From contig OZ320323.1 of assembly GCA_976226885.1 (NCBI GenBank), forward strand, positions 44,392,001 through 44,456,000: a stretch of 64,000 nucleotides of DNA. The letters are read 5' to 3'. Both the position numbers and the translations under genes were made by a program. Positions 1-64,000 of the stretch are shown here, piece after piece (positions within the stretch are counted from its first letter, which is position 1; each line of letters starts with the position of its first letter). The notes beneath the pieces were generated by a model, which ran no database searches, had not been told where the DNA came from, and was given only the letters and a program-made list of their open reading frames with translations. This DNA is from Iphione sp. A-MEVVRFRX5 (Eukaryota).

Positions 1-467
1 TGATTCTCATGGTCGGTCAGAGAGTCAGAGCGTGTGGCTTGAACTCGCTCATGCAGATGTCTTGAATGTCCAAACAGTGAGTGAATCTTCCATTGGGGGA
101 ATGAACTTATTATGGACAATGCCAAACCCCCTGCCGACGACACGTGGATGAACAGTGGATACATGTGTGAACTTTGCCTAGGACCTTGTACGAACTGAGC
201 TACCGCCAGCTGGATTGTCTTAGAGGTTCCTTGTTGGGTTGCACTGAGCGACCCTGAACCCGAAGATAATGTACCTGACGGGCACTTTCGGAAAGCCCCG
301 CTGTTGTTGTTCTCGTTTCCACTTTGAACAGTACCCCCGGCTGAAAAGTGACTTTTCCAGATTGAACGCTACTGCCCTTCAGAGACAATACTGGCAGAAG
401 GACAGGCTGTTGTGCCGGGATCGGTGTCAAAGATTTCGTCGGGAAGATGTGCTGCACATCTCTCCTT
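1..467 (+). mobile_element. Probable 3' internal region of an LTR retrotransposon (degenerate, no assignable ORF)
   Basis: Lies directly upstream of a polypurine tract and a TG...CA LTR. Reading frames are interrupted and no domain is recognised. Confidence 0.45.
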
Positions 468-1428
468 AGGAGGGGAGGGGTGTAACACAGTAGTGTTATA
501 TTGCGGACATTCGGACGTTCGGTCATTCGGGCGTTCGGGTGTTCGGATATCATTTAACGGACATTCGGTTGTTCGGACATACGGACATTCGGTTGTCCGG
601 ACATACGGACATTCGGTTATTCGGACCAACGGACGTTCGGGTGTTCGGACGTCCGGGTCACGGATATCGTGTGACAGAATAATCGAGTTTCACACAGAAA
701 TGAACCATGAGTTTGGCAGATATGCGGACATTGTTTTATGGTCTTTCATTGGACATTGTATTGCGTACATTATGAATGCAATTGTGTACATATGATTTTG
801 TATACATTAAAGTAATGATTGTGCGTACAATACTATAATGAATATGACCCTGAAACGCAGTGGTAAGTGAAAGAAAGAGAGTTCTATTGTACAGTGTATA
901 GATATAAGTCTTTTAACGTGGATCCTCGATTCACAGACAACGGGTGTATCATGTCTCTGACATGGCGCCATCGATAGTCTGGGAATCGACATCTCGCACA
1001 CCAGTAGACACTCATAAACTATGTTCAGGTGACAGGTTAGTCTAAACAAACATTGTGTCGGAATGGGGATTTCGAGGCACTTCCAGGGTGGGTGCTGACA
1101 GCTTTCACATCCATCATCTAAGGGTGCTAGGGTGGGACCGAGGGTTAATGTAATTCTTGACCTGTCCTGACCCAAGAGCACGTGAACAGGTCAAAGGTCC
1201 GGAGACCTATGACCCAAGGTTAAGATATGTCGCGACCTCTGTGCCTGGGTTACGAACTATGACCGGAAGGGTGCTAACCTTTGACATAGGGGCGCGAACT
1301 ATCAGTATATAATGACCGGATCCCCTCACCGCTTTTCGGAGAGCTCTGATCCGCCACCTTGCAGTGTCTACCTGTTGGAATAAAGATCAACTAACTTGGA
1401 AACCTGTGTCGTCTTGAGTTGTGTTACA
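468..1428 (+). mobile_element. Polypurine tract (468-480) plus 3' LTR (481-1428, 948 bp) of an LTR retrotransposon
   Basis: AGGAGGGGAGGGG abuts TGTAACACA at 481. The LTR ends TGTGTTACA at 1428, a perfect 9-bp terminal inverted repeat. It contains TATATAA (1306-1312), AATAAA (1379-1384) and an array of CGGACATTCGG-like repeats at about 503-655. Confidence 0.85.
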
Positions 1429-2243
1429 AAACCTTTTGACAAAAACTGTGCACAAACATTGCATTATCTGCAAATAATCATTAAGTACAAGTGCTCTAAC
1501 AACAGTTATCTGCAGTTTTATGCTAAATTACATCACAGTGCCAAGTATCCAGGGTATGTCGATAAGGGTGTAGTCGATAAGGGTTACTTTGCTCACATGT
1601 ATGAGACATGACACTACAAAATGAGTTGTTATAATGTTTTACTTAGAAGCAGCTTCTACCTGAGAGCTGATTCCAAGAACATGAGTACTTGATGTAAAAT
1701 TGTGTTTACTCAGTTAAGTACATCATACAAGGCTTTACTTGGTAGCATATAACTATATACTGTACTTTACATTTTACCAGCACTTTAAGAAAATTGTTAG
1801 TAATAATACATTCTCTATCACAATAAGTGCTGTGTTACAGTGTGCATTACGGGCTGTTCACATGTATCCATATAATAAAATATGGAAAAATATTTCTTCA
1901 CATCGAGGGACATAGATGCTTCCTGTGGATATGTATTATAACTGCTTTATATGGTAACCAGATGTTCCTTAACGGTTGTGCCTATGGAGTACGGATCTGT
2001 AGCCATAGAAAATCTGCCCTGGCTAGGTTCATCATCTACGTCTATGGATCTGTAGAAACGGATACATGTACATCTGATTGGTCTACTTGATTACCATGGA
2101 TGTCTATGGGTTCGGAGACAGAAAAATATGGATTCATGTTAATAATGCCTTATGGATGAACTTAAGGTTATGATCAGATGGAACGGTAAGAGGCCCCATC
2201 AGATGTCATCCACAAGCAAATGTGTGTGTGTTTGCCTCTCTCT

Positions 2244-2341
2244 CTGTATGTATGTATGTATGCATTATATATGTATGTCTATGTATGCATGTATGTAGGC
2301 CTATGTTTGTATGTATGTATGTATGTATGTATGTATGTATG
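2244..2341. repeat. (TATG)n microsatellite
   Basis: Direct reading. Confidence 0.9.
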
Positions 2342-2450
2342 TGGAGGTGGTCCTATGAGTGATGTGGTCGCAGTCCGAGGGGTGACTGTACATGCATGTG
2401 TTTTAAGGTATTTCCATGCTTTCAAGTTGACCTAATCCTGTTGTTTGAAG

Positions 2451-5400
2451 ATCCAGGGCAGCGCTCCTCACTGGATATTATCCCTACAGACTTGGCATGC
2501 AGGTAAGTGCAGTGATTATTCCACTTCTGCCTACATATTGTGATGATTAACCACAATTTGTATGTGAATACCATCCACATATATAGGGGAACACGCAACT
2601 CAAAGTAGCGATGAAAATCGTATACCGTAGTTTTGTTCACCGTTTTTCAGGGTACCCACCGACTGATTGTGAGATATAGAGGAGAATTAAATTATGTACT
2701 AAATGTAGACTAAATATAACAAGCTGGTTGTTTACTATATCTATATCCATTATATAAAAATATGTATTTGTGTCCTTGAGTGCATCTGTTTTATTGAGGA
2801 TTTTAGAAGAGGGCAACATGATATACGCTCTTGTGAATAGCAAATGACATCTACATTTACTCTGTAGATAAGCAAACTACATTTTAACATTTTAAGTAAA
2901 ATTTGACGCTTAAAACTGACAAGCGTCTATTGCTATGGTTCGTTTTCCGCATTTCTGATATCGTTGTTAGACATATCTGTTTTTCTTTGTTACATCCGGT
3001 TATTCCCAATTATTGAAGATCTGGATCAGTATGTCCGTATTAAAATTTAATTCAGAAATACAATGAACATGTAATACTTTTGATTGGCAGCATGGTGCGA
3101 TTCGCCATGGTAAACCACACGGTCTCCCGGAGAGATATAGCCTGTTGCCGAAGCTGCTACGGAAGGAGGGCTACCAAACACACATGGTCGGCAAGTAAGC
3201 GATAACAGCATGTGTAGAACTAGAGAGAATTGAGAATTACATGTGCAGAACCAGTTCAGTTAATAATACCGTCTCTGTCTAACTCTATCAGTGGATCCCA
3301 TACTTCTTCTACCTACATGTATATCAATCTGTCTGCACATCTCTCTGTGTATGTGTGTCTGCCTGCCCGCCTGTTCGCCTGTCCGTCTCTCTCCTGTACC
3401 CTCCTCTCTGTCTCTATCCCTTACCCACATTTCTATTTATCTTTGGGTTGTTCCTTCCTTTCAGTATTGTCCTCATTTCTTTTGTCTCTGTCCAGCTGTC
3501 CGCCTGTTTGTCTGTCTATCTGTTGACCTGTCTGTCTGTTTCTCTGTCTATCTGTTGACATGTCTCTCTCTGTTGCTCTTTCTAGTTGTATTTCTCCTTC
3601 TCTTTCTGTCTGTCACTATAGTACACACTTCTATTTTTATTTCTGCCCGCCTTTTGTCATTCAATGCCGGTTTCTCCCAAGGAAGCCTTCTGTCGGGATA
3701 CACAGATCGTCCGCGGCTGGGGGAGGTTATTTTTTTCTTTTTACGATATTTTTACGGACCCTTTAACAAGAGATGACAGATTTGGTTCAAGTCCATTCTC
3801 TTAGAGAAACCCAATACACGAGAACAATATTGTTATTCCATTTCCGACAGGTTTCCAATGGAAATCCGCCGACACAACTCCACTTTGCCCAGAGGCCGCA
3901 CGTTTAATGTATATTAGTTGAAAGGTTCTTATCTAGATATCGTCCTGCCACATCCTCATGTAACATGACCGTGGTCTGCATGCGTGTAGAGTTAAAAAAT
4001 CTCTGTGGTAGTGTTACGTCGGTGTGCTCTTTTCATCAACAATATACGCATTATTGTGGCGAAGTTTGTCCGCTTCCATCATGATGTGGGATACAATCAC
4101 AACTGACTCCATCACCAACATACACCATCACCAAATTACCTTATCACCAACATACACCATCACTGACTCATACCATCACCAACATGCCCTAACACAAACT
4201 TGCACCATGACCATTTCACTCTCTCACCGACTCATACTATTACAACATGCAGGCCCGTAGCCAAGGGGGTATCGGGGGTATTGCCTGATACCCCCCGACA
4301 GAAGCCAAGAGCTCCACTTATCTAATGTATATATAATATATACATGCAGAGATCCACCCCTGTGGTATTGGGGTATGGTCCGATACTTCCCACAAAACCT
4401 CCTGGCTATGGGCCTGCAACGTGTACTATCACCTACTCACACCATCACCAACATGCATCATAGCCAACTCACACCATCACCAACATGTACCATCACCAAC
4501 TCACACCATCACCAACATGTACTGTCACCAACATACACCATAACCAAATCATACCATCAACAACATGCAATAACACAAGCAATGGTGTGAGTATGAGATG
4601 CAGTAATGGTGTCCCGGTCCCCACACTCCTGTATGAAAGGGAGGACATACACTCGTTCTACAGCATCAAAACTACACCCTTTTCACTGACTTTTAGCTGA
4701 AAAAAGACCTGTTTTTTAAAGGAAACACTGCTTTTTGAGTAACTAAAACACCCCCTTTTTAGAAAATGCTGACTTTTAAAGAAATAATAGTTGTGAACAC
4801 TATCACTACATTTTCGCGTGCTGCATGTCTTTTACAGGGCTCCCTTCTCTCTTCCTCATTCCTTTCTTCTTTTGAGCTCCCTCTCTGTCTCTCCCTCCCC
4901 TCTGCCCTCCTCTCATCCTCCCTCTCATCTTCTCTCCACCTCTTTTCCTCCCTTCTCCTCTTTCTCTCTCCCTCTCCCTTTACCTCTCTCATTCTCTCTC
5001 TTCCTCTCTCTTATCTCTCCCTCCCTCTCTGTCACTCGCTGTCTCTTTACCTCTCATCCTTCTCTATCCCTATCACTCCTTTCTTGCACTGTCTCCCTCT
5101 CATCCTGCCTCTCTTCCTCTCTCCACCTCCCTTTCTCCTTCTCTTTCCCTCCCCTCTCTCTTTTCTAAATGTATTCCTCAGGCAGAGAGGAAGAGAGAGA
5201 GAGGGGAGGAAGAGATAAAGAAAGAGGGAGAGAGAGAGCAGGGAAACAGAGAGGGACAGAGAGAGAGAGCAGGGAGCAAGAGGGAGAGAGGGAGGAGGGG
5301 AAAAATTGAGGGAGGGAAATAGAGAGGGAGAGAGAGGGAGGGAAAAAGAGGGGATAGGAGAGGAGAACAGAGAGGAAAGGGGGATGGGAGAGGGAAAAAG

Positions 5401-6920
5401 AGAGAGAGGGGGAGGGTAAGAGAGGGGAGGAGGGGAGACTGAGGGGAGGCAGAGAGAGAGATAGAGAGAAAGCAAGAGAGGGAAGGAGTGAGGAAGAGAA
5501 GAGAGCAGGATGTACTAGAGGGAGGAAGAAAAGAAGGGAGAGGGGGAGAGGAAGGGAAGAGAGGGGATGACAGAAAGAGGTAGAGAGAAACAGAGGGAGG
5601 GAGGGAAGGTAGAGGGAGGAGGGCAGGAAGGTAGAGGGAAAGACCCTTTATTTAGAAAAATGCGGACATACAAAGTTTGTAAAATAGACCCCTATTTTCG
5701 TGATTTTAAGAATGAGGGTGCGTACCCAGTAGGTGCAACAGTGCGGGGAACAGGAATGGTGTGCAGTGCAGTTGTATGTTCCTTGATGGCTGGTTAAGCC
5801 TTGAATCATTCTGTTTCCTTGTGGATAACACTTTGTTTGCCCCTAGGTGGCGCCTTTAGCTTCTGTCAATGTTGGACTTGAGTCATCATGGCAGTAACGC
5901 ATAACTTTGACAGCACTTCCGTTTAAACCTCTTTTGTAGATGGCACCTTGGCTTTTGTCGATGGCAGCTAACACCAACTTACCGAGGATTCAAAACGTTC
6001 TATGGGTTTTATACGGGATCCCGTGATTACTACACACACAGATCGGGAAAAGGTAAGAGAAGGCCTTAACTTATTGACAGGCTACACCTGATCTGGCATC
6101 TTAGCATACACTTTCAGGAAGGTTTACATAGGATTAAGTTTCCCTTGTTGTTGCTACTTTTACATAGGCAAAAGGAATTTAGAAATAATTCTGGTAACAC
6201 AAACGTCTTTACTTTAATAGTCCAGGGCTGATTTGTATACAATAATGACTGATTTTTTTTCAGAAAAGGGTTATGACTTTCGATATAACAAAAAACCCAT
6301 TAAGAGGCGAGGAATCCACTCAACGGTGAGTAGATGTAATGATCTTCTTTTCATAGATATCGGGTACTGTATGGGTAGTATGCTTGCTACCAGTTGGTGC
6401 CAGGGATGCTAGCAGTCGACAGAATATTTCATCCTTCATTATCAACATGGAAGGCTCACTTTAAAAATAACTATTTAGTTTAATAGTTTTTTTTCTATCA
6501 GCATGTTTTTTTACACGTTTGCTATGTTGATAAAACTAAGACCGAACTATGTTAAAAAATATAAATGGGTTAACATGTTGATAGGCTTTTTTATTACTTT
6601 AGGTGTGTCTAGAGGAATAACACATTGTTTAGGCGTCTGGGTAGTGTATGATTATGCCGATAGTACAACAAACATCAGCTTATTGAACGTATTGATAATT
6701 TTAACACCTAATTTTGGTATCAACACATTAAATGTGTATATAGAAAAAAAATTTACAATGCAGTATTCAGTACTGATTTTTATGTGAATCTTCCATATGT
6801 TCAGAGATCAGAGAGAACTTACAGGTTATAAGGTCTCTTTTACCTCCGCTATAGGCAGGACAGAAATAGTGTGCTGGACACTGGCTGGTTTTAAGGGTGG
6901 GACAGATCAGTTCCAAAGAA

Positions 6921-6965
<45 letters not shown>

Positions 6966-7399
6966 AGAGAGAGAGAGAGGGAGGGAGAGACAGACAGACA
7001 GACTAGAGACCAACAGAGAGAGACAGAGAAACAGTGAAAGAGTAAGAGAAACAGAAAGTCTGAGAGTGAACTAGAAAAAGAGAGGATGAAAGAGTGATCG
7101 AGACGGAGGGAGTGAAAGAAAGAAAGAGAGTTCATCTCCAACTAGTGATAAACTGAGCGGAATGAGATCTTCCTACCCGTTTCTTTTCACGATGAAAGGC
7201 TGCCCGACAGGGGGCGACAGGGGCGCGTCTAGCGTTCCCTATCTGAGCCACGTGACCCTCTGAGCCGCAAAAATATGTGTGCTGTCAAGAGATGAATGTG
7301 AGACTGTGCGGCGTCAGGTTACAGGAAACAATGTCGGTAGTGGTATAATATAGAGAACTGGGGACGTTCATTTCCAATGCGTACACTGACTGTGATCCT

Positions 7400-7435
<36 letters not shown>

Positions 7436-10400
7436 GCGACCTGCTGATAGCTGGATGAGATATTGTTGCTGTGTCTTTAATCAGGACCTCTTCACGAAGC
7501 GAGCACGTCGTATTATTCAACTCCACAACAGCAGCAGACCACTGTTCCTCTACATGTCCTACCAACTTCCTCACTCCCCTCTACAGGTAAGGCCTAGTTA
7601 AAGAAAAAAAAGGTTCAGCGTTTCCGGTAACCCGACCGACCCTATATTTTGGCCTATCGGACTTCTTTATTTTATAATTCTGCTGCCCATAACTTTGGAC
7701 TGGAAAAAGCTAGAGATTCATACAATATGCCGATAATGTTCCTTCGATTATTAGCTTATATATGATCCAAGCTGGAGAAGCAGTGGTAACATGATAAGAA
7801 AGAATTGTCTAGGCTTTTGACTCGATAATTTCTGTGAGGAGAAAAAAGAAGAACCCTCTGATAGACTGGCCCTATGATTTTTCAACATATTACCGGAAAC
7901 AGAGCTTCTTTTACGCCTAATGCTGGCTTTTCATATGTCTGCAGATTTCTTTGGACACAGACATTTGTTTGTCTAGAAAAAAGTGATCCTATTATGTTCA
8001 ACATGATTGTGCCGATGATTGTGTCTGTGGGTCAGTGGTCTGGGTCTGGAGACCGAAAACCTACCTGGGCCATAAAATTACATGCTTTCCAGACTCTGGA
8101 GATGCATACAGATGAGTAGTCTACTGAAATAAGCATTTTAAGAAGAAGAAGAAGAAGAAACACTGTGTAACATATGGTAGATGTTGTGAGATATTTGTTA
8201 ATTTGCATATAATTTGCATAAAAACCACACAATTTTCCCCAATATGCCTCAGCCTCCATGAAAAACCACATAATTTCTATCGATATGCCTTAACCTCCAT
8301 GAAAATCTGCACAATTGCCACTGATATGGCCCAACCTCCATAGATACATGCATACATACTTACATACATACATACATACATTCATACCTTTGCTGGATGA
8401 TCTCACGTATCATTTCGAGAAGTGGAATTAACTATCTTCTAGACCCCTGAAGAAGGCCCACAACCACCGAAACGTTGGGATTTGCATTAATGCCTACTTA
8501 ATCTCACTCCTGGTGTTTTGTTGGTGTGTTCATTCAACTATAGTACATATCGTAATCTTTATCAACCTGCTTCTTGGCCAGGCCACTTCTTTCATGGAAA
8601 GTACCTCTCTGGAGAAGTGCTGAAAATCAGCTGAATTTCCAGATAACTACATAGTGCAGAAAAAAAATCCATACACAAGGAAAGCCAGCCTTAGCACAGA
8701 TCAGAGATTCCAGGGATCACTGAACTTGATATGTATAACGTGTGCGCATTCATCTTAGGCTTAAAATGTCATCCCTGCGATAAAGAAACAACAGTTTTCA
8801 TCCATCGGAGGTTATTATTGCTATGAAATTAGGGCGGTTTTTGATGGAAGTCGGTTGCTGAGGTCAACTAACTACGAACAGTATAGTAATAACGTTTTGC
8901 GCAATTTAGTACATAAGATGGTGGAATGCTGTTGTTTGAGGGTCGGTTTCTGTAGGTTAACCCTATCTGTTACTTTTGTAAATGCATGGATACATATAAT
9001 GTGTATGTTTTTGTGCCTCTAATGTCAGATGTTATCTATGTTGACCGATATTTTCAGCCTAAGACGGAATTCCTACAGTATTACTCGAAAGTTGAGAACC
9101 GGATGAGACGCAGGTTTTCAGGTAAGTTTCACTTTCAGTTTCATTGCCCATGCAATATTGCTACCACTGCAGAGCTACATTTGGTATGCACCACTTCCTC
9201 CTGCACCTAAACACTATGTGTAACTTTGACTGAAAATTCTACTCACCTAAAAGTAAATTATTGATAAAGAAATAGATGGATCAGCTTTAATACCATGTGA
9301 CTTGTATCGAAATTGTCCTTAGTTACCCCTTTGATTTGTTTGGACAACCCTAGAAACAAAAGTGGTGCATACCAAGCATACCAAGGAATGAACGTATACA
9401 TTGTAGTACTTACACCACCTATATAAAATGTTGCCTGAAAGTAGTGACGGCCATGGGGAGAAAGTCTCATAGATGTGAGACTCTTTCCAAGTTTAATAGT
9501 ATGTTTACTTTCACACACGTGTCTTAATAGTTTTTCAAATGATGGAGAATGGCATGTTTTCTTTCCCAAAGGACAAAATGAGAAAGAAATCACAAAATTA
9601 TAGCACTTCTTTTCTATGTATTACTACACAAGTGCAGTGAAGCAGGCAAGCATAACCAAGGGTTGTAGAAGTGTGTGTGTACTTTGACCCCCAAGCACCA
9701 GCACCATCCCTCCTATAAACCCGCTGATTTTGGTTGTTGTTCAGGAGTATCTGCACTGCCAGTGAGCAAGGATATGGCTATGTGGTGTATGTGACAGGCA
9801 TTGCTCTGGTACATATGTTGTGTAAAGCTGGGGCCATGGTATGACCAGCCTGTAACCCTTTGAGGAGCTGATTCTTGGCTGGCTCATAGAGCTGTAACCT
9901 GAAAGGGGGCCGATGTTACCTGGGATTTGCTTACCTGGTAACATTTTTATAGACATGAGTATGTACATGGATTATCTGTGTAAAGCTGGGGCATTCGTTT
10001 GACCACCCTGTAATCTTTGGGAGCTCACTCCAGATGGGCTCATACCCAACCTCAGGGTCAATGCAGAGTTGTAGGTACTAAACTGGCCTTTGGGCTCTAC
10101 CTTCCAGGCTGTACCCTGGGAGCTGGTGTGACCTGGACCTAGCTGACCCTGGTCACACCACTGGACCCACTTGCCAAGTGTAGACCCATGATGGCTGAAG
10201 GCTGTAACCCTGAAAGGGACACCAGTTTGACTTAGGAAACTTGGTCTATCTCAGTTTTACCATATGGAGTAGAGACACACACTAGTGGTTTTGCACCCAC
10301 CCTAACCTTGTTCACTGGGGGCTGAGCAAAGTGGTTACATGTGCAGCACATAGTTGCCTCCTAATTGCCTGTCTAGACACCTGTCAATCACCTCATGGCT

Positions 10401-13400
10401 CAGTGAGCTTGCAGTGCGACTGCTGTTCCCCCAGGGCTCCACAACCTGAGGTAATTCTCCCATGCTATGGACTGACTAGGGGACTAGGTGGGAGGATAAT
10501 TATGTTGGCTACTTTATTGAGAGCTGTTGTGAAAAATGCAGACCCCAATAGGTCACATGGTGCACTGATTCTCAACACCCCTGCATCCACCAGTGGGCTG
10601 CTCTGTCACCAGCAACAGAAATGGCAGAGAGGCCCTGATCACAGCCTTTGTGTTACACAGCTGTGCCAGTGGACTCCAGAAGACTTTCCCCCAGCACTAC
10701 AAGGGTACAGGAGACCAAGCCAGAAACGGGTCTGCCTCATCGGCAAAGATCAAGGCATCCAGCCTTCAGCTGGTCATTGCCTAACCCCCACTTCAAGTTC
10801 AAGTTCAAGGTCATCGTGCATGCAGGCACCAAAGACACTTGTGATAAATAAAACTAAAAAGATGACATTAGATGAATAAAGGTCTGAGGACTTGATATAG
10901 TGGGAAGCAGGAAAGATGATGGACAATGAAAGAACAACCTCATAATAGTAATAAATAAAATTAGAAAGATGATATATGAGGAATAAATGTGTGAAGACTT
11001 GACACAGGTGGAAGTAGGAAAGATGAGGGTCAGTGACTGAAGATGTGAACTCATGATGATGGTGATAACTAAAGTAAGAGAGATGAGGTTTGATGAATAA
11101 AGATATGATAAAGGTGGAAACAGGAAATTAAAAAATTGAAGGTGTGAACATGTGATATAGATAGATGGAAGAAGATCAAATAAATGATCACAATGGAAGG
11201 TTTGGAGGGCCGGAGATGATGGATATGGGAAATGATATGCAAGATGAATGACAGCTGCGAGGGTTTGGGACAAACGATGGAAGTATGGTTGTAGGGATGT
11301 CCGTAGTGGTTCAGGTTACTGAAGGCAAAACGCACAAACAACAGGCAGCAAATGTCTGTTCTGGCGCAAACTTTCAGGCAACAAATATGACAGGTCGGCA
11401 ACAAAGTGCTGTAAGATCACAGTGTGAATCACGTTAATTTAGCGAATCCATGGTAGCTCGAAAAGGTGTAAATCTATGGTGCACTGAGAAGGTGCGAATT
11501 CACGGTGCCATAATAAAGTGCAAATCATCCACCCCCCTATGGTAGGATATGATTAGCATGAAGTCGACTTGACATCACCGAGTCTTTGTTGTTTCTTCAA
11601 TTACAACATATAGTATGTTGTAATTCAACACGATAAAAAACGGTAGAGGGTCGGTCAGTAGGTTGAATTATTTTTCTTGTTCTTTTTTGGGCTATGTTAA
11701 CTGATACTGAAAGCCACAAATATATATAGAAATATCACTTGTGCTGATTCGATTTTGATGAAACAAATGAAAGCCCATAATCTTAGGAACACAGTAGTGT
11801 ACAGTATAGGTCTCTATTCTGATTTCATCCCAAAGTATTCACAAGACCAAAAAAATAAAATTGGAATTGCCCAAGTACAAGGCTTGGTTGGGTTACCGGA
11901 AATAGATATTTTCTTCATGGGCCTTATGATATACGACATATGGTATATGATAGAACTTGGTAAAGGTTAGCTGTGGTGGAAATGACCATGGGTCCTTTAC
12001 ACAAAAATGTCCATATACAGTAGTTATGATAGCCGGTTGCCGTGGACTCTAGAACCTTGTATATGTTGATATTTTTTTTTCCAGCTATGGTGACAATGAT
12101 GGATAAATCCGTCGGCAGCATCATCTCAGCCCTCATGTCTAAATCTATGCTGGAAAACACACTCATCGTCTTCCTCTCCGATGTAAGTCAGATTTTCAAG
12201 AGTAATTGCTATACTGTAAAGACTGCTGATTACTACGTAAGGCTGTGCCTCCATGAATGTGGAGAACATGCATGCATGCTAGGTGTGCGAAAAAAAACTA
12301 TGTCACAAACCAGGGGTGTTTCTATAAGTGTGGTTCATGCATGTAAATTTGTGATGTCCAAAACAGGTGAAATCCATAAATTCCATGCACCACAAAGTGT
12401 ATTCCTGTGTGAAATTCACTAGGATATGGAAGATGCGCTTAGGGTCAGGATAGCAGATGCATGTATTTTAAATATACTCAGTTTGCATATTATTTATATA
12501 CAAAAATACACAGTCTACAACTTTATGGCTCACTTGCAAGAAAAATAAACAAATTTTGCTGATCGTTGACTAAATTACTAGTTATCCTCATTTAAGATAC
12601 CTGATTCATAGGAATTACTAATCACATTGACGCCCTAGTGACTTGTTATTCAGACTATTCCCATTTTCAAACACTTTCATTGCAGTGGGCTCCACTATTC
12701 GTCACGGCCTGAACGAGTCAGGTTCTGTGATTCTTATTCAATATTAGATTCTGTACCGGTCGTACTGTATGGATTTACTGTATAGGGCCTACTGTACAGG
12801 TCTACTCTATGGGTCTTACTGTACAGGTCCTACTGTAGAGGTCCTCCTGTACAGGTCTACTCTATGGGTCCTACTGTAGAGGTCTACTCTATGGGTCCTA
12901 TTGTAGAGGTCCTCCTGTACAGGTCTACTCTATGGGTCCTACTGCAGAGGTCTACTCTATGGGTCCTATTGTAGAGGTCCTCCTGTACAGGTCTACTCTA
13001 TGGGTCCTACTGTATAGGTCCTACTGTATAGGTCCTACTGTACAGGTCCTCCTGTGCAGGTCTACCCTATGGGTCCTACTGTATAGGTCCTCCTGTACAG
13101 GTCTACTCTATGGGTCCTACTGTATAGAGAAATTGATGTTGTATAATAAGGACAATTCTCTGACAGTTGGTCAGTCTGCTTGCCTATTTGCCTTTCGGTT
13201 GTGTGCATATTGTACTGTAATTGTAATCTGGTAAACGAAACCTTAAATATATAGAATTAATAAGGACATATTGGCAGAAAATACTCTACAGGATGTATAA
13301 TGTATTACCAGTCGAAATAAAGATTTAAATAAATAAATAAATACTGTATAGGTCTACTGTACAGGTCCTCCTATCCTACTGTCCTACTGTACAGGTCTTA

Positions 13401-16400
13401 ACTTCCATCTGTAGAACGGAGGCGCCCCCTATGAGGGAGGCAACAACTGGCCACTACGCGGCGCTAAAGCCACTCTGTGGGAAGGAGGGGTGCGAGTGCC
13501 CAGCTTCGTTTGGGGAAAGATGCTGCACGAGCGAGGTTATGTCAGTAACGAGTAAGTTTTAGTATGTTTCAGAACGTTTCAAAGTAAACAAATGTGCTTG
13601 TTTATTGTTAATTTTGAGCATAAATATTTATAAAGCTTCAATCAGAGATCCGGTTGAAGTTCAGTTCTTATAGCATGTATTTCGTGTGGCCTGATTTGAA
13701 AAACAGGCATAAAAACACAAAACCAGACAATTGATTAATGGCATGATTATCAAAGACACAATTACATTCCAACTATTCATGTGGCAGTCATGATATGACC
13801 ACTTGAGACATGCGATATTCCACACATTCTCATACCACTCAAGACTCCATTGTTCCTGACACTCGTCTAGATTCACAGACACTTCAGAATACCATTACAT
13901 CAACTCCCTAACCTTACATACCATGCATAATGTGACCGTTGCATGAGATGAGAAATTCCTAAACCTTACATATACCAATCATGACATAATTATCCATGAC
14001 ACACACTAAGTCTCTACCCTTAACATAACCAAGCATGACATGACCATTTGTGACATTAGGAATTCCTTACCCTTACATACCAATCATAACATGATTACAT
14101 GTATTCAAGACACTCATCAACTCCCTACCCTTATATACCATGCATGACATGCTTATTCATGACATGAGAAATTCCCTCCCTTACATACCAATCATAACAT
14201 AATTATTCATGACATTTTTTTGTATTTAACTGAAATACTGACCTATTTGGATCATGTGATCCAATCTTGTGGTGGTCAGGTCCATTACATAACATCTTAG
14301 TGATCATTTGATCCCAGTAACACGCCTCCATTTCTTATACAAATTCAGTCACAGATTTTTCTTAAATTTGTCCGCTGATTTAGTTGGTCTTATACTTTTA
14401 GGCAGCACGTCTCATGCCTTTGTGCTTGTGTAATAAACACCGAACTATATAACCCAATCCTTGACTTTTTGAGCCTCACCTGCGGACCTTGCCTTCCAAA
14501 GGGTCTCTTGATCTGGTAATTTTTTGTTAGAACTTATACAACAGTGCGTTACAGTTACCAATTGTCGTTGCCTTCTAATGTCAAGATTGATATCACCCGT
14601 GGGCACCTCATGATTCACTATTACTTCATTACAACCACAAATTCTCTCCAGTTTCCTTACATACCTCTGTAATTTCTTCCATCCCCTGCTTGTAGTCTTG
14701 TTCAGGACACAGCAGTATGAACTTGTTACCGGCTCTATCATTACATTTAATACCTGCAAGCTAGTTTCTTTTGTCATGTAAGCTCTTGTTCTACGTAACA
14801 AACATTCTTTATGTCTTGTCTTACTTATCACCCTGTTACAGTGTTCAGTGAAATTCAACTTTTCATCCACTATTGTGCCTAGATAGTTATACGAGTTGCA
14901 CTCTTGCCAGTTTCTTATTCGCAAATATATATACACACCCTCAAACAGCTCCTCTCATATTTCACCTCTGGCACCACATAACATTTATCTTGATTTTTTT
15001 ACATTCAACAGCAGTCTATCATCATTACACCAGTTTTGTATTTTCCTCATGGCTGTGTTCATACGATAAAGACACTCCCCCCCCACTGTCTGCTCGGACC
15101 ACTAATGCTGAATCGTATGCATATAAATACATTTTACCATCATAATTCTGCAACATCAGGTCATTTATATACATTAGGAACGAAAGTGGTCCAAACAGAC
15201 TCCCATGGGGGACACCACAACTAATTCTGTCTGTCTTCCTCGGATATTCACAAAGTCTCTATATACCCGTACATAACCAAGCATGGCAATACCACTCATG
15301 ACATGAGAAATTCCCTTCCCTTACATACCACTCCTGATATGATTATTCACAACACTCACCAGCCCCGCCCCCTTTCACATACCATACATGGCATGACCAT
15401 TCATGACATGAGAAATTCCCTTCCCTTACATACCACTCCTGATATGATTATTCAACTAATTCTGTCTTCCTCGAATATTCACAAAGTTTCTACCCTTACA
15501 TAACCAAGCATGGCATGACCATTCATGACATGAGAAATTCCCTTCCCTTACATACCACTCATGATATGATTATTCACAACACTCACCAGCCCCCCCACAC
15601 ACTCACATACCATGCATGACATGACCATTCAGGATGATGAGATATTCCTTACTCTTACACACTATTTATGACATGACCATTGATGTCATGAGATATACAC
15701 TTCCTTTACACACCACTCCTGACATGTTTATTTATGACATTCATCACTCCCTGCCCGTAAATACCACTCATGACACATCCATCCCTTTCAAAGTCTCAGA
15801 CCTAATTGAATCTCATTGAATAACACATCCAGCCAATGATCACCTACATGACATGGGGTGACACCTTCCCAGCAGGCCTTTGAAACGAGCACATGAAATA
15901 CAGTACTGTGTAAATATAGGTTCCATGAAATATATTTGAACATAATGAAACTGAAAGAAGTAATGTACAACTAAATTTATGGCCTCCATGCCTGCCTCGT
16001 ATAGAGAAAACCGCCTATGGCACCACCTGAGTGCAGCCCCACTGTGACTGGCATGTCATTAGTGGAGCTTAGAGCTCATTTTATAGAATATATGGAAGAG
16101 AGCTCCCTGAGCTCCACCTTAGGAAGTACAGGCAATAATTGTCTCTCAGTCAACATGTGGTTTGATCAGATAGGGCCTAGCTCTTGCAAGCCGAGGGCAA
16201 GCAGGGGGCGAGCAGGGTGTGTAACTGTGTGTAGGTGTGTGTGTGAGTGCGTGAGATCCACATTGCAGCCTATGGTTGCACGTGTTGTTTGTCTCTACTG
16301 ACGTCTGTGATACACTGGGCTGCGACTGTAAAGTGTGTAAATTGTCTTCATTCTGTTCTCACATGTAGACTCGTCCATATTACTGACTGGACGCCCACGC

Positions 16401-19400
16401 TGCTAGCAGCCGCTGGAACTCGCACTCGTAAGTAAGGGGCTATTCACATATGTACATACTTGGAAGCTCTGCATCTATGTGTAGGAGCCTACTTTTCTTC
16501 CTGCCTATTTTAAAACAATACACATCTTCAGATGCATCCTGACAGTTTGAAATCCGCATCCGAATGCGGATCCAGATCTCAAACTGTCAGGGATGGGTTT
16601 TCTCTCCATCCACATGTGGATTACATAAGATCCTATAGTAAAATACATCTGGTTACCATATGGAAGTATTTGACTAACAATCTCTGCACGGGTCTTCTCC
16701 GTGTCCGCATGCTTATACAGAACATTTATAAGGATACATGTGAAAGAACTAGGAGGGTTTGTATTCCAGACAATCATTGCCATGTCAAAGGCAGGCTTTC
16801 TCCTGTGCTTTGTGGACCGCAGTAGGTTTATAAGGACACTTGACTGCAGTTTGGTGTGGCAGCGGTGAGGTCCATACAAGCAAGCCATCAGAATAAAAAT
16901 GAAACTGAAAGTCCAACAAGGAAGCCCTCGTATACAAATCTCTTCCGTGAAGCACCGTATGCACGTGTTTCACTGCTGGAGAAGCAGTCCGGTTATCGAG
17001 TTGTATGTTGTATTCGCTCATTCATTATTTTTTTTTGGGGGGGGGAGGGGAGAAGGTGGAGAATCTTTAGTATTGACGGGTGATGAGCAAGCTCTCTAAT
17101 AAAAATAGAGGCTCAAGGTGCTGAGAAAATGATACTTCGTTTAGTCAGTCTAGTCAATATTCTGATACCCTGCATGTGATGTACACTTAACTCATTCCAC
17201 CCCAACACCCTCATACCACATGGCACCCCTGGCCACTGTTAGATCCGACGTGCCTGCTAATGCCATGTTCATTATTATCAGGTGCACCGATAGATGGAGT
17301 GAATCAGCTACAGATGTTGACTGAGCGAGGTCCTTCAGCACGTAGAGAATTCATCTACAACATTAATGAAGTCAATGGGCGGGCAGCTATCAGGTAAGTA
17401 CAAGGACTATAATGGGCAAGTAGAGAGCATTCAACTATAATATCAACGAAGTTAATGGATGGGCAGCTATTAGGTAAATACTGGGCAAGTACAGAGAATC
17501 CATCTACATCGACGAAGTCAATGGGCGGGCAGCTATCAGGTAAGTACAAGGACTATCACACACAGAAGGTCCACGCTATTGATTTGGCTTACAACAATGA
17601 TTTATTCATGGATAGCTGCCATTTCTAGGCACATATGTTTACATACACGAAACTCTTGGATATTATACATAGCATTTCCAGCCCTATATGATATATTCAT
17701 GCCGCATGGGTGGGCGGTGGTCAACGAACAGCAGTGTGGCTTGAATGAGCTGCGTTTCACGCCCCTGGACTATGAATACCACACTGCTACCTACCCCCTC
17801 TGGCGCAATAAGTAAGAACTATCCAGTTCTAGACCTATAATGGGCAAGTAGAGAGAATTCATCTACAGCATCAATTAAGTCAATGGATGGGCAGCTATTA
17901 GGTAAATACAAGGACTATATGGTACAGAGAATTCATCTACATCGACGAAGTCAGTGGGTGAGCAGATGTCAGGTAATGATGGAGACTTCAATGGGCAAGT
18001 ACAGGAAATACTCTTTGATATCAATGGAGAACTGGCTATTTAGTAATAAGAGAGAAATAAGGTATAGTATTTATTCAACTAATGTCAGAGATACGGTAAG
18101 TAAAGAGAAAAAATATCCATTGAATTAATGGGGTAACTGTTAAGTAAGTACAGAGCTTTCAAACTCAACATCAATGAAGTTTGTAGGTAGAAATTATTGT
18201 CTTCAACAATAAGACGTTCAAGTTTGTGATTTCCAAAGCTGTAATATTATACATTCTCCTTTTTCAAAATTGTTTAAAGTCTCTCTACAATTGAACAACA
18301 ATACTTCTGCCTGGGATTCTAGAGTCTTCCTATACGTAAACTTTTTGTTCAGAGGTGTACAAAAATCATTTCCTAACACACGTTAAAAATATAGTCTTCC
18401 TTGCTACTGACCTGGCTTTTCTATGTGAAACTGCAATTTTTTTTTTCCAGAAAAACAAGATTTTCCAATGTTTGTTATTGCAGAGTTGGGCCCTGGAAAT
18501 TGCTTCTGGGAAATCCAGGAAAATACAACGACTGGTACCGGCCTCCCACCTGGTGGTCGACACCGGCAGAAACATGGCGCTGGCGAGTCCTGTCTGGGGC
18601 GCAAGGCAACCGTCACATGAACAGCACGCTCCTTTTTAACATCATAGGTATGGTAAACCTGACCTTAGCATTATAGGAATGGGAAGTCTAACCATTAGCA
18701 TTATAGGTATGGTATATCTAACCTTTAACACCATAGGTATGGTAAATCGAATTTTTAACGTCATAGGTATGGTCAATCTAATCTTTAACATCATACGTAT
18801 GGAAAATATGATATTTAACATCATAGGGATGGTTAATCTACCCTTTAGCATCAAAATTATGGTAAATGTAACCTTTCACATCATAGGTTTGAGAAATTTC
18901 TTCCTTAGCATCATAGATATGGGAGATCTAACCTTTAATATCACAGGTATGGTAAAAATAACCTTAAACATCATAGGTATGGTAAATCTAACTTTTAATA
19001 TCATAGGCTAAGGAAATGTCTTCAGCATCGTAAGTATATGTATGTAAATTTAGTCTTTAATATCGCAGCTGTGGTAGATTTCTTAATCTCTTTGCCATTA
19101 TAGAAATGGTAAATCTGCCCTTTAGCATCAAAAGTATCATAAATATTCTCCTAATCCTAGAAGGAACTGGGGGGAGAGCTAGAAACAAAGGGAGAGGAGA
19201 GAATGAGACAGGGATGCAAGGATTGAGGCAGAGATAGAGATAGCGAACAAGGGAGCCGGAGAGACTGGGATCTCGAGATATACAAGGGTAGAGAGAAGGA
19301 GAGATCAAGAGAGCGAGAAAGAGGGAGAGAGTTAGAGGAGAGAAGGTGGGAGAGGCAGAGAGATACAGATAGAGAGCAAGAGAGAGAGGCAGGGTGAGGA

Positions 19401-20191
19401 ACAGAGAGGGAGAGGAGGGAGAGAGAAGGAGAGAAATAGAGGGAAGGAGAGGGGGAGGGGAGAGAGATAGAGGGAGAGATAGAGAGAGGGGGAGATAGGA
19501 AGAGAGATAGAGAGAGAAAGAAGGAGATAGACAGAGATTCTCACTTTATAAAGCTGCATATAACAGAGTTTAGTTCCCTTGCATCTTGGTGCAACCAAAC
19601 TCCTCTCTAGTATGAGGGGGAGAGGGCGGCGGGGTGGGGGCTTAAGAACTGAACTACAGCAGAAATTCTATTTGCAACCACCACTCGGGACCAAGCTCAA
19701 ATGATCGTATTGGTAAATTTGATTGGAAATTGATAATTGTTTATATAGAACTAAAAGACTTTTGTGCCAGGCTGCGGTGGTCGTATTAGCTAGAAAGGTC
19801 GTAAATTAATATGGTTGCAAATAGGAGTCTGACTGTACATGAAAGAACTGAACTACAGGATGCATGTACCTTGATCACCTAGATTATTTTCCATTTACAT
19901 GTAACTTCTATGCCATCTGTGCTAAGAAATTTCCGTCAATGTAAAAAAAGTACACATGTACATATATACAGTCGCACGCTGATTGCAAATTACACTTTCC
20001 ATTTCTGACCTCTGCTAGACGACCCTTTGGAGAGGATGAACTTGGCCGAGAGGAAGCCCCACCTGGTGAAGAGACTGAGACGGAGGCTGAATACGTACAA
20101 ACGGAAACTCGTGGCGGCCGTGAACCCCAAAAAGGTGCGGAAGTCACACCCGAGGTTCTGGGGCGGCTTCTGGTCGCCGGGCTGGTGCTGA
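2451..20191 (+). CDS. Arylsulfatase, ARSB/ARSI/ARSJ-like (formylglycine-dependent sulfatase), 5'-partial, 12 exons, about 412 aa in window
   Basis: Exons 2451-2502, 3091-3194, 5940-6052, 6264-6325, 7485-7586, 9058-9121, 12085-12182, 13415-13551, 16369-16427, 17282-17393, 18484-18647, 20019-20191. All are GT-AG and phase-consistent. Motifs: (P)[95 protein letters not shown]. The catalytic Cys of CxPxR lies in an upstream exon not found in the window. AATAAA at 20270-20275. Confidence 0.93.
4085..4570. repeat. CAC-rich minisatellite (CACCATCACCAACAT-like), interrupted by a MITE
   Basis: Degenerate tandem units on both sides of 4250-4416. Confidence 0.8.
4250..4416 (+). mobile_element. MITE, family with CAGGCCCGTAGCCA terminal inverted repeats
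   Basis: Ends CAGGCCCGTAGCCA ... TGGCTATGGGCCTG. Flanked by CAACATG/CAACGTG. Homologous copies at 61202-61356, 62463-62651 and 63961-64000. Confidence 0.8.
4840..5640. repeat. CT-rich tract followed by GA-rich tract
   Basis: Pyrimidine arm about 4840-5165, purine arm about 5180-5640. Confidence 0.85.
6920..7135. repeat. (GA)n / GACA low-complexity tract
   Basis: Direct reading. Confidence 0.85.
8388..8560 (+). mobile_element. Penelope-like element terminal fragment with minimal hammerhead-like motif (core 8444-8479)
   Basis: CCC-CTGAAGA-AGG...CC-GAAA-CGTT-GGG, matching CUGANGA...GAAA plus a palindromic ACGT. Adjacent to a (CATA)n microsatellite. The assignment is by pattern only. Confidence 0.45.
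12778..13400. repeat. Minisatellite (GGTCCTACTGTACAGGTCTACTCTATG-like) at 12778-13125, resuming at 13340-13400 next to the exon 8 acceptor
   Basis: Direct reading. Confidence 0.85.
13880..15790. repeat. Degenerate satellite of roughly 50-60 bp (CATGACATGAGAAATTCCCTTCCCTTACATACC...), two blocks at about 13880-14220 and 15260-15790
   Basis: Repeated units flank an inserted LINE fragment. Confidence 0.75.
14445..14936 (-). mobile_element. Degenerate non-LTR retrotransposon fragment (C-terminal RT/thumb region, CR1/L2/Rex1-like)
   Basis: Translation [34 protein letters not shown]...IEP...YCCV resembles the YLG-x-x-D-x-x-L-x-F/W post-RT segment of these clades. Confidence 0.7.
18633..19130 (+). 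repeat. 30-bp tandem array derived from the sulfatase exon 11 end plus donor (TTTAACATCATAG|GTATGGTAAATCTAACC)
   Basis: The first unit overlaps the real junction at 18647/18648. Confidence 0.85.
19165..19540. repeat. GA-rich low-complexity tract
   Basis: Direct reading. Confidence 0.85.
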
Positions 20192-21689
20192 ACCCCACCG
20201 ACAGGGGGCGGGCTGGTGCTGAGCCCCACCGACAGGGGGCGAGCTGGGACGGGGAACGACGTGTACTTAAATAAATATTCAAAGGGAACTGTTGTGAAAC
20301 GTTTGCAATCGTGTCCTCAGTCCTCTTTTCTTAACCTTTTTCAAGACGGATCATAGCTTAATTAGTCAGGAAATCAGGAAATGCTTCCATGAGTTGAATT
20401 TTAACTTATATATTTTGACTAATACTCCTTTCCACTAAACATCTGAAGGAAACAAGAAAGCAGATGCAGACATGTAAATATGCTCTGACATATTCCGAGA
20501 AAACGTAAAACGTTTAAATAACCTGTGGAATAAGATTTCAAATTTATTTTGTTACAAACATTATGAAAAGATAACGAACAAAATATTGCACAGTCTCCTA
20601 TAAACGCGGAGTCCTAAAACCACCTGTATACTCTTGAGTGCAATTCTGATGGGACAAAAACGAAGGGAAATACATGTATACTAGAAGAGAACAATGATAA
20701 TAAATAATCAATGATTGTTGTATCACCTTCAGGACCGTAAGTAGACATTTGGTCTGGAGGGGGGTGTAAGGGCATTTTTGCTTCAAAGAAGAACTCCTCG
20801 AGTACTGAAATGTTTTGTTAATGTTTTCCAATATTTTACTATGAAAAGAGTTAGATATACCCAAATGGTTGAAAACTAATAAATGGCATAGTACATATAT
20901 TAGAATCCTAGTTCTTGTATTTACAGGAGAGGTTAGGATGAACCCCCGATCCCCCCCCTCCCAGTGACGGGTCTCAGTTTGAACCTGTAGAAAACAGTAA
21001 TCCTTAAATGCAAAGATGCTCCTTCAGACAAGAGTGTGGACCTGTGAGGTCTATTGTCCCCCGCCATCAACTGCCCATAAAGATGGGGGGGGAGAAGGAG
21101 AGAGAAAGAGAGGGAAAATGAGTGAATGAGAGAGAGAGAGAAAGTGTGTGTGTGTGTGTGTGTATGTGTAGTGTCTCTCTCTCCTTACAACCACCTTGAT
21201 TGGCAGCTTGTTTTGGGGGTAGTTGGCTAGACTTGTTTAAGTCCTTCAGGTTTACAACTCTCGGTTCTGCCTGACCGGGCACAGCCCCCTCGGTTCTGCC
21301 TCACTGAGCACCAGACTGCTACAAACCCTCGGTTCTGCATGACTGAGCACTGAGTGTGTATGTATGTACATTGTTAGACCTAGGAACCCCTGAACCAGGT
21401 ATGTATGTTTGTAGGTGTGTTAGGAAAAGAGTAAAATTGACATAATTTCACCTTCCAAATATTTGAATTACTACCAAAATTACCCAGTGCCATGGGGCCA
21501 TATATACCAATATCATATATTAAAATCAGTTTTTTTGAGTGAAGGGTTTAAGACTTATAAGACCCACAAGAGTGTGACGGATGGTCGGGACACCAGCTGG
21601 CAGCATTCCTAATGTCCCCCCCCTCTATGAGGCGGGGGACAAAAATAGGATCACAGAAATACAGGCTTGGTGCTGCAGATGGCAGCAAC

Positions 21690-21880
21690 AGGTCCCATGA
21701 GCTGCTCGTATCACCTTCCAAGGATTCCAGGGTCCCAGTAGCCTACTTATAGTTACAATATCATTAGAGCATGAGCTGCTCGTACCACCTTCCAAGGATT
21801 CAAGGGTACCAGTAGCCTAATTATAGTTACAATATCCTTAGAGCATGAGCTGTTATCACCTTCCAAGGGCTCCACTAGCT
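21690..21880. repeat. About 3 tandem copies of a roughly 72-bp unit (CATGAGCTGCTCGTATCACCTTCCAAGG...)
   Basis: Direct reading. Confidence 0.75.
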
Positions 21881-24685
21881 TGCTTATAGGTAAAACACTA
21901 TCCTACATTTTCAAGTATAACAATACAATCTGCATAGGTACAAGGTGTTCCCACAGTCCTTGTCTTTCTTTCCTTAGGGCTGAGCAGCAGAGGTAGTGGT
22001 TAACCATCATGTTTGATAGGTAGCAGCATTTTGGACAGATGCTGTTTCCCAATATTTCCTGGTTATGCCCTGCAGCATGTTCTCAGTATTCTGACTGATG
22101 TCTTGTGTGAAGGATGTGTGTGTGTGTGCTGTGAACACCATGTATAAAATATATTCACAGGCGAATGGCTGCAGTGCATGCTGCATGTTGAGGTCGTGAA
22201 AGTTAAGCATCATTTAGCCTGGTTAGTACTTCGATGGGTGAGAACCTGAGCAGCCAGACTTGGGGGGGGGGGGACTGGTGGCAGCTATCATCTGAAAACG
22301 CATTTTCACTGGCTAATGGATGATAAGTCACTAGGGGGTTGGTGATGGTCGGGGAAGGAGGCTCCTGACTAAGTGGGGGTGGGGGGATGGGCGGTGGCGA
22401 GTGGTTGGGGGTGCTGTGGGGCCGTCAATCACCAGCCTTCCACCTTCCCTCCCACTCTAGCACCCCTGCTCCAGCTTTCCTCTCATCTGAATCTAGAATA
22501 AGCACTCGAAAATACTGTGTAACACCACTTCATGCCAGCTCAGACTAGAAAGGAGGCCATGTCTCCACTACCGCTGGTATTAAGTGGAGGTCATATCATC
22601 CACTAAACGTGCCAGCACTGTAAGACGATATGACCTCAAATGATTATCAATCATTAACAGCTTAGTCCAATTGAATAGATTTATTTATCGTCTAGTTAAT
22701 GAAATATGCCAACACTTCCTGAAAAAATCAGTTTATTAAGAAAAAAACAATACTATCACAACCAACAAAACATTTTAAACGAGTAATGCTAATTGCTGGT
22801 GACTGACTAAAGATATATGAAAGGTTGCTGATGGCAGCAATTCTTACAAAGATGTCAGCTAAAGGGACATGGGCAGGGCCCAAACACATCTTACATCCGT
22901 TATTTATCTGATGTCTGAACAGGGTACAAACACATCTTAAATCTGTTACTTATCTGATGTTAAATCTCAATATTTTAGTCCTGTCAGCACACCTTAGGGG
23001 ATTTACAGAAAATAAGGCATTTACAAACATGTAAACCCAATATCTGCAATATTTTTACAATATATATAAAACTGTGTGATAGCAACCATTCAAATATAAA
23101 TACCAAAATTTCATAAAATGAGATAGACAAGATAATTTTACTGAACGAGTCAGTTTTAAGAAAACGTTTCAGTTCACAATATTTGAATCGATCTCTCCTT
23201 TTCGCATTAAAGGATCTTTCCTTATCTTTTGCTTCACAATCAACTAACTCCACTGCCTACTGACATCTTCCTCCTGGTTTCAACGATCACTAGCTCTGGA
23301 TCTCTGTACGACGACATTTGAAATTTAATAAAGCACTGAACCTTATGCCAAGCTGTCGGCTAAATCCGCTCCATCATGTTTTACGCTTTGAAGTGACTAG
23401 GAGAGATGGCACGTTTTGATTGGCTGACAGCTCAGTATGATTGGAACATTCTCAGTCAGGCATTGCATTGTCGTGCATCGGGGTGAAACGTCATTAGTGT
23501 ACACATGCATCAGGTACCGACGTTCCAATATCTGTAAATTCGTAACGATCCTTTAACTATACTGTATACTTACATGTACATTCATAAACGAACACAGATA
23601 CATGCATATGAAAACAAAGGTCTATTTCCATAAAACTCATGTTGTCTGGACACCCACCTCTGAAATGCCTGTCGTTTTTGCTGGCAATATTAACATACAG
23701 TGTAATATAGGTACATATATACAGTTTGCGAAACATGACTTATATGACTAGAACCACACTGAAAGACATTGCATAAGGATCTGACTTCTACACCTGTGAC
23801 AAGGTGACTTGTTTGTTTAACAGATGGCGCCGTCAAACACAGATCGTTCGAGACGGTTATTTTGGTTAAGAGTGACCTGCGAGTCTCAGAAACAGTCGTG
23901 AAATCTTGATTATGAACAAATGTACGTATACATGTGAGAATCGCACGGAATCAAAATGCATGTTAATACATGTACTTTGTACATGCATGGCATCCCATGG
24001 AGCTGTGTGCAGCAGTGCTCACGTGTATAAGCCAGATGTGATGAGTTTATACCAATGCTGTAGTACGCATTCTTTACATGTCGATATATGAAGGTTTACA
24101 GGATGGCCAAAATTCTCCTGGTTTTTCAATACTTCAAGATTTTCCATAATTAAAGATTTCATTAAACAAAGTTTGTTTTTCTCACATCAACTCTACTTCT
24201 GTATACTCCTCTTTCTTGTTTGAGTTACATCCAAAATGACAAATGCTTACTGAAAATATCTAAAAAAAAAATTAAAAAATCGGTACACATGTATTCATGT
24301 AACACAATTATATAGTCTCTCAAGTTATCTTTCCCTAACAGATCATGATTTCCTTTTGGAACAAAATTCCATGATTTTCAATGATTTCAGGTTAACTTTT
24401 CCATAATAAATTCCAAAATTCCATATTTCCCTGGTCGTTAAGATTTATTCCCTCCAAATGGCTGGCAGCCGCGATCCCTATTCTTTTACCTTCTATGTGA
24501 AAAAGCAGGTATTTAGTGATTCAATGAGATCATTCTATCCTTCTATAACCATCATACCAGGATGATACCAACCGCAGTATGTATCAACTGTCAAACGGTA
24601 CATCCAAACATTTGAGACACTCAATAAATCAACATAGTCCAAACCAATTCCTTAAATACAACTGATTGAGTGAGAATGAGCCGCT

Positions 24686-24837
24686 CGCTGGACGTTGAAG
24701 TGACAGGTAGTGCTGACATAATTCTCACTAATTGTGACATCATAATTAGAATCGATCAATCAGAGGGCTTAAAATTGTGACAATGTCAAGATTAGTAAAA
24801 ATGATGTCGGCACTACCGTTTACTTCAACATTTAACG
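24686..24837. mobile_element. Palindromic MITE-like element (family copy 1; others at 25864-26030 and 29405-29590)
   Basis: About 55-bp imperfect inverted arms, with a shared core GACATCATAA...AATCA...GCTTAAAATTGTGACAAT. Confidence 0.6.
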
Positions 24838-25863
24838 ATCCGTCAATTGACAGTAGACGACAACCAATAGGGCAGTGAATCTTCAAAATACAACACATGA
24901 GATGGGACAACTAAATGAATACATACTTGCAATATAAAGCTCAGACACCCACTAAATTCTGTAACGTGAAATATTTATTTAAAAAAAGTACTTATCATGG
25001 GTCTGGTTACCAAAAAAAACCATGTTCATGTGCTGTATACCTTTTCCCTCAATGGAAGCGATCAACCAAGTTTCTGGGTAGCATCAAGGCTCAAAGGGGG
25101 GCTTAAACGCCACGTTGAGATCAGCTGTACACCTTAATCTACACTGCCGATTCGTCCATGTACTTCTACGTTCATACAGTAATACAGTACTACAGGTCTG
25201 CAAGTGGTGAAACGGAACTAGGTACGGTCCTGTCAGTCCTGGTATAACCCAGAGAAACGAACGATCACACGTCACATAATAGTTTATCTAGCTTGGCAAA
25301 TCCTCCCGTTAAGACATTAATAATTGACTGTGGGGAGTGACCGCCTGGTCCTCCTCATTCATTTGTATGAGAGAGCAAGGCTGACTCGGTGGTATATGGC
25401 AGTGTCTGTGGCATGTGACTACGTGTGTCTACATGTGTCTACATGTGTAGAGTGTCGAGCACCCACTATTTCACACTTGGGATGTAACATTCCATGAAGG
25501 TAATGGTATGATCTGACAACTCGGGCACAATGTCTCCAATCCCGTTTTTCTTAAATCAACCTTGTTCTGTTAGAGGAGAACCTCTTGCGTCAGGTTTAAC
25601 ACTACATCATTCAACTCACACTCTTTTCTACACAATTAAAAGTTATTATGAATCTGAACTCAGACAGAACATAACGTATCGAACTCCCACAATATTTTTG
25701 TTCACAGCGGTCTAGCCTTGTTTAAGAAAGAAGGTACAAGGTAATTTTCAATCAAATCAGTTACGAAGGAGGTAAAGAAATGAACACAAGACTCTGCTCA
25801 GTCTTGGACTGAGTGGTATCTACCTGACGTGAAAATAATGACACAAAGACTCTAAGGTTAATG

Positions 25864-26030
25864 GACCAATCGCTGACGACTGAATAAACAGGTACTACCG
25901 ACACATTTTTTATCGTTTGAGACATCATAATGGGAATTAACTAATCAAATCGCTTAAAACTGTGACAATCTCACAATTTGGTGACAATTGTGTCCACACT
26001 ACCCGTTTATTCGACCATTGGCGATTGGCT
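25864..26030. mobile_element. Palindromic MITE-like element (family copy 2)
   Basis: Arms CCAATCGCTGA.../...TGGCGATTGG, with the core shared with 24686-24837. Confidence 0.55.
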
Positions 26031-26591
26031 CATTCCTTGCAATGGGTTGAAGTTTAAAAATGGTACAATGACATATTTGCCTGGCGTGAGAAATGATGCT
26101 GGTTAAGACTCGGCTGAATCTTTGAATTCGGTGGTAACCAGGCCATAGTTTCTTCTTGCATACAGGTTGAGAAAATGGAGATGCTAAGTCCGTTCATTCC
26201 TTGAAGTGGGTTGTAGTTAACATAAATCAAGACGTTTCTTACTAACCCCCTCCCCCCTCCGCCCACGTTTTACAAGAGCATGAGACACGATGAAAGACTG
26301 GGTTCAATCCTTGGACTGGGGTGGCCACTCGACACCAGTCATTTAATATCTACCCACTCCGCGACTGATTGCTGAGCCCTACTGACCTGGGTAATATCAT
26401 GCAAAGGTTGCGCTCATAAGTTAAAAGAATAAATATATCGATGGCATACAAACTGTACACTCTGTCGGTTCCTAGCTAAACACCCGCCCACCACTCCCAA
26501 CTCCCACCACCACCTCCCCCCACCCCCCAACCACGGGTGGGAGGGGAGGGGCGGGGTTTAGTTAGTTGGGGGGTGGCCGGGTTGGCTCCTG

Positions 26592-29500
26592 TCATCTAAC
26601 CTTGGGCATGTAGCGGTCCCTGCGGAGCCTCACCAACATCTGGATGTCCCACTCGGTGCGGGCGTAGGCTTGACTGCGGCTGAGGGGCAGCAGGCTGAAG
26701 GGCTGGAAGCCCTGGCGCAGCGGGCGCGGCCGCAGCGGGAAGAGGTGCGCGCGCTCGATGACGCACTCGAGCACGGACGACTTGATGGGCACGTGCAGGT
26801 AGTTGGAGATGCGCAGCAGCTGGGGCCGCAGCTGGTTGGGGTCGAGCAGCTCCTCGTAACCCAGGATGAGCAGGGGCAGGCCCGAGTCCAGCACCGTCCG
26901 GTAGGTGCGCTGCCACTGCTCCACTTTGCGGTGGGCGAACTGGTGCCAGGTCTTACCTGTACGTATTAAAAAAAGAGGAGCTTGTCCAAGAGAGAGGTCA
27001 TTTAAAATACGTGTTCATATGATACAATATAATTTTTTTTACACTTTTATTTCCTGGGATGAGAAATACATGTACTATGTAGATCCACGTTCCGTGTAAA
27101 CTAGCTAGAATAATGATAATGAATACGGAATGAAACAGAATAATAACAGAAGTATTTTCTACCAATAATTCAATCGGCCACATATGATGAATATTTGTAC
27201 TATACCGTTTAACATACGATCAATAATAGTTGTACTAGGACTCATATTGTGCACACAGTTGTAATGTACTTGTAGAGGCAGACTTAGCACTAACATGGCT
27301 TTTACGTATTTGATAATGATGAGGACACGAAAATTAACCAAATGCGGCGTACGACCCATGCAAATAGCGTCTATTTTAATACAATACTGAAAACTGCTTC
27401 CTTCACAGACTTCACTACAGACATCAGGGGAAGGGGGGGGGCGGAAAGCCCATTTTAAAAAGGTGTAATTATTAAACAAAACCCAAGAAACTACCACCTG
27501 AAACTACCCAGTGTTAGCGAGGCGAAGTAAGGACAGACAGCTGGGTGGGGGGGGGGAAGTTACTGACCGTAGTAAGCGGCCATGGGAGCCTCGAGGAAAG
27601 CCCCGCGGCCCTGCTCCAGGGCGAACTGCGTGCGCACCACGTCCTTCATGTTCCGGTAGACGACGATGGCGCCCTGGACGCCCTTCACGTCCTTGATGTT
27701 GTGCAGCATGACGGTCACCACCTGAACATCATCATCAACAAACAAACAAACAAACGACTTCATGAAGGAGCACTCACTCACTGACGTACACATGTACAGT
27801 TGACTATTTACGTGCTTTTCAAACATTGCCCCTCCCTCACTTGAAGCTCCATGGGACTGATCGCACAACATGTGGCGACAAATGGAACAAACTGGTGGGA
27901 ATGATGCAGTTTTTACCATTTGTGGGGTAGCTCATTGAGCTGTCAAGAATCAGGTGATCAGAATAATGTCTTATGATACTGGTTACAAAATGTTTCGAAG
28001 TTACGTGCCATGCGTCAATTATTTTGCCCACGTTATAGACAGATATGTACCTAGTGCTGACTGCTGCTGGTGAGGTAATCGACACCGTCAACCAGGGTTA
28101 CTGACGAGGAGCTGTAGACATGCACATTTCCAATGTGTCATTCACCCGCTGTACATTTCCTATTTGGCAGTCGGTCAGTTAACTACCAGACACCAGAATG
28201 CAGTTCCTTTACGAGTTGCTCTCGCCCTTTTTTCATTCCGTCGTTTCTTTGAAAAAAAAATACAGTTTTGTTTCTCTCTGAAATCTCGATTATTTGATGG
28301 CTGGCGTACCTTTTTGGTGATACCCTCTGCAGGGAAGTAGTCTGGGTGCTCGCTGGTGAGACTACCAGTGTATATCCCGGTCATCTGCTCGATCAGGTGC
28401 CTCGCCCAGTACACCCCCGATCCTGGGCTCCCCACGACAGCTGCAGTCATATCAAAAGAAATACATGTACGTACAAAACCACCATCTCACGTCTCGCCCA
28501 AATTCAGGTTCCACAGCTGCAAACTTGTATATCTTCACCTCCTGTAGTTAGGTCTGAGGTGCGTAAATCAAAGCAAACATGATCGATGCGCTATGGATGC
28601 AGAACATTTCTATTCACTTAGTCACATTGTATCACATATTTATATACAGTGTCCCCTCGCTAATAAGACCACTATTGGTTCTCATCCCAAGTGGTCTGAA
28701 TAGGAGTGGTCTTATTAGAGAGGGGTATTTATATACATGTATAGAATTCTGTTCTTTAAAAATGGTCTTATTAGGGAGGTGGTCTGATTAGAGAGGTGGT
28801 CTTAGACCGAGGGGACACTGTATTCAAACAGTTTCGTTTATTCCTCTAGCCTTATTGTCAAATAAGTCTCGTTGGTGGCAGAAATGCGTACAGAGTCTCG
28901 AACTTAAGTGTCTGAAATGAGGGAGACTGAAACCCATTACTTAACAACTTCTCCCCACATTTATAAATTGTGATAATTCGCGATTATACAGGACACAAAA
29001 GGATGTACGACAATAGGAAGAGACAGTTAGAGAGAAACAGACAGACAAACAAACAGCCAAAGTGAACAAGAGAGACACATGGGACGAAAGAGAGAGACAA
29101 GTGAACAGGAATGGGAGAGGGACAGACAGACAGACAGACAGACAGACAGAAGCTCTTTCCATTTTGTCCATAGTAATGACCCACAGGCCTTAAGTACACT
29201 CCTGACACTTGGCAATCCTGCAGTGCTAAACTGTGTATATCTAGTGAGGCGATTAAAAAATTGCCATTGACTCCAATGCTACATGTTTGTCTCTGGTCCC
29301 AACTCCTGTAAATTCAAAGCACGCGTCTTGATTGGCCAGAACATCTGTCACATCATGAAAAGTGATCAATACTTTCACACAAGGCGGGAATAAAATGTGG
29401 AGCTTGCCTATTGACCCATCGCTGAACGTCGAAGTAGCGGGTAGCATGGACGTCACTTTTATGTAATTGCGACATTGACTCAATTTTAAGCGATCTGATT

Positions 29501-32237
29501 GGTCAGTTCTCATAACGACGTCACAATTTGCAAAAGTGACATCAGCAGTACCCGTTACCTCAGCCGCTGGCGATTGACTCATTGGCACGCTGATGCTGCC
29601 ATAACTTGATTTCGTCCCTGTTCATACATTAGCAGCACTGGGCAACTTTTAATGCACAACTTCGTTTTCAAAGGAATCTAAGTTGATATGGTTGATTCTT
29701 AGTGTTATACATATTTTGCTGAGTTGCTTTACTAAACTTAATTCTTTAGTAGTGGTAGTACATGGCTACTTTTTCACCTAAGCATATGCCTGTGTATTTA
29801 CGCTGTTGCATGAGTTGCTGCCTTACCAGAACTCAAAGTATATTGTCTGGGGATATGATCCTGTGGGTTCTCTCAGCCCAGACTTACCCACTCCTCTTTA
29901 ATTCCTAGCTTCCCATGAGATGAGGTTGCTAATACAGATTCTGTTCTAAATGAATCTAGCATTTTACTAGCATATACAGTGGGACATCCCCTTGTGGACA
30001 CGTCTGGGATGCGGACACGTCTCCAATGCGGATAATTTGGAGAAGAACCGACCTGGTTCCCATACATTACCATTATCAGCGAACGTCTTGAATTTCCCTT
30101 GATGTCCCCCTAGGGACAACGTGATTTAGTGCGAATTTGGGGCTCCAGGGAGGCTTAGAAGTTATTTTCAAAGGTAGACATAAATAAACCCTGTGTATGA
30201 AGTGTTGGTTTAATCATCAAATTACCTACTTCTAGGACTTTTACTCGTCAAATTCTGCGCTTTCAAGACTCTAACTCGTAAAATTCAGCACTTCTAGGAC
30301 CCCCAATTCATATCCTACCAACAGATCTACAATACGGCCACGTCTGAAATGCAGACAATTTGGAGAAGAACAGAGGGTGTCCGTAATTGGGAAGCTGCAC
30401 TGTACATCTCACGTTACTTCACGCACAAATGTCACACTTGACCATTAAGGGAGTGGGTGTTTATCTGTCGGATTTCATCACTCACCCTCCACACTTGCAC
30501 TGAAACTGAATCAATAATCAATGTCGCCGATTAGCATCACTGTCGATGGAAGTGTGACAAATAGTGTTTTGTGCAGCTAAATAGGCATAAAGGGCCCTTG
30601 TATAAAATGTAAAAGGAGCAGTTTTGTAGGTGCAGGTTAAAAACAATATCGTTCTTTAATTTTGGCTTCTCTCTAGAGCTGTTTTGAACTGCTCTGGAGA
30701 CTCCTGCCACACCAGTTGAACAGGTAAGCTGTTCCAGTCTTGAATAGTGAGTGTTAGGAAGCTGTTCAGGTATACCTCAGTGGATAGGTATGTACTGGTA
30801 GGTGTTAGAGTGGCAATTAGGCCTAAACAAAAAAAAAAACTGTGTTTCTGGTAACCTGACTGACCCTATCTATGTACCAGTCGTGACGTTTTATTTTGTT
30901 CTTGTTTTGTGCATATCTTGGGAGTGAATTAGGATAGACACACATTCTATACATCAATGTGTTCCTTATATCACTAGCTTTTGGCTCTATTCTACTTTCC
31001 TGGTCCCGCTGTATCGTGCTGCGAATCACTACGCCAAGCCTTATTATACGCCTTTATTGACTGTCATAGACATACACCCAGAGAAAACAGTCCCCAAACC
31101 TTTAGAAAAAGCGATTTTACTTTAGGGTTAGGGTAAGGGTTAGACATATATTTCAATCGAAATCCATGGGGGGTATGTGGGGTCCTCCCCCCACAATTTA
31201 GAACAAGTGATTTTACTTTAGGAGTAGGGTAGGGTTAAGGTTAGACATATTTCAATCACAATCAAAGGGGGGTGTTGGGGGTCTCCCCCCCCCAAAAAAA
31301 ATTAGAAATAGTGATTTTTTTCAAGGGTTAGGGTAAGGGTTATGGTTAGCAATGTTACTGATGAACAAAACTAAATAAATGTTACCTGGAAGACATTTAT
31401 CACATAGTCTTGGTAGAAGGGTTTCCCCTAGGGTGAGAGGGGGAACATAGTGTCTCAGGGAAAACCCTCCCTGGGGTCAAGGTCACGGTGAAAGTAGCAC
31501 GGTCAGGACCAGTAAATTAGAATTTTACCGTAGCTTTCATTTGATATGTTTAAAAAGACACCCGAAACACCCGTACTGACCAACTCATTCAGTTTTTAAC
31601 ATGTTATCAGAAACCCAGCTATTTTTGGGGGGGCCCTATTACCAGTTACTGACAGTAGGTATGATGGGAGAGTGATGGCAAGCTAGGGTAGAGTTAGAGT
31701 TGATGGAGTGTTGGCTATTGGAGCTGAGACGACACCTTGATACTTTATTCTCTGCTATAGTCTTTGCACTGGTTGATTACAGTGAGGTCAGAGAGGGTAG
31801 ATATGAGTTACATCTGAGTCTGACCACTTCTAAAACACATATACCGGTACCTATGCAATACCTCCTTCCTTCCCTCTCTCCACCTATCATTTATTTCCAT
31901 ATCGTGCAGCGAGGGGGGGGGGGTGAATGGGATGTCTCCAACTTTCTTGCAACATCAACTACATCTACATGTATGTAATATCTTGATAAAAGTGTACATT
32001 CTAACAATGTATACATGTTATGCACAAGCAAGTGCAGACGAACTCACCTATGATGGGCTGCGGTTTGGGTGACCAACGCATCATTCTGTTGCATTGCCCA
32101 TTTGGTAGATCACCTAGAAGAGAAGCCAACCAATGCGAGGATAATACAATACTGAATAAATAACATATTACTACGATACAACCTAAAAGAAAAAGGATGA
32201 AAGCCTTGTGCTTTCCTCGGACCTTGATGGTGTACAT
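26592..32237 (-). CDS. WSCD-family (WSCD1/2-like) sulfotransferase-domain type II membrane protein without WSC domains, about 325 aa
   Basis: Exons (minus) 32237-32048, 29955-29888, 29217-29148, 28440-28310, 27721-27568, 26956-26592, all phase-consistent. N-terminal signal anchor AFILFLLGCIVVICYLFSIVL. GSPGSGVYWARHLIEQMTGIYTGS resembles WSCD [24 protein letters not shown]. Also GAIVVYRN and LLILGYEEL. The last three exons are secure; the two short middle exons are less so. Confidence 0.75.
28647..28820. mobile_element. Tc1/mariner-type MITE
   Basis: TIR CAGTGTCCCCTCG / CGAGGGGACACTG, with TA on both flanks. Confidence 0.88.
29405..29590. mobile_element. Palindromic MITE-like element (family copy 3, core inverted)
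   Basis: Inverted arms; core is the reverse complement of that at about 24730-24790. Confidence 0.55.
29977..30402. mobile_element. Older TA-flanked CAGTG-ended MITE
   Basis: TA|CAGTG...GGACAC at the left and GTGTCC...CACTG|TA at the right; the arms are degenerate. Confidence 0.5.
31120..31350. repeat. About 3 copies of a roughly 95-bp unit with TTAGGG-like motifs
   Basis: TTTAGGGTTAGGGTAAGGGTTAG recurs with shared spacers. Confidence 0.7.
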
Positions 32238-32879
32238 CACTGGCGGCCATTACCCGCTAATATGCAGGTACACGTGAATTTTAAAATGCAGGTATCGTAA
32301 CACATAGTGGCATTACCTAGAGCTAACTGTACTGTTACATTACTATACGTACCCATGTCTATGTGATCAATCACTTATTACTAATTTAGCCTCAAAATAT
32401 TTCATACAACAGTACACAGGACTACCTATCTCCTTTTTAATATTTCTCAAGTGCAATTTGTGGAGAAAAGAGGTATTGTAGCACTGCTGTTATGTAGTAG
32501 GTGTAAATACTGAGGACGTAGGTAAACCTGATGTTAATAGGGCCTTGATTCATTTTTGTAAATAGATGCTGTGTGATACGAAGCTATACAAAATCTGTCG
32601 TAAACTGGCGTAAACAGACTGTCAACATAGCCCTCTCTTTTTCATGTGAGGGTCGAGTTAGCAAATCATTTGGTATTCCTACTCTGACTTAGGAAAATGA
32701 TGCATTTTCTACTAATCTTTGGTGTAATATCTTTGTTTAGAGGGTGTGTTTAATCCTTCATTCTTAGCCACGGGAAAAAATGCATGGGAAAAAAGAACTT
32801 GTATAAAACCCCGAACTACTTTCGGAACCAGTAACTGCGACCAAAGCAAAGAGCGTATAACCAAAAGGCCCATCGCCGC

Positions 32880-33436
32880 TTACCAGCGAAAGTGGAACTC
32901 GCGCCATTTTCAAGACTAGAAGTGTGTCGTTCAAGTGGTATTTCTGTGTTGCTTTGGATGCTGTGATCAAAATGTAAGTCGCTCCATATATAAAGAGTGT
33001 TAATCGCAGATGTCATGTGAAGGCATTGTTTTCTGTGCTATGACGAGGCTGACATGTCAGCGTGACTGAAATATGAAGTGACATTTGACAAGAGCTGTGT
33101 GTTACATCGATCGATGAAACTCAAGACAGCCTGCAGCCAAAACGACCGAGATGATCCGTTAGCGGAACATGTTGATTTCATTTTGAATTAAATCTATAGA
33201 ATAAGATAATTTAATAAGGAGAAATGGTGAACCCATCGTTTGTACACTAGAGCCTTACAGTGTTGTCAAAGTCGTTTACGGTGCCGCTGTTACGTCAACT
33301 AGTCCACACGTTAACCGATCCAAACATGAACTAGTGCTAGTAGTGGTCCAAACGTACGTCAGTGGTGTTTGTCTGAGCAATTAAGTGAGATGCGAGTGAA
33401 ATGTCGACTAACCTTGCGTCCTTCCCCGAGGTGAGA
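32880..33436. promoter_or_regulatory. Putative bidirectional promoter / noncoding first exons between the WSCD-like gene and POLD1
   Basis: The genes are head-to-head and this stretch is CpG-richer. YY1-like GCGCCATTTT at 32901-32910. Minus-strand donor CTG|GTAAGC at 32884/32883 and plus-strand donor GAG|GTGAGA at 33430/33431. Acceptor TTTTTAAG at 35386, just before the POLD1 ATG. Confidence 0.4.
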
Positions 33437-33743
33437 CTGACAAGGTTAGTTAATGAGACCACTCCCTATTCCGACCATTTGAGTTCAGTCATCATCATCA
33501 TCATCATCGGATGCCGTCTTCATCACAAAGGTGGGCTGCCATGATCCTCCAGTTTGAGTTCAGTGCAGTCTGCGTATTAGTGAGGTTCAACTGTATAGAG
33601 AGTGCATAAAATGGATATAAATCTAAATAATTGCTACTGATATGATGTACAGTTGGCCAGTGTTAACCATATAACCAGTATAGAAGAGCGCGGACATCCG
33701 GGGACTTCGGGGGCAGTGAGGCGGAACCGCTGAAAACAAAGGT

Positions 33744-34056
33744 NNNNNNNNNNNNNNNNNNNNNNNNNNNNNNNNNNNNNNNNNNNNNNNNNNNNNNNNN
33801 NNNNNNNNNNNNNNNNNNNNNNNNNNNNNNNNNNNNNNNNNNNNNNNNNNNNNNNNNNNNNNNNNNNNNNNNNNNNNNNNNNNNNNNNNNNNNNNNNNNN
33901 NNNNNNNNNNNNNNNNNNNNNNNNNNNNNNNNNNNNNNNNNNNNNNNNNNNNNNNNNNNNNNNNNNNNNNNNNNNNNNNNNNNNNNNNNNNNNNNNNNNN
34001 NNNNNNNNNNNNNNNNNNNNNNNNNNNNNNNNNNNNNNNNNNNNNNNNNNNNNNNN
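33744..34056. other. Assembly gap
   Basis: Run of N. Confidence 0.99.
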
Positions 34057-34159
34057 GGGAGAGAGAAAGGGAGAGGGGGAGGGAGGGAGGGAGGGAGAGA
34101 GAAAGGGAGAGAAAGGAGGGAGGGAGGGAGAAAGAGAGAGACTTATCTAAACACATTTA

Positions 34160-34850
34160 AATATGTATACTTGCACAAACCTCAACATGAATATACACAC
34201 ACCTATATCTATACACTCCACAAAGGTGCATACACCAATACACATCCATACATACATCTATACACACAACTAAACATATACACACCAGATAAAGCTGCAT
34301 ACACTGATACACACCTAAACACACATCTGTACACACAACTACACATATATCTATACACCACACAAAGGTGCATACACCAATACACATCCAAACACATCTA
34401 TACACACAAATACACATATATCTATACACCAAATAAAGCTGCATACACCAATACACATCCAAACACACATCTATACACACAAATACACATATATCTATAA
34501 ACCACACAAAGGTGCATATACCAATACACATCCAAACACAGATCTATACATACAAATACACATATATCTATAAACCACACAAAGTTGCATACACCAATAC
34601 ACATCCAAACACACATCTATACACACAAATACACATATATCTATAAACCACACAAAGCTGCATACACCAATACACATCCAAACACACATCTATACACACA
34701 AATATACATATATCTATACACCAGATAAAGCTGCATACACCAATACACATCCAAACACACAACTACACATATATTTATACACCACACAAAGGTGCATACA
34801 CCAATACACATCCAAACACACATCTATACACGTACACAACTGCATGCCTA
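34160..34850. repeat. 73-bp CA-rich minisatellite, about 9 copies
   Basis: Unit ATACACATCCAAACACACATCTATACACACAAATACACATATATCTATAAACCACACAAAGCTGCATACACCA. The minus-strand ORF starts in the track are spaced 73 bp apart. Confidence 0.9.
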
Positions 34851-35019
34851 TATATAGGCAGTATAGAGCCCATAGTGTTTGATTTCAGCGGTTCTGCTTC
34901 AATGCCCACGGGTGTGACGTAGCTCCGCGCTCTTCCATACACATTTCCCCCATATCTAAATACATTGTAAAGGCACTATATGATATTTAGTAAGATCTCA
35001 GATCCTAAGAGGCCTCATA

Positions 35020-35200
35020 ATCCTAGTAACCCTATGATGATCACTATGGTAACCCTGTGATGATCACTATGGTAACCCTAAAATGATCACAATGGTACCC
35101 TACAGGACCCACTATAGTGATCTTATAGTGAGCACTATATAGTAACTATATGGGGACCATTATAATAACCCTATGGTGATCACTATGGTAACCCTGCAGG
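35020..35200. repeat. 22-bp tandem repeat (TAACCCTATGATGATCACTATGG-like)
   Basis: Direct reading. Confidence 0.75.
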
Positions 35201-35398
35201 GCCTACTATACCAAGTCCATTGTGACCGCTAAAGTTACACAATTGGATGCACTATAGTAACTAAAGTCATAAAGCCATAAAATTTGTCTTCTAAACCTGC
35301 AATGAACTGCTTGTCCATTTGAACTGAAACGTTTTTCCCCATTCTTTTCTCTGTTACATTTTAAAATTGGATCTGTCCTTTTTAAGTGAAAAACTACA

Positions 35399-38300
35399 AT
35401 GGATTCCAAGAGAAAACCTAACAATAAAGGTCCTCAGCCGGCAAAAAGATTCAAGTAAGTATGTGTTGTCATGTGTCAAAGACTGATTTTTTCATTCTTG
35501 TGCTGTATCAACTTGCCACATCAAGCTTACATGGGCACATGTACGATGCAGTTGGTTTCACGTCTCATTGATAATACACGTCCTTAGTGTGTTGTGTCGG
35601 ATGCCATTTTTTCCGCCATAGAGTAAAGAGGTCATAGTTTGATATCCAGATCCTTTACATAATTCTTTTTGTCTTTGGATCTTCCGGATTATGGAGCGTA
35701 ATAAGCTTATTTATTAGTAGAACTGGCAACTCACATGCAAAGTTTAGCATTTAGTACATGTAGTTGTTGAAAATTTTTCAACATTATGGGATTTTTTTTT
35801 CATCTAAATTTCCAGAAATGACTTGGACGAGGATGATCCATCGACATTCGAAGCAGAGCTGGCCATGTTGGATGATGTGGAGCTCGAAGTGCGAGGAGAG
35901 GAACTTACAGGTGTGACTCTCAATTAATGACTCATGTCTGCTTCTAAAACTGGTAAATGTGTAAAGGGAAGTTGGAATAAGAAAGAATTATTCCCTTAAA
36001 AATACATCATTAGGAACTGTTCAAGGTTATTACCTCAAATTCCCAGTATTCGGGACGTACACAAATTTCTTACCTTATTGATGAACAGAAATTTATGTTC
36101 AAAAGGACCTCTCCGAATTCAAGATTAAACTGTTTTCATTTCAGGGCAGGGACCTGAAGCTCAGGTGACACATGCACGCTGGGCCCGTCCACAGGCACCA
36201 GATATCGACCCCCAAACAGACACACTGATCTTCCAGCAGCTTGACTGTGATACATACACAGGTGCGTAGGTCTTACCATGCATAACAAGAGGTGTACTGA
36301 AATTGACTTTGATACATAGACAGGTACGTTATTCTTACTATGCATGACAACAGGTGTAATCAGATTGACTGTGATACATACACAGGTACATAATTCTTAC
36401 TATGCATGACAACAGGTGTAATCAGATTGACTGTGATACATACACAGGTACATAATTCTTACTATGCATGGCAAGAGGTGTAATCAGATTGACTGTAATA
36501 CATGCTCAGGTACGTAGGTCTTATAGTGAGGTACAAAAAGGTGTAAACAAATTTACCGTGATGGCTACACAGGTACATAGGTCTTACTGTGCATGACAAA
36601 AGGTGTAAACAGATTGACTGTGGTACATACTTAGATACATAGGTCTTATAGTGAGGCACAAGAGGTGTGAAAAGATCGACTGTGATACATACCCAGATGG
36701 ACTGTGATACCTACATGTGCACATATAGGTCTGGGCATGAGGTAGATAGGTGTAAATTCAAGAGATGTATCATCTCTCTCTGTTATATGCACTGACAATT
36801 TTTTCAAGGACTAGTTCATGCTGTGGACTTCAGAAACATTTTTGACATATTTTTTTTTTCAGGTGTCCACATGCCTGGTATGCCTGGAGCAACATCAGGA
36901 CCCACCCCTATCCTGCGAATGTACGGAGTCACTGAGTCAGGACACAGCATAATGGCGCATATTCATGGATTCACCCCTTATTTCCATGTGGCTGCACAAG
37001 AAGGCTTCAAAGAAACAGATTGTGGGAAGTTCAGAGTAAGTGCATTAAGAGGGTAAAAAGATGAACGCTGCCTGTAAAACCATCAACTTTTAGTCTTGTA
37101 AAAATATAAAAGAAAAGAGGATCAAGAAGTGAGCGAAGTTCAAGCCTGTCAGTGCACAGAAAGGCTCCCAAGTTATGACTTAAGGAGTGTTGTAGGAGTG
37201 TTATAAGATTTCTAAATGTCATTGGCTCATGTAGAGAGCTCATGAATAGGTGATGTTGTCTTGTTGACAGTACATGTATGTGTTGTCTTTATTTTAGGAT
37301 GCGTTGAATGGCGTTGTGATTCGTGATATGAGGTCGAATCGGGAGAATATCACACAGGCCGTGCTTGCTGTGGAAGTGGAACACAAAGAAAGTATCTATG
37401 GCTTTCACAGCAATCGGAAACACCCCTTCCTGAAGATCACCATGGCCCTGCCACGCCTAATCGCTGCTGCCAAACGTTTACTTGAGCAGGGCTTCCAGTG
37501 TCCAGGATACTCCACTCACGGCTACCAGGCCTATGAGAGTGATGTAGGATTTGAGATCAGGTGAGATGTGCAAGTCCACTGTCACAGTGTTTGGTGTAAG
37601 TGGTTTGAATGTCCAGCATGCAGATACCAACTGTATTTTTACTTTCCTATGACATTGTATAGATTAATCCCATAACTGTTGTCTCCATTGCTTGCCGACA
37701 GATTCATGGTGGACTGTCACGTTGTCGGGTGTAACTGGATTGAATGTCCAGCAGGCCGGTATCAGCTGCGTTCACGGAAGGACTCCTCAGCAGACCCAGC
37801 CCATCCAGGCCGTGTGTCCCGCTGCCAGCTTGAGATCGATGTTTCCTGGGAAGAACTTGTTTCCCACCCGGCTGAGGGTGACTGGCAGCGTATTGCACCA
37901 CTCCGCATTCTTAGTTTTGACATAGAGTGTGCGGGCAGGAAAGGTGAGTTATCACCACTCTCTTCTTTGTCGAAATGGTGCATGAAATAGTAGTCAAGTG
38001 GTTTGATTACCATGATATTGTAGAATCATCTTCTTATGACGTAAATTGGCACCGAAAGGATAGTTAATATCAAAATATCAGTGGGGCTTATCAAAGCTTA
38101 TCAGACTAGGCTCTCTCCCTATCCATTCCCCAGCTCTTTATGTGTGAGTTTGTGCTTATGTTCCTGTGTATAATGTCTGCATAATTGTCTCATTTGTAAC
38201 TCCACTATTAATTATGTGATAAAAATTTTATTTCTGGGTTAACACAGGTATATTTCCTGAGCCTGATAAGGACCCGGTGATTCAAATTGCTAACATGGTG

Positions 38301-41300
38301 ATTCGTCAGGGTGAGAAGGATGCCTTCATCCGCAATGTGTTCACCTTGGACACGTGTGCCAACATTGTGGGCGCCGAGGTCTTCAGCCATGACAAAGAGG
38401 AGGCACTCCTAAAGGTCATTACATTTAGATAGACCTGCATTCATTCAGTCATGAGGAAAGCAATATGGATCCGTCCGAAAACTCCATCTCCCTGCATGAA
38501 AAATTGTGCCATTCCCTCTCCTTTGGCTCATAAACTTTAACTGATCTGATCTTTTGACCTAACTGTGTACCTGAACTTTTTTGATCTCATTTACCGGACA
38601 AAGAGAATTGTGCCTTATAGAAATGTAGACAGAGGGTTCACCTGGTTTGGAACTGTTTCTATGTACATCTACATGTTTTATAGAGACTTCTGTTCTCTGA
38701 CATCTTGCTGGTGGTAGTTGGAGACCAGGACCGCACTCATCAGTGACCTGTAGTCCTAACAGACCATGTGTTCATGTGGTCATTTGAAGCTCTGTTTTTA
38801 CCCTAGCGCTGGGCCGAGTTTGTCAGACAAGTCGACCCTGATATCATCACCGGCTACAACATCCAGAACTTTGACCTTCCCTACCTACTCGACCGGGCAG
38901 CGCACTTCAAGTTGAAGGAGTTCAACTTCCTGGGCCGTATCAAGGACATGCGCTCTGTCATCCGTGTGGCCACGCTCCAGTCGAAGCAGATGGGTAAACG
39001 GGAGAACAAGATCATCAACATGGAGGGCCGTGTCCAGTTTGATCTCCTACAGGTGAGCCTCTCCCCACCGACTACCCCCACATTATGTAAGGCTTGCTAC
39101 AAACGGCCAGATCTGAATGGTGCTCAATACTGGGGACACCTCCTTCCAGCTGAGCTCTGGCTAAGAGGAAGACTATAAGCAATACAGTAGAGCCCCCATT
39201 GTGATATGTGATATGGTGATTGTATCATATATATCCATAGAGCTTCTCTGTCACATTGTCCAAACTCGTGGTTTTGTCTGTGTGATGATTTGACACCACC
39301 TGTGTTTTGTGAAATTCCTGCCGTTTGTTTACTGTTAAATCCAGTATCTAAAGTTAACTCACATTGTAGGCTGGATTTTTCATGTTCTGCACATGGAGGA
39401 GAAAGTTATCACAAACTCAACCTTAAATGAAACAGTTAACCTTCTAGAGGTTAAGATAAGAGTTGAAGGTGAGTGGTAAAGCTTGTCTGGTATTGATTAA
39501 AGGTGAATGTACAGTCTGGGGATGGCATGGTAACATGTGTCTGTGTTGATTGAAAGTGAATGTACTGTCTGGGGATGGCACGGTAATGCTCGTCTGGTAT
39601 TGATTAAAGGTGAATGTACTGTCTGGGGATGGCATGGTAACACTTGTCTGTGTTGATTGAAGGTGAATGTACTGTCTGGGGATGGCATGGTAACACTCCT
39701 CTGTGTTGATTGAAGGTGAGTGTACTGTCTGGCGATGGCATGGTAACACTCAGCTGTGTTGACTTTTGAAGGTCTTACTGAGGGACTACAAGCTGCGCTC
39801 TTACAGCCTCAATGCTGTCTCATTCCACTTCCTACAAGAGCAAAAGGAGGACGTGCAACACTCGATCATCTCTGATTTGCAGGTCTGTCAATTTTTAGGC
39901 CTTCCATTTATGAAGAGAAGAAAATTACTTCGTTTCTCGTTAGATATATTAAGTTGTTGAATTCTACATGGCAGAACAGTCTCCTAAAGTGGTAGTGCAT
40001 ACAGAATACTTTCAAGTAAATTTTATCAACTCAGAATTGTTTATTTTGGGAGTTACAGTCTCTTGCAGATTCGTTTCATGATGAAAAATAAAACTTTGTT
40101 GATGCAGTGAACGAATATTTTCCGAAAAAAATAACATTGTGCCTGTTTATTTTTTTATCTTATCTATTTACCTGTCCAGGCTCTGTCCAGATTAATAGCA
40201 AACCTTCCCTTCTTTAACAACAGCGAGGCAATGAGCAGACGCGGCGGCGCCTGGCAGTGTACTGCCTGAAGGATGCCTACCTGCCCATCCGACTCCTCAA
40301 CAAACTCATGTCTATCATCAACTACATCGAGATGGCTCGCGTGACGGGCGTGCCCCTCACCTACCTGCTCTCCCGGGGCCAGCAAATCAAGGTCATCTCT
40401 CAGCTGCTGCGTAAGGTACAACCTACAGGGAACTGACGTGTACAAAGTTATATGTGTTGATTTTGGAGGAGGAGCCGGTAGGGGGAGGGGGAGGGGGAGG
40501 AGGTTCACTAAAGTGTAATGTCCATATTTCAAGATATAGTCTTTAACTAATTTCTCCATCTGATGTGTCGCTGAGAAGCAAGTAAGACTTGCCACTGATT
40601 GACAAAATGGCAACACACTTACACCGAGGTGAGGCGGGAGGGGGTATATAGAAATACACCTCACTTGGAGAGGTTAACTTACACCGAGAGGGGAGGGGGG
40701 GCTGTGTTTAGAAGTGGTTGTCACGTGGAGAGGCAAACTTTTCGGATGGATAGAGCGACAACATACTCATCAGTGACAGGAGATAGCGAAGCAAAAAGCA
40801 GAGTTGGCTCCATGTTCCCCTCAATACTCGGGATAGAAAATGCACGCCTGACAGTGCCCAGTTCCAGGCGTACAGAAATCAACCTCTTGTCCCTCTGGAT
40901 CTCTACCATAAATAGAATGAATATTGGATAAATACTCTGAGTCAATCCATTATAAACGTGGGAGTTACATAAAGGAATGAATGTTTTTTTGATCACAGAG
41001 CCTTCTTTCAGTGAGCACATATCTGTATTAATCTGCATCTGCTTACACCACACATCCATCAGTTGTGCTGTTAAGATGCCTCTTCTATCCTGCAGGCTCG
41101 GGAGCAGGATTTGCTGTTACCAACGCACCGCATAGAGGGAGGAGAAGAGTACACAGGCGCCACAGTGATAGAGCCTCTCAGAGGGTAAGACACTACTACA
41201 TGTACGTGTATTCAGGAATGCCGTGTCCAAGCCTCCAACTTCCCACTTTCCGTCCAAACCTGGCAGACCTATCTCTGAAAATCCAACTCGGAGCTCTGAA

Positions 41301-44300
41301 ATAAGACGGAATAATCATCTCAAAGAGATTTTGACAGCACTTCACGTATAAGCAGAAAAAAAAACAAGCGACAGTAACATGTTTCTGTCTGAATGATATT
41401 GCCTTGAGTCTCATGTATCTATTGACCCTCAGGTACTAAGATTCCCAGATTGCCACTCTTGGCATCTCCTCTATCCAGCCATCATGATGGTGCTTATTTG
41501 GTGCTACACCCTGCTCTTTATGCCAGCTGTAATGTTATTGTTTTTTTTTTCATATCATCTGTTGACTTTCAGGTACAACGACTCCCCAATTGCCACTCTT
41601 TACTTCTGTTCTGTCCACCCATTGTGCACATAATTGTGCATAATTGCTGCTACACCATTGTATTACTAGTTTTTTTTTTCGTATCATCTGTTTACCCTCA
41701 GGTACTACGACTCTCCAATCGCCACCCTTGACTTCTCCTCTCTGTATCCATCCATCATGATGGCTCACAATCTGTGCTACACCACACTCCTTAGTCCAGC
41801 TGCCATATCAAAGGAAGGGTGAGTTACACGTGAATGGATTTATTACGAATTATCAATATACTTTCACTTTTGGCTGAGGCAAGTTGGTGAGAAATTTAAT
41901 GTTTTTTTCCATGACTCTTCTTGATAAATTTTAAGTTTGGAGTATAATCTTGACTGCTGCACTCAGACACATATGCACCCTATGTATAAAATCAACGGTG
42001 TCGGATAAGTTTCCCCTTTACACCAATGTTTTCATACAGGCTTACGAGCGATCAATTCATCAAGACGCCTTCCGGGAACTATTTTGTGAAGAAGTCGATG
42101 AGGAAGGGCCTACTGCCAGAGATCCTGGAAAATCTGCTCAGTGCACGTAAAAAGTAAGGAAAAAATTCATGCATTAGTCCCAACCAAATAATTCGTAGAC
42201 CTCAAATGATACACAGTTATCATCTTCAGCTGATAGGTTTCTTGAACCTGTCCATGTATACAATGTGAGGAGTAGATGGAGTGTAACATCCCCATGAGAC
42301 CTATGTACCTCTGATTACAGTGGAGGCATAAAAAAGCATTACTTTTGTCATCTCTTGTGCTTGGTGGCTGTGTTGGGCATGAACTGTTTGGTTGTTGTTG
42401 CAGAGCAAAAGCAGACCTAAAGAAGGAGACGGATCCCTTCCGGAAAGGTGTCCTTGATGGCCGTCAGCTGGCACTTAAGATTAGTGCTAACTCAGTCTAT
42501 GGCTTCACAGGGGCACAGGTTGGCAAGCTACCCTGCCTTGAAATATCACAGGTTAGTAGTTCAACACTGTAATTATCCTTCATTTAGCCAGTGTGAGTTA
42601 CCCTGCCTTGAAATATCACAGGTGAGTAGTTTAACACAGTAATTATCCTTCATTTAGTGAGTGTGAGTTACCCTGCCTTGAAATATCACGGGTTGGTTAT
42701 TCAGCACTGCAGGTTATCCTTCATTAAGCAAGTGTAAGTTACCATGCTGTGAGATATCACAGGTTAGTTGATTGCACTGTAACTGATCCTCCAGTTTATA
42801 ATTTAAGTTACCACATCTTGAGATATAATGGGTCACTTCTTCCTTGTTGTAACTTATCCTTTAGTTAACAAGTTTAACTTACCTCTTTGAGATATTGTAG
42901 GTTAGCTGTTCCACACTGTAAATTTACCCTGAGACATCACAGCTTAGTTGATCCATGCTATAAGTTATCCTTCATTGCGTGAATTTTACTTGATGTACCT
43001 TGAGATATCAAAGATTAGTTGTTCTATGCTTATCGTTTATTGGGTGAATTTAAGTTAATGTACTGTTAGATATCACAGCTTAGTTTTTTTATAGTATAAG
43101 ATGAGTGTTTGTTACTGTACCCTGAGATACCATAAGTTAGTTGTTCCATGCTTTAAGGTATCCCTCATTGACTAAGAGTAAGTTATTGCACCTTGAGATA
43201 TAGGTCAGTTGTTCCATGCTGTAAGTCAGCCTTCATTGAGTAAGTGTACGTTACCTTACCTTGAGATACCATATTTTATCTAAAGGTTGACGGAAATAAA
43301 TCCAAACTACTACACACAGTTCAGGTTAAATAAGGTGAGGTTAATGCAGATAATTTACCCAGCATTTTGGCAACAGTAAGCACTGTTATATTTTGGTTGC
43401 CCTGTGCTGTAAGTTATCCTTCCTTAAGTTAGTGTAAGTTACCTTACCTTCAGAAAATATAGGTTATTTGTTCCTTGCTCTGTCATTCTTTTTTCATTGA
43501 GTGTAAGTTATCCTGCAAATTTGTCACATGTAATATAATTTTTTCTTGTTTTCTATCAGAGTGTGACAGCGTTTGGCCGGATGATGATAGAGCAGACCAA
43601 GCAGGCAGTTGAGTCCCGCTACACCATAGCCAATGGCTACAAACACGATGCCAAGGTATGCCGCTAGACAATTACTATCTGTTTGAAAGCACACTGTGGT
43701 TCTTTGATAATGTATTGTTTTAAATGAAGTCATTGTCAATAGGGACCCACACAGGAGAGAGAGAGAGATGGCTACCATGCTTTAGCACATACATATATGT
43801 CGCTTGTGTCTGCCCAACTCTCAATTGCTTGCTGAGAACTCCTAGAACAGACATCTCGGCCAAAAATAACTTGTGAAAAAGGTTTGATGTTGCCATACAG
43901 TAAAAGATGGTACCCTGAAAACTGACTGCGTGTGCCGCTGCATATTATAGCATACGTCACCCTCTCCTGTTGCCTAACCTTCATCAGTGATACTAAAAAA
44001 AATCCTTCACATTTTTCACTAAGACAGTTCAAATCATTCAATATTCGAGCTTTGACAGTAACTGGTATTACTCTATGCAACAGTGGTTAATACCACAAAT
44101 ATGTATATAGAAATACATGTACATATGTTCTAATGGTTAAATATCATCAGGACAGAGTTCTGACATGGCGGGAGTGAAACTTGTATACTTTCTTGAATAT
44201 ACAGGAGTGAAAGGTCAGGAGACAGATCACTGGAAATAAGTTGTTTCTATTGTATAAGAGGAAGTCATTGTTCACATTTGATTTCAACCACTCAAACCGA

Positions 44301-47300
44301 GGGGCAGGACTCCATCCTGCCCCTCGGTCTTTGTAGTTAAACTGGCCAACCTTTCACTTGACTACATACTTAAATACTTAGACCTCCACAAATGGTAGTA
44401 CAGGCCTTGATGTTAATGGACTGTATAATGATTCTCGGTGGAAGTCTTTATCATATATATTGTTCTAATGGTTAAATATCTGTATATGACACCAGTGTCC
44501 CAGTTTGGTGTGGAGATTGCGGCCTAGTCTTCATTTCGTTACTCATTCATTCATAGGAAATGTGTGGTGATACTCTGTGGTGTGTATGTTTGGTGTGGAG
44601 ACAATGGCTGAATCTTCAATTCCTTACTCTTTAATTCATAATGTAGGAAAGTCAGACTGACACTCAAGAGATGCAGAACAAATATTGGGAATTTATTGGG
44701 CAGATCACAGTTGGTACAGACACAAGCTTTCAACTCCTTTATGGGTCTATGTCAGGTGTAATTGTGCTTGAAAATCCTGACTGGAACAACTTTTATACCC
44801 TTGGTCTCCCAGTGGGTTATGCGCTTGAAGACGAATTAAGTAACAAGGATACATGTGTTTGAAAACAAAGAAAACCTGGATGATATCATGTAATGGGTTA
44901 TACATATAGTGATACTATGTAATGTGTAAGTTTGGTTTGGACATGGTGACAGGGTCTTCATTCCTGTACTCCTTCATTCTTAGGTTATATATGGTGACAC
45001 TGACTCTGTGATGTGTAAGTTTGGTGTGGAGACAGTGGCCGAGGCCATGGAGCTGGGGAAGGAAGCAGCAGAAGTTATCACCGCCACCTTCGTGCAGCCT
45101 ATCAAACTGGAGTTTGAGAAGGTCAGTCCAAGCCACCACCATTTTTATTAAGTGCGTCTAAGATCGCTTGTATTTGTTTTTTTTTCTTTTAATGGAGATA
45201 CATCTTCAATTGTTGACAGCATTACTTTTTCCCCCATCAATTTACGGATACTTTTAAATGTAGCTGAAGAACGTGCATCCTTTCCTTAATAAGAAATGAC
45301 TTTCGGTTTTAAGTAATTTCTATCCGCATTTATACATGTGTATACATGTATATATGGGGGATGTGGGTTACTTGTGTAATATGGTCCTTTGTAATGCCAT
45401 ACTGGAATATTGAGAAATAGGCAGTGTAGACCATGGATGCTGTCTGACTTAAGGTTTACTTTCCCTGCGTTTCCTTAAGAAATAACTTTCAGTTTTCAGT
45501 AATTTCTATCCGCATTTATTTATGTGTATTCATGTACAGTAGAGACTCTCTTAAAGACCATTTCACAGGGGAGACCACCTCTCAGGAGAGACCAAAATCA
45601 ATCAGTCCCAAGCTTGGTCTTCTAAGAGAGGTTCTAGTGTATATATGGGGGATGTGGGCTACACGGATGCTGTCTGACTCCAGGTCTACTTCCCCTACCT
45701 GCTCATCAGTAAGAAGCGCTACGCGGGGCTGTACTTCACCCGGGCCGAGGTGCACGACAAGATGGACTGTAAAGGGATCGAGACCGTGCGGCGTGACAAC
45801 AGCCCCCTGGTGGCCAACCTCATCAACTCCTGCCTCCAGAAGATCCTCATCAACAGGTAGCGTGTCTGTCCAACCCCTCCCCCCCCCCACGACCACAGGC
45901 GGGGCCATGTAGTTAAATAATGAACCCTTAGGTGCATTCATCATGTTAAGTACTTTAAATAGAAGCCAGAGTTTTCAGAGAACATAGTATGTATATCGAA
46001 GCAGCTTGCAACGTCAGTTTTTCTTCTGTAAATTAAGCATTGGTACGTTCCGGGTTATGAGCCTTTTAAAGTTTAGTAGTCCATGTTTTATTTACTGGTG
46101 TGGTGTTCAACCCGAGAGGTCTACGACTCTGATACAGGGACCCGATGGGTGCAGTGGACTACGCCAAACAGACCATCTCCGATCTGCTATGTAACCGAAT
46201 CGACATTTCTCAGCTGGTCATCACTAAAGAGCTGACGAAGACAGATGAGGAGTATGCTGCCAAACAAGCACATGTCGAGCTGGCCAACCGGTAAGAATTC
46301 GTCCACTGTATTCTTGACTGGACCCCCCCCCCCCGAATCCCCCCCTCATTCGACTTGAGTTGCTACTGATAATGGAACTTTGTTGTTAAATAAGTGTGGT
46401 ATACTTATGTATATTTTCTTCAATGAAAGTGACCACGTCCAAATAGAAACAACGTTTATCTAATAATAAAGTGACACCTGACTCTAGAATCAAGAAGCGA
46501 GATGCCGGAAGTGCCCCCCAGCTAGGAGACCGTGTGCCTTATGTCATCATCGCTGCCGCCAAGAACACAGCCGCATACCTCAAGTCCGAGGTAAGTCTGA
46601 TATAATGAGCCGCATACCTCAAGTCCGAGGTAAGACTGATATAATGAGCCGCATACCTCAAGTCCGAGGTAAGACTGATATAATGAGCCGTCTAGCTCAA
46701 GTCCGTGGTAAACTTTGAAGGGTTTAGAGTAACCCTCTCTGTGAGGTTCTCAGGTAAATCTTCTCTCAGTGAGAACCAAGGGTAGTGCTCGTCAAGATGT
46801 AGGTATTGCCTACATGTGATTAGTATGATACCCGTTCACCAAACACACCATGATAACGACCTCCCCCACCTCTTGTACTGTACGAGAAATAACGTTATCT
46901 TTCAAAATAATTGGAAGGGGGAAATTTGGTAATTCGTAACGATAATGGTGAGTTATTTGAAAGTACCAATTACTGGACAGTATGATCAATTACGTCCATA
47001 AACAATAAATGTTGCTTTGCTGCCACTAGTTTTCATATACATGTATATTATTTGTGGGAAGCACTGTGTAAATAAGGGATCACTCTTTGTGTTATATCCT
47101 GCGCTCTTGCCATTCATGAAAGAGACTGTTTTCTTCCCCGTCAGGATCCCATCTACGTACTGGAGAATAACATCCCCATCGACACGCAGTACTACCTCAA
47201 CAACCAGCTCTCCAAACCCCTGCTGCGCATCTTCGAGCCCATCCTCGGCGAGAAGCGAGCAGAGTCAGAACTGCTGAGTAAGTCTGCCGCCAGCTGGTTC

Positions 47301-48231
47301 CTCCTTGTATATGATTGATATTTAGGATACTTGAACTGGGGTCTCGGTATATTTGATTGATATAAATGACACTCCAACTGGTGCCCCCCTGTGTATGTTA
47401 TTGATATAAATGATGCTCCAGCTAGTACCCTCTTGTATATGATTGATATAAAGGATAAGTGAACTGGGGTCTCGATATATTTGATTGATATAAATGACGC
47501 TCCAACTGGTACCCCCTTGTATATGATTGACATATAGTGCTTCAACTGGTATCTCTTATTTAATGAATGGCTCTCTTTGCAGGGGGCGACCACACACGCA
47601 CCAAGACAGTTGTCGTCTCGAAGATTGGCGGCTTGGCGGCCTTCACGAAGAAGAGGGAGACGTGCATTGGATGCCGCACACCCCTGACGCAAGATGGCGT
47701 CGCTGTCTGCCGCCACTGCAAGACACGTGAGTCGGAGCTCTACCAGAAGGAGGTGGCACAGCTCCACCTACTGGAGGAGCGCTTCTCCCGGCTGTGGACG
47801 CAGTGCCAGCGCTGCCAGGGGTCGCTGCATGAGGACGTGCTCTGTACCAGGTCAGTGACATCATGTTAACCCTGTCTGTACCCCAGTCAGCGACATCATC
47901 ATTAACCCTGTCTTTACTGGTCAGTGACAACTTGACCATTAACCCTGTCTGTACCGAGTCAGTGACATCTTCACTATAACCCTGTCAATACGAGGTCACT
48001 GACATCATCCGACTCAAGATTTTTGACATCTCCAAAATGTATTAGAAATCCCATAGGGAAATTTCACTAACAGAATGGGAGAGTGTGATGAGTGGTAAGG
48101 CACTGACGTAACAGGAGGTGGTTTTTGTTTCTTATAGTCGTGACTGCCCCATATTCTACATGCGGAAGAAGGTGCAGAAGGATCTGCAGGATCAAGACAA
48201 ACTGATTCACCGCTTCGGACCCGAGTGGTAA
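35399..48231 (+). CDS. POLD1: DNA polymerase delta catalytic subunit, complete, 22 coding exons, 1095 aa
   Basis: Exons 35399-35454, 35816-35910, 36145-36261, 36863-37035, 37298-37560, 37702-37943, 38248-38414, 38807-39052, 39772-39882, 40224-40415, 41096-41184, 41702-41818, 42040-42153, 42404-42551, 43560-43655, 44984-45121, 45684-45856, 46138-46290, 46488-46590, 47145-47277, 47583-47850, 48138-48231 (3288 nt). Motifs: ExoI SFDIEC, Exo[10 protein letters not shown], ExoIII YCLKD, motif A DFSSLYPS, motif [10 protein letters not shown], motif C YGDTDS, CysA and CysB. Confidence 0.98.
36240..36720 (+). repeat. Tandem copies of the POLD1 exon 3 end plus donor (TTGACTGTGATACATACACAG|GT)
   Basis: About 60-bp units that degenerate away from the exon. 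Confidence 0.85.
39463..39771 (+). repeat. About 60-bp tandem array ending at the POLD1 exon 9 acceptor
   Basis: Units end GTTGATTGAAG|GT; the real acceptor is GTTGACTTTTGAAG|GT. Confidence 0.8.
41433..41701 (+). pseudogene. Two degenerate pseudo-exon copies of POLD1 exon 12 (motif A), starting at 41433 and 41573
   Basis: Each follows a CAG acceptor. Copy 1 reads (g)TAC TAA, an immediate stop. Copy 2 reads [19 protein letters not shown]. Confidence 0.85.
42530..43510 (+). repeat. About 70-bp tandem array from the POLD1 exon 14 end plus donor (TACCCTGCCTTGAAATATCACAG|GT)
   Basis: Progressively degenerate units fill most of the intron. Confidence 0.85.
45537..45639. mobile_element. Tc1/mariner-type MITE with demonstrable TA duplication
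   Basis: Arms CAGTAGAGACTCTCTTAAAGACCA / TGGTCTTCTAAGAGAGGTTCTAGTG. The empty site is preserved in a local duplicate at 45313-45368. Confidence 0.8.
46570..46712 (+). repeat. 39-bp tandem repeat of the POLD1 exon 19 end plus donor, 4 units
   Basis: GT donors at 46591, 46630, 46669 and 46708. Confidence 0.92.
47285..47560. repeat. Intronic minisatellite (TGTATATGATTGATATAAATGAC...)
   Basis: Direct reading. Confidence 0.75.
47841..48010 (+). repeat. Tandem copies of the POLD1 exon 21 end plus donor (TGTACCAG|GTCAGTGACATC)
   Basis: About 38-bp units. Confidence 0.8.
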
Positions 48232-48624
48232 CAGTGAACCCCGAGCCATCTTCAAGGTGACTTAATCAATATTCTACATGCGGAAGAAGGTACAGAAGGA
48301 TCTCGAGGATCGATTCACCGCTTCTTCAAGGTGACTTAATGAACTCGCCAGTCAACTGTGCATGAACCATAATGCCTGATAAAAAGATTACATGTATATT
48401 TATTTTTTTTACCAAGTATATACAATAATAGGAGTCATTCGTAATTACAAAACTGTTGATTTTGAACAGAAGTACAAAAGTTATATACACGCAACTTGCA
48501 GGGTAAGGAATGTACACGATTAAAAAGGTCAGGCTAAAAATTCTTTGAGGCGACTGGCAAGTATTTCACTGAAATGTCGCTTGTGGTGTTCATCACGACA
48601 CCTGTAAGGAGACAGTTTCCGGGC

Positions 48625-51600
48625 TCAGTCTTTTGGCAACTGTCTGATCAGCAGGAAGGAACCCACGATGCCGCAGATCTGTCGAGATACAAATAATAAT
48701 AACAATAGTGAGATTGTACATTTGAAACCACGATTCACAGCTGTGTAGTAGTGCATTAATAAACAACTCGTTAAACTCATAATTGCAACTTGTGTTTTCC
48801 TAGTAAATCTTTCGGAATCGTGTGAGATCCACGAGGACTTGACTTACCAAGAATATAAGAATGGTAATTCCGAAGCCGAGGATCAGGGAGGAATTCTCTA
48901 CCACATAGCGTTTACCAGCGTCATAACATCCCTGGAAAACACAGAGAGTAGTAAAGTAACGTGTTTTACAAGACGCAAACGACTAGCAGTAGAAAATATG
49001 CATCCATCAACCAGTGTTTATACTCAGGGTGAGACTCAGGGCGAGATCCAATCAAGTACAGTGTCGACAGTAAATATACCAGCTATACAGCACGTGTGCA
49101 TGTTTAGACGAAACGTTAGATGGAGATCAGACCAGAATCGGATCAGAAAGTTCCTGCTCATTACCGACATGACTACACTGTACCCTCGTGCACACACACA
49201 CACATTCCCACACGCACACACTGACACACACACACACACTTACATCGTAGTAGAGCGCCCTGTTGATGGCGCCGTCCGGCTGCGCGGGGGGTCCCAGGCG
49301 CCACTTGGTGCACACGTGGCGGTTCACGTAGCGGTAGAAGTTGTCGTGGACGCAGCAGGAGCGGGGCACGAAGGGTTTCTGGTCCTCTGGGGGGGGGGGG
49401 GGGTAGACGTAATGATAGAAACACGTCAAACAGGACGAGGACGAAGCTACAGAGCCTATTCTCCTGATGTTAATGAAATTACTGTCTTAGAGACGGAATA
49501 TGGAATAGGTGACTTGCACACATGGCCGATGTTACAGAATGATCTACATTATATATTTTTTGCGCCGTTATTACTGATATTAATATTCGTCCATGATGCT
49601 TCTCCCAGGGTTGTCATCTCCGTGTCACAAATAAAGGTAAAATTTATAAAATCACATTGTTGGTAAATTCATCTAGAGGTAGAACTACTTACAGTAGTAA
49701 GACAAGAAACTCGAGTTATCAACTGTTAGGCCTGTTACAAGCTCTTTGTTAGTAGTCTGATTAGACATCTACATCTACTCATGCACTTTCTACCAGTAAA
49801 CAATGAAAAGAAACAGCATCAACAGAACCCCATCAAAACAAAGGATGCCATAAGAAATCAAATTTACCAAATTCACTGAAACAAATTACCAAAATGAATT
49901 AGTGAGTTCAAACTTACAGTCTAGCATTAGTGCAACTATTGTTTCGGGGCACTACTATCTTATGAGGCTGTATTTTCTGTGAACTGGGCACCCATTGTGT
50001 GCTCGTACATGCTACTTTGTCCCCCAAAATAATAGTTCTCAAATGGGTTACATAACCGCCAGTAGTAAGAACAGCACAGCAATCACCACAAACCATGTGC
50101 TCGTGTTAGAGAAGCTATAGAACACAGAGGAACATGCATCCTGGTCATACCCGAGCCTTGGATTGTTCCATCTATGCCGTCCACTGCACCAAACTGTTTG
50201 AACCACTTGGTCTCTCGATAAAGAGCCCAACCTGTAGCGTCGACTGCACAGCAGAAGAGCTGAAAACGTGGTCAAAGTGGAAATTAGTGATTAGAATTTT
50301 CCTCCTGCCAGAGCTTTGGATTGTTCCATCTATGCCATCCACTGCATCAAACTGTTTGAACCACTTGGTCTCCCGATAAAGAGCCCAACCTCTAGGGTCG
50401 ACTGCACAGCAGAATAGCTGAAAACGTTTTCAAAGTGGAAATTAGCAATTAGCACTTTTCACCTGCCAGAGCCTTGGATTGTTTCATCTATACCTTCCAC
50501 CGTTCCAAACTGAACCACTTTGACTCCCGACAGACCTCCCAAGCATTAGGTTGGATTGCACAGCTCAGCACAGCTGAAAATGAGAAAGGGGGATGCTAGC
50601 AATTCAACTGGTGGCCTTAAATCCCCATGTTTCAGCCTAGAGAACCTGAGAAAATAAAATGAAATAAAAGTTAGCTGCATGGCTAGTTGACTTGAAAGGT
50701 CTTGACCCTCATCACAACTGAGCATGCACTGTCGTATTCTTGTCTCTTAAGTAACAGCTGAAATAAAGGCTATTTTCAAGGAACAAAATTACATTACGTG
50801 TATATAAATACCCCTCTCTATTACGACCACTCCTTATCAGGACCATTTGAGGTCAGAGCCAACAGTAACCATGTTATGGGATGTGAGAGAGGACCATGCT
50901 ATCAGGTAAAGTATCAAGAGTTCGCAGAGCAAGTGCTGTTCTCCAAGCAATGCCCGCTGTTTTCTGAAACTCGATCAAAGTCTGCGAGGAAACTAGACAC
51001 ATCGATGATAAATGTTTTCTTGGAGTGGGAACGAGGGTAGTAGCAATTTCTACGGGTGACCCTAACCTACATAAAGGACAGGGTGCCTCGTATGGAGGTG
51101 AAAGGAAGTAGTGAACTAGTATTCAGGTGTTATAAATTATCTTTGTGGAAAATATTACCATACATATGGCTTTCTTTATATTTAGTGTGCATGTCAATAC
51201 TATGACCACAGTATGTAGCATGCCTTTGAAATAATACATGAATGTGTGCTTTTTGCTAAATCAAAGATTTCTAAAGACCAGTTTGGTTTATAAGTTGATA
51301 CAAAATTTATTCACTGAAGTCAGCTTTGACAACCCTTGTTTTCACCTCCAACTTACCAAAAGTACAGCAGATCCTGTATTAAAGACCACCTTTCTTCAGG
51401 AAATCCCTCTTTTAAAGACTGCATTTCTTTCATAACAAAATGTTATGAGACCCAATCTCAAAAGAGCCTCCTATAAAGACCATTTCTGATAAGGAATGTG
51501 GTAGTCTTTGTAGAGAGGTTCTACCGTACCAAGATTTCCCACTCAAAAAGAATCTTGTTTCTTAAGGAGTTTGATTTTCACATCACACAAGTATCTTATC

Positions 51601-54600
51601 ATAGTACTACAAACACTAGGTATGTACACCAACCTTATCTAGTGGGACACCTTATCACTAGGTCACAGGCCTCAACACTGAACTACAGAGACGTGTACAC
51701 AGATGTCCTCAACTTACTAGGAAGTAGAACTTATCTTGTCCATCAGGAGGGCTTCAGTGTGAAATGAAAAGAAATAGTGAAGAAGAAGCACTTGTCTTCT
51801 TCCAGTAAGTCTCCTAGCTCAGTGGTGTGGAGGCCATCACAACAAGGACTTGATCAAACCGGGTGGACATGTCCACCACTGGATGAGTTCCTCTACTTGT
51901 TGACCTTAGAACTAACACTTACTGCGCATACATCAGGAAAGGTAGAAGTTACAAGAGACATGGGTAGGCAATCACCAAGCTCTACCTTGTGGTAATTCTT
52001 GATGGTGAGAACACCAGCAGGACTGATGGGGGGGGGGTGGTTTTGGCAGGGCGTGGGTCTTGCTGGAGACCTACCAGGATTCCACGGTTGGCGGTTAAAC
52101 CACCTGGCCTCTCGGTACGCGAGCCAACCCCGGTTCTCCACCGCGCAGCACTTCAACTACAACCCTCAACAAGAGTTAGAGCTCGGCCATCTCCGGCACA
52201 GACACACAACTCTACACACAAGACGTGAAACTCCTTACGAGTGACTGTAGTATACCATGAGAACAGTTCCGAAACTATATGTGCACTTCAGACAAGTCAG
52301 TACATGTGCTTTGATGATCTGTTTATCTGGGCAAAGTCGGATAGCATCGATTATATTTATGATGGAGTACACCTCCCAGATCAGGTAGCAGGAGACATAT
52401 TATACAAGATGGCGCCTTACATTAAAAACAATTACAGATACATTACTTTATCAAGCCGTGTTTTAAGAAGATAATCCACTCATTTGTAAAGAGTGTATCT
52501 GAGAGAACCTCCGATCCTGCATTAATTGTACACTATTATGATCAAACTCTGCTATCTGCTAAACTCACCTCCTCTTGTGCCTTGTCCCAGGCATATGTAA
52601 CAGCTCGGTTGAAATGCTCGAACTGGTCAACACCGTAGTTCTCTTTAAGCGTCTTCTTCATAGTGTCACGTACGGCATCCCCAAGCTGTGCAGTAAAGGA
52701 ACATGAGGTGAACTTTCTCAATAGACTAGTGGTGGAGTGAAGCAGGACAGGATGGGCTTTCTATAGTGGCCATCAGTGGAGTAGAGAACAGGATGGTCGT
52801 TCTCTATAGGTCAGTGGGTGGAGTAAAGGATGACAAGATGGACTTTCCCAATAGGTTTGTACATTAACCAGCGTGACAGCATGGTAATTGATTTTCATCC
52901 GGTCCCAATTCGTATTACTGCTTCCTTACTGTCCCCCAAAAGCACCGGCACTCATTTATCAATGAGGGACGGGCAGATATGAAATGATGGTAAATACACG
53001 GCTAACCTCCTACACAATGTAAGAATAAAACAGCAATTAACAAGAGCTGGGAAAAAGAATAGTAACATAAATTATCTTTCTCTCTCACCGAAAACTAATA
53101 AAAGACACATGCACTGAAACTTCACTAGTCTGGTCGGAATGGTTGCACCTGCTTGAGCTGGAATTCTGACGTGGCTGGATTTGTAGGGGGTAACTAAGGT
53201 AGATACATAACTAAACTAATACTCTCGGGAGAGCTGATCTGACATCTTGAAAGTTTACTGTATAAGCCAAATATGAAAACCATGCAAGGTAATATGGAAG
53301 ATACAGGGATTTTCTCGCCAAAAAAACCCCTTTATAATGAAGGTGGCACCCTATTGAGATTTACTAAAGAGATTTTGATAATCTTTCTAAAATATGAATT
53401 AACTAAAAAAAAAACTGATTATAGTGCAAGCATATAGTAAGGTGCACGTAATATTTATGAAATATATAGCCCAAAACCAATGGATTCATGCTAGAATGGT
53501 GTACCTCTGGCAACGAAGTTTCCCTCCATGAAGTATTATTGAACACATCTACTTCCTAAACAGAGGCATACCTGTACTCTCGTAGATGGACAAGTGTGCA
53601 TATTCTGTACATGTTTCATCGGGATTTATCCAGTCTGACTCGGGTGATATTTTCATAACAGTTCTGGCTGGCAGAGCCAAGACCCCTACACCACATGGCT
53701 TTAGCCACAAGTTGTACCAACAAGGGTATACGTAACAGCAGTACATTTTGTTGACAGAAATATTCATGTCACTGAACAGGATAAAAGCATTGACACATTC
53801 TGACTTGGAGAGTACATGTACATTTGGAAATTAGCCGCTACTATGAATGTAATGAATGCATAAGTACTATGTATTTATCAATACATGTATATATACATAT
53901 ATATACATTGAATCCTGAAGCTAGAAACTTGCCTGGACCGTTTAGTCTTGGATTGTATTGTGCAACAAGAAAAGTATGCATATACATAATAAAATATATA
54001 GGATATGTCCCTTTCCAATATAACTGATTTAAAAAAAGAGAGGCAGACACCTTGAAAACGGTCAAGAGTGCGGTTCACATAGAAAGGGGTAAAGATACAT
54101 GGGCATGCAAGATCCCTCCTAGAAGAACTTATCCGAAGGTGTGCGGTTCAGGTTCATTACTTACCACGCCGTAAAACTATTAAAGATCACTCATAACATT
54201 ATCACATGAGAAGTTGACGGAGAAACGAGTTATATATCTGACAAATTCATCCTATGAAGTCGTCTAAAGTTGTGAAATCCACCAAAGAAGTAGATAGATA
54301 ATTGCTTCATCGCATCTAGAATTACTGGTAGAAATTGCGTTTCAGTTGAGAGTATTGGTGTGTATAGTAGACTTACTTGTGACCGGAACACGATGGCCAA
54401 GATAGCGGAGACCAAAAGGATAACGAAGATGAACACTAAACAGGCGAAATACTGGAAAAGAAAACGCCACGAGACTGTAAACTTGGTAGACCCCCCATCA
54501 AGGGTTGTGAGTATCCGTAAAAACTGTCGTAAAGAAAATTTTAAAGAGGAAGCTGGTCTTAACAGAGCCCTACATAATTATGAGAGTGATTGTATCAAAT

Positions 54601-57600
54601 AGGTGTGTTAAGAATCAGCGAATGGTTTAGATTGGACAACTAGCCGCAGATCGTGTACGTGTCATTATAAGGTCTTCTTTGCTGGGCCATGATCCGTGCT
54701 GTGTCTACTCTCAACACATTAATATAACAGCCAAAACATTGAGACCATGCAGCTTCGATCCATGCGAAACTAATTGACACTAAAATAGATCACAACACAA
54801 TATCACATACATGCTTGAGAAACAAAACGGAGGGAAAAAGAAACGTTGGTGTGTTCATATGTCCGAATTTCATACAAACACGCATGTCTAAACACATGTA
54901 GTTCAGGTAATGTTCATTGTACAATGTGAGAGTAACATTGGATAGAATAGCTTTACTGGTGACATTCAACAGAAAACTTGTATTAACTACTGTGAAAACA
55001 AGCATGTTGCTAAAGCAATGCCTGTGAAGTGAAACCCAGCCATACATCTCACTGAACTGATGTTCTAAAGGGACTGCAGTGACAATCCCAGTACAGACTC
55101 GAACAAAGCAGAAAAAATATGCATTATGGAGTTACAATAAGTACCTCCTTCCCCTGGCAGTTCTGTTTTTTACATTTGATATCCCTCCCTCTGTGTGAAA
55201 GAGAAGGGCATAGATCACTGAGGACAGGCAGCACTAGTTATGACCTTGGTTGGTGGTCTCACAGCACAAGTCATGCCCTTGGATGGTAGTGTCTCACAGT
55301 GCTAGTTATGACCTTGGATGATGGTGTCTCACAGTACTAGTTATGACCTTGGCTGGTGGAGCCTCAGAGCACTAGTTATGACCTTGGTGGTGTCTCACAG
55401 CATTATAGTGATATCCATGGATGGCAGTGTCCCACAGCACTAGTTACGACCTTGGATGGTAGTGTCTCACAACACAAGTTATGACCTTGGTTGGTGGTGA
55501 CTCACAATACTAGTTATGATCTTTTTTGGTGTTGCCTCACAGCATTAGTTATGACCATGGATGGTGGTGTCTAAGAGCACTAGTTATGCCCTTGGTTGTG
55601 CTTCACAACACTATAGTTATGACCTTGGTTGGTGGTGCGTCACCGCACTAGTTATGATCTTGGTTGGTAGTTCCTTGCAGCACTAGTTATGACCTTGGTT
55701 GGTGGTGCCTCACAGCACTCATTATGACCATGGATGGTGGTGTTTCACAGCACTAGTTATGACCTTGGATGCTGGTGCCTCGCAGCACTAGTTATGGTCT
55801 TGGCTAGTGGTGCCTCACATCGCTAGTTATGTTCTGTCCCATTAACGAAATATCTCTACTTCTGAAACTAAATCAGTCATAAGTTTACCATACAAATGGA
55901 GATAATAAGAAATACACAGCCACATTTAGTATATTAAGTTGCCTTATCAGTAAAATATGACTAATGTAGCTGAAGCAGCTGCTCTCAGGGCAGGATTCCT
56001 ACTGTGTGGACATGGAACATGCCTTGCGTTGCATCCACCTTCTTCATACTGCATTTCCAATGTAATAATGAACGATGGAAAGCATCGCACTCAGATGATT
56101 ATAACATTGTTAAGAATATCATTGAGATGGCAAACTGTACACGAACTTTAAGCAATGATGAACGGCACAAGCCAGACCTTATTTACGATGTTGTAACAGA
56201 CTGTACACTACACAAGACACTGCACACAAAGCCATACAAGACTTCACTGTATTTAGCGCATATAAGCATAAAGTACATGTACCATATATGGGCCAAAAAT
56301 TGCTGAACTTGCTTTTCTCGCTCCCCACTTTATGGCCCAGTATGGCACACAGTGCATACAGTGTGGAAAGCCACCTTAGGGATGTATGTCCAATAGGGAT
56401 ATGTTTCAGACAGGTTGGGCACTGTTGTGAGGAATAGTGCCTATCTTCCATACATTATAAAAGTCTCCACAAGGGACATATCTCAACTAGGGACAGTTGT
56501 AGGCAGGACCAAGATTGTCCTTAACAGAGACTTTCCACTGTATTGCACAATAGGGACGAATGGGTCATGGTCTTTGGTCATAGTGAGAGCTAACCTAAAC
56601 AAGCTGCCATGTACAATTGGACGATAACAGCTAGATACTAAGGCTTAAGTAAAATATATCAGTTTCCAGTAACCTTACCGACCCCTGATTCTAGCTACAG
56701 ACACATGAAATGTACCATTTTGTCCCTAAAGTCATAAGCTTTCGTTTCATACAAGTTTCATTAAAATCTAAGCAGTAGAAGTGATATATATGCCATATAC
56801 ATCTGTGGCTTTCCGTATCTGTTAACATAGCAAAAAACAAAAAAGATAAAAAATACCAAAAAAAAAACAAAAAAGATAAAACAGAATACCACCTATCTAC
56901 CAACCCTGTTACTGGAAATACGGATATATTTTTACGGCTTTAATTCAGATCGATAAGCCAACATTAATATCACATATTTTACGGCAGACACTACCTAATT
57001 CAGCACAATTAACTCTGTTAATGGACATTTGACTTATACTAAATGGTCAGACAGCATTTGCATTATATGATGAGACATAATAGCTGTGTCATTCAATGGA
57101 ATAAAGTATACTAACAAGCATTTGGGAGGTACGCAAAGACTGTAAGAGAAAACCATATGAACATGTTTGAAAACAGCGTTTAGGAAGAAAGTATACAACG
57201 AATCCTAGCATCACTGCAAGGGGTAAAGGTAAGACAGAAAACTAAATAAAAGAAGTTTCTTGCTCTAAAGACTCACAACTGTTGTGAAGTTTTAACTCCA
57301 CCCCGAGCCTTCCTTGGGAGAATGAACATATACATGTACAAGATAATTGTTATATGCTCCTAAACTATACCAGAATTGATTAAAGCTACTCGGTTAAATC
57401 TATGGTAGCTGTCATATGCTGCTAGACGGTCACCGTCTTCACACACAGAGATACTCAATACTCACGATGGAGAGTAGGGTGCGATTGTCGTTAACGGCGC
57501 CACAGAAGCCGAAGAAGGAGATGATCATGATGAGACCCCCTGCAGCGATGAAGAGGTAGGCAGCCACCTCGATGATCGGCGAATTAGAGATGGTGGCGAT

Positions 57601-60600
57601 GAAGTTGCGGTCCACGGCCAGCCATATGCCCACACCCACGATAATACAACCGGCAAACTGACAAGGAAACGTATACCGTACATCGTAAGTGACATCAACA
57701 TCACAACACAGAAGGTTTTAAACTAGGAAGCTTATAATACAGCGTTAAGTTTTTAAAAAAAAGACTTTAAAATGCTTCGTCCGTGTGGCCTACAACACAC
57801 TCATGTCTGTCAAACTTTCCACGAACGGTAGGTGGAGCCTGATACATGACAACACCATAATGGCTATACATACACCTTTATTCATACATGAATAGACACA
57901 GAACTATTAAATATCTTCTACCTCCTTTCACCCATGCTACCCATTCCTTCCTTCCATGCACTAATCCTGTCACCCAAGCCTCCCCCCCTCCCCCCATCCT
58001 AGGCTCCCATATCCCCAACCCCTCTATCTTAAGTTAACCTCCCCTACCTTCATCCATCCACCCCCAACTCCCAAACCATCCTCAAATTATCAAGCTGTAG
58101 AACAAATCTACGTAAGCCCCCACCCACAAAAAAATAGGTGTGTTTCTGGTAACCCACCCCTACCTAGTAAAACCTCACCCTACCTAAGATTCCCTAGATA
58201 TGTGTTTTCATGGCATATGTTTTTGGAAAATTCAGTAGAAAAACAATAAAATCCATGGAAATTCACCCAAAAAACTGTAAAACTCATACAGATTAGTCAA
58301 AATTCTTGATATTGTCTTTATTATTATTGAAAACCAGAGGAAGAAAGTGGACAAAAATTAAAAAAAAAAGATTACCCCCCCCCCTCCTACCTAGGTTTTG
58401 GGCTGGTCGTGACCAGAAACACACCTATTTTTTTTGGGCCTAAGTATTCTCACCCAGGCCCTCAATCCATTCATTCCAACATCTCCTCTCTTCACCAATA
58501 TACCCCAGACCAGACTCACCCACTCAAATATCCTAGTAGCTATGTAGCTAACCATCCAAACTAATATCTGCCATATCCATCTACCTGTCCTCTCCTACCC
58601 CCAAACTCTCCTGATCTTACCTCCTGCTATCCCATCCTCCCTTACCTCCACCCTCTGACATATCCACCCTAACCTCATCCCTTCACCCCATCTTCCCATA
58701 TCTCCACACACTGCCATTTTCATCTCACGTAGACAGACCCCTATTTATGTACACTGACATATCCATCCAAATCTTACATCCCACCATCACATCCTCCTTT
58801 ACCTCCACACAGAGATATCCATTCTAACTTTACTTCCATCTGTCTAACTTCCCTTACCTCCACACTCTGGCATATCAATCATAATCTGGTCTCCCTCTAT
58901 CCCATCCTCTCCTACCTTCACACACTGAGACTATCATTCTAACTTTACCTCCATCTGTCTAACCTCCCTTACCTCCAGACTCTGACATATCTGTTCAAAT
59001 CTTACCTCCCGCTATTCCGTCCTCTCATACCTCCACAAACTAAGATATTCATAAGAAAATCATAACTCTGTTCTACTTTATCCTACATGAACACCTGCCG
59101 TAGTATGTGTACACTTACGAATATGATCAGGTTGAAGATAAACATGCAGTATTTAAGGCACTGAATCCGAGACTCCTGTCTGCCGCCCGGCTTCTTGAAC
59201 TGCTGCATGGCTGACGAGCGCTGCATAGGTTCCTATGGAAACAGAAAGAGTAGCTCAGCTGAGTCAATGTACTACAGCATTGGTGATGCGAACAGAGTGC
59301 ATTGAAAGTAGTAGCACGGATTAAGAAACACTGAAGAGCGATTATACCGACATATTATACGTGTTGTGGAATAGATAGGTTCCGGCCAACAGGAAATGCG
59401 GTTGTATTTAAAGTCGAGTGGGCTTGTTTGTACAGTCACCGCTCTCCTTACAAAGTAGAGGTATGCATAAATGTACATGTATATTTTGCATTACATGTAC
59501 CGTGTATATGTATATATAGATAGATACATTACATGTACATGTATATGTAAATCTATAGGGTAGAAACCCCCAATTGATAGAAATTAAGCTGGGGACCACC
59601 TGAGACCCTGGAAAACTTGGGTCCTTTCCTCGAGCTGCTCTCCTGAAGTTACAGGGACGCTTCTTGCGGGGAGTCACCTGGTGTACAGCAGTAGAACTAA
59701 AGTGCATGTTCGTTGCTTTAAGATCTCTCTAGTCATTGTCAGTTGGTGTGTTTCTTCTTTACAAGAAAGAGGCATAAAGAATACATTGACACGTACCTAC
59801 CCTCATATTACCCCTACTTCATTAAAAGGAGTTTATTTATCGGGACCAGGTCGACACGGCCCCAGGTTCTAATAACAGGGTCACTAACGGACATGTTCTA
59901 TGCATTAATCCTAGTAGTCGAGATCGCCCATAATTTTTGTTTACAGAATGGCATTTGTAGGACATAACAGCAGAGAAGATGTGCAAGCAATGCTTGGATA
60001 CGGTCGACTGTAGTATAATTTCAAATGCCAGAACACATGAAATATACACTTGGAGGGGGAATGTTTTATTAGTTCGGAACAGTTATTTTAGGGAAGTTTA
60101 ATGATACCTAGCAAACTATCTTACTCTCATTCACCTTGTAAAAGATCTGACATGAATAAGTCACAAACCAGTATGAAATTTCTTTGACAGGATCTGTCTA
60201 ATATTTCTTAAGCTGTGCGTCCTCAGAAATGCACTGCTGGTATTAGTCAACAGTGAGACATCGACCATGGGACATATCGACCCAATGTGCCAGGATACAG
60301 GCATAAAAGTCAATTCTCCTTGAGTATCGCACTTTCCACATTATCTATAAACACAACCTATCTTTGCAGGCTACAGATGGAACTGAGACACCTATTCCCA
60401 GAGCTTACTGTATTTGGGAATTCCCATCACTCCATATACATGCAACACCTGTATTGAACATGTAAACTAGGTCAGAGTTTCTCCCCCACAGATCGAGCCC
60501 AAACTGGCGACTTTTCTGGAGATCCTCCAGCAGGGCAAAAGGGGTGGACCTACCGACACTGGAAAAGGCTCCGTCTCATAATAATCAAAGCTCGAGGACT

Positions 60601-60757
60601 GGTGTGCGCGACCCTTACTGCCTCTCATGTTGAGGCAATCACGAGGGCGAAATGTAAGAAACGGCAGGTGTAGTCTTAGTCCTGTATACCGAAAATCTTT
60701 ATCACAGTGTCGAGATCTAGGTCTGCACTGATAAAACTTATTTACCTGTCTCATCAT
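48625..60757 (-). CDS. Tetraspanin (6-Cys EC2; layout resembles the TSPAN1/TSPAN18/uroplakin-1 group), 290 or 299 aa depending on the alternative exon
   Basis: Exons (minus) 60757-60746, 59232-59119, 57657-57466, 54451-54377, 52685-52569, [52156-52075 or 50259-50151], 49386-49244, 48931-48848, 48678-48625, all phase-consistent. Motifs: CLKYCMFIFNLIIF, GVGIW, ISFFGFCGA, WDKAQEELKCCA, PRSCC, GCYD, TM4. The 12-nt first exon is the least certain. Confidence 0.92.
50151..50259 (-). CDS. Tetraspanin alternative EC2 exon, variant 2 (LFCCAVDATGWALYRETKWFKQFGAVDGIDGTIQGS)
   Basis: 109 nt, phase 0 to 1, TTTTCAG acceptor with a CTAAT branch motif, CGG|GTATGA donor, open frame. Confidence 0.75.
50309..50417 (-). 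other. Tandem duplicate of variant 2 with an intact frame but a GC donor (possible third alternative exon or young pseudo-exon)
   Basis: LFCCAVDPRGWALYRETKWFKQFDAVDGIDGTIQSS; donor CTG|GCAGGA; 158-bp period. Confidence 0.5.
50467..50573 (-). pseudogene. Degenerate third tandem copy of variant 2 (pseudo-exon)
   Basis: In-frame TGA at codon 3, plus indels. Confidence 0.7.
51365..51526. mobile_element. TA-flanked MITE related to 45537-45639
   Basis: TA|CAGCAGATCCTGTATTAAAGACCA ... TAGTCTTTGTAGAGAGGTTCTACCG|TA. Confidence 0.65.
52075..52156 (-). CDS. Tetraspanin alternative EC2 exon, variant 1 (LKCCAVENRGWLAYREARWFNRQPWNP)
   Basis: 82 nt, phase 0 to 1, TAG acceptor, CTG|GTAGGT donor. Confidence 0.85.
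55232..55830. repeat. About 36-bp minisatellite (CACAGCACTAGTTATGACCTTGGTTGGTGGTGCCT), roughly 16 copies
   Basis: Direct reading. Confidence 0.9.
56639..56942. mobile_element. MITE with TAAGGC...TTTCCAGTAAC-type inverted ends
   Basis: Left AAATATATCAGTTTCCAGTAAC, right GTTACTGGAAATACGGATATATTT. Confidence 0.65.
58113..58443 (+). mobile_element. MITE with ATAGGTGTGTTTCTGGT(A/C)AC inverted ends
   Basis: TIRs at both ends. A reverse-complement homolog lies at 62891-63240, with end fragments at about 7592-7655, 30818-30870 and 62764-62890. Confidence 0.8.
58560..59045. repeat. Degenerate C-rich tandem repeat (CCTTACCTCCACACTCTGACATATC-like)
   Basis: Direct reading. Confidence 0.65.
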
Positions 60758-61201
60758 GGTGACTCTTCTTCTCCGCGCTTAGATCGTGAGCGGTGAATAC
60801 CTCAGTTTGTTTAAAAAGACCGGTGCTGGACACACCTGCCAAAATTGGTCAGCTTTCACAGCTCTTGTTGTTGTCAGTCTCGGTCCGACATAGCGCACAC
60901 GGCCAGCACACCTTGGGTGACCTAGTTCTATTTAGTTCAAATGTAGGCAGGTGAGAGGGCTGCATATAAATGCCGAAATGACGATACGTTTACACGGAAC
61001 CCATTACCAATGCGCTATCGTGCTCTGATCGCCAGTTTTCTGTCTGTTTTTATATCTCAAGTGATAAAAGAACTCTACATACAGTGTTTGCCTGCATGAG
61101 TTATTGTGAAAGTTCCCTTTGCTAAATAAAGATGACTATATGTATGGACGTAGGCTAGAGATGGACTCTATAGTAATCTTGTCTGCATCTACACTGGATA
61201 T

Positions 61202-61356
61202 CATGCCCGTAGCCAAGGGGGTATCGGGGTATCCCCAAAGCCATTAAGTATCGGTACTGTCTATTGGCCTTTATAGGGATGGAAATAGTTCCACCCCTGT
61301 GGTATTAGGGGTATCGTCCGATATCCCCCCCAGAAAACTTCCTGGCCACGGGCCTG
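61202..61356 (+). mobile_element. MITE, CAGGCCCGTAGCCA family
   Basis: Homologous to 4250-4416; flanked by GATAT/GATAT. Confidence 0.8.
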
Positions 61357-61731
61357 GATATTTTAATTACTTTCACGAGGATGGGCGATAGCATTTAACA
61401 CCATGAAGTTACCACCGATTTCTGCAGGTGGTCCCAGTTCACTGGTTGTATAATAGTACGAATTCCGTATTGTAGTGAACGGAATGACTCTATTTCGAGT
61501 ACCCTGTAATTATAGTTCTATGTCATTAATGATTTAACTGAAAAGAGATCAATTAAGGACAATGATGAACTGAGAGTGACTCCGGGATTGGAAACTGTAT
61601 GCAGGATTTATCACGCTTGTAGAAGGGGGGAGGGGGCAGAGCGGCAAGTGGGACGTGAAGGTACGTCACAGAGCGTACACTCTTGAAGCGGAATCTGGTA
61701 AGAAACTGGTGACACAGGTCAAGGTGTACAC

Positions 61732-61933
61732 NNNNNNNNNNNNNNNNNNNNNNNNNNNNNNNNNNNNNNNNNNNNNNNNNNNNNNNNNNNNNNNNNNNNN
61801 NNNNNNNNNNNNNNNNNNNNNNNNNNNNNNNNNNNNNNNNNNNNNNNNNNNNNNNNNNNNNNNNNNNNNNNNNNNNNNNNNNNNNNNNNNNNNNNNNNNN
61901 NNNNNNNNNNNNNNNNNNNNNNNNNNNNNNNNN
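61732..61933. other. Assembly gap
   Basis: Run of N. Confidence 0.99.
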
Positions 61934-62462
61934 TAGAAAGGGGGTTGAAAGCATGAAAGAGGAAAAAGATTGTAGGGCAGGGCCAGGGGCTGAAGAGGCC
62001 AGGGGCTGAAGAGGATTTACCCTCGTGTTGTCCGTGTAACAAGGATAGTAAAAGAAAAAACTTCTGCAATAGACTGAGGTTTGGAGTAGACCATTGCTCT
62101 TTATTCAATGCTTATGTAGTTTTTATAACCTTTATGTCATAGAATGTCCATGAACCCTCCATGCCTGAACTCGGAGAGAGCTCTGACCTCGTTCAAAGAT
62201 GTGCTCTGGGACGAAGGTCATGAGTTACTCACATTTCCTACTACCTTTATCTTAATGATATCCTGTCGTCGCAACAAACCATTTCAGTGTAATAATTAAA
62301 ATAACAATAATATTTTATTTCCAAGTAATCGCCCTGAATAGGGCGATTTTTCCCACTTTGAAAAATTGGAATATTTTAGTCCATATTGAAACAACAAGCA
62401 GTATTGCATAATTGATAGGCCTCTTTAGATCAATGACATAACGTAGTAACTAATTACATATG

Positions 62463-62651
62463 CAGGCCCATAGCCAGGAAGTTTTGTGGGGGGTATCGGA
62501 CGATACCCCCAATACTGCAGGGGTGGAACAGATACCCCCTTGGCTACAGGCCTGCATATATATATATATATATACATTAGAAAAGTGGAACGCCTGGCTT
62601 CTGTGGGGGGTATTGGACGATACCCCCGATACCCCCTTGGCTACGGGCCTG
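62463..62651 (-). mobile_element. Composite MITE, CAGGCCCGTAGCCA family (two right ends, at 62554 and 62651)
   Basis: Inverted relative to 4250-4416; flanked by CATATG/CATATG. Confidence 0.75.
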
Positions 62652-62763
62652 CATATGTAATGCGTTCACAACTATACTCGATGTTTTTCTCTTGATGCGA
62701 CCAGGTAGGGTCACGTTCCGATAGGGAAACCTTCACTACGCAGCTTACAGCTGCACCTTCCAC

Positions 62764-63240
62764 TAAGGCCCCCCCCCCAAAAAAAAATGTGTTTCTGGTA
62801 ATTACCAGCCAAAAAGCTAGGTAGGGAGCGGGGATCTTTTCTCTTTTTTAATTTTTTCCCCTTTCTTCCTCTTGTTTTCAATAATGATAATAGGACCCCC
62901 AAATAGGTGTGTTTCTGGTAACGACAGCCAAAAACCTAGGTAGGGAGGGGATATTTTTCCTTTTTAATAATTTTTGTCCACTTTCTTCCTCTGGTTTTCA
63001 ATAATGATAAAGATAATATGAAGAATTTTGACCAATTTGCATGAGTTTTACAGTTCTTTGCTGAAATTCAATGAATTCTGTTTTTCTACTGAATTTACTA
63101 AAAACGTGCTGTGAAAACACATATCTAAGGAAATTTAATCTTGGAAACTCTCTGCGCCGAAAACATTTTTAGGTAGGGTGAGGTTTTACTAGGTAGGGGT
63201 GGGTAACCATGTAGAAACACACATTTTTTGTTTTGGTCCG
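62764..63240 (-). mobile_element. MITE homologous to 58113-58443 plus a partial duplicated end
   Basis: Reverse-complement homology along the length. Confidence 0.75.
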
Positions 63241-63618
63241 AGCAGGCTATATAATTTCAAATAACTGAAGACAACCAACTGAGAAGCCTCCATAGAGTAG
63301 AATATAATATTTTAAATCCTTTCATTTGACTTGAGTGTATTGAAGTTTTAAGACAGGGGGCGGACGGTCAGACTGCACTGTTCCTTGTTTACCCCGTCCA
63401 TGAGACAGGGGACAACAACTATAGGGTGTGCATATAAATAGTTCAACATATCGAAGAAAGAAGTCAAGGGAATGTATTTTTCTATACATATTATTTATTC
63501 ATCATAGAAAGGTTTGAATTTACATTGCGACTATCCGCATATATACCATGGATTTCACATCGTCTCACCACTCATATACGGAATCACATTATAAAACGAC
63601 TACAGGTCTTCGACTCAG

Positions 63619-64000
63619 TTTTATAACCTTTATGTCATAGAATGTCCATGAACCCTCCATGCCTGAACTCGGAGAGAGCTCTGACCTCGTTCAAAGATGT
63701 GCTCTGGGACGAAGGTCATGAGTTACTCACATTTCCTACTACCTTTATCTTAATGATATCCTGTCGTCGCAACAAACCATTTCAGTGTAATAATTAAAAT
63801 AACAATAATATTTTATTTCCAAGTAATCGCCCTGAATAGGGCGATTTTTCCCACTTTGAAAAATTGGAATATTTTAGTCCATATTGAAACAACAAGCAGT
63901 ATTGCATAATTGATAGGCCTCTTTAGATCAATGACATAACGTAGTAACTAATTACATATGCAGGCCCATAGCCAGGAAGTTTTGTGGGGGGTATCGGACG
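63619..64000 (+). repeat. Apparently exact duplicate of 62121-62502 (offset 1498 bp), running off the window end
   Basis: Identical by eye over 382 bp. Confidence 0.9.

Follow-up and report, generated by a model that had tools for sequence, protein, structure and literature searches.

Two ancient versions of the CC-motif exon in an annelid-type tetraspanin gene are probably spliced mutually exclusively

We analyzed a 64,000-nucleotide stretch of DNA from Iphione sp. (contig OZ320323.1; here called the window) and found a tetraspanin gene with four homologous copies of its CC-motif exon, termed A, B1, B2, and B3, between exons 4 and 6 (Table 1). Our main reading, to which we assign a probability of about 0.85, is that A and B1 are ancient alternative versions of this exon that are spliced mutually exclusively, so that one gene would produce two tetraspanins. 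A mutually exclusive cassette that swaps the CC-motif segment of the large extracellular loop had been proposed in a first-pass annotation of the same DNA. That core proposal is supported by conservation of both exon classes, by the exon order in Capitella teleta, and by mRNAs from one other (JGI) species.

The gene comprises 8 exons on the minus strand (59226..48625) and starts at the ATG at 59226 or, alternatively, at an in-frame ATG at 59208. Exon 2 alone scored 40.7 bits against the Pfam Tetraspanin model PF00335 (cut-off, 32.1), and full-length orthologs scored 143 to 153 bits. The window protein could be aligned to orthologs along its whole length, and exon 6 showed 77% identity to its best database match. 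Exons 4 and 6, which flank the cassette, have AG/GT borders. The large loop carries six cysteines (in CCA, PRSCC, the next Cys of exon 6, and the GC motif of exon 7), all invariant across a 43-sequence alignment, with the first motif being CCA or CCG in orthologs. AlphaFold2 models of orthologous A and B isoforms (P0043 and P0097; pLDDT, 83) have four long helices and a loop domain, and the best Foldseek matches of the ortholog models were uroplakin Ia/Ib, CD53, Tspan15, PRPH2/ROM1, CD9, and CD81, with E-values of 8e-9 to 2e-4. The gene is a tetraspanin of an annelid-type subfamily. An Rfam scan of 48 to 60 kb gave no match.

TABLE 1 Exons of the tetraspanin gene and copies of its CC-motif exon (window positions)
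Feature	Position	Strand	Description
Exon 1 (coding)	59119..59226	-	N-terminus and start of TM1; GT donor at 59118
Exon 2	57466..57657	-	TM1 end, small extracellular loop, TM2; AG/GT borders; Pfam PF00335
Exon 3	54377..54451	-	TM3
Exon 4	52569..52685	-	117 nt, phase 0 to 0; encodes the large loop's conserved helices, with ...AWDKAQEE at its end; aligns with orthologs
Exon A	52075..52156	-	82 nt, 27 aa, ends QPWNP; short CC-motif segment; AG acceptor, GTAGGT donor
B array	50151..50622	-	Three tandem 158-bp units (Tandem Repeats Finder, alignment)
B3	50467..50573	-	Decayed copy, 107 nt, indels, in-frame stops; about 72% identical to B1 and B2
B2	50309..50417	-	Open tandem copy, acceptor intact, GC donor (GCAGGA), 49 nt from B1 acceptor
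Exon B1	50151..50259	-	109 nt, 36 aa, WFKQFGA... tail; long CC-motif segment; AG acceptor, GTATGA donor
Exon 6	49244..49386	-	143 nt, phase 1 to 0; PRSCC motif and next Cys
Exon 7	48848..48931	-	GC motif, final large-loop helix, TM4 start
Exon 8	48625..48678	-	TM4 end, short tail, TGA stop

The coordinates, lengths, phases, and splice borders given in the first-pass annotation for A, B1, and the flanking exons were all reproduced. Exons A (LKCCAVENRGWLAYREARWFNRQPWNP) and B1 (LFCCAVDATGWALYRETKWFKQFGAVDGIDGTIQGS) both run from phase 0 to phase 1. They had been described as homologous with diverged codons, and indeed 12 of 23 aligned residues are alike while only 8 of the 23 third codon positions are shared. 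This resemblance is not due to chance, since each exon fits its own conserved class in other species. Exon A is the ancestral-looking short version of the segment. It matches 10 of the 11 A-class positions that are at least 80% conserved, the single departure being Ser17 to Ala, and its pyrimidine tract is weak. Its length is the same in Capitella and in a JGI mRNA. Likewise, B1 has the length of the B cassette of a JGI mRNA, and in a by-eye comparison about two thirds of its residues match siboglinid B exons.

Because both exon lengths are 1 mod 3, either exon alone restores the frame into exon 6. As the annotation had claimed, joint inclusion of A and B1 (191 nt), or omission of both, shifts the frame; on recomputation, premature stops fell 76 to 437 nt before the last exon junction. 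Such wrong combinations would yield a protein truncated before TM4, and mRNAs with both cassettes or with none would probably be exposed to nonsense-mediated decay. Steric limits had been invoked alongside frame incompatibility. The frame argument held, but a steric limit would apply only within the B array, with its 49-nt spacers, and not to A and B1, which lie 1815 nt apart. We found no convincing competing RNA pairing of the docking/selector type in the intron; three short, weak inverted repeats were the only candidates and were rejected as evidence for it. For A and B1, no enforcing feature other than frame incompatibility was shown.

About 50 orthologous full-length mRNA-derived proteins form two classes: A, with 27 aa and QVW[N/T]P at its end, and B, with 33 to 37 aa and WFxxFGA.... 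Across the orthologs from mRNA-like contigs, the distinct A cassettes (n = 9, counting that of the Capitella genome) were all 27 aa long, with the consensus L.CC.V....W..Y..S.W...Q.W.P, while the distinct B cassettes (n = 65) ranged from 33 to 37 aa. In the JGI species, three A proteins (P0043, P0098, and P0099) and one B protein (P0097) were 100% identical outside the cassette. At the nucleotide level, the A contig (L030) and the B contigs (L028 and L029) of about 1.5 kb, both untranslated regions (UTRs) included, differed solely by 3 single-nucleotide polymorphisms (SNPs) and the 82-nt or 109-nt cassette, and each transcript held exactly one cassette. The annotation had suggested checking orthologous loci for the same pair, and we found it in Capitella teleta (locus L027). 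There, an 82-nt A exon with AG/GT borders, absent from the Capitella gene model, lies at 3904-3985, and the annotated 100-nt B exon lies downstream at 4250-4349, in the same A-then-B order as in the window. Between species, synonymous sites were saturated and dN was 0.13 to 0.39 for the A class and the B class alike, the copies from the window among them; purifying selection across species has preserved both exons. Protein searches for homologs returned no protein from this species or a close relative, and the best full-length match was about 55% identical.

The conservation of the pair makes it most likely that both exons are used in Iphione, and, since related worms use one exon or the other per transcript, two isoforms with different binding surfaces are the most likely outcome. 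An alternative is that only one exon is functional here; A, or else the entire B array, would then be a relic whose loss of function is too recent for it to have decayed. The absence of the second exon from related species had been named as grounds for doubting the cassette, and on this point the species divide: A is kept in Capitella, but at the siboglinid loci of Ridgeia and Lamellibrachia we found the B exon and no exon A. The A/B pair can apparently be lost, given these siboglinid orthologs with B only. A relic would also accord with the poor pyrimidine tract and the Ser17-to-Ala change of exon A and with active decay in the B array (B3 and B2). However, A and B1 keep open frames and AG/GT borders, their lengths of 82 and 109 nt are exactly the ancestral ones, and almost every residue conserved within the class is retained although synonymous sites are saturated relative to every other species. 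Any loss of A or B1 would therefore have to be very recent, and we consider this explanation unlikely.

The B exon has itself been triplicated, as the annotation had noted, and we reproduced the 158-bp period, the open B2 with its GC donor 49 nt from the next acceptor, and the stop in B3. In each unit, the exon is preceded by the last 49 nt of an intron, with CTAAT motifs that resemble branch sites, a pyrimidine tract, and AG, and Tandem Repeats Finder reported 2.3 copies with 88% matches over 50153-50512. The B2 and B1 units are 90% identical without gaps, and their exons differ at 8 of 109 nt. B3 is dead. A DNA search of the species' own genome placed the 158-bp repeat region at this locus only, which rules out a dispersed repeat, and among the four genomic loci read, none of the others held counterparts of B2 or B3. 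Both copies fit the exon birth and death that had been proposed for the array.

The annotation had allowed for two or three isoforms. A third would require B2 to be spliced through its GC donor, giving a loop variant four residues off B1, and we doubt that it is. The frame of B2 is open, the quality of its acceptor and branch-site-like motifs equals that of B1, and GC-AG introns exist; yet working GC donors are usually near-perfect at the remaining donor positions, and of the 9 positions of the U1 consensus the B2 donor (CTG|GCAGGA) fits just 5. The 49-nt spacer contains no GT, and read-through into B1 leads to a stop. Half of the differences from B1 are synonymous, but 4 synonymous against 4 non-synonymous changes give no sign of constraint. 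B2 is probably not a productive exon and is possibly a decoy acceptor. Since B2 lacks a usable GT and its GC donor is weak, the third isoform is unsupported, and the number should be two. It is conceivable, if rather improbable, that in the B array we see an alternative-exon cluster in the course of growth, with B2 either still spliced through the GC donor or serving, through its intact acceptor, as a decoy by which the A:B ratio is tuned. If so, it would represent an early stage of Dscam-like diversification of the tetraspanin recognition surface.

We regard it as very improbable that A-type and B-type proteins elsewhere come from two paralogous genes and that the window's second copy is an accidental local duplication: the database proteins are mostly from transcript contigs and the JGI pair is known from mRNA alone, but the A and B mRNAs of that one species match through the coding sequence and both UTRs bar the cassette and the SNPs, in two independent genomes (that of the window and that of Capitella) both exons sit within a single gene and agree in order and phase, and A and B are not separated on the backbone tree. 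On that tree, built from proteins with the cassette removed, the A label needed at least 5 changes, and its clustering was no greater than that of shuffled labels. The closest backbone relatives of A proteins were B proteins, with identities of 85% and 93%.

In tetraspanins that have been studied, partner choice is set by the variable head of the large extracellular loop, as for CD81 with CD19 and Tspan15 with ADAM10. Besides the CC motif, the alternative exon encodes the initial portion of this head. If each Iphione transcript takes either A or B1, the result would be two full-length tetraspanins of 284 and 293 aa. The membrane core, the conserved loop helices, and the six cysteines would be unchanged, the surface of the variable subdomain would differ, and the isoforms may bind different partners. 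Two loop-head versions on one unchanged scaffold would offer a clean natural experiment on partner specificity. Judging from the sequence comparisons, A and B1 have been maintained ever since these annelid lineages parted, which is long enough for synonymous saturation, and this long retention of both argues that each of the two has a function of its own. One isoform is missing from the gene model of Capitella teleta, and the young B2 and B3 copies provide a snapshot of how an exon array gains and loses members.

Mutually exclusive exon sets that arose by tandem exon duplication include those of insect Dscam1, myosin heavy chain, and 14-3-3 zeta and the exon pairs of vertebrate ion channels. 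As in those sets, A and B1 are adjacent homologous exons that share an intron and a phase and are close in length; the pair is ancient and retained across species, transcripts (in a relative) carry one exon each, and the frame is kept with either exon alone but lost with both or neither. Unlike in those sets, docking/selector pairing was not found here, the host family is new for the mechanism, and the array also contains the very young, decaying copies B2 and B3. Tetraspanins would join the gene families diversified by mutually exclusive splicing. The annotation had known of no precedent for a tetraspanin, and our full-text literature search likewise found no published mutually exclusive tetraspanin splicing. 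Human and mouse "non-conventional tetraspanins" arise by splicing that deletes or truncates segments, with lost TM helices, shortened loops, and new termini (PMC6773723); nowhere does that paper use the term "mutually exclusive". Both there and here the variable part of the large extracellular loop can be altered by splicing, but in Iphione the four-span protein would stay full-length, with the variable segment swapped.

The introns of tetraspanin genes cluster in the part that encodes the variable domain (PMC2650405). The phase-0 intron before the CC motif may equal one of the ancestral phase-0 introns of that study, and the intron after the cassette is in phase 1, the class termed "derived" there. 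It is this extra phase-1 intron that makes the cassette a separate, duplicable exon. Four paralogs from the same genome lack the intron after the cassette, and their CC and PxSCC parts lie in a single exon. In the shared part, these four are about as similar to A as to B, and a paralog as the source of either exon was rejected.

The tetraspanin gene lies on the minus strand and comprises eight exons, the fifth of which is most likely a cassette taken from either of two homologous CC-motif exons, A or B1. We read the minus strand of positions 49100-52800 and translated the pieces, which reproduced all of the exon coordinates, phases, borders, and B copies proposed in the first-pass annotation. 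The predicted product is 284 amino acids long with A and 293 with B1, and its large loop carries CCA, PRSCC, and two more cysteines. The pyrimidine tract of the exon 6 acceptor is a pure run of 15 C (49389-49403; 15 G on the plus strand), and a (GT)n/(CA)n microsatellite (49191-49239) directly follows the exon 6 donor.

Features of the tetraspanin gene (window positions) and its paralogs in the same genome (contig:positions)
Feature	Position	Strand	Remarks
Exon 1	59226-59119	minus	
Exon 2	57657-57466	minus	alone above the Pfam Tetraspanin cut-off
Exon 3	54451-54377	minus	
Exon 4	52685-52569	minus	AG/GT borders
Exon 5		minus	cassette, A or B1
Alternative exon A	52156-52075	minus	82 nt, open, phase 0 to 1, AG/GT borders
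Copy B3	50573-50467	minus	107 nt, indels and stops
Copy B2	50417-50309	minus	open, followed by GCAGGA, 49 nt to B1 acceptor
Alternative exon B1	50259-50151	minus	109 nt, open, phase 0 to 1, AG/GT borders
Exon 6	49386-49244	minus	AG/GT borders
Exon 7	48931-48848	minus	
Exon 8	48678-48625	minus	
Paralog	C26:44461453-44461674		same chromosome, ~5.5 kb past the window's high end
Paralog	C26:44488562-44488771		same chromosome, near neighbour
Paralog	C10:51214289-51214507		
Paralog	C19:497805-498014		

Exon 6 was searched against 1.84 billion representative proteins, and full-length matches were used in further homolog searches. These returned about 50 orthologs with 50-56% identity to the window protein, the named ones being annelid only (Capitella teleta, Ridgeia piscesae, and Lamellibrachia satsuma). 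Most lie on 1-2 kb contigs with uninterrupted coding sequence and are therefore mRNA-derived. In the segment from the conserved ...AWDKAQERL to EDQKPYVPQSCC, the orthologs fall into two sharp classes. The A class (9 distinct sequences) is invariably 27 amino acids long and ends in QVW[N/T]P or NPWTP, while the B class (65 distinct sequences) is 33-37 amino acids long with WFxxFGA and an acidic tail. The window's A and B1 are clear members of the A and B classes, respectively.

Two old paralogs as the source of A and B would not yield the pattern that we observed. In the species sampled by JGI, three A proteins (P0043, P0098, and P0099) and one B protein (P0097), from contigs of three different samples, belong to one 90% cluster and are identical at all noncassette residues. 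Over about 1.5 kb, including both untranslated regions, these contigs are told apart by three SNPs and the cassette, which has 82 nt in the A contigs and 109 nt in the B contigs, the lengths of A and B1 in the window. The Capitella teleta locus (GCA_000328365.1, KB305005.1) has A and then B, in the same exon order and phases as the window: exon 4 is followed by an unannotated, intact 82-nt A exon with AG/GT borders (3904-3985, LECCAVETNGWDVYQESKWIEDQVWNP) and then by the annotated B exon of 100 nt (4250-4349). The deposited model, CAPTEDRAFT_21307, gives the B isoform only and has the A exon within its intron. On a maximum likelihood tree of proteins without the cassette, A-bearing sequences stand at no fewer than five separate places beside B-bearing ones, and the A label clusters no more than shuffled labels do. 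The nearest backbones of A proteins are B proteins (85% and 93% identity), and P0135 and P0137 are another A/B pair of near relatives. This pattern is what would be expected from alternative isoforms of one orthologous gene.

When the window, Capitella, the JGI species, and the siboglinids (Ridgeia and Lamellibrachia) were compared, synonymous sites were saturated in both exon classes, with nonsynonymous distances of 0.13-0.39. Eleven positions show 80% or greater conservation in the A class, and the window's exon A retains 10 of them. Since a neutral copy would be unrecognisable over such a span, A and B1 have both been under selection in the window's lineage until at least very recently.

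The four paralogs in the window's genome have the CC and PxSCC parts in one exon, without the phase-1 intron. Because their sequence after WF/WY (QQPG...) resembles the A type, A is probably ancestral and B derived. Phase-1 tetraspanin introns such as the one that follows the cassette are described as derived (PMC2650405). In both siboglinid orthologs, B is still an exon of its own and the phase-1 intron persists, and no A-type exon was detectable between their exon 4 and exon B. This suggests a lineage-specific loss; thus, A can be lost.

The first-pass annotation named frame incompatibility or steric limits as means of enforcing mutually exclusive splicing; between A and B1, frame incompatibility was the only such feature shown. 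A and B1 each have a length of 1 mod 3, and A plus B1, B2 plus B1, or skipping leads to a premature stop that precedes the final exon junction by 76-437 nt, removing TM4. Such mRNAs would be removed by nonsense-mediated decay. Steric exclusion between A and B1 is ruled out by the 1,815-nt intron separating them and could operate only within the B array. A search for competing RNA pairing in the intron gave nothing convincing.

The B array has a 158-bp period with 2.3 copies and 88% matches (Tandem Repeats Finder). Its unit is the exon plus the final 49 nt of the intron, which hold two CTAAT branch-site-like motifs, a pyrimidine tract, and AG. The B1 and B2 units are 90% identical without gaps, and B3, about 72% identical to either, is dead. 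The region does not recur in the 1.18-Gb genome of the window's species. Capitella, Ridgeia, and Lamellibrachia have one B exon each, and among these loci only the window has the triplication. Although two to three tetraspanins had been proposed from this gene, a third isoform via B2 seems unlikely because the B2 donor matches only 5 of 9 positions of the U1 consensus, the 49-nt spacer holds no GT, and read-through into B1 meets a stop. The B2 acceptor is good and may possibly act as a decoy.

AlphaFold2 models of orthologous A and B isoforms, standing in for the window protein, were confident, with a pLDDT of 83, and their best structural matches were solved tetraspanins (uroplakins, CD53, Tspan15, PRPH2/ROM1, CD9, and CD81). 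In these ortholog models, the cassette begins directly after the second conserved loop helix and contains the CC pair and the next short helices; the B version has two extra short helical turns. This region is the variable subdomain, which carries partner specificity in studied tetraspanins (PMC6773723), and we infer that the two isoforms may have different partners. Mutually exclusive splicing itself is well known. The first-pass annotation knew of no description of it for a tetraspanin, and our full-text literature search likewise turned up no tetraspanin reported to have such exons. For the tetraspanin isoforms surveyed in human and mouse, only deletions and truncations are described (PMC6773723).

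Elsewhere in the window, the 313 bases at 33744-34056 are all N and represent an assembly gap or masked sequence. A direct repeat is indicated at 62250-62449 and 63748-63947, where one set of three overlapping open frames (42-44 amino acids each, minus strand) appears twice, 1,498 bp apart; an N run (61732-61933) adjoins it.
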